Below are positions 1 through 64,000 of a stretch of 64,000 nucleotides of DNA, one piece after another. This DNA comes from Guillardia theta CCMP2712 (lineage: Eukaryota; Protista; Cryptophyta). Position numbers and translations under genes: made by a program. Below the pieces are notes generated by a model that was not told where the DNA came from, did not search any database, and was given only the letters and a program-made list of their open reading frames with translations. The stretch is taken from positions 64,100-128,099 of the forward strand of contig NW_005434575.1 of the NCBI RefSeq assembly GCF_000315625.1. The letters are read 5' to 3'. Position 1 is the stretch's first letter. Each line of letters opens with the position of its first letter.

Positions 1-626
1 TTCCCTCCTCCTCCTCCTCCTCCTCTTTCCTCTTCCTCTCCGTGCCCCTCCTTCCCGTGGCTCCCTTACCGGCAGTCTGCTGACGCATGCAAGCTCGTAG
101 ATGGAGGCTCCAAGCGAGAACACGTCGCACTTATTCAAATTGACCGGAGAGGAGACGTCGAGAAGCTCTGGCGCTACGTACCTCCGATCTCCCAGCTCCA
201 AGAGCTCAACCTCCTGCCTGCTCGCCATCCTGTCAGGCTCTACCACCTTGACATGCCCAAAGTCTCCGATCTTGATCCTGCCGGACAAGGAGAGGTAAAG
301 GTTAGCCGGCTTCATGTCCAGATGCGCCATCCCTACAAGCATGCATCAGCGTATTGCTCCTCCTACCGAAGCAGCACCATGCTCGTGGAGGTACGCGAGC
401 CCTGACGCTGCCTGGTAGAGAGCCGTCGCCAGTCGCTGAAAGGGAAGTTGCCCTCCTTCTCCCACCCACTCGTCGTGTAGAGTTTTCAGGCAGAGCTCTG
501 TCTGGATGTAGATGACGTCTTGCTCCTCCCACGCGTTGTAGTAGCGGAGAGCGAAGGGATTGTCCCCTTGCGATGAAAGTGCGTAGATCTCCTAGCCGAG
601 CAGAGCGCATGAGAGAAGCAGCAGCA

Positions 627-679
<53 letters not shown>

Positions 680-1593
680 GGAGAAGGCAAGGGAAGGACA
701 AGGAAGAGAGATTGATTGAGACGACAGAACAGCAGTCTAGCAACGCAAGGATGAGCCCCCCACACCTGCAGCACCCGTTCCCTGTCCTTCCTTCCACTGC
801 ACATCTTGTTTAAGACCTTGACAGCATACGGCCAGAGATCCATCTTCCTCACACACTTGTACACCTTCCCGTGTTCTCCCTGACCCAGTTCTTGGATGTT
901 GATGAAATCCTACGGGCAATGATCAACCGGCGCAGCTAGGATGGGCCTGTCTGAATCATACCTGCCAAAAGGATGTATGATGAGTGAGGTGCCTCGACAT
1001 TCTTGCTACTCCAGCGGATCCTTTAGGCAGACCCTGACATCTGCTTCAGCGCCTGGTAGCTCACAGAAACTAGTCTCCACCACCTTGATAGGACTCGCAG
1101 GGCTGACAGCAAACTCATTCACTCTCTCCTCGCGCTCGTTCCCTGAGCGGCTTTTGAGAAAGTCAGAAGGTCGAAACTGACGGAGGGGGGAGCTGAAGCT
1201 GTGCTCCTGCTGCCAGGACACATGCGGCCGATCGCCCTCGGCCTTGGCTTCGCTCTCTTCTCCTTGGTCCCCTCGTGACGAGCTCCCGAGCTCACTCGAC
1301 GAAGTTTCTGATGGGGCTCGAAAGCCCGGGCTGCTGCTGTCGTCACTGCGGGCTCTTCTTGCTGCCCATCCTGTCTTGACTGGCGTTGGGGTGGGCGGGA
1401 CCTTGTGGTCGTGAGAAATGCAGGTTGACTCGTATACGAGGAGGAGGAGGAGGAGGAGGAGGGGCAGCAGAGCTCGGGTGCTCCTCATAGCAAGCCGAGG
1501 CCTGATGCGAGCTAGAAGCATCTCAGATGCAGACTTGCTCTCAACCGCCTCTCCAACCTCCTCCTCGCCATCCTGTCCTTCCTTCCTCTTCAA
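1..1593 (-). CDS. WEE1: Wee1/Myt1-family protein kinase, multi-exon, 3' end runs off the window
   Basis: Minus-strand exons read ELGQGEHGKVYKCVRKMDLWPYAVK, HLDMKPANLYL, KIGDFG, LGDRRYVAPELL, CDVFSLGASIYELA; GDxRY and DxxxYAVK are Wee1-type. Start codon uncertain. Confidence 0.75.
629..678. repeat. (GGCA)n microsatellite in a kinase intron
   Basis: About 12 tandem GGCA units. Confidence 0.95.
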
Positions 1594-1632
1594 CTGACCA
1601 CAAGCCGCTGGTCCTCCCGCCCATCTGCCGGC

Positions 1633-1676
1633 GGCACTGAGGGCCCCGGCCGGGCCCGGCCGGGGCCCTCAGTGCC
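1633..1676. repeat. Perfect 44-bp GC-rich palindrome
   Basis: ggcactgagggccccggccgggcccggccggggccctcagtgcc equals its own reverse complement. Confidence 0.95.
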
Positions 1677-2249
1677 AGGGGCACTAGTTTTTCAACTATT
1701 GCTAGTTGCAAGTCTTTACAACAGAGTCTACTTGTCTATTAGTGTTTTAAAACACGTCAACCCGTGTTGTAAACCCGCGCTTGTTTGGAACGTGGCAGTA
1801 ACGTGACTGTATCAGAAATTAACGTGACTGTCATCGAGAGGGTCCCGTGACTTTCGACGGAGCCTGGTATAAGCCGGTCACCGGGTCAAGGAGTGGGGAC
1901 ATGATATCCGACATACCCCACCCCCTAATTTCAGCCTAAAACATCATGAATCGGTAGGTACTCTCATGTTTCACTCCCCCAACTTTCTTTTTGATTTGTC
2001 CCGTCTGGCCCTCTGCAGCACAGCATTTGTCGCATGCAGCTGCTTGCTGCTGTTATGCACGGATGACTCCCTTTCTTGACATCATGACCATCCTCGTGCC
2101 TGCTGACCTACTTGATGAGAATGCTGTCAGTTGACTCCTGATGGTTGATTCGGTAGTCCCTCAGCGTTGTCTGTTGTCTGCGCGTGATCTTCAATTCCAT
2201 GGGCTCAGCCTGCAGTGTTCACTATGTACCCGTCACTTTTTTTTATGTT

Positions 2250-4210
2250 GGTATATCTTTGCAATGCGTGATGTGACATCTGACATCATTACGCAGTCTC
2301 CAAACATTTTCATGCAATTCTAACCACATTGACTCTCTAGGCAACCAATTTGTTTGCAAATATGATCCAATGAATCAAGTGAAACGAACATACTGAGAAG
2401 ATCTTGTGATGTATTGTCGTCCCAAGAATTCGAGGGATCACACCTGAAGGTACTTTACATCATTTGCTGTTTCCTATCCTCTACACATTGGACAGCCGAA
2501 ATACGATTGTTACGTGGTTTGAACAGCAAGTGGTCCACGAGGGGTGTTAATTGCATGTGTAATGCTCTAGGCCCTCTCCCACCTGTCGTATCACACCTCC
2601 CATGCTTGCGCCTAAGGTCGCCCATGTCTTCCCCCGCCGAGGTCAAGGCCCCGCTCAGCGCAACAGGAAGCCCCTCACCTTCGACATCAACAAGATCTCA
2701 GGCCTCTTCCACATGCGCCAGACCGACGCTGCGGACTTCCTTGGCATCTCTCTCACCACCCTCAAGACGGTGTGCAAGCAGCTCGGGGTGACCCGATGGC
2801 CTCACGCCAGGTCCAAGCAGGACGCGAACCAGCCCTACACGGTCGGGTACGTGTGGAACAGCGGGAGCGACATGGAGCTGTACAAGGAGCTGTGCCCGCG
2901 GGCGTTCGGGAGCGGGACGCCGCCGACGCTGACCGACAGCCCTCTCAGGACCGACCAGCATCAGGCGGCACAGGGTGTGCGAGGCGATAGAGGGGGGGTG
3001 GAGAGCGGAGGAGCGAACGAGGAGGACGAGGCGGTAGACGAAGTGGTGATCGACGGCGTGGTCATCCGGGTCAGGGTCAACGAGGAGGAGTTAGCCTGGG
3101 AAGACGACGAGGAAGAGCTACTCGCCATGCACACGGAGCAGCCGGCAGAGCAGGGCGGGGAACCGAGTGCGGGATCAGCGGGGGGAGCTTGGTCGAGGAG
3201 GTTGCCAGCTATCAGTACGAGTCGCCGCCACGAGGCGAGCAACGAGCCCGTCAAAAGGAGGGAGGCACAGGCTCAGAGTGCGACGGGAGAAGGAAAGAGG
3301 GGAGGAGCCTGGAGGCAGCACGAGGAGATGTACAAGGAGGTGATCGAGCACTTGGAGGGGAGGAGCCTGAAGGACACGTACTGGAGAGGGGCTCCTCCAC
3401 GGCTTGTGGGCTTCAACTCAGATGCGATACTGCCGGTATCACCAACGTTGCAGGTGGGGCAGCTGCCGGGAGGGAGTCACGGAGACGAGGCCGCTTGTTG
3501 CAAGTGCCCTCAAGGGTTACTGGGTTCCAGATTTCTGTAGGCCTTAGTAGCGAGTCAGAATTGGAAGGTTTGTTGGTCAGGGTTTGGGTTGGGTTGCCTA
3601 TTTTTGGTATATTTACATCATCGTACAGTATCAGATTCTACAGCAGTTGATCATGTTGGATTCGTTTAGGATGTACGTTCAAAAGCTCTCAATATTTCTC
3701 ATCCCTGTGCTTTTGTGAAATATTTTTTGTTATCTACTATGTATCGTATGGGCATTCTCGCAGGTTGGGATGTGACCAAAGTTCTTTGCTGCTTTGGTGT
3801 ATCTCTGTTTCGTTCGCTTCGTCAGCAATGTTGTAATTTATTCGTCTGTTTTCTTCAATTTTATCTTCAATCTGTTTTTTTTGGCCATATTGCTGCTTAT
3901 GAGACCAGCATCATTTATGCTCGATTGTTGAGAGTCGCTAAATATTTAGTTGCTTTGCACAGTCTTTGAATTTTTACACATCTCTTGTTTTTCTTGCAAC
4001 TTTAATATTGCGATGTGCTTCTCTTTGTTTTCGGTGTTGTTTGTGTTTTTCCCCCGCCCTAATGCTGTTGAGATGTGGTTTCCTTTTTGCTTTCAACTAA
4101 CATCATCGTAAAACATTTCGAAATATCTGGTTTGTCATCTCTTTTCAATCATCGCCCTGCCTCCCCCTCTCGTTTTTCCTTTCTTGTTTCTCTCTTGTTG
4201 CGCCGCCATT
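2250..4210 (-). mobile_element. Possible decayed non-LTR retrotransposon relic, interrupted by RWP-RK copy 1
   Basis: AT-rich; minus-strand frames with scattered stops. Joining across the insert gives ILTRY*...SGTQ*PLRAHAINT...YFGCPMCRG*ET...NVWRLRN, reminiscent of a LINE ORF2 C-terminal Cys/His region. Confidence 0.3.
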
Positions 4211-6081
4211 TCTGTCACTCGGCTTAACTCTCGACTGTTTTTTATAGTACTCATTATAGATTAAAAGTGTAATTGTCATCACATCGGGTCCTAATTCTGA
4301 GTCGAAAAGAGTTCTTTTCATGCTCGAGTTAAGAGAGCCAGCCAGTCGAACCCTATCCCACTCAACCTGAGAGGCAGTCAAATGACCCCTCCACCCCTCT
4401 TTTCCCATCAGAAACATGTAAACATGAGGGGTGTTTGTACATGTAGGGCAGACCCACCCCCATCCAACGTCCTCCGCACGTCCTCGGCGGTCCAATTTCC
4501 CCTGCCGTGTTTGTCCCTACCACGATACCGACCACGTCGCATCAAACCATACCCGATTCCTCCCCGCTCCCTCCCTCCCTCCCTTCCCTCCAGCTGCCAC
4601 AATGATCGATGCCCTCTGTCTCATCGCTTTATGCTTGCTTTCTGTTCCTTGCATTTCGCATTGCCTTCATTCAAATGAGTACGCTTTTAACTTGGTAGTC
4701 CTGAATCACAAAGTTGTGCGTGCATGTTCAAAGCAATGCAGACCTCAAGTCAAAAGGAAAGTGAGATATCTTTTCTCTATAATCGTGGAATAAGAATACA
4801 ACTCTCATAAGTTTATATATGCCTAAACGTTGTAGCTGATAAAGGTGTATCATATAGTGTATTAATTATAGTCAAACTGCAAGCACATGGGGCAAGGTTC
4901 ACATTTTGAGAACAAATCAGATTCTAGTATGTCTTCATAAGGTGAATTTGTTTATCACCAATCAACTTCAATTTTTAGCTCCGCATGCAATGCCTCCATC
5001 CCACTTGCCCATGCTATCACCATGACGGTCAGTGTCCTAGCAGGACCGAGAAGAAGACAACTGCCTCAAGAGTGAACCCAGAACCAGGTGATATTTGAAT
5101 CAGAATAACGTCAACATTGCTTATCACAGCACCATCCTATCATAATGCTCTAGGCCCTCTCCCACCTGTCGTATCACACCTCCCATGCTTGCGCCTAAGG
5201 TCGCCCATGTCTTCCCCCGCCGAGGTCAAGGCCCCGCTCAGCGCAACAGGAAGCCCCTCACCTTCGACATCAACAAGATCTCAGGCCTCTTCCACATGCG
5301 CCAGACCGACGCTGCGGACTTCCTTGGCATCTCTCTCACCACCCTCAAGACGGTGTGCAAGCAGCTCGGGGTGACCCGATGGCCTCACGCCAGGTCCAAG
5401 CAGGACGCGAACCAGCCCTACACGGTCGGGTACGTGTGGAACAGCGGGAGCGACATGGAGCTGTACAAGGAGCTGTGCCCGCGGGCGTTCGGGAGCGGGA
5501 CGCCGCCGACGCTGACCGACAGCCCTCTCAGGACCGACCAGCATCAGGCGGCACAGGGTGTGCGAGGCGATAGAGGGGGGGTGGAGAGCGGAGGAGCGAA
5601 CGAGGAGGACGAGGCGGTAGACGAAGTGGTGATCGACGGCGTGGTCATCCGGGTCAGGGTCAACGAGGAGGAGTTAGCCTGGGAAGACGACGAGGAAGAG
5701 CTACTCGCCATGCACACGGAGCAGCCGGCAGAGCAGGGCGGGGAACCGAGTGCGGGATCAGCGGGGGGAGCTTGGTCGAGGAGGTTGCCAGCTATCAGTA
5801 CGAGTCGCCGCCACGAGGCGAGCAACGAGCCCGTCAAAAGGAGGGAGGCACAGGCTCAGAGTGCGACGGGAGAAGGAAAGAGGGGAGGAGCCTGGAGGCA
5901 GCACGAGGAGATGTACAAGGAGGTGATCGAGCACTTGGAGGGGAGGAGCCTGAAGGACACGTACTGGAGAGGGGCTCCTCCACGGCTTGTGGGCTTCAAC
6001 TCAGATGCGATACTGCCGGTATCACCAACGTTGCAGGTGGGGCAGCTGCCGGGAGGGAGTCACGGAGACGAGGCCGCTTGT
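2560..6081 (+). repeat. Identical 939-bp direct duplication (2560-3498 and 5143-6081)
   Basis: Same sequence from taatgctctagg to ccgcttgt, offset 2583; flanks differ. Confidence 0.95.
2602..3540 (+). CDS. RWP-RK domain transcription factor (copy 1, altered C-terminus)
   Basis: ISGLFHMRQTDAADFLGISLTTLKTVCKQLGVTRWPHAR matches the RWP-RK domain. Confidence 0.85.
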   Translation: MLAPKVAHVFPRRGQGPAQRNRKPLTFDINKISGLFHMRQTDAADFLGISLTTLKTVCKQLGVTRWPHARSKQDANQPYTVGYVWNSGSDMELYKELCPRAFGSGTPPTLTDSPLRTDQHQAAQGVRGDRGGVESGGANEEDEAVDEVVIDGVVIRVRVNEEELAWEDDEEELLAMHTEQPAEQGGEPSAGSAGGAWSRRLPAISTSRRHEASNEPVKRREAQAQSATGEGKRGGAWRQHEEMYKEVIEHLEGRSLKDTYWRGAPPRLVGFNSDAILPVSPTLQVGQLPGGSHGDEAACCKCPQGLLGSRFL

Positions 6082-6096
6082 GGGGAGTTGCTCTGA
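5185..6096 (+). CDS. RWP-RK domain transcription factor (copy 2)
   Basis: Same RWP-RK ORF, ends GELL*. Confidence 0.85.
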   Translation: MLAPKVAHVFPRRGQGPAQRNRKPLTFDINKISGLFHMRQTDAADFLGISLTTLKTVCKQLGVTRWPHARSKQDANQPYTVGYVWNSGSDMELYKELCPRAFGSGTPPTLTDSPLRTDQHQAAQGVRGDRGGVESGGANEEDEAVDEVVIDGVVIRVRVNEEELAWEDDEEELLAMHTEQPAEQGGEPSAGSAGGAWSRRLPAISTSRRHEASNEPVKRREAQAQSATGEGKRGGAWRQHEEMYKEVIEHLEGRSLKDTYWRGAPPRLVGFNSDAILPVSPTLQVGQLPGGSHGDEAACGELL

Positions 6097-6109
6097 CGAT
6101 GAGTGCTGG

Positions 6110-6950
6110 TTTGGTAGCTGTCAGACTTCGTCCACATAAGAGGCCGGGTTACGACGGTCCGATCAGAGGCTACTGAGAGCGTTGCTTGGCCGAGCGGCAA
6201 CGTTGAACCGGTGCATGGCGGTGCGCGGCGTGCTATGATAGCCTTCGGCTTCATTTGGAGTGACGGACCATTCAACTTCGGAATCAGGGCCACTTGCCCC
6301 CGGGCCCGGGCCGGGCCGGCTTTTGTCGGTTCAACGATTCTTGGTCTCCTAGAGTACCGACGGATATATCGCTGATGGATGGCACCATCATGGTAGGCTA
6401 CTGAGTGCTCAGCCCGGTGACCCGGGCCCTCCGGGCCGTTCACGGCACACGCAGTGCGTGCCACAGGCTCACTGAGTCAGATCATCGGATGCCACGGCGG
6501 TGGCACCGGGTAACTTAGTAAGGAGCTTGAACTTCCGAAAGAGATCGGACTCAGACGGTGCGGCCGCTCAACTTTCAAGTTTCAGTTGAAGAATGGGTGC
6601 CATGGCACCAGCCCCGGCGAGCGGCGAGGCAGCCTCGGACAGGAGACTTAAGCGTAACCAATCATGAATACCAAATGCTTGTAACTTGATCTGTTCATGT
6701 CAATTGAAGTCAAAATCGTCACGGACCCGGCAGCGCCGCGTGTCTGGCAACGGCGTGGCACGCCGAACACGCCGAGACGGCCCGGCCCCGCGGTCCACTA
6801 GTCCGTCAAGGCGCCGCGGGGACTCCGAGGCCGGGCCCGGAACTCTCACTGTCCGCCGGACCGTTCGGAGGCTCCCGGCGGGACCCGGCGGCGGCAGCCG
6901 CACTGCCGCAATGCCCGCCGGGCGCCCGGGCCTCGCCGCCAATCATATAT
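6110..6950. other. GC-rich palindromic mosaic intergenic tract
   Basis: Dense short motifs CCGGG/CCCGG, ACTGAGTCAG, TTCAAGTT/AACTTGAA, GGCAC/GTGCC; no credible ORF. Confidence 0.7.
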
Positions 6951-6991
6951 TGGAAAAGAACTTGATCAGCTAATAGAGTTTGTGTTTGAAA

Positions 6992-7989
6992 ATGGCTGAC
7001 GTGTGCCGAACCAAGAATGCCGAAGGGGGGAGAGGGCAGGAGGAAGGAGAGAGAGAAGCAGAGCAGATATTTCGAGAGAAGAGATGATAGTGGTAGAGCA
7101 GAGTGGACAGTTTCAGAGGATACCATGCGGGTGGAAAGTGAGAAGGTCCTTGGTTGCTTTGCTAACCATTAGACTGCAGGTGAAGCTTTCGTCTGACTCT
7201 CTTTCTCGGTCAAATTGTTCTTGATGAGCGTCGATGCAAGTCGAAAGAGATGGTGATGGATGTTCGGCTTGTAGTTACATGCTGACAACTGACATTAGGC
7301 GTACTCTGCTGAACGTCCTTGGAGCAGGCGCAGCAGCTGTGGGTTCAGCTTATCTTATCTATAGGTTTTACAAGAGCTCAACACAAGAGAAGGTGTGCGC
7401 CATGCTTGCCTCTTCTGTTCTTTCGTCTGTCTTCTTCTGTTCGTTCGTCTGTCTCTGGTTCTTGTCAACTCATTTGACACACTCTTTACAGGAAACTGCC
7501 GAAGTTTCGACGGACCTTGCTCCTCTCCGAGATGCAGTTGGCTCGGCAGAAAGACAGCATGCAAACTCAGAGCAGGAGAAACCCAGCAGACCTGGAGGAG
7601 GAGCTGGAGGAGGAAGAGCGGGAACAGAGCCGGCTGGGCACGTACTCTCGACCCCGAAGCGAGATACCTGGCGAGATGCCGGAGTAGAACAGGCGGGTCA
7701 GTCGCCACAGGCAAACGGGCTCGTGCAGTCGATGCTGTCGCAGGAGACTCTCTTCACTCCGCTCAGACAGCGCGAGTCGTACTACACCAAGTTCCTGGCA
7801 GAGCGAGGAGAGAACCTGCCTGAGGACGAGCTGAATCGATACCGGCGGCAGTTCGGGCTCGTGAAGAAGATCTGCGAAGTGCTAGAGAAGGAGCCCTTCG
7901 ACGTGAACAAGCTGCTGTACTTGATGCAGCTGCTGCAAGACAGCGGAGACCCTCCACCAGATGTCAACTCTCTCACAGCTGCACACTGA
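6992..7989 (+). CDS. Pex19 C-terminal-domain protein with an N-terminal transmembrane anchor
   Basis: LSQETLFTPLRQ..YTKFL..LPEDELNRYRRQFGLVKKICEVLE..LMQLLQDSGDPP resembles the Pex19 C-domain; introns 7001-7179, 7209-7298, 7393-7491 keep frame. Confidence 0.75.
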
Positions 7990-8078
7990 GAGTAGTGTGA
8001 AGATAAGGGCACAACCTTGCGGCTCATCACAACAAACTCGGTAAAGAGATTTCAAACTCTAGCGAGAGTCTCTGCATA

Positions 8079-10535
8079 TCACCATAGGGTGCAGCGCTCT
8101 ACTCCACGGTTCATGATCGAGCCAGCAGGGCAGTTGTAAGCCTTGGCGAAGCCCTCGGAGTCGCTCAATGTGCCGAGAACTCTCCACTTGCGAGGGGCAT
8201 GCGCGTCGAAGAGCAGAGTGTTCTCAGCTTCCTTCCTCTCCACCCCACACCAAGTTTGCGCATAGGCAAGGAAGAACATGCGCTGCTCGAGGGTCGAGCG
8301 CGTGGATGTGCCTGAACTCGCCCAAGCTCGGTGAGCCATCTTGAGTCCACCAGCATCGGCGATGTCCTCTCCTAGCGTCAGCTCGCCGTTGACAGGCTTC
8401 CCGTTCATCGTGTAGGAGCCGTACTGCTTGCTGATACATCTTGCCCTCTCATTGAACGCGTCCACTGTCCCCTTGTTCCACCACTCGTGCCGTCTGCCTT
8501 GCCCGTCGTACTCCCTGCCCTGGTCGTCGAAGCCATGCGTCATCTCATGTCCTAGAACGGCCCCAAGACTGCCGTAGTTCCGCGCGTCGTCGTACTCGGC
8601 ACTGAAGAACGGCTTGTCGATGACTGCCGCGGGGATGAACAAACCGTTGACCTTCTGACTGTAGTAGGCGTTCACGTCCGTTGCTCCAGCATAGTGCCAC
8701 TCCCTGCGATCCACCTTCTCTCTCAACTTCTGGCGCGACTTCTCGACCCGGCAGACTTCGGTCTTCAAGTAGTTGTTGAAATATTCATCCTCAGACAGCC
8801 CTTCTAGCTTGCACCAGTGAGGCCAGTCACTAGGATAGCCGACCTCAAAGACCATTTGCTCCAGCTTTCCTTCAGCTTTCACTCGAGTATCTTCATCCAT
8901 CCAAGATACCTGGTCCAAATCTCCCTTGAAGCTCTGCCTGATCTTGTCCAGCATGTTGAGAGCAGCGATTTTGTTTTCTTCGGGGAAGAACTTCTCGACA
9001 TACAACTTGGAGACGTGGCCTGACATCGCGCCAGTCGTTGAGTGATAGCACTGGGTTCGGAAAAGACTCAGATCATATCCTGCACAATCATAGATGTACC
9101 TTCTTCCACCTCTCTGGTCGATTCTTGATTCCATAAAGATCCGTGAAGAGCGGTTTCAGAACCTCTGCAAAGCTCTCTGCTGGAAGGACAGGAGCGAAAG
9201 TCGAGACGATGGTGTACTTCAAGTACGATCTGAGAACAGCAGCATCATTCTCGTCAAACTTCTCGTCGATCGAGGACTCATCCGACGGTTTGTACTCCAA
9301 CCCGGCTGTTCGATACAGCTCGCTGGACTTAACCATCAGAGGGAGCTGAGAATAGTTGGGATTCGGGTCGGTGAAGATAGAGTCCAGCTTCTCGAAGTAC
9401 TTGTCATCCCTCATGATGAGCTGGGGTCCCCCTTCAAGGCCAACATCCGCCATGCCAATCCCTTGGAAGAAATCGTCCCAATGAAACAGGGGGACGAGGA
9501 GCTTGAGCTGCTCCCTCGTCAACCTCTTGCCCTTGGCTTTGCGAGCTGCTTCCTTGGGCATCACGTTCTCAGCGGTCCTTGTCTCCAACGCCAGGCAATT
9601 GAGAGCATCCATCTTGGCTTGCTCAGGCTCAACACCAGCGTTGATGAGCAGCTGCTCGATGACCTCCTTCTCCGTAGCTCTGTGCTCCTTCATCTCCTCG
9701 TCATTTGATAGGTAGTACGACTGATCTGGCAGCGTCATCCCCCCTGGAGAAAGGTAGAACGCACGTGTTTCTGGGTGCTGGCTGTCGGCGGTCACCGACC
9801 ACCCAAAGAAAGCGCCGTTGTTGTGGTTGCCGAGGTAGACCAGGAGGTTCGTGAGAGACTTCATGTCCTTCACCTCGTCGATCCTCTTGAGCCAGGGCTG
9901 TAGAGGCTTGTTCCCCAGCTTGTTGATAGCATCTTCATTCATGCAGCTGCGATAGTAGGTGCCCACAACGCCGGAGTCAGCCTCCACTGCATTTCTCATC
10001 TCGTTCTCGATCCGTTGGGCAGGAACGTCCCAGCTCTTCAACCATGATGTCTTGTCATCTGGTATCGAAGCCTTCTCATCCCATTTCCCTGTCAACACAC
10101 ATGCTCAGTCATAACATCGTCAGCTCGCAGGTTCAAACCGCAGGCAAAGCTGTAGAAATCGTTGCAGGGGTCGATGGCGGGATCAACTGCTGACAACATC
10201 TCTCTGGGGAGCATTTCCTGGGCAAGGAGGATGAGGAGAGAGCGACATGCGAGAGGCGTCATACTATCCATGACAAGTCGTGGGTGCCATCCTGCGATAC
10301 GAGGTAGGTCTTGAGACCCTCGCTGTAATGAGCAGCAATCAAGGCAACCTAATTAGACAGCCGTCGGTCATATATGTTCACACGACATGCACTTGCTCAC
10401 TATCAAGATGGATGCAGAGGCTGAAGCGATGGCTACCAGCTTTGCTGGCGATCGCCTCGGACTCGCTCGGAGCAGCGGTGCTGTTTCTTGCATCATGGCC
10501 ACTGAGCACGATCAAGGAGAACAAGGCTCCCTAAG
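8079..10535 (-). CDS. M13 family (neprilysin/ECE-like) zinc metallopeptidase
   Basis: DPCNDFYSFACG, VNAYY, GHEMTHGFD (HExxH), GEDIADAGG, C-terminal CTLW; 5' exons uncertain. Confidence 0.93.
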
Positions 10536-10548
10536 TGACTTCAAAGAC

Positions 10549-10594
<46 letters not shown>

Positions 10595-10789
10595 GAGGAG
10601 GGAGGAGGGAGGAGAAGCAGGAGGTCTGTCGACTGACGTAACTGGACGCTACGCAACCATCGCGCCACTTCAGCAAACTTTGTAAAAGAGTACCCCTACC
10701 CCCTTGAATAGGCTACATCTGCAACCCCCCGCCTAGTACATCTGCAACCCCCACCCAGGAAAATTTTACCATAGAGCTGACGTGAAGGA

Positions 10790-10905
<116 letters not shown>

Positions 10906-11081
10906 GCTTCGTCTTCGTTCCACATCACCATCTTCATCATCGCTGAGGTTCGGAGCAAGGCGTTGAAGAAACCAGAGCAGGAGGTGGGTACAGTTGATAA
11001 CATGTGAGAGGGTAGACATTATAGAAGAGCTGAGCGAGTCACCGGATGCTGAAGACATGATTGGTATTGGAAGCATCAGTG

Positions 11082-14000
11082 ATGATGATGTGCGGCAAGA
11101 GACGCTCTCCTCATCACCTGTTGTTTGTGCTGTCGATCTTGTTTCTCTGCGAGATCAGATGTCAACCTCCCCATCAACTCTTGGGCGTCGAGCCAGACGC
11201 ACCGCCCTCCCTGCTAAAGAAAGCCTACAGGAAGAAGGTGAAGCATCTCCTCCTCCTCCACCCCCTCCTCCTCCTCCTCCTCCTCCTCCTCCTCCTCCTC
11301 CTCCTCCCCCTCCTCCTCCTCCTCCTCCTTTTCCTCCTCCTCCTCCTCCTCCTTTTCCTCCTCCTCCTCCTCCTCCTCTTCCTCCTCCTCCTCCTCCTCT
11401 TCCTCCTCCTCCTCGTTCTTCTTCTCCCTTCCTCATCTTCCATGTTTCCGCAGTGCCTCGAGCTTCATCCCGATAAGCATAAGTCACCGGAGAAGAAGGC
11501 CTGGGCGGCGGAGAAGTTCATTGCGCTGAGCAAGGCGTATGAGGCCCTCCTGTCCGACTCCCTCCGCCGGCAGAAAGCGCCGACGCGAGAGAAAGGAGAT
11601 CAACGTCACAGGGGGGGAAGACAGGAGGAGAGAGAAGCTCGGGCACGGAGAGAAAGAGAGGAGCGCCTGAAGCGAGAGCGATCGCGAAGAACTCGGTCTG
11701 GTCCTGCTCTGCTCCAGCTGTTGTGACTAACTCATCGCTTGCTCAGAGACGAGGCTCGGGACGACAGTTGGACGAGCCGGCAATCATCACAGTATCGGCA
11801 AGCAGAGCGAGAGAGAACGGAGAGAATGAGCCGCGAGAAGAAGGTGCGAGGGAGTCCAACAGCGTCTGCTTGCTCATGAGCTTGTGATTGCAGGAGCATC
11901 TGATGCGAGAGCGATCAGAGCACATGCGAAGAGAGCAGGAGAAGCGCTCAAAACGAAGTGAAATGAACAACCGAGCCAGCCAGCGAGCAAGAGAGCAAGC
12001 AAGGGAGCGCGAGGCAAACTATGCATGGTATGACGTTGAAGCTGATACAGCGAGGTGAATGTTTGGAATCACCAGGAATGGAGAGCTTTACCACAGTGAA
12101 AGAGACAAGAAGACAGTGAAAGATCTCCTAGTGAACATGACAAACACTTCTTTGATCTCCTACACCATGACCGGTGAGTTCAGCCCCTTGATTTCGCCCT
12201 GTGATAGCTGCGAGCAGTTCAAAGATCCTTCGTGGGACTTGCTCACAACTCGACGCATCTCTTCGTGGTGGAAGTTGCGGACATCGAGCGGATTCGTTTC
12301 TCTTCGATGACAATTCCTCTCAAAGAGATGTCGTCAGTGATCTCAGGTGAACATGCTCGTCGCTCGACTTGTGTGCTCACCATCAAACTGAAGGCGAAGG
12401 AGGTCGATACCTCAAGATCAAGACAGGAGGCAGCAGCGAACAACTTTCATTCCTCAACATTGCCGTCCAAGACTACAACATTGAGGTGCCGCCCGTGCTG
12501 GGGCCCTCCTGCAGCATGTGACGGTCGTGCTCCCGCAGGAACTCTCGAGGTTCATGGCGAGCCTGGAGAAGCACAGCATGGCGTGTAGAGAATCGACTCC
12601 AGGGAGTGAGGATGGGAACCCTCAACAAGCGTCGCAGAAGCAGGCAGAGGAGCAGGAGCGGGAGTCTTCGGCGAGCAGAGAGCCAGGAGAGGAGAAAGAG
12701 GAAGAGCAGCCGACTCTTGCGTTGGTGGACGATGGAACGAGGTCGTTGAATTTCGTTTCATTTTGAGCTGAGACTGGCTCTTGCTGCGTCCTCGCAGTGC
12801 GTTGAGCGACGCCTATGTCCGACTCTCCTCCATCGACCAACTCGAAGTCAGTCTTGTCTTTTCCTCCCCTCCTCTCACTCACGAGGTACAAGATCCTGGC
12901 GCTGACCGAGTCGCACATCCTTCATGTCTGGCTGCCCCTGCCGGACGAGCAGGGCGGTAGAGCTCAGGTCTTCCGCGCTCCTCTCCCCTACATCAAGAAC
13001 GTCAGGAGGTGGCGCGACGAGAAGCGTCAGAGGCTCGACACTGACTCGCCCCCAGCACGTCGACAGGAGGACTGCTCGTGGAGATCCGAGGGGACTGGGA
13101 GCCGATCGAGCTGGAGGCCGTTCGCTATCCCATCGCGGAGGTGACGCTGAGGGGGAGAGGCGATGAGGATGACGAGGAAGGCAGCTCCGAGAGTTCTTCG
13201 AGTCCCTTCACCTCGCAGTTGAGAACTCAAGAAGTGCGATGAGTGGAGGATGCGATGAGAACCATCATGACACGTTGGCAGACTCGAGGAAGAAGTTGCC
13301 GTACGTGGGAGATGTTCCTCGACCGCAACAACCCACTCTCCCTGTCGAGAACTTTGACAGTTCACCTGAAGCTGGACGGCGCGATGTTCCTTCTCAGAAT
13401 GAGATGAAGAGCGAGGACAGTGGCGATGGTGACAGTAAGGAAGATGTCAGCAACGAGAGGTCAAACTCGGAAAGTTCGGTTCCTCCGGAGGAGATCATGA
13501 ATCAAACGACATCAGAGGAGAAGACGGAAGAAGAGAGTCGTGAAGTCCTCGGGAACGAGACTGAGGAATGCAAGTTTGAGGATGAGACGGGCATGGCTGA
13601 TGAGGAGGTGATGTCTTTCAGTTCAAAGGATGGATCAACTCAGGTACAGCGTCCAATGTCAACCTCCTTCTCTCATGCTGCCTCCTGCAGGTAGTCCTCA
13701 GCTCCTGGCACTTGAAGGCTGTCAAGGTACGAGTGATCTGCTGTCTGCTGCTCTCGGATGTTCAGAATATCATCAGGATGGACGAAGGTCGACGATAAGA
13801 GGAAGGCTGGAGGAAGCAAGGGTGAGTGAGTTGTCAAGTTTTGGAGCTTCCCTCCCCCCCCCTCCCTCCCCCCCTCGTCTTCTTCCTTATCTCTCTCTTC
13901 CCTCCCAGGTGACTCGCAACTTCGAGGGAGACTTGTGGATCGAATTCCAGGTGCTACCTGCCTGTCCCCACCACATTCGTCCTTTGTTCTGAAACTTCGA

Positions 14001-14526
14001 TGCCTCGTAGGAATCTCCTACTATTCATTTCAACTTTCTCTCGTTCAATTCCGCCGATCTGTCGAAACTTTTCGAACTCCTGTACCTCAAGTGCGTCTCA
14101 TCGGGACGATCGCCGACCTTCACCTCCCGCCACGTCACCTTCACCATCGGCAACGATCGGGGGGTCGACGCAGAGGAGGCCAGACATCACGAGGATTCGC
14201 AGCAGTTTGCGGCTGGTCAGGACGAGCTGGGCAGTGAGGGCGGCGAGCAGGCTGACGAGGTCGGGTCGCTGAACTGGAGGCTGCACATCCTGGAGTCCGA
14301 GCTCAACATCGGATCAGGTGCGGCACCTCTTGCTCCCTTGTCGGACCTCACCCACTGCTTGTTGACTGCAGAGGATGGGGAGGACGAGCTTGTAGCTCCG
14401 CACTCAGATGGGGAGGGGATGGAACCAGCAGGGCATGCCAACCACTCAGCCTCCGAGGCTCAGTCCCGGCACTCGGATGAGCAAGCTGGCGGCGACTCGG
14501 AAGTTCCTCCTCCTCCTCCTGTATGA
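11082..14526 (+). CDS. J-domain (DnaJ) protein with signal peptide-like N-terminus and long multi-exon C-terminal region
   Basis: PHQLLGVEPDAPPSLLKKAYRKK / CLELHPDK..AAEKFIALSKAYEAL with HPD; downstream exons inferred and could belong to more than one gene. Confidence 0.65.
11248..11414. repeat. (CCT)n repeat in the intron splitting the J-domain
   Basis: Long imperfect CCT run between GT at 11238 and AG at 11453. Confidence 0.95.
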
Positions 14527-14640
14527 CTCAGTGACTGTACGGGCATGCCTCAGTGCCGTCGAGGCAGCCCGGGCCCGGGTTGACGGGAGTCGGGATTGGC
14601 TGCTGAGTCGTTCGAGGCGGCCCAGCCGGGCACTGCAACT

Positions 14641-15713
14641 TTAATTCTTTCCTCGACCTAACGGGGGATCAGCATTAGAGCGGAAGGAGGCCTTCATTAC
14701 TGTCATGAGCTCGTTCTTGAACTCTAATTTCGTCTCCTCGTCTTCGCTCTGGGTCGACAGGATGCTGACAAGTTCGTTCCTGTCCGAGTAATAGCTCATC
14801 AGCTCGCTGCCGTGCTGTCTTATTCTCATATTTGATTTGAGCAACTTCCCTGAAGCCAGGGAAGTTGCACGCTGCAGCTGCAGACCCCGAAGCCGCGTCG
14901 GAGAATCTCCTTGCCTGGCGGAGATGCCGAGGCTGTGCGAGGATGCTGGAAGTTGAGAGCGAGATCATGGCGTGTTCGTATGTTCTACGAAGAGGAAGCA
15001 GGCAGGGGTGGAGAAGGACGATGGCAGCAGAGCCGTGGGTAGCATGTCATGGCAGAGGGTCGTTGAAGTTGAAGGGCGTCTCACACGAGACGCCCTTCAA
15101 TCGTGCCATGGGATATTAGAAGTCACCTTCACCACCCCTCATGTTCGATTATATGGGACCCCACCTCACTTGAATCCACCGCCCTCCTGTGCGAACTAGG
15201 AATCGTCCGACTCGAAGCGGAAGGAGGGAGGGGAAAGCGACGGGACGGAGACGCTGACGGGAGGGAGAGGACGAGAGGTGGAAGGTAACCGAACGGAGTC
15301 CACCATGGAGGTTGCAGGACAGGTAGAACGTCGCAGCAGAGACAGAGAGTGATAATGGAGAAAACCTCGTGAGAGAAAGTCAGGATGAGCGACTGTGACA
15401 CTGGAACACCTTGATAGGCGACATCTGGGCTTGAGACGTCTGATTGAAAAGGAGAAGAGGGAGAGGAAGGGACGAGCCCTTTGACGAGAAGAAAGATGTT
15501 GCTAGCATCATGAATCACCAGATGAAGTTTGACATAGGCATGAGATGTACCAGGTTTGTTCAAGCTGAATTCCTCAGCATGAGCGTGCTGTAATGCAGCA
15601 AAGGCACGGAAGTACATCACGTTGACAAGAATCATTCGTCTTCGTGCAAGAGTAAGACTAAGGAGGAAGATAGATGGTGGGACCAAGGAGACGAAAGAGC
15701 TGCGAAATATCAC
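14641..15713 (-). CDS. Hypothetical protein(s), multi-exon
   Basis: Open frames with plausible GT-AG introns; no recognisable motif. Confidence 0.3.
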
Positions 15714-15773
15714 TATCCTCCTGCATACTCACGACTATCTTTGTAGATTGAAAATTGAGATCAAACTTGACGG

Positions 15774-16353
15774 ATGACAGATCTCGCATCGATTCTTGCT
15801 CGTCGACGAGCAGCAACAGATGAGAGTGACGAGTCTACATGGGATGAGCAGGCCCTTCTTTCGAGAGCAAGTGCCAGCAGAACGACGAAGGAATCGAAGC
15901 CTGAGTCAAGCTCGGTCAAAGAGAAGCTATCTCTCTTCAACAATAGCAGCAGCAGCGGCAGTTCAGAATCACCAGGAGGTAAGATCAGGACACGCAAACT
16001 TGTCAGTTGATTTCTCGTGCAGGCAGTCAGACGCATGAAGGAGGCAAGGGCTGCCCAACGGATTTGTCACGCCTGCCCAGAGAAGGTTGAAGGTGGACAG
16101 CTCGATCGTCAGCAATGAGCTCTTGGACATTCCTGATATCGATAGCCATGGTCGTGGAAGATCACTGAGAAATGCTGAAGGCATGCAGAAGGTGACGGGA
16201 GAATGCTTGATGCTGATGATGAAGAGGACGATGAGGATGAGGAAGAAAAAGTGCAAGAGCAGACGATCATGATGAAGAAAACAATGATTTAAAGGATAAC
16301 AATAGAGTTAATGATGAATTTGACGATGACGATGACGGTGACGACGACCATGC

Positions 16354-16415
<62 letters not shown>

Positions 16416-16472
16416 TTGATTGTCATGATGATGATGATGATGATGATTGTCATGATGATGATGATGATTGTC

Positions 16473-16517
<45 letters not shown>

Positions 16518-16574
16518 TTGATTGTCATGATGATGATGATGATGATGATTGTCATGATGATGATGATGATTGTC

Positions 16575-16608
<34 letters not shown>

Positions 16609-16851
16609 CATTGTGGCTGCTTCGGCTGGTGATGGCGTTGTTGGTGGCTCAAGTGTGGCAGGTGATGGAGGCAAGGCGAGCGCACATTGAGCAGATGGAA
16701 GCTGTCTTCAAAGACAAGAAAGGTTTCGACGTCGAAGAAGCCGCCGACATAGCGCTGGCAAAGGGATCACACTTGGTGAGCTTCCTCAGTCTTGTCTGAC
16801 TGAGTCACTGAGAGATTTCAGGTGAGAGAGATCGAGAGAAAGGGATTGTGA
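15774..16851 (+). CDS. Hypothetical protein with an N-terminal WAVE-like central/acidic motif
   Basis: MTDLASILARRRAATDESDESTWDEQ; exons continue to VREIERKGL*. Confidence 0.55.
16311..16608. repeat. Intronic (GAT)n repeat with higher-order duplication
   Basis: GAT run with the interruption series gttgattgtcat..tgtcat..tgtcat occurring twice about 102 bp apart. Confidence 0.95.
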
Positions 16852-17014
16852 TAGTTGAGATCTGCTCCTCTTACAACAGTATCGACTTATGTGGAATCAG
16901 CAGCAATGATATCCTGTTCACGTAATCGTGTATGTTCCATGTGAATTTTGAAATGAAAGATTGTTTTTTATGCATCATTGGGCTCGACATAAGTTGTTGA
17001 CTTCAGCAAGTGCT

Positions 17015-20000
17015 TCATTGATCAAGAAAGTACATATCAGACTGCCAAGGGCTCGGATTTCTGCTGATTCCTGCAGAACGAAACTGTTGAACGTTTTGTG
17101 ATGACATGCTCGTGAGATCCCACGGGTAGTCCATGTACTTTATGACGTCGGTTGAGCTCGGTCTCTCCCTCTTCTTTGCTGACTGGTCCATCTTCTTTCT
17201 CACCAGCTCTCTTGAATGCTTCAGGGTCTCATACGCCTCTTTCTGCCTCTCAACGCTTCTCCTCCTCTGTAGCAAGATATCTACTCGTTGACGGCCTGCA
17301 AACAAGTTACATCATGCCTGTTGGATCGTTCTCGGGACGAGCGACTCACTCTTCTCCTTCTGGAGCTCCGTAGACTGTCTTGACGGAGACCTCTCTCCCT
17401 CCTGCACACTCTCTGTTGTGTTGATGGTCGGCAACTGACCGATGGCTCTTATCGCGTTCGTCAAGTTCAGTGACAGGTTTCTGCTGATCCGGCTCCTTGA
17501 CTTGGAGGCTGCAGGAATAGTTGGGGGTTGGCTGTTGATGCTCTTCATGACCTCTGCGCGTTCTCGTTGCACCTTGCGGTCATGCTTGCATTTTTCAAGG
17601 TAAGAACTGAGACGACATTTCAGTCAAGAAAGACTGGAGGATAACATCACCTTCTATACTCGCTCGCCGTCTCCATGACGTTCTGATGCACTTGTTTGCT
17701 GGTCTTGATTCTGTTTCTCACCTGCTGAAGCTCAACCTCCTTGAGGCTGACCACAACTGACGCCTCGAGCTTGCTCAGGTTGAACAGCTCCAGGTTGGAA
17801 GAGAAGATTCGAGACTGGGACGAGAAGATTCGAGACTGAGAAGAGGGATGGAACTTCATATCCGGCCTGCTGCGAATCAGCTTCTCTTCCTGCAGCTTGC
17901 CTGCAACAATCTTGTCCAACTTTGAAGAGATCACTAACGACTGCTTTGCCCTCTTCATGTCGCCCTTCAAGCTGCCACGTGTCATATCTAACGCTGTCAT
18001 TCCCGTCAAGCCCATTTCTTCCCTCGCTATGCGAGGAGCAAGAGAGGGAGGGGGAGGAGAGACTTGCCCTTTCCTCACTCGCTGGCTTTCTACTGCTTTT
18101 TCTAACTCAACAAACTTCCTTCTACTCACAACACGATCGATCTTCCAAACATCACGAACATTCCTCAGCCTGTGACATCTCGCTCTGCTCAAGTGACCTC
18201 TATACACAGACTGAATGAGAGCAGCCATAAGATGCTGCTGGCAATCTGTCGCTTTCATCAACGTTATCGGATCTCTTTTCTGCGCAGACCAAGTCTTGAT
18301 GAAAAGAAGAGTAGTTCTGATCCGAGCTTGGTTGTTCGATTTGAAGTGAAACTTCAAAACAGGAATTGAACCAAACAACCTTCGATTCGGAAACCGTAAG
18401 GCATGATCTTCTTCATCTTTCAAGCTCTCAGCTTCTGCTATGTCGATCTGGGTCCCTTGCGTCAGCAGACTCTTTAGACTTGCTTCATGTGGCAACCAGG
18501 ATATTAGTCTGACTTGTAGACCCACCCAAGAGGGAAGAACTCTTCGACCATCTGACGAGGCGAGCTCTGGTTGTAAGACCTGAACATCTTCGTTCTCATC
18601 AAAAACAAATGAAATCTTTGATTCCGGAAGAAAGGAGACGCTTCTGTCATGAGACAACAACTTTGGCTTCAAGTTGTTTGAAATGCAATACAACGTAGTC
18701 GAAGTCCCGTTGTCTGTCAGAGCTTTTGCCAGACAAGCCAGAGCTTCAGTACGCAGACGAGTACAGGTCCATCTCCACCAGTGTTGAATGGATCTCGTGC
18801 TTCGAAGAAGAAGGACGGCTTTCTTCAAGCTTCTCTTCTTTGAGCGATACTCTAGCCATCTTCTCGCTGTCGCTTGAACGCAACAAGCAGCATGGACTCT
18901 CAACACACTTTCACCGAGAAGAAAGTGGACTGAACCAATCGATGATAGACTTGAGCTGTTGATGGTCCTGTTGAGATAAGTGACATAGTTGATGAAATGA
19001 TTCCTGGACGCCTCATCTTTGAACTTCAGGACGACCAAGAAGCGATGAGAGATGTGTTGAGAACGAGAGCTTGGCAATACATCAAAGTGATGATGTTCGA
19101 AATGTTGAAGGAAAATGGTTCTTGTTTTGGTGTCAACATGCGTCAGTCTTCCCAAGCGGAATCGTCTCACTGGAAATCGCGCAAGGTGACTCGCCTCTTG
19201 CAGAGTTCTTGCTCTTCGACGCATTCTCAGCACAGCTCGAAACAACTCATTTCCTCCGCCACGTCGTTCACGTTGGAAGCTGAAAATGTTGGACAAGTAC
19301 AAGATGGGTGAATCAGAGGAGCTCTGCATGCTTCCCCATTTGGCCGCTAACTGCTCAATCACATCAGCATACTTGGGATGAAAGAAAATGGTCAGGTTTG
19401 AGCTTCGGAGCAACAAGTCATCATCAGACAGGGGCAACTTTGCAAGCTTCTTGGCGATGTTCTGGTCATCCATTATCCCTCCGGAGAGCAAGCTGTGCAC
19501 AAGACGCCGCAAGTAAGCAGACAAGAGCCATCGTTGAAGAGTGATGGTGGGCATGAGATAGTGACTGTACAGCATTCTGAATTTCGTCCTTGCTGAATGC
19601 CCCATGGCAACTCGACTGATGATATTGTAAGGCGTCGAGTTGGAGTATATGCGATGGACTTGAGACAGAATGTCTTGAAAGTGTTCGAAGTCGTGAATGT
19701 TTCTACTTGGGTCCCTGAAAATTTCAAACAGATGATCGACTTTCCTTTGCAATCGAGATTTGAACCTTCTTCTCAAGAATGTCCTGAGCACTTTCTTTGA
19801 ATTGACTGGTGCCAAATGCAAGTCATGTTTCTTGAAGTGATCTGCTCTGACATGGTTGTCGACTAGCAGGAGAGACGGAAAACGATTGAAACATTCCAGC
19901 GGGTCCACCTTCCCTTCTTCTATGGGATTTCCAAACATGGTGAGCACTCGCATAAGTTTTGCTCTCTCAAAACTTTGGACATCTGGTAACTTTCTTACAA

Positions 20001-20594
20001 GGTTGTTGTGCAAGAATAAAACGCTTAATCTCGGGAAAAACAAGTCGCTGTGATGACCAGCACTAAATTGCACCATATTCGAGCTAAGGTCAAGAAGCCT
20101 CAGATTTGGCAAGGAAGCCAGAGGCTCTATGAAATGAATTTTGTTGTCAGACAGGAAGGCCATTGTGAGGTTGGAGAAAGCTAGAAAACTTTCGCAGCTC
20201 TGCAGCATAGCACCGCAAATGCGAACGCAAGAGGGCATGTCTTCAGCCTCTTCCTGCACATGGCTTCTTTTCGGATGAGGGATGCTCTCGTGTCTCCCTC
20301 CTTCATCGTGCGAGGACTCTCTGGTCCTTGCCGATGAGTCCAAGACCTGGGAAGTTTCGCCCATGTCAACCTTCAACCTTTCATTGTGCAAAATATCATC
20401 GCACAGCCGCTTGTCATGCTCAAGTCGAGCACACAACCTGTCTTCTTGTCTTGCTTCGATTTGTCGGCATTGGTACCAGTTATGCGTTGTGGAGCTGACG
20501 TTTCCACCGTCCGTGAGCCGCTGCCTGTCCTAAAAAGATGAAGCAACTTGCATCAGGCTTGCTCACTTCGTCTACTCTCACAAAACCTCTGCAT
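17015..20594 (-). CDS. Leucine-rich repeat and IQ-motif protein (LRRIQ3-like)
   Basis: LRRs (LPNLRLLDLSSN, LSVLFLHNN, LTMFGNP); IQ motifs VQATARRW, IQHWWR, IQSVYRGHLSR; coiled-coil C-terminus. Confidence 0.75.
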
Positions 20595-21164
20595 GCTTCT
20601 CTCAGCCGCCTCTGTTGCCTCGGGCTTGCCTGGTCATGCTAGGGGCCCACCAACACCAGGAAGCAGTATTCCGTTGTTACTAGCAGTTGTCAGATCAGAC
20701 CCCCTGGCCCTTGGACCCTCCAAACCACCCCCTACCACCCCAGGGCTTACCACCCAAGGCCTGGTAGTGTCGGGCAATCACTCGGAACTCTTAGAGGGAT
20801 CAGCAGGAAGGGACGGGGAGGCGCTTTAATATCATCAGGCCGCTGATGAGGGATGATACGCTATACCGTCACAGTTAGTTTGGATTCAAGTCGTCGTCTG
20901 ACTTGTGCTCCCTCAAAGTCAAGTAACCTCAAAGTTTCAGTGCCTGATAGTTGCATGACATGCGAGGGTCAGGGTGGACGGACACACAGAAGCCGGAGGG
21001 TCAGAAAGAAACATCTTCATCTTCGCAGCAATGCTGACTCCTCTTCGCACAGAGCACAAACAGGACTCGGCATATCCAACACAACCGAGAAATGGATTCT
21101 TGAGTTCAGATGAATCGATTCGAATGTTTAGGGCTATTGAACTAGTCTAGCACTGAAATAAATT

Positions 21165-22511
21165 CTACGCCTGCCCTTGCGACGCAACTGCTTGATTCCA
21201 CATCGTCGCCTCGTCACGTTTTTGGTCAGTTTGTGACATATGGAACTTCTGAATCGCAACGATCAGACGGGACTCCTCAAGTTTGGCAAACAGTTTCTGA
21301 TTGTGCAAAGGCAGGGACAACTCATGCGCTTCGCCGAAAGGAATCTCAGACAAATTGACTTGTGCTGATCCGATGAGATCATCGCTGGTCACCTGCACCA
21401 TCAAATCAAATCTCAGGTCATCCTTGGGGGGAAGCGAAGCTAAGTTACAAGAATAGCAAATTCTTACTTCATCTTTGTCCCACAGAGTCATGCTTAGAAC
21501 TTTTGTTTGAGAAGTCATTGTCCATTCAAATACTTCGTCCCACTCCGGATTCACATTCTTGCGCGAAACCTCAGATGCAAAAGTCGACAAACCGATGCAT
21601 GAGTTTACAAACAGCATGCAGTAGGGGTCGCAGCCTGTGATCATATCCATTCGAGGAAGTTTGGTTGCTCTGAGGAGTCTGACTTGAAGTATCCCAACTT
21701 CTTTCGCTTGTTTGTCAGTTTTCCATTCTTTAGCCGTTGGCGAACTGATCTCTTGGGCGGCTTGGTTGTTGCCCATACCATTCGTTCGTTCCAAAATCTC
21801 CTTCTGAATATTAAGAATTCTGTTCTGGCTCAGCTGCATCGCGATCTGCCTTCGGATGCTTTGCATCTCGTACAGCTCCATCTTCTCTTGCCGACGGCGA
21901 TCTGCTATCTGGCTGGGATCAGTCCCGTATCGATTCATCAAGTCAACGGAAGCAAGTATCTCTTCTTCTGATAGCATCGTGCTGTCTTCGCCTCCTTCCT
22001 CTACGTCTTGCCCCTCCTCAATTCTTGCAAGACCCTCAGATTGGAGAGTTTTTCTCACCAGCAGACCGACATCATAGCTGTCGATTGATATCCCACCAGA
22101 CAGCAAGATCAGTTTCTCCTTTGCTAGATCTCTCTCGATGGATCGCCGTCGGCTCTCCCTTGTTCGCATCTTCTCTCGATCTTTGGCCAGAGCTTCTTCC
22201 AACCTCTGATCCGACACGAAGTTCTTCATCATCAAGACCTTTCTGGCCCCATGCCACAGGACCTGCATCAACTCGCCAATCAACCCTGTGGTGCCTTCCG
22301 TCTCTTCTTTGACTTTCGCATACGCATCGACGAGGATAGCCAGGAAGATGTTGAGAAGAATAAAGAATGCGATGAACAAGTAAGACCAAAGAAAGATATG
22401 AAAGGCACCATCCGAAGCAGCATGTGACATCTGGCATCAAAGTCAGCCAAACTTCTCAAGATGGTATCATACTGATAGAAAAGAGTGACAGAGAGACAGA
22501 GAGAGAGACAA

Positions 22512-22543
<32 letters not shown>

Positions 22544-25500
22544 ACAAAGAGAGAGAGAGATAGAGACTGAGACTGAGAGAGAGAGAGATAGAGACTGAGA
22601 CTGAGAGAGAGAGACAAAGAGAGGGAGAGAGGGAGAGAGGGAGAGAGAGTGAGAGTGAGAGACAGACAGAGAGAGAGAGATCAGAGGTGGAGGAAAAGGA
22701 GGAGGAGAAGGGTTTTGGGATGAATGGGATGACATTCATCACGTACAGGAGCGTAGAATTGCGTTGTGTCCAGACTGAGCAAGAAAATAAGAAGAGTGAG
22801 GATTGAAGTACTGAGATCTTTCATTCCCTGGGTTTCAACGATTCAATGTCATCCTATCAAGTGCAAGTTTTCACCTCATATTGATGACCAAACAACATGT
22901 TACCAACGACTGCATACCCGAACAGAACGATTCCGAAAAGGAGGATGAAGTGCCAGAGATCTCCGGCAGCTCTCGCTATCGTCCTGGTGACTAGACCCAT
23001 CCGCTCTTGGAAGTCAAGACCCTTGAGCATCCGAAAGACAAACAAGACGATACTCACGCCAGCGAAGAAGGAGTACACACTCATAGAGTCTGATATCTGC
23101 TTTCCTTGCTTCACCAGCTGAAGAAATTCTGCCTCTACTTGATTGTTCGTTCGAAAATGTCTGGCCTGTGCGGTTGCCGATTTCACCAAGGGAAGCTCAA
23201 AACTTGTTCCTATTTGGACCCCTGAGATTTCTGCCCTCCGAGGATATTCATACTGCGGGCCATAGTAAAGGATAGGGTAATTTGTCTTCATGCGGAAATT
23301 TCGACAATCCTGATAATGAATAATGCACGTGATTACTGTTCCCCACATGAAGAGCAAGTGAGTCCAATCGACCCAATTGAAGGGATGAGACAGGTATGTC
23401 GTTAGGTTGTACTGACGTATCTCACCAATCAGGTCTGCAGCTTCAAAGAAGCAGTTAATGACAAGAATGATAACAATTACTGTAAACAAAAAGATCTGAA
23501 GCGCTCCCAAGGAGGAGTTTGCAAAGAAATCTACAGAAAAAGAGTTCACTTTGTCATTCCAAGGTATCCGTCCAGTCTCAAGCCATTGGAAGGTGAATTC
23601 ATAGATCGCAAAAATATTTTTCGGAGCGTTGTACGTCAAAAATTCGACCCGAACTTCAGCCGTCTTGGAATCGATAAAAGAACCATCCTGCATGAACCGA
23701 ATCATGGTCTGAGCCAGTTTCTGTGTCAGTCGCTCGTCGAAGAATAGCTTGAAGGTGTCCGCTTCTGAGGGGATGATGACCTTGGCGTCTTTTAATGCTG
23801 CAGTGAAGTCGCTGATCGTCTTAGCTGCTTCTTCTTCCGATATAAAACCATCGTTGTCCTTGTCGAAATAGTTTGAATCGTATTTGTGCGGAAAAAAACC
23901 GATGGGGAAGGATAGCTTCGATGATCCAGTTTGCGAATATATCACATGTCGTTCAGAAGGAGCATAGAATTTTTCTGGTGGGATTCTGGGGTTGTAATAT
24001 GGGCTGAAGGACATGAAAGAAGGATCATATCCAAAGGGTGTGGGATCGAACTCTTGCGAGGGGCAATTGAGAATACCTTTGAGAGCATTCAAGTAGTCTT
24101 TGATGAATTCATTGTTGCTGGAAGAGCATTCCTTGGACTTCATTCTGCTTTGTGATACCACGATGGCCCCGATGATCCGGTTGTAGGGAGTGATCTCGCG
24201 ATTCTTTGGCTTGAAAGAAGGAACAACTTGCGGAGGTCCATCACTTTTACTCCTGTAGCGCCACAGCTCAAAGCTGTAGTCGCTCGGACACTGAGCTCCA
24301 ACAACGAGTTTTGGTGCATCCAAGCATTGCGGAAATCCGCCGGAAGTTGGACACTTGATGACGGGGCATCTGTCACCAATGGCGTCCAACTTGTCCACCT
24401 TGCAAAAGCTGCAAAGTTTGCAGGTTCCCAACATGTCAGGCTGAGGAGGTTTTGAGCAGAACAAATTGACATCGCAATCGAAGTGCGAGAGACAAGTCTG
24501 ATCTGCGCGCAAGGAATCGTCATGTCTATACGTAGCATGCAATGAACTCACCTCTTGTTCTTTTCGTGATCTGAGTATCGACGCTGATCACCCATTGAGC
24601 ATCTGGTACTGCGGGAGGACATTGTTGCGAGGAGCTAGACTTGATACTATCTCGGGAATCCAACAGAAGGTTGACGAGTGCTGACGACTTGACTGTAGAG
24701 CCAACAATGACCCCAGCTGTCGCCTTCCACGAACCCTTTGGTTCTATTGCTGGAACGATGTTGGTAGAAACTATTTGCTGCGCATAGGAAATCGAAGAGT
24801 TGAGGAATTGTTGAACAACACTCCTCCATTCCTGCGTTGAATTTTTCCCATTGCAAGAATCGGATCCGATTGGAAGCGAGAAAGTGATTTTCGGTGCCGG
24901 CATAAAAATGTTTGAGTAGCTGTCATAGTTGGGACTAGGAAGAGTGATATCTTGATACCTAAAGCATGCCGTCAAGCGAAGATACATCTGAGCCACATTC
25001 CTGTTCGTTCCCAAGTAAAACAATAAGACGGACCCGTTGGTCACCAGGTTGGGACGTGATGCCTCGCTTGACCAGTCAGAGCAATCACAAACAGGATATT
25101 CGTTTAGTGTTGCAGTGAAAGCGTACCGCATATACGTTACCCCTGTTTTGCTGTAGATCTGCGTAGCAATGTATGATACTAGTTGCTGATCATAACCAGC
25201 TGGCTTCATGGTTGCTTCTTCCAAAATTTTGACAGTGGGAGTAGGAGGAGCTGAAGGAAAATATGGACATGTTGCTTCAGTTCCCCAACTGATACAAAAT
25301 CCCACATAAGCCAAGTTGCTTTCAGAGGATAAATAGATTTCTACAGTACTTGCCGATGATGATGTTGTGAATGATTGGGATTCAATCAATCCGCAAATTG
25401 GACCCAAAGTATTACCCCCGGTACAAGTTTTATCTTCGCAATCAAGAATTTGGACCTTGTCTCGATCGCATTGGTTGGTTTGACCGTTCTTGGTTCCAAC

Positions 25501-27210
25501 ATTGAATGAATGAAAAGTGATTTTCAGATATGATCCAATGACAATTCAAAGTAACAGCAGCGGATTGATAGATGAAACTAAAATAGCCCGAGTCATTGTT
25601 GAACACCTTTGCATTGGCAGAACAGTCGGATATACCCCTGAGAGCAGCTGGACGCATGCTTGTCTTTTGAGATGGCCTTGTGAGGATCGTCGTGTTTCTT
25701 GCTTCTTTCATCTGTTGTTGCTTTCTGAGGGGCGTCGAGTGAAGACTGAGATCCAGCTTGTTGTTCAAGCTCAGTCTCTTTGAGTTTGCTTCTTTTGTTC
25801 TAACACCAGCGGATGAAATATCACATGATGTTCCAGCATTGATGATTTTGTCTTTGTTTTCCTTGATATACGGATCTCCGGCCTTTGGCAACATTGCGCA
25901 GTAGCCAATCTGAACCATCAATCAGACCCTGCGTCAGAGCAATAGCGCACGTGAGAAGAACACCTGAGTGATGGGCTGCTGCAAGCCTGTGTATCCTATG
26001 TCTGTAGGTCAACGTCAGAGCTTTGAATTCTTTCTGCAGATTTCACACACCCTGTGGATTGAAGTTTGTGCAAAATTGTTGACGCGCATCGTCAGGAGTT
26101 TGACAGAGAGTTTTGAGGGAGAGAGTTTGAAAAACGGCTGTTTTGAGTATTTCCCTTGGATTTCCATATTTCATATTGTTCTGTTGTCGTACAAGGCTTG
26201 AGAACGATCTGCAACAATGTAGTCAACAGATATTCATTTCCAACATACTTAGCTTACCCTGCTGTCACTCCAAAGAGTGTGATAACCGCCTGGTCATCCA
26301 CGACAGACTCTGCTGACGTCGTCTGATAAAGCACCAACGTGAGCTTGCCATCTGGCACCTCGAAGGAAATTTGAGAATTATTTTTTATGTCGTTCTCAAA
26401 TATGAATTCACCCATCGTATAGCTGTAAACATTATACGAATACGTCACTCTTGCTGGGTCTGTATCGAGGCTTGTTCTTGTCAACGAAAAGCCAAGCTCA
26501 GTCTGACTTGCATCGATCATGTCTTCAAGTTTTATGGTCAGTGTGGTAACGTTGTTGTAATCTCCGCAATCTTTTGCGCAACCAAACCGACCGAAGCCTG
26601 GATATTCTGTAGAAGCACAATAAAGAATCGAACTAAAGGCGCAATTGCAGAAAACGTACCATGAGTAGAAATCTGCGTTGGAGCTCAGGAATGCTGTGGA
26701 GCCGGTACCTGAGTTCAAGTATCCTCCCGAGCCCAAGTCAGACAAGTCTTTGAGAGCAAGACTGATCCCTGAACTCTCGATCATGTATGAGGAGTAAATA
26801 TCCCGTTGGGTAAACAAGAGCAACAAGTACACAACGAAAAAGAGTGTCGTTCCCATCAATCTCTTATACGATGAAGAGCGAGCAATCCTTTCTCGAACTT
26901 TCGAGAGGAATCCATCTACTTGGATCTCACGCCGCATGACAGGCTCCGATCGACTTTCCAAGCCAAACAGTTTTTCTATCTCAGTGTCTCGAAGTACGTT
27001 TTCGACATCACGATAGTCATCCACCAGAGCCTGTAAAGGATCATTGATCAGGGCGTCTATTTCTTCATCTTTGATCTCTTCATCTTTTCGTCGATATCGC
27101 CTCCTCCGCAAGAGCGAGGCGACCACCGCTCCCTGCATGCGTGCGGCCCGTAGTAGTGCTGGAGCTTCTGCCTGCTGAGACTGCGGCAACAGCCCACGTG
27201 ACCCTGTCAT
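21165..27210 (-). CDS. Polycystin-2/TRPP-like cation channel with enlarged extracellular region and C-terminal C2 domain
   Basis: NRIIGAIVVSQSR, FIDSKT..VEFLTYNA, FNWVD, RMLKGLDFQERMGLVTRTI, FILLNIFLAILVDAY; C2: LQVRLLRATKLPRMDMITGCDPY..NPEWDE..WDKD..DDLIG. Confidence 0.88.
22487..22680. repeat. (AG)n-rich intronic microsatellite
   Basis: GA/GACA runs in a channel-gene intron. Confidence 0.95.
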
Positions 27211-27292
27211 TTGTAGGGAGGACTTGCATGTAAGTTCACAAATGACCACCCCTGCAATAAATGACCCCCCCCTGCAACGTGACTCTTCCTCG

Positions 27293-27780
27293 AGTTAAGT
27301 TAAAATCAGTACGAGGACAATCAGGAGAGTAGTAAACCCGAGATATGTTAGAACTCGGATACGTTCTTGGAGACGCGGCGAGAAGTTCAGGGTATTGCGT
27401 CTGATCGGTGGACGAAGCTCAGCGAGATGGAAGTGGGTTTTGACATAGGTCTGGAATTAAGGAATTGACGAGCCTGAGGGTCAGGCAGTGAAGAAGGGGT
27501 TAGGAGGACACGTGTCCAGAGGGCTGTGCATTGTGATTGGGTTGCAAGGGACTGAGGCCGGACGTTAGCGCAAGGGGTAAATTTAGGTTGTTTTGCACGG
27601 GCATTTAAAATCGCTGTGTACAATTGAACGTGGCATTAGCGGCGTATCGAGGCCCCAAGTTTTTCATCATCAGCACCACATTCTCTAAGAATTTCCAAGA
27701 ACGTAGGATAAAACCATGAAAGAAGTGAGAACTGACGAACCCATCGACAGTCTCGACAAGGAGATGAAAGCAAAACACTT
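27293..27780 (-). mobile_element. Probable 5'-truncated non-LTR retrotransposon 3' end
   Basis: Abruptly replaces the Cys-rich repeat gene at 27780; decayed frame FYPTFLEILRECGA..IRR*CHVQLYTAILNARAK resembles ORF ends of RLE-type elements; ends TTAACTTAAC; terminal 38 bp recur at 53846. Confidence 0.5.
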
Positions 27781-30550
27781 CGCCTCAGTACCTCCTGCCA
27801 CGCCCCCGTCGACGCCAGCCCGTCGTCGTACGCCAGCCACACTACCTGACCCCTGCCTACCCTCATCACTACCGCCGACGAGTACCACCCGTCGTCGTAC
27901 ATGCTCCTTGCACCCGGCGGCAGCCCCGACAGTGGCCAGCGTACAGCGTACCAGTACGACAGCGAGCTCGGGCCCCCCTCGAACTCCCTGACCACGTCGT
28001 CCCTGCCGAGCATCGGCAGCTGCTAGCGTTGCGGCTTCCCCTCGGGGAGTAGGCGCCCGGCGGACACGCCTGGCAACCCTTCCCTCCGTTCCTCCGAGAC
28101 TCTCCGTAGTAGCCCGCCTTGCACTCGCACTCCTCCACGGACCTCGACCCGATTTCTGACGTCGAGTTCCCTGGACACGCCGTGCAGCTCTGCTCCGACT
28201 CGCTCCGGTACGTCCCCGCCCCGCATGACACGCATGGGCCCCCGGCCTCTACCGCCCGCCTCAGTACCTCCTGCCACGCCCCCGTCGACGCCAGCCCGTC
28301 GTCGTACGCCAGCCACACTACCTGACCCCTGCCTACCCTCATCACTACCGCCGACGAGTACCACCCGTCGTCGTACATGCTCCTTGCACCCGGCGGCAGC
28401 CCCGACAGTGGCCAGCGTACAGCGTACCAGTACGACAGCGAGCTCGGGCCCCCCTCGAACGCCGACCCTGCTGCGCTTGCGTTATTGAGCCGAGCTTCCG
28501 ACGTAGTCCAAGACAGCGCCGGCCTTGCTATCCCGAAGGCCTGCGCCAGCAGGTCCTGTACCCCGTCGCCCATCGTCACCAGCGTCCCTCCTCTCATCGT
28601 GTAGTTGGATATCGCCGCTATGTCCTGCATATACGACGGGTAGTACCAGTACCAGTACGACTGCTGCGGCAACACCATGTAAGGGATCGGCTTGCTGCTG
28701 TTGACCAGGCCCTCTAGCTCCCCGGCGTCCTGTATCAGTCTGGCCATGTCTGTCGCTAGCGACTCCAGCACGAGCCGCTGAGCTCCTCGGACATGTACGA
28801 GTACGACATGTAGGGGCTGGCGTATACGACTCCCGCGTACTTATTCCAGTTTGCGAAGCTCTTCCCTGCCTCTGTACCCGCGGGGCACCCGCACCCTACA
28901 AGCTCCCCGCCGGCTCCTCGCGTCTCGACCATCCCGCCCCAGCACCGACACTCCTCCGACCCGACTCCTGCTCGCGCCCCCGCCGGACACGCTACACAGC
29001 TCAGCTTCCCTCCCAACCGGTCTTCGCGGTAGCCTAGCTTGCAGACGCAGCCCGTCGCGTTAGACCCTGTGAGGTCACGTAGAGCAGTAGAGTTACCCGG
29101 GCAAGGCCTACAGCTCGAGTCTCCTGCTAGTGAGTACGTCCCCTCAGAACAGGCTACGCAGACTCGCCTGGCCTGGACCGCGACGCTCCCGTACACTCCA
29201 TGGAAGGACGAATACTGGTATGGGTATGAGTCCAGGAAGAGGCGCTTCAGCCCGGCTCCTCGTCCGCGTGGCAGGTACAGCACGCCCTGAGGGAGGTTCA
29301 CGTACGTCCCGGAGTCCGACCAGATGTCGAAGACTCCTAGGTCGTCCTCGGCTCGAAAATAAACATTAAAGGATGATGATGATGGACTCGAAGCGTAGCC
29401 CTGCAGCCTCCTTGTGTCGATCGACTCTGCCAGCTCTGTCTGTAGCCAAGTCCTGCCCCCGGCGTCTCTGAAGCTGATCATGTTGTCGTCCGACGTCGCA
29501 GGATACAAGGTCACGTCGATCCCCGTGCTATGCTACACCGGGCCGTAGTGATTATCCGGACACAGGCATGCCAGCGCCGACCCGTTGACACTCCCTGACC
29601 ACGTCGTCCCTGCCGAGCATCGGCAGCTGCTAGCGTTGCGGCTTCCCCTCGGGGAGTAGGCGCCCGGCGGACACGCCTGGCAACCCTTCCCTCCGTTCCT
29701 CCGAGACTCTCCGTAGTAGCCCGCCTTGCACTCGCACTCCTCCACGGACCTCGACCCGATTTCTGACGTCGAGTTCCCTGGACACGCCGTGCAGCTCTGC
29801 TCCGACTCGCTCCGGTACGTCCCCGCCCCGCATGACACGCATGGGCCCCCGGCCTCTACCGCCCGCCTCAGTACCTCCTGCCACGCCCCCGTCGACGCCA
29901 GCCCGTCGTCGTACGCCAGCCACACTACCTGACCCCTGCCTACCCTCATCACTACCGCCGACGAGTACCACCCGTCGTCGTACATGCTCCTTGCACCCGG
30001 CGGCAGCCCCGACAGTGGCCAGCGTACAGCGTACCAGTACGACAGCGAGCTCGGGCCCCCCTCGAACGCCGACCCTGCTGCGCTTGCGTTATTGAGCCGA
30101 GCTTCCGACGTAGTCCAAGACAGCGCCGGCCTTGCTATCCCGAAGGCCTGCGCCAGCAGGTCCTGTACCCCGTCGCCCATCGTCACCAGCGTCCCTCCTC
30201 TCATCGTGTAGTTGGATATCGCCGCTATGTCCTGCATATACGACGGGTAGTACCAGTACCAGTACGACTGCTGCGGCAACACCATGTAAGGGATCGGCTT
30301 GCTGCTGTTGACCAGGCCCTCTAGCTCCCCGGCGTCCTGTATCAGTCTGGCCATGTCTGTCGCTAGCGACTCCAGCACGAGCCGCTGAGCTCCTCGGACA
30401 TGTACGAGTACGACATGTAGGGGCTGGCGTATACGACTCCCGCGTACTTATTCCAGTCTGCGAAGCTCTTCCCTGCCTCTGTACCCGCGGGGCACCCGCA
30501 CCCTACAAGCTCCCCGCCGGCTCCTCGCGTCTCGACCATCCCGCCCCAGC
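27781..30550 (-). pseudogene. Intronless Cys-rich (GCC2/GCC3, ephrin-receptor-like) repeat surface-protein gene remnant
   Basis: CVSCGAGTY, CTACPGNSTS, CECKAGYY, CQACPPGAY motifs; frameshift near 28775 and 30382, in-frame TAG 29533-29535, truncated at both ends. Confidence 0.8.
27983..30550. repeat. Tandem duplication, period 1607 bp (27983-28943 and 29590-30550), plus partial copy 27781-27984 = 28257-28460
   Basis: Near-identical; one difference seen (28851 T versus 30458 C). Confidence 0.95.
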
Positions 30551-30874
30551 GGTCACCGACACCCTCCGACCCGACTCGACTCCTGCTCGAGTCGGGGCGC
30601 GCCGCCGCCGTCCGATTACTCGAGTCACCCCGCCCCGTCAGTGTGTCAGTCAGTCACAGTGCCACCGGGTGAGGCTCACCGGTGTCGCAGTGAGTCAGCA
30701 GTGCCACTCGCGCCAGCGCCGCCGCCAGTGTCCGATCAGTCCGTGGTCGGGTAGCGGCCCGGATTTCTATCCAAGAACGTTATTGGACGGTTATCTGGTT
30801 GGAGCCGATAGGGAATGGCGGTGCTGGTGAGCGAGATGAGGGGAGGAAGGAGAGTTTGAAGAGGAGGCGCTGAT

Positions 30875-31905
30875 ATGGCGAGCATGGAGCCTCGTCAGCT
30901 TGTCACGTTGTCTACAACTGGCGTCTGTCTGTCGATGGCATTCGCGCAAGTCTTGGCGTCTAAGGGTACTGACTGTTGCTCTTGCGTGGTATGAGTTGAC
31001 CGAGAAGCAGGAGATGCTTCTGGGTTGATATTCGGGTCCGTCACGCGAGAGAAGAAGAGTCTCGTCACAGATATCGGCTCAAAGCTTGAGCTAGTGGCTT
31101 CCATAGACATGCAGGTGAGGTGCGAGGTCCCTCCACGAGTCTGATTGCCTCTGCAAGGTTTTCGATGTCTGCAACTTTTTCGATGGCCATGGGAATGTGA
31201 ACGGTCATGCGATCTCAAGGTATGTCACATGCTTGATTTGGTGGAGGAGGACAAGGAATCTTGTTGATCCTCTTCTCAGAGCTTGTGAGAGACAGAAGCA
31301 ACGGCTGATAGGGTGGTTCTCCTTTCGATCGAACGCCCCCCTTCGCCCTTCATCGAGAGAGATGGTGCTGGTTTCGCTTTCCCTCTCATGTCTGTGATCT
31401 CCTACATGCAGTACGTGCAGAGACAAATCGAATCGTCTCCTGAAATCAAAGTCCTGCTCCCAGAAGGGACTCAGCCTGTGTTTGGGTTGCTGTCCACGAG
31501 TTACACTAAGAACGCCTCGACTCACTCGCTGGATTATCGTTTTCTCTTCAAGGAGAATTCTCGATCAACCATGAAGTCTTTGGAACTTGTGATCAAGAAC
31601 GTTCAGACAGACTCCCAGGAGGAGTATGGTAGTTTCTCCGCCTGCAGCAAGATGGACGTTCCAAGGTAGCAGTGAGGTCGGTGCTATGTTGTGAGGCTTA
31701 CATGCTTTCTCGCAGCCTTAGCTCACTTCAACAATCTATCCAACTGCCACCACCCACCGTGAATCAGATCGAGAATTATGCTGAAGCTGCGCAAGCGCAT
31801 ATAAACAGCCTGGTGGAGAAATTGGACGGACTCAGGAACGAGGTGCTGAATGAGAGCAGAGAAGTAGAGAGATTGCAGGCTCAGTATGCAGGGATCGAAA
31901 GATAA
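30875..31905 (+). CDS. Abraxas/FAM175-like (MPN-minus) BRISC/BRCA1-A subunit
   Basis: GLIFG, LIGWFSFRSNAPLRPSSRE, THSLDY, LVIKN followed by a coiled coil. Confidence 0.7.
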
Positions 31906-31907
31906 AG

Positions 31908-33072
31908 TCAACCATGTGATAACTGCACTCCATCACTCAATGCCTTCCGCTTCAGAGCTACTCCATGGTGCCAACGGCCTATGAGGGGGGAGGCTGCACC
32001 TGAGCCCACTGGTTCAACCTTTCCAACTCCCTCTGAACAAACGATCAGAACGAGAGATTTGAGTTGAGATTCAAAACAGCGAGAGATCACCTGTCTCGTC
32101 TCATTATCAACCTTGCTCGCAGCGTTTCCTGACCCGAATCCCATCTTCGCCATCAACTTCCGCATAGTGGTCTTGAGCTCTCGAGGCACCTGGCACAGGT
32201 CGAACATGAGCGAAGATGACAAGTAGAACGTCAGTACCTGAGCAACAAAGCGAGGAGTGAAGTTGTAGAACAGAGAAACGAATCCCCACCACTCCAGAAT
32301 CAGCCCGAGCTGCGTGTTGAAACTAGAATAGAAACTCAACTTCGCTGCTTCTGTTGGATAAACAAGAGCCGTCAGTGCATGCAGACCTCTCTCACAGAAG
32401 CACACAGCAACACGTGTGTAAGATTGAAGCAGAAGGTGAGGAAGAGTGGAGCGGTATCAGAGGACCTGAACACACCATACCTGCATGAGTTATGATGAGG
32501 AGCATCCCGAAGACCATGATCAGAGTTCCATTCATTCTCATCTTGAACTTCGATCGACCATGGCGGTCAAACTGTCGGGAATTCATCAGAACCAGACCCA
32601 GTCCACATATCGTCGCTATGTTCGTGATCATCAACCCTGCTCCGCATCCCAAACGCTGTATTTTTCCAGTTTTAGGCATGAGCCGCGCATTGCAAGATGC
32701 CATGGCCTTTGGCAGGTACAAAAGACTTAAAAAGATCAGCGCCAATCCCATATTTTTCGGTCCCAGTTTCTTTGCCAGCCCTCCTCCTCCTCCTCGAATG
32801 CGCTGAACAGCATCGACTTCCACGAGTTCGTTCATGTATGGCGCTTGCACCTGGTTCCATGCGCCAGAAGACCCCGCGTACTTCTGAAGGCTTTGCTGAG
32901 GATGGCGAAGATGCATGGTTGAGTGCTGAACAAGACCCATGGAAGAAGAAGGGAGGAGCATGAAGATGGTTCCGACGCAGGTCAGAGCATAGATGTTCCT
33001 GCTCACCAAGCGCGGAGGCCAGGCCATGGCAGCGAGCTGTCTTAAAATTGTAATAAACGTGTCCGGGAGCAT
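31908..33072 (-). CDS. Multi-pass membrane protein with signal peptide and RIRGG-containing presequence
   Basis: Hydrophobic N-terminus, QRIRGG at 32788-32805, then several TM helices; 3' end uncertain. Confidence 0.65.
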
Positions 33073-33383
33073 GGCAGACCGGATTCAATGTTCTCTACAA
33101 GGAACATTTGAGGTCCCTGTACGGAACTGTGCGATGAAGCCCTTGATCCCTAGCTAGAGTGCGGTATGCAGAGCGTGAAGGAAACGTAATGAAGGAAGGA
33201 GGAGAAGATGATAAGAGCGAGAAGATGAGATGGAGAAGGAGAGGATGAAGATGAAAGCCGGCCTCAAGGATCACGCAGCGATGGGTAGCGAAGAGAAGAC
33301 CGGATTTCGGGTTGGTTGGACTCATTCGACCTATCAAATCTGTCTTGACACATGATCGGGATCCTTGATTCGACATCCAAGAA

Positions 33384-34742
33384 ATGATGGGGATCGTTGA
33401 TCGTGTGTGGATTCTATCGCTTGTGATTGTGACTATGAGCGGATGTTCTTCCAACCAAAGGATGTTCTTCCAACCCGGAAACGACATCACAGGTTCACAT
33501 GCTCTTATGGGACATCTTGGTATCGTAAGGAATGTGGTGTGTGGTCATTTACGCCTCCGGGGTGGCAAACGCAAGAAGAGAGTAGAAAAGGCGAAGGAGC
33601 AAGACAAGATCATCAAGTCCATTGCAAAGCCAAAGAAGAAAAAAACACATTACAAAGCTGGGACGAAAGACTATGTTCCGTTGGACATTCCTTATTTGTA
33701 CGTGATTGGTGGAAGATCGACGCAATTTGAGCTTTCGATTGTACAAAGGTATGATGTCACAACTAAGGATTGGACTCCATCATGCAAACTTGAAAGCCCC
33801 CGTGCATATTCAGCTGCTGCCAGACATGGCAACAAAATCTACCTGATTGGAGGAATTAGCAACAACCAGCCACTTAATTCCGTACGGAGTTTTTCACCTT
33901 ATTCTGACGATGAGACCTGGAAAGTTGAAAAAATGATGCCATTTGCCAGAAGAAACTTCGCTTCTGCTGTGCATGATAATCAAATCTTTATCTTTGGTGG
34001 AACGGGTATGCCGAAAGCCATGGTCAACACGGAGTCAACGGAAGTTTGCTTGAAAAGTGTGCAAAGCTTCCTACCTGATTTCCAGTTCTGGCAGAACCAT
34101 ACTGACATGCCCATAGAAAAGCAGTTCTGTGCGGCAGTCAGCTTTGGAGATAGAATCTACGTCATGGGAGGCTATTCTAACGTTGAAGGGGACGATCTCG
34201 ATACAGAACTGGATTCCATGCACAGCTACGATCCTGTTCTACGTGCGTGGAAGGCAGAGCCGCCAATGCCAACGCCAAGAGCAAACTTTCAGGTCTAAGA
34301 GGCCAGGTCATGATCATAATGTTTGACTGTGAGATTCTTTCAAATCAGGCTGTTGCGATCGCGGGCAGGATTTACGCGATTGGTGGCATGTCAGGAGGGT
34401 TACAAAAGGCAGACGTGGAGAGCTTCGATCCGACTACTGTAAGCTGAACATGTCTTCTTCGCCTGTCAGTAACGATGTGTTTCAGAGGGAGTGGAGAATT
34501 GAGCCTCCTCTCAATCAGAAACGCAGTGCCTTCGCAGCTGAATGCTTCAACGGATATATCTATGTCGCAGGTGAGATCAGTTCCTTCAGCAGAAGGATGA
34601 TTTGATTGCAACGTGGATAGGAGGAATCGTCGGAAGCTCCGAAATCAGCATGGTGGAATGCTTCGACCCCTATTCCCAAAGGTGGACGGTAGATTCATCC
34701 CTTCCGACTCGACGATGGGCCCTGTCCATGGTTGCAATCTGA
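33384..34742 (+). CDS. Kelch-repeat protein with signal peptide and LRLRGG presequence
   Basis: Six kelch repeats (LYVIGG, IYLIGG, IFIFGG, IYVMGG, IYAIGG, IYVAGG). Confidence 0.9.
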
Positions 34743-34963
34743 GCTGTCGCATCCGGTTACAGTGGAATCCTGTCATGATTCTTTATTTTATATGGAAGCA
34801 ACCAACAGATACTTGGCAAAAGAGCATGACAACTGCGCAAACGAAATAATAAGATCCTTTGAGAGGTGATCATGGAGGATGCATTATCAACTCCTGAGTC
34901 AGGAACGTAGCTCAACGCGCGTTCAAATCCTGTACCTGAGGCTAATTTCTACACATCATTACA

Positions 34964-35930
34964 TTATTCCTGATTCACTTCTATTGCATTGCGCTCATTA
35001 TTGGATGTTTCAGCGAACAAGGGAGCTGGTTTGATCTCAGAAAACTCCTGCATTTGGTTTCCCAACTTCTCACGGTATGATGGAAAAGCCGATGCATCGC
35101 ATGGCCAAATGTTCGGACACATTTGGCGCTGCAGTTCTGTACCCTCAGTATAGTCCAGATATTCAAAGACGCAAGTCTTGCCAGTAAGATGTGAATACAC
35201 TTGCTTGTATACCTCCAGCTTGCTCTCTGTATCTGGTTTGGAATTGATCTCCAACATGAAGTGATGGGTTGGTTTCTCAATTCCAACATCGTGTATCTCA
35301 TACTTTGCAGAAACACGATGAGGCCAGACAAGATCTTCAAGATAGCCTTCATGAACAGCTTGCTGCGATAAAATGCCGTCAGTGACGAAAAACAGACAAA
35401 CTCGTTCAGCAACTCACCACTGTCCGACTTCTAGGGCGCTTCTGCTTTTGCAACCTCTTTCCAGGCTTCTCCCTGGGAAGGATTCTACGATGCTGAAGCA
35501 AGAATATGTGACAATTGAACTCAGCTTCCAAGATCTGGCAAAGAGAGATCTGGAAATTCCGGTAGTCCTTCATTTCGATGTTCGGGATGGTCAGTAACAG
35601 GGCTCTGTCGGAGGTCTCTTTAATCGGAACCTCCTTGACTGACATCACATGCAGATACTTGATCATTTTGAAGTTGTCATCGTTCTGGTACAAATCAAAG
35701 AGCTTCTGCACAACGAGAGTTTCAACATCTGTGGGTGGATTCTTCTTGCGCGATTTGAAGTCTCTGAGGAGGATATCCGAGGCTTGCTTATTCTGACAGA
35801 AAGGTCTTCGAATCTGATCCATTCCTCCCCGAAGCCTCATATGAAGATGAGGTGAAGAGGGAGCATGGCCCCCAGACGTACACGGAAAGACCGCAAGAAG
35901 TAGCGTTGCGACTGTCAAAAATGCCTTCAT
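34964..35930 (-). CDS. RPS7: Divergent 40S ribosomal protein eS7 with bipartite presequence
   Basis: RRILPRE..QKQKRPRSRTV / QAVHEGYLEDLVWP..VYSHLTGKTCVFEY matches eS7; 55-nt intron 35363-35417; N-terminus MKAFLTVATLLLAVFPCTSG..MRLRGG-M. Confidence 0.85.
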
Positions 35931-36609
35931 GGCAAACTTATGAAAGTGTAATCCCCTACAAACGCTCCGCGCCGCGAATTTATCGGGGGCCAAAGAGATT
36001 TACAGGAGGACTAGGTCTTTGACTGCTCTCTGATCACCCTGAATAGCAGATTGAGCTTCTGCTCTGTACTAGCGCGCCGTCACCTCAGAGGCCACCCGGA
36101 GTTGCAATGCAAGACAACTTGGATTTGAATGACTCAACTCACAGCAGATGTTCGCAGAAAAGTAACAGTCTTGTTCCAGTATATCTGCTCTCTTCTCCTC
36201 CTCCTCGGCTAATGCTTCGCAGTGCTCATGGCTGGCTAGTCTGGTCCTTCTCTCGATCCGGCATTCCCTCCCCTCGTTTCGCACACCTTATTCGCACGAC
36301 CCGATTCCAACTGTCTCCCTCAATTTTGAAATTTGAAGCAAGCTGTTCGAAATTGTGATTTTTCTTTTCAGCGCCCGCAGAGCTCCACAGCTCCACCTCC
36401 CGCATGCAAGCTTGAAGAGTTCCGCCCCCACCAATCCTCTGAGGTGAACCCGGAATGAGGGGCGCGTCTGCAATAGTAAGAGGTTTTGTCCTTCTATATT
36501 TGATATTAATTATTCTGAGGCGAACTTGAAAGTGATGTAGTACCCAACCTAGGACCCTACCCCTACCCCCTAAGTTGTTCATTTGCCCCCAACTCTTTGC
36601 ATCACGGGC

Positions 36610-36629
36610 TTTGGCGCCAAATGGCCAAT
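36610..36629. promoter_or_regulatory. Palindromic E2F-type site TTTGGCGCCAAA with adjacent CCAAT
   Basis: Matches TTTSSCGC on both strands, about 600 bp upstream of the Pol epsilon ATG. Confidence 0.55.
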
Positions 36630-37204
36630 ACGATGGGACATGGACAAAACAGTTCGCTCCTCCTCCCCTCTCCTCTCGCCTCGCCTCTTCTTGCCTTCTC
36701 TTTTCGACTTCCGCCCTCTTGCTCTCCTCTCCTCTGATCCACACCTCTCCTCCACTATGCACCCTCTCATCCACTCCTCTACCCTCTCGATCTGGTTGTC
36801 TTCAACCTCTCGTTTGTCTCCCTTCCCTCCCTCACATCCATCTTCTCTCCCACTTTACTTATGTCTTGGCTCGTCTTCTCTTCTTTCGACGTCATATATC
36901 CCCCACATTTCCGCGTCGTCTCATAATCGTAGCTCAGTTCTGTGTATGTGCATGATCGAAGGGTGATGGATCCATTCTTCATTCTGTGGAGATCAAAGGC
37001 TGCACAATGGTGTGTCTCAAAGGAATGTAGGCTCAAATGGAAACCTAGTGATCCTGCAGGAAAGAAGAAGAGATAAAGATTCATGCAAGACGATGTAGAT
37101 AAATATGATCAGAGCAGGGCACACAACTCGTGAACTATTGCGGTTCTTTGTTATTGTTTAACATCTGTGAAACTTGCAGGGCCGGGTAGCTTTATCCGAG
37201 CAAC

Positions 37205-40200
37205 ATGTCCGGCCGAAAGCGAGGCCATGGTGGAAAGTCACAAAATCCTTTGCATACAGGGTAACTTCCTTGGCGATTTCGTTTTATCTTTGACCTCGTA
37301 TCTCACAGGAAAAAAAATGGATTTCAGGAAGGAGACGGTGTTGGTGGGATCGGTTTCAGGGGGAAGAACACCTCTTCAAAACACGGTAAATCCAGGAGCA
37401 ACGATCAAGATCAAGGAAAGAAAGATGTGAAGCGTGGTTTTAGTGCCCTTACAAGTGCAAAGAAAGATTATGTGGAGGTAGTCAAAAGGACAAAAGTAGA
37501 GGCTGACGAACAAGATTATGACTTTGGATTCGAAAATTTTACCGAAGGACCGAACAGACTCGGGTGGATGGTTACATATGCACCTGTTACCATATCAGAC
37601 AGTGAAACTGGCGCAGAAGTGAGTGGTGTTGATTATTACTTCATCCAGCAAGATGGCTCAAAGTTCAAGGTTTTGTTCAAGTACAACCCCTACTTTTACA
37701 TTGCAACGGAGCCTGGATTCGAAAGAGAAATTGAATCCGTTTTGCGCAGAAAGTATGCAGAAGTCCTGGCTGATGTTGTACACAAGCAAATGTGGGACCT
37801 GGACATGCCAAATCACTTAGCTGGACTCAAACGGAATATGCTGCAATTGAAGTTCAGAAATGTGAAAGATTTGGTTGAAGTGAGGAAGGAACTTTCGAGC
37901 ATGGTTCAGCGTAATGTCGAGCGAAAGAAAGAGAAGGAGAATGGCTCTGTATCTTTCGATGGTCAAACAAATCATTTGTCCAACAGATTGCAGGAAAGTG
38001 TTCTGGACATGATTATTGACATGCGAGAATATGATGTGCCTTATGTCATGCGTGTTGCGATTGATCATGAGTTTTTTGTTGGTCTGTGGTACGAGGTCCA
38101 AATACAAGAGGGAGTCGTGGACATCATGCCGAGACCTAATCTGACAGAGAAGTGGGGCAGAGCGGAACCCAGAGTTCTGGCATTTGATATTGAAGTGACG
38201 AAAGAGCCTTTGAAATTTCCAGATTCAGAAATTGATACGATTTACATGATTTCATACATGATTGATGGAGAGGGATTTCTCATTGTGAACAGGGAAATTG
38301 TGACAGAAGACATTGATGATTTTGACTATACTCCCAAAAAAGAATATGAAGGGCCCTTTACCTGCTTCAACGTTCCGAACGAACTTGCATTGTTAAAGCG
38401 GTTCATTGATCACATAAAGGAGGTCAAGCCTCTGATTTTTGTGACATACAACGGAGATTTTTTTGATTTTCCGTTTGTGGACGCACGCATGAAGAAGTAT
38501 GGACTGAATATGGAAGCTGAGATTGGACTTCAAAAGCAGCAAAGTGAAGAATACAGCAGCCGCTTTGCTTGTCATCTCGATGCTTTTCACTGGGTAAATC
38601 GTGATTCGTACCTCCCTCAGGGTAGCCGTGGCTTAAAAGCTGTTACGAAGCACAAACTTGGTTACGATCCTAAAGAAATAGATCCTGAGGACATGTTGCC
38701 TTTTGCACGGGAAAGGCCTCAAGAGATGGCTTCGTACTCAGTATCAGATGCAGTGGCAACTTACTACTTGTACATGCAGTACGTCCATCCATTCATCTTT
38801 TCGCTTTGCAATATCATTCCGATGACACCTGGCGATGTTCTTCGCAAAGGATCTGGAACTCTTTGTGAGACACTGTTGCAGGTAGAAGCATATCGGGGCA
38901 ATATTGTCTGTCCGAACAAGCACAAGGACGATCCTATGAAGATGTACAAAGGACACTTGATTGAAAGCGAGACATACATTGGTGGGCACGTTGAGGCATT
39001 GAATTCTGGTGTGTTTCGATCAGACTTCATGTACAAGTTCAACATCGATCCGAAAGCCATAGACGAATTGATTGCGAACATGGATCGTGACCTGCACTTT
39101 GCTATTACTGTGGAAGGTGGCAAGAAATTTGAAGATATCGAAGATTATGACGCTCAAAAGGAGAAGATCGTGAAGATGTTAGAAGCTCTCCGCGAAACAC
39201 CACGTCGCGAAGAGAATCCGTCCATCTACCACTTGGATGTTGCTGCCATGTACCCGAATATCATCCTCACAAACAGGCTGCAACCACCCGCCATGGTCAC
39301 TCCACAGACATGTGCAAGTTGTGACTTTTACCATCCAGAGATGAATTGTAGGCGAGAAATGCAATGGCAGTGGAGAGGAGAGATTTTTCCAGCTACAAAG
39401 AATGAGATTCATCAAGTGACAGGGCAATTGAAGCACGACTCCGAAGATTTTGAAGTCTCCTCGACTGAAGTCAGGAAAAGGGTCAAGGACTATTGTAGCA
39501 AAGTTTACAAGCGCACCCACGATACCCTTACTGAAGTGCGCACAGCATACATCTGCCAGAGAGAAAACAGTTTCTATATTGATACGGTGCGGGCCTTTCG
39601 AGACAGGAGGTATACGTACAAGGGACTGACAAAGTCCTGGGGTGGAAAATTAAAAGAGGCAGAAAAGTCAGGAGATCCAGCTGCAACCAAAGAGTGCAAG
39701 GGGTTTGTGGTCTTGTATGACTCTCTGCAGCTTGCGCACAAATGCATCTTGAACTCTTTCTATGGCTATGTGATGCGCCGAGGTGCACGTTGGTACTCGA
39801 TGGAAATGGCAGGAGTGGTGACTCACAAGGGTGGTAATATCATCCGAGTGGCTCGACAACTGGTTGAACGAATTGGAATTCCTCTGGAATTGGATACCGA
39901 TGGTATTTGGTGTTGTCTCCCACAGTCTTTTCCAGACGGAATCGAATTCAAGGTGAAAGGCGAAAAGAAGCCTCTGGTCGTTTCTTATCCCTGCTCTATG
40001 TTGAATGCGCAAACGCACCATGACTGTGTCAATCACCAATACCACACACTCGTCGACGAGGAGAAGCAAAAATACTCTGTCCACAGCGAATGTTCAATTC
40101 TATTTGAGCTCGATGGTCCATACAAAGCCATGATTTTGCCCGCCGCAAAGGAAGAAGGAAAGAAATTGAAAAAAAGGTGAGCTTCAATTGCTTGCAATGA

Positions 40201-43200
40201 ATCGCTTACTCTGTCCATCAGGTATGCGGTTTTCAATTTTGACGGGTCTCTTGCGGAGCTTAAAGGCTTCGAGTTGAAGAGACGTGGAGAGCTCCAATTG
40301 GTCAAGGTACTCATCATACATGCATTGAATCAATGTTTAGCTTCTGTCCAGGTGTTTCAATCGGAAGTATTCAAGCGTTTCCTTGATGGCACAGATTTGA
40401 TTGAGTGCTACAACTCGGTCGCAGCAGTTGCGAATCAATGGCTTGATGTGCTTGTGCGTCAAGACTCTCCTCTTAAATTTTTGTAACTGGCTGGCAGGAT
40501 AACAAGGGAATAGATTTGGAAGATGAAGAGTTGATCGATCTCATCTCTGAGTCCTGCAACATGAGCAAGTCGATGGAGGCCTATGGAGAGCGAAAGTCCA
40601 TGGCCATCACAACTGCAAACAGAATCGCAGAATTTTTGGGAGGAGATATGATCAAGGACAAAGGACTTGCTTGCAAATATGTTGTCTCCAGGAACCCAGA
40701 AGGGAGCCCTGTGACTGAACGTGCAATTCCTGTGGAAATTTTCAAGGCCGAACCCCGCATCCAAAATGCGTTTCTCAAAAAATGGTGCAACACTAGCACA
40801 TTGGTCGATTCTTCCATAGACGTTCGAAGCATCCTTGATTGGCAGTATGATTTGAAATTTTTGTCTTGATTTCGGCCTGAAACCGACTCGCAGGTATTAC
40901 AAAGATCGGTTGGCGTCGTCTATTCAGAAGATCGTTACGATTCCTGCAGCCATGCAGGTATGACAATATTTCATGTCAGGATGACAGCTGATTGTTCTGG
41001 CAGAATGTTGAGAATCCAGTTGGCAGGGTACCACACCCGGATTGGTTGCTGCGAATTGTACGTGAACGAAATGACCGCTTCAAGCAGCAGAAGATTGGCA
41101 GCTTCTTCAAAGTTGACGAAAGTGGCTCCAGCAAAGTTTCAACCGAGCAGTCCAGCGCCATGGAGCACCCTACAGTGATGGACATCGAGGGCACTGTTCA
41201 AAAGAGCAATGGAGCATTTCCGACTGTGGTGCGTCATAAAGGCACCGGCAAGAAGGGGAAGAAGTGTCAACAGTCCATGGAAGCTGAAATTTTTTCTGAA
41301 GAATCTGTGAAGAGGCAAGAAGAACTCCTCACAAAAATCAAGACCGAAAAGATTACAATGGAGTCTGACTTTGAGACGTGGCATTCATATATGCGAACCT
41401 TGTGGCATATGCAAGTGTTACAAAGGAAGAGAAAGAGATTAGAAGAAGGGGAAGGCTACAACCGAGATCACAAGCTCCCTCGCAAGTTTGTCCCCGCAGG
41501 TGGCATGACAGGCTTTTTCAAGAACCTTCACCACACCATGCTGTCACGTTACTGGGATATCTTAAAGGTACGAATGCATGCTATCTCTAGTGCGACTGAT
41601 TTTCTCTAGATTTCGGAGACCAAGACTCCAGGAATCTATGACGTGTGGGCAATCTTGGAAGATGGCTCTATGCAGAAGATTGAGATGGAAGTTCCGAGAA
41701 TTTTCTATGTCAATCAACGATTTTCACCTGAGACATCATCGAAGTCAACAAAGAACATCGTTTCGAGAAAATTGCCGTTCGGCAAGAAGTGCTACAATCT
41801 TGAAGAGGTGCAGTCTCATGTTGAGTTTCGTACCTACTCTGATCATCATGACCAGGTGACAATGTCGGAGTACGATTACCAAGAGCACTCGAAGACGATC
41901 GCAACCGAGCACGAAGATCCTACTGTGGAGGGACTTTATGAAACTCAAGTCCCGCTCCTGTATCGGGCCGTGATGTCCATCGGGTGTGTCACCTCAGTGA
42001 ATCGCAGGCCAGGTGGTTTCAGAGAAAGAGTAATCAAAGGCCGCGAGAGGCCGGAGACTATCTCCATGTTGGACCTTAAGTTCGAGTCTACCACAGCCTG
42101 CCCGTACCTTCCCAACAGCAGAATACGGATGAGAAAGTCGTTTCTATATCAGAATTTCAGCGACAATGACGGTGGAGCAAGAGGCTTTGTTGCTTTGTTT
42201 GCTCCACTTGAAGAGCGCAGGTAAGCTTGCATACATTGTAGGAGTTTCATCAGAGTTGATTGCATGTTTCCTAGATGTGTGGTATGGTTGGTCAATCGCA
42301 ATCTCAATGCACAAAGACCTCCTTTGTCCCGATTTTTGAAGGACTTGTGCCAAGAACATGCCAACATCCTAGAAGAGGAGTCGCCAGAACGCTTGGCGAT
42401 TGAAAGCTTAGCAAACAGAGAGATTGAGGTACGTTGATATGTTGCTTCCAGTGTCACTCATTCAAAACTTTTCAGTTTGAGATAGAAAATGTTTCAACTC
42501 AACAGGAGGCTTTCGCTGGCGTCAACGCCATCCTCAAAGAGTTTTTGGATGAATCTCCGAGTGCGCCGACTGTGATTCTAAAGCAAAGCATGAAAAGGTT
42601 GACTGTTCTCATCTGTTATACGCCCCGGCCCTTACTCGAACCACAGCGTCGAGGAAATCTGCCAAATGGCGCCCATCATGAATGATCTTCCTGTCTTGGA
42701 AGTTCCAGCCTATTCAACCGACAATGAGTATGAACCCCTGGGCTGGGAAACGAAAGCGGGAAAAGCTTTCATAAAGAACCTCATTGAAGTGGATCGATTC
42801 TTCGAGTAATTTGTTCTTTTTGAGGTTATGTCGATGCAGTAACAGCATCATGCAGGTACGTGTTGAAATTTGCCAGGTATTCCCACATTCCCATCTGCAA
42901 CATCTCCTCGAATCACGCAGACATGGCTACAACGGTAATCTTAATCGCTCTGCGGGAAAGGTCTGATGAATTCTCTCAGGTGAGCGACATCCTTTTCGGA
43001 AGGTTATTGAAGAACAACAACTATATCCTATGGGCTTCCCCTGGCTGCCGCCCTGATGTTGGCAGCAGCGAAATGCTCTATGCCTTTGAATGCGACGAGC
43101 TCAAGAATCCAGATGCCAACTTTCCAGGGTCATTTCGGCAGTATTGTGTTACAATGGACTTGGAGCATCTGCCTCTAACCGGTATCAAGCTGATCCCACT

Positions 43201-45190
43201 GAAAGCCTCACTTCTGACTTTCTATCTCAGCAATTGTACATGCTAAGGACCTGGAAGATTCTTCATTCTTGGCAAGTACAGCTCATTCAGACGATTTCAA
43301 CGAAACTTTGTCTATGCAAATGGCCACGGGAAATATCCCTCTTGCCTGCACCTTGGTAGATGAGACCACCTTCTGCTTGGAGCCCTTCAAGTTCATCGCA
43401 TACATGGCTGAGAGCTGGGTCAATGACACAATGAAGAATTCCAATCCTCACGCGGATGTTCTGCAGGTGATTATTTATGCATCTTGAATGCGATATACTC
43501 ACTTTCTCTTCTCAGATGCACTTGTATAATTGGATCAACAGTTCTAGCAGTCTGTTCTATGCGCCTGCGATGGTACGATTCGTGCACAGGTTGATGCGAA
43601 AGACGTATCAGCTCCTCCTGGCAAGAATCAGATCGTTGGGAGCTGAAGTGATTCAGGCACTTTTTCTCTCGTATGATTCCGTCCCCTGACACTCGCTCTT
43701 CCAGGCTAGCTTCCATCAGTTGATTCTTAATCTCAAGAAAACTCAATTCGAGCAAGCACAGGAATACTGCAAATTCCTTGTCAGCGAAATCAATGAGGTA
43801 CTTCATATGATCATCACGTTAGATGGCTAACTAGGGATCTGCAAGGTTACCTGCTTTCAATTCATCCGAATGGATCCGCAGATATTTTGGGCGAGGCTGG
43901 TGTACATGGATAGATACAATTTTGCTGGACTGCAGGCAATGCAATCAATACGGTTGATGAACATCTACTGATTATGCTTGTAGGAGCTCGACCCGACATC
44001 TCCTGAGTACGAGGAGGAGAGAGCCGTTCAAGTCGCTTTGCGACCCGAGATCGACCTGACAAAGGAGGGGCTGTTGTTGAGATCGTCTTGGGAAATCGCG
44101 GACCACTTACCGAGGCGGCACCAGAAGTTGTTTCACGACATGGTGCACGAGTACCTCTGCCTCCCGATGAAGTACCGACTGTCGAACTTCGAGAAGAGCA
44201 GCTCAGATGGTGAGACTCCTCAGACCTCTCAGATCTTCTCGCAAGGGTTCACGCAGAAGAGACGGGCTCTTGGTGAGACCATCAACCATGAGATTCGGTT
44301 CACCAAAGAACTTTTCACGTCGTCGGGTGAAGACTTTCCAAATCAGATGCGCACTAAGGATGGGGCCCCTCATTTCAGCAAGCGTCTCTTTGAGGAGATG
44401 AGCAAGGAGATCAACGGGATGGGGGAGTATCCCTACAGACCGGGCACTCACCTTGAATTCGGCAGCCCGCAGCTTGAGCTTCTCAAACATCTCTGCCACG
44501 TCTTCAGCTTAGACTCCGACATCTCGTCGGAGGTGGCCTCCATGAAACGTGGGCTTCTTAAACTTCTGCAGGTAAGCAGCAGCGCCTGTAAGGGCGAACT
44601 TGTCTGCTTCTAGTCTTGCATCGTTGTCCATCTGTCAATGACTGACGCTCATGTACAGGTTCGAGAGTTCTCTGTGGAAGCTCAGTTCAAGAATCCTGCT
44701 CGATCCGTCATCCTCCCTGATCTCTTCTGCTCCTCTGTGCTGTGCTCGGCCTCGCGAGATGTCGATCTCTGCCGGGAACAGGATTTCATTGCTGCCGTTG
44801 TCAACGCGCAGGCTGGGCAAGGCGATGGAGAGTTCCGTTGCCATCAGTGCGACCTGCCCTACGATCGCACTGCCATCGAGTTTCGACTCGTTCAGACTGT
44901 CAGCCAGCTCACCACGAGCTACGCACAGCAGGATCTGCGATGCAACAAGTGCCATCGCGCCGCCTCCCTGATGATGTCCGACTACTGCCAATGCTCGGGC
45001 AAGTTCGAGCATGCGCTGAAGCCCTCGGCGGTGACGGAGAGACTGGAAGCACTTCTTGGGGTGAGCGTGATGCGTCTGTTGGCTTCTGTTGTCGCCCCCT
45101 CACTGTTGACGTCAGGTGGCGAAATTCTATGGGTTCAAGTGGCTGGAGCAGGAGATCAGCAACCACCTGGAGGTTGAGGCGGAGGAGTAG
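37205..45190 (+). CDS. POLE: DNA polymerase epsilon catalytic subunit
   Basis: [56 protein letters not shown]-terminal CysA/CysB; many short introns. Confidence 0.98.
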
Positions 45191-45285
45191 ACTGTATACA
45201 CATTACACGAGTGAGGTTGTAAACTTTAATCTGACATTAGCCGGTGGGGTATGCAGACTCCTTTGCCCTACCATCTACCTGCAGG

Positions 45286-45373
45286 GTGCCTTACCTCAGC
45301 TAGTTGAGTGCCTTACCTCAGCTAGTTGAGTCTCCTACCTCAGCTAGTCAAGTGCCCTACCTCAGCTAGTCGA
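45286..45373. repeat. 22-bp minisatellite, 4 copies
   Basis: gtgccttacctcagctagttga twice, then gtctcctacctcagctagtcaa and gtgccctacctcagctagtcga. Confidence 0.95.
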
Positions 45374-45579
45374 GCTCTGAGTCTTCACTAACCCGTTTTC
45401 GGGCAGTACTTATAAGGCGGATAGAACCAGAATGATGGTAGACCACTCGATCGCCATGCATCCACGTCAGAGGGCAGAGGAAGCATGGAAGGGATGGGGG
45501 CGAGAGGAAGAGGAGGAGGAGGAGAGCTGAGCTTCATGCTGCAGAAGAGAGACCACGATTGAGGTGAGGCGATAGGAGC

Positions 45580-48500
45580 ATGTGGATCTGGGGATCAGGT
45601 TCTGGCAAGGGCGGAGGGGAAGGGGGAGAAGGAGCAAAATCTGGAGACAAAGTGGAAGGAGGAGACAAGAAGACCAAGGAAGATCACTTCAGGCTGGTGC
45701 TGAGAGACCATGCTGACCGAGGCCTCAACTTCACTTGGCGCACAAGCGACCTCGAGAACGCCAGGAAGTCGCTGCATGCCAAACTTGCAAGCCTGGTGAC
45801 CTGCCCTCCGGAAGCATCGAGTCCCCTCGGGGCGGATAGCAGTGAGCGAAGAAATGCAGACAGCCCGAGCATGGAGCTTCGGGGTCAAGAGGAGCGGAGG
45901 GTTCCAGTGGAGGCCTATCAGAGTGAGGCAGATCTCCTCAGCAACGTGGTGATGGTCAAGATAGAGAAAGTTGCAACGAGCGACAAGAGTCGTGTGATCA
46001 AGTCGCTGCCTCTTGACACCGCGAGCTTTGACAGCATCACCAGTTTGCGGGTTCTGGGAGCTGAGGTCGACCTGGAGAGCAACGTGAAGCCCTTGGTGCG
46101 GAGCTCGCTGCAGGTTCTCGGCCTCTCGGGGCAGAAGGCTGCCAACGACAAGCTGCTTGACTTCATTCAGCCCGCACTCTCTCCTTCCCTCACCTCCCTC
46201 TCCCTCCGGAGGAATCAGCTCAAGTCCTTCCCCGCCTCCTCCTTCAGCTGCCTGGCGAACCTGCGCGAGCTGGACCTGAGCGACAACTTTCTGCTGGACA
46301 TCTCCCCCTCCCTCTTCGTCCAGTGCCCCCGGCTGGAGTCGCTGAACCTGCAGAACAACCCGCGGCTGACGGTGAGGGAGCTCGACTTCCGCGCATGCAA
46401 GCTGCGGACGCTGCTGCTGGGGCTGATCCAGCTGGACTACCTGCCGAGCCTGGCGCACCTCTCGACCCTGACGGAGCTCTCGCTGTTCTCGCTCTACATC
46501 AAGGCCAGGGCGCCGAGGCGGGACCCCCGTCGCTTCTTCGAGGCTCTTGCGGTGCACGTGGAGCTGCTCAAGGCAGGATCGAGTGCCATCAAGCTCTTCC
46601 CCTCTAGCAAGGAGGCTCGGACCGAGCTGCGCTCCTCCCTCGTCCCCGTCCTGCGCTCCTCCTCCTCCTGGCATGCTCTGCTAGGGGCGCTGCTGGCCTG
46701 CATTGCAAACGAGAAGATGTACCGGGCCCTCATCTCCTCCGACATCGCCGGCACCTCCGGCCTGCATCACCTGCTGGCCATGTGCGAGGGCTCGGAGCCG
46801 CTGGCCCTGGACGCGTGTGTAGCCGTGAGCAAGCTGTGCGACCATGAGGAGCAGGCGATGGAGCTGCTGGAGCTCCAGATCGTCGAGCGATTCTGTGAGG
46901 TGCTGTCCTCCGAGCACAACTCCGTCGCCCTCAAGCTGTTCGTCCTCCTCACCCTCCGGTCCATGGCAGGATGCAGCCAGCAGGTGTGCGGGGCGATGCT
47001 GGCGGACAGCAGAGAGACGAGCAGGAGGCTGCGGTACGAGCACTACGACATGGGGATCAGCTTGCGGTACGACATCGTGTCTCAGACGCTACTCAAGATG
47101 CTCAAGGGGAACGAGGCCGATCGATCCCTTGAGCGCGAGGCCCTCGGCCTGCTGGGCGACCTCGCGTTCCACTCCTCCCACCGCCGGCTCCTGCTGGGCG
47201 ACGCGCGGATGCTCGCGACCGTTCGATCCCTGACGGAGACGGTGAAGGACAAGGTGTATCAGTCTCCTTGCAAGGAGAGAGGAGGAAAGGTGATCCTCCC
47301 CTCCTCCTCCTCCTCCTCCTCCTCCCCTCGTGGGCTGCTCAAGGACTCGTTCGCTTCTTCCCCGTCCAAGGACTTGGGTGACGCCGACGGCGTGCGGTTC
47401 TACGAGGAAGCGCCGAGCTCTGTGCTCAGCCCGAGAATCTTCAGCCCGATCCCAGCAGAGAAGGAGAAGCACCGGACGCTCTTGCACGGGGAGGGGATGA
47501 GAATGGAGGCGCCCAGCGAGGAGGCGGTCCTAGCGGCAGCTCTGCGAGTGCTGGCGATCCTGGGAGACAACCAGACGCTGAGCAGAGCGACGAGGCTGTC
47601 TCCCATCGTCGAGCACCGCGGGCTGCGGATCCTCTCGGTTGACGGAGGAGGAGTGAAGGGGATCGCAAGCATCCGCATCCTCCAGCGCCTCGAGCGAGCA
47701 TGCGGGCAGCCGCTGTACTCGCTCTTCGACCTGGTGGCTGGCACGAGCGCCGGGGGGATTATCGCATCTGCCATGGGCAACAAGCTCAACATGACGGAAG
47801 CTGAGAAGATCTACCGCGCCATCACTCGCAAGGCCTTCTCCCTCCCCCGCGACAAGGACAAGCTCAACAACTCCCAGGGAGCGCAGCCTGCGGGAGCAGG
47901 AGGAGCAGGAGGACCAGCGGCAGCAGCTGGGGCAGGAGGGGCAGGAGGGATCCAGAATGTGCTGGTGAGGGAGGAGCTGCTGAAGGAAGAGCTGCAGGGA
48001 GGGGAGGGGAGCACGTCGTGGTGGACGAAGCTCGTTCAGAGCGGGTCGAGCATGAGGAGGGTGCTGTTCCAGGGGGCCAAGTACGACGCGGGGCCGCTGA
48101 TGCAGGTGCTGCAATCTCAGTTCGGGGAGGCAGTAAGCCGCAGGATGATTGAGGCGAGTCTGGACCCGCACGCGTGCAAGACAGCAGTAGTGTCCACCCT
48201 CGTGTCCGAGCGGCCGATCCGGCCGTACGTGTTCCGCTCCTACCAGCTGCCGCCGGGGATGAAGGAGAGCTTTCCCGGTCGGTCGAGCTCGACGTGGCTG
48301 GAGGCGATGAGAGCGTCGTCGGCTGCCCCCTACTTCTTCGACGAGTTTGTGTCCGACGGGGAGAGGCTGCAGGATGGCGCGATCGTGACCAACAACCCGG
48401 CGGTGGTGGCGGTACACGAGGCGCAGCGACTGTGGCCGGGGAGAGCGATGGAGCTGATGGTGTCGGTGGGGACGGGGAAGGGGCCGCCGGTGAGGAGGGA

Positions 48501-51500
48501 GGTGAAGCCCAGCAGCAGCGGGATCGGGATGATGATGGAGACGTTCGGAGAGCTCATGGTTGAGGCGGCGACGAGCTCGGAGAGGGTGGCAGAGGCGTTC
48601 GAGGTTCTCTCCCCCATGATCCCCGGCATGTCGATCTTCCGGCTGCAGGTGGAGGACGAGCGATGCAACGTGGAGATCGACGACATCAAGCAGGAGACGC
48701 TGATGGGGATCGAGCAGGCGGCTGAAGAGTTCATGGAGGACAACATCGCTACCATGGAGGAGATAGCCTGCATCCTCCGCTCCTGCGCTCCTTCCATGGC
48801 TGGCCATCATCAGGAGGACGAGGACGAGGACGAGGACGAGAAGGAGGAAGGGGGAGGAGGAGGGAGAAAGAGGAAGGGGCCTTCGCCTATCAATGACTCC
48901 TCCTTCATGCTGCGGGAGGTTCTGAACGAGCGGCCGCTGGGCAAGCATGGGATAGGATCGAAGCTGCGGGCTCTCTTCTTAGAGTCGCTGCTGCCATGCG
49001 AGGAGGGGCAGGGACGGGACATGGTTGAGATGTTTGCCAGGATGGAGGTCCCCTCCCAGCTCCTGTCCTTCCATGAGGGGGTCCTCACCAGGACCTGCAA
49101 GGCCGTCTCCTCCTCCTCCTCTGACTTGAGCGTCAGCGGCGAGCAGGAGCTCGATATCTCCTTCCTCCTCCGCGTCCTCCACCGCTCCACCGCCAACGTC
49201 GTTCAGATCGAATGTGAGAGGAACATTCGCTCCTTCCACCCCCTCCTCTCCCTCGTCCTCCTCTTCCTCGTCCTCGACCTCCCACCAACTCTCCCTCTCC
49301 GTCCCTCTTTCCTCCCTACACTCTCCCTCCTCTTCCTCTCTGGTGACTCTGCTCTGATAGGCGACACCCTAAAGTCCGGCGGAGATCTCATCCTGTCCTG
49401 GTGCTCGGAGCAGGTCGCCCCTTGAAGTCAGCAAGAGGATGCTGACGCTGCCGCAGGTTCTTCTGTCCATCGAGGACGCCATGTCCATCCTGCACTCCAG
49501 CTCCTCCCATGCCGACCAGGCCATCTCGCTCATGGCAGAGGGGAGGGAAGAGGAGGATGAAGAGGAGGAGGTGGACAACGGAGGGGAGGGAGGTGGAGAG
49601 GGTGTCCCAGCAGTGGAAGTGAGAGGGTGCGAGGTGGAAGAAGCGAACGGGATTTACCTGCAGACGCCAGAGGAGCACGGGAGGAGGAGAATCTACCGGC
49701 ACACCTCCGGGCTCTTCCTCCTCCTCTTCCACGAGCAGGCGGACAGAAGGCTGAGGGGAAACGTGTGGATGGTCAAACCCTGCGAGGCAGGAGAGAAGTA
49801 CCTTGGCTGTCTCCGCTCCTCCCCCTCCCGCTCCTCCTTCTCCCCCCACCAGCCGCGAGCATGGCAGAGCTTCAACGGCCTGCGGTTTGTGGACGACACG
49901 GGGGGGAGGGTGAGGGTGAGTGCGATTGAGTATGAAGATGCGGTGGATGCGAGTCACGAAGAAGAAGCGACGGGAGAGGAGGAAGACAACAAGGAGGAGG
50001 ACAAGGAGCAGGGAGAGGAGGAGGAGGGGAAGGAGGAGGGAACAAAGGGGGCAGTTGAAATGGACGACATAAGGGCTCAGGCAGCACAACAAGGAGAGAC
50101 GGAGGAGGATCAGGAGGGTCTAAAGGGGACAGAAACGGAGCAGCAGCAGCAGCAGCAGCAGCATGTCTGCACAAGTGATGATGAAGGTATTGCTCGCTTG
50201 CTCCTTTCGCCTGCTGATATGCTGAATGACTTCCCAGCTCCTCGACCCGTTGGTAGAGAAGAGCAGGAGCAGGAGCAGGAGCAGGAGAAGAAAGAGGAGG
50301 CGCAGGGAGAGAGAGAGGTTGCTGAGGAGGTAACGGAGGAGGAACAGGCAGTGGAGGAGGTGGGCAGAGAAAGGATGCCAACGGTTTGTGCGGGTGGCGA
50401 TGGAGAGGGAGCTGTATTTGACATGCAGAAAGAGCAGCAAGAGCGTGAAAGAAAAGAGGAGGAGAGGCGGGAGGAAGACAGGGAGGAGGAGGAGGACGAC
50501 GACGACGATTGGGAGGAAGACAGGAAGGAGGGGAAGGAGGAGGAAGAGGAGGAAGACAGGACAGTAGACGAGGAAGAGGAGGAGCGAGGGGTTCAGCAGA
50601 AGTTGGAGGAAAGTTGTTTTCCTTCTCTCGCTGGGACTCGCGGGTGCTCGCGTGAGGTTGACCTGACGGACGTGAAGAAGCTGATCGAGGTGTTGGAGGC
50701 GAACAGGTGAGGCAGGGAGAGGAAAGGAGGAGAAAGAAGTGAAAGAGGAAGAGACAGAGGTGGAAGAGGTGGTTTTGGTGGTGATTTGAGGTGCAGGACG
50801 GTCCATACGTCTCCGGTAGAGAAATGGATCTTCCGAGGCTGCCAAATGAAACTGGAGGAGGAGGAGGGGGAAGGAGAAGCAGGAGCAGGAGCAGGCGGGC
50901 GAGTCCTGCATGCTAACGACCGCATTTTCCTCTTCTCCAAGTACAGGGCGAGACAGATTGCTTCATGGGAGAGTGTGCTGGAAGCTAGCTCGGGGAGGAA
51001 GAGCCCTTTCCATGGTTGCCCTCTCTCCCTCCTCTCCCCCTCCCCCCACTTCCTCCTCCTCCTCCTCCTCCTCCTCCTTTCCTTGTCTCTGCTCGACCTC
51101 GACCTCTCCTACCCTTTCTCCTTCGTCTTCCCTTCTTGCCTTCTTTCAACCTCGACCTCCTCCTTCCTCGTTCATCCTTTCCTTAGTCTCTGTTCGCTCT
51201 CCTCGTTTCTCTCCCTCCTCTCTATCAAGTCGATCTCCTTCCCTGTACCTCCCTCCCTCGCTCCCTCTTTTCTTAGCACAACCCCTGACTCTCCTCTCAG
51301 ACAAGGTGGTGGTACTGCGGCACGCGATTCCCTTCAGGAAGGCGAGGATGCTAATGTCTGCGGGGGCCGCGTCCGTCGTCATGCCGGCTCGTCCGCTCCC
51401 ACCCTGCGAGAGGATGGAGAAGCTGCGAGTCTTCTACGCGTCTCTGCTGCAGGTCCTGAGGGGGCAGCGAGGGAGGAGGGGGGGGGAGATGGGAGGACGG

Positions 51501-51808
51501 CAAGACAGGGGAGGGGAAGGGAGGGGAGGGAGTACGGGAAGGCATGGGTGGAACTGAGGGGGGTGCGGGGAGTTGTTTCGTTGCCTGACAGCCCGACAGG
51601 GCAAAAGTGCTCCCATGGCAGCAGCAGAAGCCAACTCAACCGATGTCTTCCTTTCTTGCGTGTACTGATCCCTCTCTCCCACCGTCCCTTGACCTCTCGC
51701 CTCCCTTCCTCTTCCCCCCCCTTTCCCCACATCTCCTTCCTTTCATTTCACGTGCCCTCTTGCCTTGCCTTGTGCCTCTAGCAGGCACGAGGAGGCAGTT
51801 TTTTGTAA
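45580..51808 (+). CDS. LRR + ARM + patatin phospholipase (plant PLAI / iPLA2-gamma-like)
   Basis: LRRs; LSVDGGGVKG, GTSAGG, ASSAAPYFF, DGA; long acidic C-terminal exons; 3' end inferred. Confidence 0.9.
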
Positions 51809-51924
51809 TGTGAACATATGTACATGCTACGAAACTTCCTCTCTCCTCTCTTCCTCCAGCTGCCCTGCTCCTTCCAGCTCCCTCCTCCGCTCTTCCCCTC
51901 TGCCTCTCCCTTCCAGACACTAGC

Positions 51925-53815
51925 TCATCTCTTCGACGCCATCAATACATCCTGTGCGATCACTTCTGCCCAGAACTTTGAGGCCCCACCTGTATCCTCG
52001 TAGATCCCCAGCCCGTGATCGCAGCCTGCCAGGTACCTAGGAGCTGTGAGACGAAACGGGAAGGAGAGCAGAAGGGTGGATGAAAAATTCAACATGCGGA
52101 AGAGAAGCAAGAAGCTGATGTAGCACCAGCATCAGCACCAGCACCAGCACCAGCACCAGCACCAGCACCAGCACCAGCACCAGCACCAGTACCAGCACCA
52201 GCCCCAGCCCCAGCCCCAGCACCAGCACCAGCACTCGTTCATCTCACCTCAACTTGCACGATGAGTGCTGGATGCGCTTGAGAGCTGAGAAGAATCGGAA
52301 AGAGGAGGAGACAGGAACCTGCGGGAGGGAGTGAGGCAGGAGGGAGCAACCAGGGTTGACCCACAACTACATCGTCGGTGCCGTGGAGGAGGAGGACGGG
52401 AGGGAGGCAACGGGAAAGTCTGCAGTGAAGGTGAACGATGCGGAAGAATCAAAAGTCCCACACACCTCAACCCTTCCTCTCCTCGGAGATCCTGAGAGAT
52501 AAAAAGATTGTCACCCTGGGAAAGAAGAGCGACGACAGGACAGGACAGGACAGGACAGGACGGCAGGACAAGGAGGAGAGAACGAAAGATTATCATGAGT
52601 GCAGAGGAGAAAGGAAAGAGGGGAAGAGGAGAACGAAGAGCACAGCAGAGGAGGAGTCGACCTCCACCAGCTTCGATGGAGAGTTGTTGTCCCATAACGA
52701 TCGATCTGCTCCCATGACCGGATCCGCCAACCCTGCGGTAGTGAAGAGATTCTTCTTCCTTCCGCACATCGGACTAGACAGCATGAGGTCATCAGGACTC
52801 AAAACGCAATCAGCAATTCCCCTCTCCCTCTCCCTCTCCCTCTCCCCCGCCTCTCCTCCTCCCTCCCCCTCTCCCCCCCTCCTCCCTCTGCCTCTGCCTC
52901 TGCCTCTGCCTCCCTCTCCCTCTCCCTCTTCTCCTCCCTCTACCTCCCTTTCTCCTCCTCCCTTTTGCTCCCCCTCTCCCTCTCCCTCTCTCATCCTCCA
53001 TCTTCTAACTCTCCCTGGCAGCATCTTCCCTGGCGTCTTTATCCCTCCCTCCTTCGTTAGCTGTATCACCTCACTTCCGAAACTCCCCTCGTCGCTTCGT
53101 GCTCGAAATGATCCGAGATATGGTAGACTCCTGCAGACCATGAGCGCATTCCCTCCCTCCCTCCCTCCCTCCCTCCCTCCTCCTTCACACCACTCAATCC
53201 GACGAGAGCAGACAAGTCCGAGCAGGACCACCCGAGGAAGCTTCCTTCCTCAGCCCTCAGCCCCGCCTCGCTCAGTGCTCGCCTCACCACCGCCATGGCG
53301 CACAAATGAGCTCCTGCTGAGTGACCCATGAGGATGAGAGGAGTTTGCTCCTTCGACCTCTGCATAATGAACGTTTTGGTCCAGGCTATCGCTCTACAAA
53401 CATCGTCCACCATCTCCGAGCAGTTTCCTTCAGGATGTAACGTGTAGTTGATGACTATTACTGTGCTGTGTTTCAACGATCTTGAGGGCTGTTGCGCGAA
53501 GTAGAGTTTCTTGCCCGAGTACCATGCTCCTCCATGAACATACAGAACCACAGAATCCCCGAGGCCAGTGCGATTGTGAGGGAGGTAGACGTCAAGGACT
53601 CTTCGTTCCTTGTCCCCGTATCGCACGTCCTTCAAGACCCTGTCATGTCTTTGCGCCAGGATACATCGGAGAAGGAAGGGGATCTTGGACAGGTAGAAGA
53701 GGAGAGAGGAGACGATCAGAGAGGTCTGCTTGACCATGCTCGAGCTCGTCACTCTCTCCGCTATGGGCGCTACGCGCGTGACCGCCCATCGCAATCCTTT
53801 CCCGACCACCTCCAT
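51925..53815 (-). CDS. Alpha/beta hydrolase, isoprenylcysteine methylesterase-like
   Basis: LDVYLP, VHGGAW, GHSAGAH, GVYHISDHFEHE..RGV, final exon CDHG. Confidence 0.8.
52123..52233. repeat. (AGCACC)n hexanucleotide repeat, intronic
   Basis: About 18 units, some AGCCCC variants. Confidence 0.93.
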
Positions 53816-53845
53816 GGCGGCACAGCAGATACACCCTTTACTCAA

Positions 53846-53883
53846 AGTTAAGTTAAAATCAGTACGAGGACAATCAGGAGAGT
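53846..53883 (-). repeat. 38-bp dispersed repeat identical to 27293-27330
   Basis: agttaagttaaaatcagtacgaggacaatcaggagagt at both sites. Confidence 0.92.
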
Positions 53884-53974
53884 CGAGGAGGCTGGTGACC
53901 CCAGACTGAGAAACTCAGTAGACAGCGACAACCAACCCCAATCCTGCCGACTGCTGTCCCCCGTCATCCCATCA

Positions 53975-54870
53975 GGCGGGCCCGGCCCGGCCCCCGATCA
54001 GTGCCCGGTGACCCGGCACTCCACCGTGTCAGTCGGCTTCCCGGCGATCATCATTCCGAACTTGAAGGAAGTTGGCAAGTCACGACCGTACAGTGAGTCA
54101 CAGTAACGAATGGTACAGTTCAACTTCATTGAACAGGCTGAGCCCCGGCTCCGCGGCCCGGTGGCTGCGTGACTGCCCGCCGGGCGGCCCATAACTGGCC
54201 CCCGGCTAACGGAAGTTTGAGTAAAGTAAGGTGGCCCGCCGCGGTGCCGGGCCTCACATGATTCTGCGGCCGTGGAGGTTTAAGAGCTCAAAGTTCAAGT
54301 ACCGCCGGGGCGCGCCAAGCGGGGCCCCGTCAGGGCAACCACGGCATGCACGGAACTTTACCCAAAGTTCAAGGTTGGTTGAGTACCGTACGGTGGGGCC
54401 GGGCCGCCGGGCCCTGGCTCCGAGGCCCGGAGGCTCCGAGGAGCGGCTCCGTGACCGTATCGGACCGGACAGTCACTCAGTGACTGTGTGCCAGTGCCGA
54501 TCGCCTGAGTATAGTGCCATTGGAACTTCCGAGTTCCGAGTCATCATTTCGAAACCGGCGGCGCCGCGCGGCGGCCCGGTCACTGAGTCACCCGTGACCG
54601 GGTCCGAGTCGCAGCGGCGCGGCGCCGGGCACTCGGTGATAGGCAGCCGGACCGTACTGGGAGTCGGAACTTGCCTTTGGAATGACGCACGCCCCTTCAA
54701 GTTCGGCTGACAGTCACTTGTCACGGTCGCCGGGGAGTCAGCATGCCGCACAGTCCACCACGGGTCAAGGGTGGACACTCAGTCACCGTACGGTACGCCG
54801 TACGGTAATAATAACACACAGTGGCACGGTTGAAGAGGTCGGTTGCGGAGGACGGTACCGTATACTAGAA
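53975..54870. other. GC-rich palindromic mosaic intergenic tract
   Basis: For example acagtcact-c-agtgactgt (54469-54487) and accgtacgg-tacg-ccgtacggt (54785-54806). Confidence 0.75.
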
Positions 54871-55176
54871 AGCCCCCGATTCACTTAAGGTTAAGTTAAC
54901 GCTCTTCACAATTGACTCTTTTATTACTACACAATGATGATTTAGACCTGCAGTAGAGACTTTTGACCCTCTCTAATAATGAAAGGGGAAACTCCGAGGC
55001 ATGCGGCCCCCCCGGCCAAACATTGACAGTCAAAGGCTATGGTACTTCGACTTAGAGCGCCACTTAGGGTATCCTCAACCTTGAGAGCACTTGGGGCGGC
55101 AAGCAAAGAGAGCAGATGCGACCGAGAGGGGCAGAGGGAGGGAGGGAGGGAGGGAGGGTACAAGAGGAGAGGACGC

Positions 55177-55644
55177 ATGCAGGTTCCACACAACCAGCTC
55201 TCTATGACTGATACCACCACGACCAACGTCCGCGTCTTTCCGAGGAGGAAACCTCTGCAGCACCTGATGGTCCATCAGCGTAGAAGGGGGCAGGGAGTGA
55301 ACGTCGAGTACTCCACCCTAGCTCGTTTGTTCCACCTCCCCCAGACTCACGCGGCCTCTTCTCTGGTAGCTTCATCCTTGCTCTGACCTGCTTTCCTCTG
55401 ACTGCCTTGTCTCTAGCAACTCTCTCTCACTGCCTTCAAGAGCGCTTGCCGGAGGCTCGGAATTCCCCGCTGGCCATACGAGCGGAAATCGCGGCAGGAC
55501 AAGGCGGCCGAAGAGGTCCGGAGTAAGAGGAAGCAAGCGCAGGCAGCCGTAGCGATCAGATGGGAGGACGAGGAGGTGGCGGCGTTGGACCCAACATGGA
55601 TCGACTGGTTCATATCGGCGAGCGAGAGCGCGGGGCTGGAGTGA
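55177..55644 (+). CDS. Small RWP-RK domain protein (2 exons)
   Basis: LARLFHLPQTHAASSL / intron 55366-55416 / QLSLTAFKSACRRLGIPRWPYERK. Confidence 0.88.
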
Positions 55645-55711
55645 TAGTGCAGTAGAAGGATGTTTGCACATGTACAGTAGGAGAGATGTCAATTACAATC
55701 ATATCAAACCA

Positions 55712-56150
55712 TCACCATCTTGTGCTGGCTCTCTGTCGCTGCCCTGCAGCATCGTAGAGGATAAACTCTCTGTAATTGTGCAGCCAGGCGGACGGGTGAG
55801 TGTTGCTGGTGACTCCGATGACGGAGTCGTGAGGACCGGAGTCAGCGCTGGCAAGAGGAAGCCTCGTGTTGGGCATCGGCTGCTCGGCCTCGTAGGGCAT
55901 TCCCAGCACAGCTCGGATGAGGAACTTGATGGAGCAGATGCCGCGGGAGTCAGGCCGACAGTACTCGTCGCTCTTGCTGGAGTTCTCAGCGAGGTAGATG
56001 CCAGCTCCGAACAACTTAGCCTCCCATGCTGCAGACTCGCTCGTCGAGCCCGCAGGAGAGGATGGCGTCAACGACGTTATGCCGAGTGCCATGGAAGAGG
56101 TACACCTCGTTGCTCGTCTTGTCCTGCAGCAGCTCCCGCTTCATCCAGTC
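55712..56150 (-). pseudogene. Disrupted PARP (ADP-ribosyltransferase) catalytic domain
   Basis: NEVYLFHGT..GLDERVCSMGG, 4-nt insertion with stop, then LFGAGIYLAENSSKSDEY..HDSV..YREFILYD. Confidence 0.85.
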
Positions 56151-56753
56151 TTACCACCCCGGAGGACAGAAGCATCTTCTGCTGACTACTCAGCTCAGTC
56201 TCTCTCTCGCTGATCTCCTCCTTACTAACTTGCTGACCAGCACGTCTCGAGCCGCCTCGTCCGCAAGCACTAGCAAGGAAGAAGCTCTGTCATCATCTCG
56301 AGTCCGATCAATGATCATCCTCTACGAGTACATGACCGGCGGTCTACTTGAACTCATGCCCGAGGTTCCGAAGTTCTTTGAACTCGGAAAGTTTTTATTA
56401 AAAATTGAAGGGATTTTTTCACGTCCGCCCCAGAGAGGTTTGTTTCTCATGTGAGAGGCAGCAAACCTTGATTAGAGCTGATAACTATGGCAGGAATACA
56501 GCGCAGGGAAAGCACGGAAAGCAATGTAGGAGGAAGAGAGATAGGAGAGGAGAGCAGGCAAAGACATGATATGGCCTTGATCTCGAAAGTCTCTAGTTCC
56601 TATCATGAAAGTGCACTTGTTGAGTATGTACAGAAGTCGAAGCATAGAGTTCCATGAAACCTCTAATGAAAGATTTTACTTGCTTCACCTGGAAGATTTT
56701 ACTAGTGAACTAGAAAAAATCTTTCATTTCACCTAAGACTCTCACTTGATCTT

Positions 56754-59700
56754 ATGTCTCCTCACAGATCGTTCGGCATGTCGGATATCGTTGTTATTTT
56801 GATTCGATCGAACCTCGTCAACTTGTGGCAGGAGGCGCATGCTGTGCCCAACAATCAGAAGGAGCTTCGAGAACTCGCGACGGAGGTGAAGGAGATGGTC
56901 GACCTTGTACTTGATCGAGACCATCAGCAACTCGACGAGGAGCGAAAGTCTCTCCTTGACTCGGCTCTCAACCATCTCTGCTGCCTCCTGTCCTCCATAC
57001 GTCACTTCATAAGGAAGAAAGGCGAGGGCCGATCTCTCGACCCTTCTCCTCGTGATCGTCTCATGGGCAGCGCACGCAAGCTCGAGGCTGAGCTGGCAGG
57101 CAAGAGGTCGGAAGTGTTCTCAGCTGTGTATAACCTCAGCTGTGCTCTTGCTGGGCATGTTGGGGAGTTAGAAAGTAACCCCACGTACAGCAAGATGAAA
57201 GCAGCCGCAGATTGGGTGTCGTGCGATGCTTCAGACGTCAGCCAGGCAGAGCAGCGACCGTGGGCTCTCGACCCTTGGAAGCTTGAGGTGGAGACTACTG
57301 GACGAGGGAAACCCAAGAGGATTCTCGGCACAGGAGCCTTCACGGTCGTGTACCAGGCGACGTATGAAGGGGCTGAGGTGGTCGTGAAGGAGCCGCATGA
57401 CACTCAAGTGATCGATGGCGATGAGTCGACGCGCAAGGCGTTCATGAAGGAGGCGATGCTGCTCTTCAGCATGTCTCACCTCAACGTCAGTAACCTGGTC
57501 GGCGCCATCCTGTCGGACGAGCACGGAGACTCTTGCTACCTGCTGGTGACGGAGGCGCTGCTTCAGCCTCTCGATCGCTTCATCGAGCTGATTCTTAGAC
57601 CTGCCGGTGCGAACGAGCAGCAGGCCAGAGGTCGCGCGATCATGCAGGGGCTGGCGGACGGGCTGACGTACCTGCACGCGCATGAGATCGTTCACGGGGA
57701 CCTGCAGCCTAAGAACGTCAAGGTGGAGGCCAACGACGTCGCGAAGCTCGTGGGGTTCGAGCTCGTGAAAGTGAAGCAGCTGGTCGCCTCGTCGTCAGAG
57801 TCCGTGAAGCAGGGACATGTGTGCTGGATGTCTCCTGAACAGAAGAGAGGAGGGAGCGCGACGTTGGCGTCGGACGTGTACTCGCTCGGCCTTGTCATGT
57901 CGTACGTGATGACGCGCGAGAAGCTGGCGGCTAGCGTGGAGAAACAGGAGGAGGGATCGAAAGAGCTCCAAGGCGAGCAAGTGTGGAAGCAACTCATCCT
58001 GTGCTGCCTCGATAACGAGGCGTCGAAAAGGCCGACAGCAGCTGCTGTATCGATCAGTTTGTTGGCAGATCGCAATCTGCTGTTGGAAGCAAAGGGAATG
58101 AAGGGTATTCTGTCTTGTTATGCTGTTGATATACTGACTTTGCATGAAGTCAAGATCGGAAGCCAAAAAAATCAAAATATGCAAAATGATTCCATCGACA
58201 CTCGGAAGGGGTATGGTGCTGCATCACATAAGAACAATGCCATCATGTTCGCTAAATGGGGAGAGATGAGATGCTTTTCAGGGGATACAAGTAAAGTAAA
58301 AAGAGTGTTAATCTCGCCGGATGCGACCTTGATCACGGCACAGACAGATGACAGTGCAACGAGGATATTGGAAATCAAGAGCGGGAAGAAGATCAGCTCG
58401 TTCCATGGATCACACTACTTCACAATGACATCACTTGCATCTGCAGCAGAAGAGTCCAATGAAGGAATTGTGACATCATGGGACTTGACCAGCGAGAAAG
58501 AGATCTGGCGCGTCAAGCAAAGCAGCAGCATCACATGTCTGATGATTGCACGTATGAGCAGGTCTGGAAGATACTACATCATCTCTGGGTCATCGGAGGG
58601 TACGGTGAGAGCAGGGGAGCTACTGAACAGGGGTGAAGTCTGGTGCTCGTCGGAGAAGAGCGACAGCATCACATGTCTCACGGCAGTGTATGACAATTTG
58701 ACTGATCAAACAGTGTCAGGGTCATCAGATGGTGCTGTGAGGGCATGGGAGCTAAGCAGCGGGAAGGAGGTCTGGTGCTTCAAGGAAGACAGCAGCAGCA
58801 TCACATGCCTGATGGCAGCGTCAAGGTCTTTCGAGAGGATGAATCAACACTTAATAGCCTCGGGGTCATCGGAGGGTACGGTGAGGGTGCTGGAGCTAAG
58901 CAGCGGGAAGCAGGTCTGGTGCTTCAAGGAAGACAGCAGCATCACATGCCTCACGGCAGCGAACTCGAATCAGGGCAGTGGGACACCTCAATACTACATC
59001 ATCTCGGGGTCATCGGAGGGTACTGTGAGGGCATGGGAGCTAAGCAGCGGGAAGGAGGTCTGGTGCTTCAAGGAAGACAGCAGCAGCATCACATGCCTGA
59101 TGGCAGCGAACTATTTGAATGGGTCTCAAACACACTACATCATCTCGGGGTCATCGGAGGGTACGGTGAGGGCATGGGAGCTAAGCAGCGGGAAGGTCTG
59201 GTGCTTCAAGGAAGACTGCAGCAGCATCACATGCCTGACGAAATGGATATTCAATTTCAATGGGACGAATCAATGCTGCATCATCTCGGGGTCATCGGAG
59301 GGTACTGTAAGGGTGCTGTGGCAAACCAGCGGGGCAGAGATCTCGTGCTTCAAGAAAAATAGCGGCGGCATCACATTCCTGACAGCATGGACCTGGTATG
59401 TTAGTGATACGGAGTATTACAACATTGTCTTGGCGGGGTCATCGGAGGGTACGGTGAGAGCATGGGAGCTAAAGAGCAAGAAGGAGATCTGGTGCTCTGA
59501 GCAAAATAGTGGCGACATGTGTCTGGCGACCATAAGCCTATGTACTGGTGGTAGGACGCAGCAACCCTACCTTTTCTCAGGATCATCGGAGGGTACTTTG
59601 AGAGCATGGGAAATACGCTGTGAGAAGGAGATCGGATATTTAAGAGAAGATACAAGTGGCGTAACAAGTGTGGTATGGACGGGGGATGGTAGGATGATGG

Positions 59701-60506
59701 TAGCTGCAGGGTCATCGAAGGGCAAAGTGAGAGCATGGGAGGGAGACAGCGGGAAGGAGATCGGATGCTTCGAGGGACATACGGGAGTTCTTACGATCGT
59801 GTCTTGGACGAGGGATGGAAAGATGATCGCAGCTGGATCATCGGACGGCTCTGTGAGGGTGTGGGAGACAAGCAGCGGGAAGGAGTTGAGATGCTTTCAA
59901 GATGTTAAGAGACGATTCTCACACCTCGCTTGGTCCAAGGATGGTAGTATGCTTGCGTCCAAGTTATCAAACGGCACCGCAAGGGTATGGGAGATCAGCA
60001 GCGGTGAGGAGATGAGATATTCTGCAAAGAATTCTGTGATTGTTACAAGCGTGTCATGGTCGGAGGACAGCAGGTTCATCGCCGCAGGGTCAAAAGATTG
60101 GACAGTGAGAGTGTGGGAGGTAAGAAGCAGCGAGCAGGTGCAATGCTTCAAGGGTCACGGGGAGCAAGCGACCTGTGTGGTGTGGTCGCGAGACGGAAGT
60201 ATGCTCGCGTCAGGGTCAGAGGACATGACGGCGAGGGTGTGGGAGATGAGCAGCGGGAGGAGGGTGAGCTGCTGTACGGGACACAAAGGACGGGTGACAT
60301 GCGTTGCCTGGTCGGAGAACGGGAGATTTCTTGCTTCAGGCTCGTCTGACTGCACGGTGAGGGTATGGGAGGCGAGGAGCGGCAAGGAGATCAGATGCTT
60401 CCGAGGACACACTGACTGTATCACGAGTGTGGTGTGGTCGGAGGACGGGAGCATGCTTGTGTCGGGGTCAGATGACACCACTGTGTTGGTGTGGGGAAAC
60501 TTTTGA
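56754..60506 (+). CDS. MLKL-like helical bundle + pseudokinase + WD40 repeat protein
   Basis: 1250-aa ORF; kinase fold GTGAF, VVVK, HGDLQPKN, KLVGFEL, SDVYSLG; about 15-17 WD40 repeats. Confidence 0.85.
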   Translation: MSPHRSFGMSDIVVILIRSNLVNLWQEAHAVPNNQKELRELATEVKEMVDLVLDRDHQQLDEERKSLLDSALNHLCCLLSSIRHFIRKKGEGRSLDPSPRDRLMGSARKLEAELAGKRSEVFSAVYNLSCALAGHVGELESNPTYSKMKAAADWVSCDASDVSQAEQRPWALDPWKLEVETTGRGKPKRILGTGAFTVVYQATYEGAEVVVKEPHDTQVIDGDESTRKAFMKEAMLLFSMSHLNVSNLVGAILSDEHGDSCYLLVTEALLQPLDRFIELILRPAGANEQQARGRAIMQGLADGLTYLHAHEIVHGDLQPKNVKVEANDVAKLVGFELVKVKQLVASSSESVKQGHVCWMSPEQKRGGSATLASDVYSLGLVMSYVMTREKLAASVEKQEEGSKELQGEQVWKQLILCCLDNEASKRPTAAAVSISLLADRNLLLEAKGMKGILSCYAVDILTLHEVKIGSQKNQNMQNDSIDTRKGYGAASHKNNAIMFAKWGEMRCFSGDTSKVKRVLISPDATLITAQTDDSATRILEIKSGKKISSFHGSHYFTMTSLASAAEESNEGIVTSWDLTSEKEIWRVKQSSSITCLMIARMSRSGRYYIISGSSEGTVRAGELLNRGEVWCSSEKSDSITCLTAVYDNLTDQTVSGSSDGAVRAWELSSGKEVWCFKEDSSSITCLMAASRSFERMNQHLIASGSSEGTVRVLELSSGKQVWCFKEDSSITCLTAANSNQGSGTPQYYIISGSSEGTVRAWELSSGKEVWCFKEDSSSITCLMAANYLNGSQTHYIISGSSEGTVRAWELSSGKVWCFKEDCSSITCLTKWIFNFNGTNQCCIISGSSEGTVRVLWQTSGAEISCFKKNSGGITFLTAWTWYVSDTEYYNIVLAGSSEGTVRAWELKSKKEIWCSEQNSGDMCLATISLCTGGRTQQPYLFSGSSEGTLRAWEIRCEKEIGYLREDTSGVTSVVWTGDGRMMVAAGSSKGKVRAWEGDSGKEIGCFEGHTGVLTIVSWTRDGKMIAAGSSDGSVRVWETSSGKELRCFQDVKRRFSHLAWSKDGSMLASKLSNGTARVWEISSGEEMRYSAKNSVIVTSVSWSEDSRFIAAGSKDWTVRVWEVRSSEQVQCFKGHGEQATCVVWSRDGSMLASGSEDMTARVWEMSSGRRVSCCTGHKGRVTCVAWSENGRFLASGSSDCTVRVWEARSGKEIRCFRGHTDCITSVVWSEDGSMLVSGSDDTTVLVWGNF

Positions 60507-60910
60507 TGCCATTCGGAAGTTCAAGTTGATCAGACTCATGAGGACGATAGTATCTATGATGTGTTGTCACTAAACTAGCATACTGCCTACAACCTTCCGA
60601 ACCGTGACTATCATGAGGCCCGACTCGGATGATCGAGTCGATCATTACTCAGTGGACTGTGACATATACACGATCATTCACTAAGTCATGCCGCCGCCAG
60701 CACTCTGAGAGAATGTAACTGTATAGTAACGGATCTCAATTAAAGGCGCCGACTGCACTCAGTGATTCCACTTGCGCGCCGCGCTCCGGAGCGGCCTCCG
60801 AACTCCGGCAGGCGGCCCGGAGCCCGGAGTCGGACTGGCCCGGATCATCGCCCGGAACTCCGGGGTGACACGAGGGGGGATGCGGGGATCACTCCAGGGA
60901 TACTCGAGGA

Positions 60911-63900
60911 ATGGCGGAGCTCGAGGTGGACGCGCAGGACGTTGTGCGACTTATGCTGCAGTTCTGCAAGGAGAATGGACTGAAGGTGAGAGATAAGAGA
61001 CGATCATGCTGATCCCTCCCTCCCTCCCTCCCTCCCTCCCTCCCCTCCCTCCCTCCCTCCCTCCNNNNNNNNNNNNNNNNNNNNNNNNNNNNNNNNNNNN
61101 NNNNNNNNNNNNNNNNNNNNNNNNNNNNNNNNNNNNNNNNNNNNNNNNNNNNNNNNNNNNNNNNAATGGCAGGTACATGATATGGTTGGCGATATTCAGA
61201 ATTTATAAGAAGATAATCGTTGGTATCAGATGCTGCTTCAGGACGTGTCGATATGAGATTCCTTTCTACGTTGATAATCACGGCCCTCCCTCCCTCCCTC
61301 CCCTCCCTCCCCTCCTTCCCTCCTTCCTCCCCTCCTCTCTCACACCCTCCTCCGCACACCACAATAGCCACCAACTCCTCATTCCTCCACTTCTTCCATT
61401 ACCACCCTCACCGCCTCGTTCACACTCTTCCTCTTCTCCTCTCTCCCTTGCTTAACAACATATTGTGCTTGTTGCTTTCAGGCGCTACCTACTACTAAAT
61501 CCTATCTTGATTGACTTTTGGATGTGCAGGAGACGATGAAAGCTCTCCAGGACGAGTCTAAAGTAGCGCTCAACACCGTCGAGAGCGTTGAAGGCTTCTT
61601 AGGAGACATCCAGTCAGGCAACTGGGACCTCGTGCTCGCTGCGTGCCAGAACCTGCAGCTGCCGGTGAAGAAGATGATGGACCTCCACGAGCAGATCGCG
61701 ATGGAGCTGCTGGAGCTGAGGGAGATGGACGTGGCACGAGCGATGCTGAGACAGTCTGAGTGCTTGCTCATCATGAAACGAGAGGAGCCCAACAGGTACA
61801 TCAAGCTCGAGTCCCTCTGCGCCAGCCCCACCTGGGATCCTAGAGATGCATACGAAGGAGGAGCGACGAAGGAATCGAGGAGGTCGGAGATAGCTAAGTC
61901 TTTCTCCACGGAGATCAGCGTCGTCCCTCCTTCCCGCCTCCTCGTCCTCTTGGGTCAGGCGTTGAAGTGGCAGCAGCACCAGGGCATGCTTCCTCCCGGC
62001 TCTCAGTTCGACATCTTCAAGGGAACGACGGCGACGAAGCCGGACGAGTACGACGAGTACCCGACGAGGAACACTCACTCCATCAAGTTCGGCAAGAAGA
62101 CGCATGCTGAATGCGCAGCGTTCTCACCCAACGGGCAGTACCTTGTGTCCGGAAGTCTGGACGGGTTTGTGGAGGTGTGGGACCACGAGACGGGGAAGTT
62201 GAGAAAGGATCTCAAGTATCAAGCCAACGACGAGCTCATGATGCATGAAGATGCCGTCCTCTCCATCGCGTGGTCGAAAGACAGTGAGCTGCTGGCCACT
62301 GGAGATCAGTCGGGGAAGATCAAGGTAAGTGTGCACCTCTGCTCTGCTCTGCTCTGCTCTGCTCTGCTCTGCTCTTTCCTCTCTCCTCTCCTCTTTTTTC
62401 GAGTCCTCCTTTTGGCTCCTCCCCTCTTCCTCTCCTCTCCACTAAATTTCTCCACGCTTCTCCGCCCCTGCTGTCCTCCCCAGTCCTCTCCTCCTCTCCT
62501 CTCCTCTCGTGCCAGCGCCTGATGAAACCTCTCAGGTGTGGAAGGTGAAGACAGGGCAGTGCGTCCGCAAGTTCGAGAAGGCTCACTCGCAAGGGATCAC
62601 CTGCCTCTGCTTCTCTCGCGACGGCACTCAGATCTGCAGCTCCTCCTACGACGCCTGCATGAGAATGCACGGGCTGAAGGTGAGCCATCGCTGCGCCTCC
62701 TCGGGGCCTCACAGTGGACGGCAGTCAGGGAAGATGCTGAAGGAGATGCGAGGACACACCTCTTACATCAACCACTGCGTCTACTCCATCGACGGGCTGC
62801 GCATCATCAGCTCGGGCAGCGATGGCTACGTCAAGGTGAGACGGGAGTGCTGGCCCGATGTGTCTGCTGCTGCTACTATTGTTGTTGTGGTTGTGGTGAT
62901 GTTGCTTACAAACTACTTGAGATGCTGACAACTCGACGTGCTGAGAGAGAGCTGTTGTGCAGGTCTGGGACCCCAAGAGCGGAGAGTGCATTTACAGCTT
63001 CAGGCCGAACCCAGCTGGGCAGGTGAGAGCGAGGAGGGGAGAGAGAGAGGAGTCACGCAGCATCGGCAGGAGATTGCAGTGAACTGCTGCTGCTGCATCC
63101 CCAAGACCGACAACCTCATCGTCTGCGACCGGAGCTCGACCGCCTACGTCGTAACCATGGCGGGACAGGTGAAGTTCGTGTAGCTGTTGGAGAGGAGGCT
63201 GAGGACGAGAGAAAGCAAGGATCAAGGGGAGGGAGGGGAGGGGAGGGGAGGGGAGGGGAGGGGAGGGAAGAGGAAAGAGAAAACTAACAGAGGAGGAGGC
63301 GTAGTTAATTTTCTTTTCTCTCGCGCTCTTCTTCTCCATCCTCATTTGTACTCTGTCAGGTTGTGAAGACGATTTCTTCCGGCAAGAAGGTCTGCTGCCC
63401 TGTTGTCTTGTGAAGTTTGACATGTCGGGCAGACTGGAGGAGACTTCTTGAACGCGTGCGTGAGTAGGATGGGATCATGGTTGTATTGCCTCGCTGAAGA
63501 TCAGGTGAGGCAGAGGAGATGAAGGATGATGGAAGAGATAGGAATGATGGGGAAGAGATGAATGAGTTGAAGTTTATGTTGATGAGAGTGATGTTTGTTG
63601 AGACTCAGGTCTTTTTCTTTACATTGGTGATGTTGATGATGATGCTCATGGTGGTGGTGGTGGTGATGATGATGATGAAATGGAAGTTGGGGCGATGGAG
63701 CTGATGACAATTCTTGTTCAGAACATGTACGTCTTCAACATTCAAGATGGAAAACTGGAGCAGATCACCAAGTGAGGGATCGACTTGACGTCTTATGGTT
63801 GTGTTGACTTGCTGCCAGGGTACACGAGCGCGAGCCGATCGGTCTCTGCCACCACCCCCATCGCAACGTGATGGCGACATTTGCGGATGATGGGCAGCTG

Positions 63901-63918
63901 AAGCTGTGGAGGGCGTAG
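60911..63918 (+). CDS. SMU1: Splicing factor SMU1 (LisH-CTLH-WD40)
   Basis: DVVRLMLQFCKENGL, VALNTVES, VVPPSRLLVLLGQALKWQQHQG, GKLRKDLKYQA, GKMLKEMRGH, HHPHRN. Confidence 0.96.
61065..61164. other. Assembly gap (100 N) within a (CCCT)n intron
   Basis: Run of N. Confidence 1.
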
Positions 63919-64000
63919 AGGAGGAGCAGGTGGAGAGGAGGAGGAAACTTTTAATGAAACGAATGAAAGAGAGGAATCGTTGATAATTGGGTGAGGAGGA

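Follow-up and report, generated by a model that had tools for sequence, protein, structure and literature searches.

An MLKL-like layout of predicted helical bundle, brace, GFE pseudokinase and WD40 array in a protein of the cryptophyte alga Guillardia theta

The window analyzed here, a 64,000-nucleotide stretch of the Guillardia theta CCMP2712 genome, contains on its forward strand an uninterrupted open reading frame of 1250 codons (56754..60506), with in-frame stops upstream of the ATG at 56754. The features of this locus are collected in Table 1. Contig cover of the locus is absent at 56164-56491 and past 60592. That the runs behind these contigs are RNA is a guess, backed by cover that keeps to the bounds of the gene and by one spliced joint, seen in a single X1 contig. 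The 45-nt intron sits in the linker between the kinase-fold domain and the WD40 array, and splicing takes out 15 amino acids to leave a protein of 1235 residues; because the intron is in frame and without a stop codon, the genomic reading frame runs straight through it. The reading frame of a paralogue elsewhere in the genome, C112, is broken at the same place as the intron of the window gene. We read expression from the contigs because the sole run on record as RNA (X13) gave one read at the window gene with 6% of the run sampled. The window gene is real and expressed, and it is one gene.

Directly upstream of the window gene lies the truncated relic of a neighboring gene. The depth of 231 at 56000-56163 reflects a 31-nt match to transcripts of paralogous PARP genes and is foreign to the window locus. 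A search upstream in the window for a head-to-head kinase gene found none; what it turned up was a PARP relic and an esterase-like reading frame.

Table 1. Position, strand and supporting basis of the features assigned to the window gene (positions are those of the window)
Feature	Position	Strand	Residues	Basis
Transcribed region	56525..60587	+		Bounded cover by transcript-like contigs of runs from three studies
Coding exon 1 (with first base of the next codon)	56754..58104	+	1-450	Open reading frame; joint in X1 contig
Four-helix bundle, MLKL_N-like (predicted)	56778..57149	+	9-132	AlphaFold2 models, fold matches, Pfam MLKL_N in relatives
Brace-like helices and linker, DWVSCDASD included (predicted)	57159..57254	+	136-167	AlphaFold2 models
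Kinase-fold domain, predicted pseudokinase, TKL/RAF-like	57309..58079	+	186-442	PF07714, fold matches
Catalytic loop HGDLQPKN	57693..57716	+	314-321	HMMER and paralogue alignments
GFE at the DFG position (Mg-binding Asp to Gly)	57753..57761	+	334-336	HMMER and paralogue alignments
Ser-rich stretch SSSES in the activation loop	57789..57803	+	346-350	Sequence
Intron, 45 nt, GT..AG, in frame, stop-free	58105..58149	+		Joint 58103/58149 (cut +1), one X1 contig
Coding exon 2 (linker, WD40 array, stop codon)	58150..60506	+		Open reading frame, contig cover, spliced translation
WD40 array, about 16 repeats	58251..60503	+		Pfam WD40/beta-propeller families, repeat parsing

An earlier note on this DNA, made from the sequence alone, had described an MLKL-like module in which N-terminal amphipathic helices and a linker precede a kinase fold with GFE in place of DFG. 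The strings on which that description drew are all present where it placed them: those beginning LWQEAHAV (aa 24-45) and SALNHLCC (aa 70-88) near the N-terminus, DWVSCDASD (aa 153-161; 57210-57236) in the linker, and HGDLQPKN and GFE in the kinase fold. The broader proposal, that one chain joins a bundle of the MLKL type to a brace, a GFE pseudokinase and an array of repeats, is supported by AlphaFold2 models, fold searches, Pfam MLKL_N matches in 8 of 24 relatives and language-model features, each of which is taken up below.

Within the kinase-fold domain, the Pfam family PF07714 matches aa 188-432 (E 1e-28), and the nearest solved folds are those of CRAF and BRAF (Z 26, 24-25% identity). HMMER alignments to EGFR and HCK set HGD over HRD and GFE over DFG, and the alignment of paralogues agrees, confirming the replacement of DFG by GFE. 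Along with the Mg-binding Asp, which has become Gly, the domain has lost the HRD Arg (now Gly), the catalytic-loop Lys (now Gln) and the third and last Gly of the Gly-loop, while beta3 Lys212, alphaC Glu233, the catalytic Asp316, Asn321 and an SPE motif are retained. Pseudokinases have been defined as kinase domains in which at least one of the VAIK Lys, the HRD Asp and the DFG Asp is missing (PMC13519141), and since the DFG Asp is Gly in the window gene, the sequence places its kinase domain among the predicted pseudokinases by this definition, with Lys212 and Asp316, the other two residues, present. The Ser-rich stretch falls in the activation loop at aa 338-353, the sole segment of the kinase model with pLDDT below 50, and is a candidate phospho-switch.

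For the N-terminal part of the protein, AlphaFold2 was given alignments of 22-24 family members and returned models with pLDDT 84.6 and pTM 0.86 for aa 1-442 and pLDDT 81.5 for aa 1-173. The modeled bundle consists of helices at aa 9-30, 35-53, 62-90 and 104-132, and these are followed by brace-like helices at 136-140, 143-157/160 and 162-167 that precede the kinase N-lobe. Alignment of the N-domain model to MLKL chains reaches chain residue ~137, into the first brace helix, and in the models the brace helices appear to join the bundle to the kinase-like domain as they do in MLKL.

Among solved structures, the top matches to the predicted N-domain are the N-domains of MLKL proteins. A fold search independent of Foldseek, run over 48,161 representative chains, ranked the human MLKL N-domain first (6ux8_A; Z 10.7, rmsd 3.5, 128 residues) and mouse MLKL third (4btf_A; Z 10.1). 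On a second look at the Foldseek candidates, seven of the eight top matches were MLKL executioner domains or AtMLKL2, with Z of 10.0-11.5 over 123-152 residues; VIA-align gave Z 11.5 for the MLKL executioner domain 6zvo_B (rmsd 3.5, 128 aa) and Z 10.8 for AtMLKL2 (6lba, 152 residues). Foldseek itself returned E-values of 0.2-1.3 for the N-domain, with high probability (0.89-0.97) and TM of 0.47-0.60 for MLKL entries only. Designed bundles in the 48,161-chain list score Z 9.5-10.2; unrelated helical bundles also reach the range of these scores, and fold alone is therefore no proof of membership. When the N-domain and kinase domain were searched as one model, full-length mouse MLKL (4btf) was the only one of the top matches aligned across all 453 columns, at an rmsd of 17.8 over those columns that goes with a different domain orientation.

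Sequence profiles point in the same direction by way of the relatives of the window gene. PF22215 (MLKL_N) matches the N-domains of 8 of the 24 family members, one of them above the curated cut-off of 27 bits. This one, P0005, scores 28.9 bits (E 9e-7), and its match spans positions 9-126 of the 142-position profile. P0007 scores 22.6 bits against the same profile, and P0018 scores 27.3 bits against RPW8 (cut-off 30.4). For the N-domain of the window gene itself (aa 1-185), Pfam gave no match at E up to 10. In a language-model feature search, MLKL_N clusters came first with a score of 0.83, which we treat as a lead only, and among the clusters listed in an Atlas fold search was one carrying PF17111. 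When the family was aligned by hhalign to the bona fide MLKL_N genes of this genome together with Hanusia, the match was in register yet too weak to be taken as evidence (3.6% probability, E 0.012), the target profile being thin. A protein search with the MLKL_N exon of this genome returned two Hanusia matches only; a word search with the family profile, at E up to 10, returned only family members and did not reach canonical MLKL_N; and the profile searches found no sequence-level link to plant MLKLs. The N-domain profile found no MLKL among PDB sequences, where its best match, the Prp19 coiled coil (E 0.0012), was taken as a chance coiled-coil match. Judged by transitive homology and modeled fold together, the N-domain is very probably a bundle of the MLKL_N/HeLo class.

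The C-terminal part of the protein, from about aa 500 to its end, is matched by many WD40 and beta-propeller families of Pfam. Seven middle repeats share a constant scaffold (L-S..WC...ITCL ... SGSSEGTVR..E) built around a loop that varies in both sequence and length, and TRF reports a tandem repeat with a period of 144 nt at 58719-59387 (4.7 copies, 78% matches). In the C29 paralogue, the WD40 array includes a run of almost identical repeats. This combination of scaffold and variable loops is reminiscent of recognition arrays in fungal WD40 receptors, and by analogy the loops may bind a ligand. The kinase-fold domain ends at ~aa 442 and the WD40 array begins at ~aa 500, with only about 60 residues between them; no NACHT or NB-ARC NTPase is found among the Pfam families listed for the protein, and this gap is too short for one.

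Nine genes with a homologous N-domain were found in the genome, which was searched as 87.1 Mb in 669 contigs. Three of them, the window gene (C99), C112 and C29, combine the kinase motifs HGD and GFE with about 16 WD40 repeats. Four more form a 15-kb cluster on C23 and pair HRD with DFG or DLG and a 7-blade WD40 exon, and the remaining two (C44 and C51) have HRD or HKD with DFG, followed by LRRK2-type ARM repeats. The reading frames of C23 and C112 are interrupted by an intron after the kinase domain and then resume into WD40. When 1.84 billion representative proteins were searched with a profile, only 18 further members were added, their sources being transcriptomes of cryptophytes and contigs of marine metagenomes; the nearest homologues are from Hanusia phi and Proteomonas sulcata. 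Every further member that covers the catalytic and activation-loop region has HRD and DFG, and some have ARM-like tails. The family is small, and all members seen so far come from cryptophytes or from marine metagenome contigs. Since the relatives of the C23, C44 and C51 type have retained HRD (or HKD) together with DFG (or DLG), they are probably active kinases.

Within the GFE/HGD clade (the window gene, C112 and C29), the kinase domain shows dN/dS of 0.19-0.24 at dS of 0.20-0.97, and the C29 copy has lost the beta3 Lys as well. That the two closest paralogues of the window gene have retained GFE and HGD under purifying selection across this range of dS shows that the substitution is neither a chance or one-off change nor a product of recent decay, the latter being the contrary outcome that the earlier note had named; the change to GFE is old and maintained. 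The same data bear on the possibility that the window gene is a decaying, functionless duplicate, a redundant paralogue that recently lost its kinase motifs. Its origin in a multigene family, the truncated relic of a neighboring gene directly upstream and the scarcity of reads in the only run recorded as RNA would all fit such a history, but the 3.7-kb reading frame is intact, the transcript is spliced, contigs from three studies cover it, and three paralogues share GFE/HGD at dN/dS near 0.2 and dS of up to 0.97. Intact reading frame, contig cover and selection largely exclude decay, and we regard it as very improbable indeed.

Selection on the domain is also what might be expected of a still-active, atypical kinase that tolerates GFE and HGD, with Glu336 or another acidic residue, for example, binding the metal and the WD40 repeats recruiting substrates. 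Residual or atypical catalysis is conceivable given that Lys212, Glu233, Asp316 and Asn321 are retained, and low activity is on record for some "pseudokinases" (PMC13519141). Against catalysis, however, stand the loss of the DFG Asp, one of the three residues that define pseudokinases (PMC13519141), the change of the catalytic-loop Lys to Gln, the missing third Gly of the Gly-loop, the C29 paralogue, which also lacks the beta3 Lys and is nevertheless under selection, and the inactivity of the identical GFE in human MLKL (PMC5104457). An active enzyme seems improbable to us on this evidence.

In a maximum likelihood tree, the GFE genes form a clade (100/100) that has the DFG/DLG cluster on C23 as its sister group (99/98) and is nested among DFG-bearing members of the family. 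Because the clade lies within HRD/DFG relatives, its GFE is derived and convergent with that of MLKL, with no inheritance from the MLKL lineage, and the tree argues against common descent (orthology) of the two pseudokinases. The MLKL likeness put forward in the earlier note is upheld in part: layout and GFE stand, with the corrections that GFE is convergent, that the catalytic Asp of HGD is kept, and that the protein's own N-domain reaches no Pfam threshold and has fold Z-scores within reach of unrelated helical bundles.

Executioners of the MLKL type are well established from animals and plants, and fungi have related bundles. With animal MLKL (4btf, 6zvo, 2msv) the algal protein would share a four-helix bundle, a brace and a TKL-type pseudokinase in the same order; in both, the DFG position reads GFE and the His of HRD is followed by Gly (PMC5104457). 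Human MLKL has GFE and HGK (PMC5104457), so the algal protein, with HGD, differs by keeping the catalytic Asp. It differs further in its ~16 C-terminal WD40 repeats, which animal MLKL lacks; in its kinase domain, which derives from cryptophyte HRD/DFG paralogues and has a fold nearer to RAF than to MLKL; and in its domain orientation, which in the model departs from that of 4btf. A search of the genome for RHIM (PF12721), as expected of an upstream kinase like RIPK3, gave no match, and the controls were equally blank. The algal protein is MLKL-like in layout, yet it is not an MLKL orthologue.

Plant MLKLs (AtMLKL1-3; 6ka4, 6lba) likewise join a HeLo-type bundle, a multi-helix brace and a pseudokinase in one chain, and they act in immunity. 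Unlike the algal protein with its WD40 array, they have at their C-terminus a serine-rich stretch in which no domain is known (10.1101/681015). In fungi, the HeLo and HeLo-like proteins (HET-S/HELLP) and the HET-E/NWD WD40 NLRs offer parallels in the membrane-targeting helical-bundle effector and in highly similar tandem WD40 repeats with variable positions that serve recognition, respectively, whereas the algal protein would have a pseudokinase where the fungal NACHT-WD40 receptors have their NTPase. Further counterparts are the cryptophyte bundle-kinase-WD40 and bundle-kinase-ARM proteins (C23, C44, C51; Proteomonas, Hanusia and marine metagenomes), with N-domains that match at E 1e-19 to 1e-6, homologous kinase domains, an RGKPK junction that is conserved and parts that follow one another in the same order. 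These proteins are set apart by HRD or HKD with DFG or DLG, and by 7 WD40 blades or ARM repeats in place of about 16 blades.

Several of these comparisons would also suit a non-lytic signaling scaffold, in which the bundle serves oligomerization or association with membrane or cytoskeleton, the pseudokinase and WD40 array assemble a complex, and membrane damage is absent. In plants, MLKL immunity is separable from cell death and MLKLs bind microtubules (10.1101/681015). MLKL_N-like bundles also head ARM-repeat and other plant proteins annotated as non-lethal, some paralogues of the window gene have LRRK2-type ARM repeats, its kinase fold is RAF-like, and other proteins that join a kinase or pseudokinase to WD40 repeats assemble signaling complexes. 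The bundles for which the N-domain shows its best structural and HMM affinities, however, are specifically those of the executioner type (MLKL_N, RPW8), the order of bundle, brace and pseudokinase copies MLKL, and variable WD40 loops together with the expansion of the gene family resemble recognition more than housekeeping. A scaffold is possible, and we think it rather unlikely.

The reading toward which we lean, with some reserve, is that the window gene encodes a 1235-aa cytosolic protein in which an MLKL_N-type bundle, a brace, an impaired kinase fold and a ~16-blade WD40 array work as an MLKL-like switch, one for which we infer auto-inhibition, a trigger, membrane attack and an immune role. 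Older members of the family join this bundle to a kinase with canonical HRD/DFG motifs and to WD40 or ARM repeats; in one three-gene clade the kinase became a pseudokinase, converging on the GFE of MLKL, while the number of WD40 repeats rose from 7 to about 16. In the resting protein, the bundle may be kept inactive by the brace and pseudokinase. The pseudokinase switch could be triggered by a ligand on the variable WD40 loops, by phosphorylation of the Ser-rich activation loop, or by both, and an active paralogue would be a natural candidate for the phosphorylating kinase, with another kinase as the alternative. The freed bundle might then oligomerize and attack a membrane, resulting in cell death or in a defense response, for instance against viruses.

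The earlier note had gone further and seen a necroptosis-like effector fused directly to a sensor. In its full form, this would give the alga a self-contained sensor, switch and executioner, with variable WD40 propellers that detect a virus or other threat, an independently evolved pseudokinase that replaces the NTPase of an NLR as the switch, and an MLKL-type bundle that kills the cell; we put this forward as a tentative and, for now, doubtful proposal. If true, regulated necrosis of the MLKL style would have been invented a second time, by convergence, and the paralogues that join a four-helix bundle to a kinase with active motifs would represent the "active ancestor" state that is missing for the MLKL lineage.

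One survey, which took in 67 protists, reported finding necroptosis homologues in none of them (PMC7539657), and a 2026 review describes the active-kinase ancestor of the MLKL lineage as unknown (PMC13519141). Our literature search found no paper on bundle-pseudokinase-WD40 proteins of this kind in algae. Here, a single genome appears to hold the bundle-brace-kinase layout both in a form with active motifs and in a pseudokinase form, the latter convergent on GFE and joined to repeats of a kind that serves recognition elsewhere. Because both forms are present in one culturable alga, two questions become testable: how a kinase may turn into a death switch, and whether MLKL-like suicide or defense, antiviral defense for example, operates in unicellular phototrophs.

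The GFE-type relative of the MLKL-like gene on C29, another contig of the same genome, has also lost the beta3 lysine (VAVLE), and about nine of its 48-residue WD40 repeats are nearly identical, a pattern suggestive of recent amplification of the repeats or of their concerted evolution. Paralogues retaining HRD are clustered on a further contig, C23, where DLG replaces DFG in three of the four genes, two of the four form a near-identical, head-to-head pair, and one carries HRDITPQN.

Domains recognized by the Pfam MLKL_N model also occur on contigs C451, C93 and C341, with scores of 36.7–46.2 bits, above the Pfam cut-off. All three are preceded by a tandem 28-residue repeat region, lie near exons with EF-hand-like and glycine-rich, collagen-like sequence, and are not fused to a kinase; their carriers are a different kind of gene from the MLKL-like bundle-kinase genes.

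Features in the window and on other contigs of the Guillardia theta genome
Feature	Location	Strand	Remarks
LRR-patatin ORF, 1281 aa	window 45580-49425	+	leucine-rich repeats and patatin-like phospholipase domain
PARP relic	window 55752-56157	-	C-terminal catalytic domain
Assembly gap	window 61065-61164		100-base N run
Downstream WD40 gene, first exon	window 61518-62522	+	N-terminal helical region, then WD40 repeats
GFE-type paralogue	C29:203466-207197
Coiled-coil-kinase-coiled-coil-PARP ORF, 1115 aa	C29:209976-213320		intact; head-to-head with C29 paralogue
Four clustered 4HB-kinase-7-blade-WD40 genes	C23:60325-76400		HRD with DFG or DLG
MLKL_N, bona fide	C451:1624-1938
MLKL_N, bona fide	C93:18653-18982
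MLKL_N, bona fide	C341:2609-2890

On the downstream side of the MLKL-like gene, the assembly gap lies 560 bases from the stop codon. The WD40 gene that follows, whose ORF runs on into an intron after the first exon, encodes an ordinary-looking protein with no relation to the MLKL-like finding. Upstream, 7 kb from the start of the MLKL-like gene, the LRR-patatin ORF (LRR_8, E = 3e-13; patatin-like phospholipase, E = 8e-24) is a second repeat-plus-effector layout.

Also upstream, the PARP relic is 85–93% identical at the protein level to residues 968–1100 of the C29 PARP ORF, and a counterpart of the first 967 codons of that ORF is absent. No PARP-ORF neighbour was found within ~10 kb upstream or ~8.5 kb downstream of the C112 paralogue, another close relative with GFE. 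The intact C29 ORF may be linked to the MLKL-like genes in function as well as in position.
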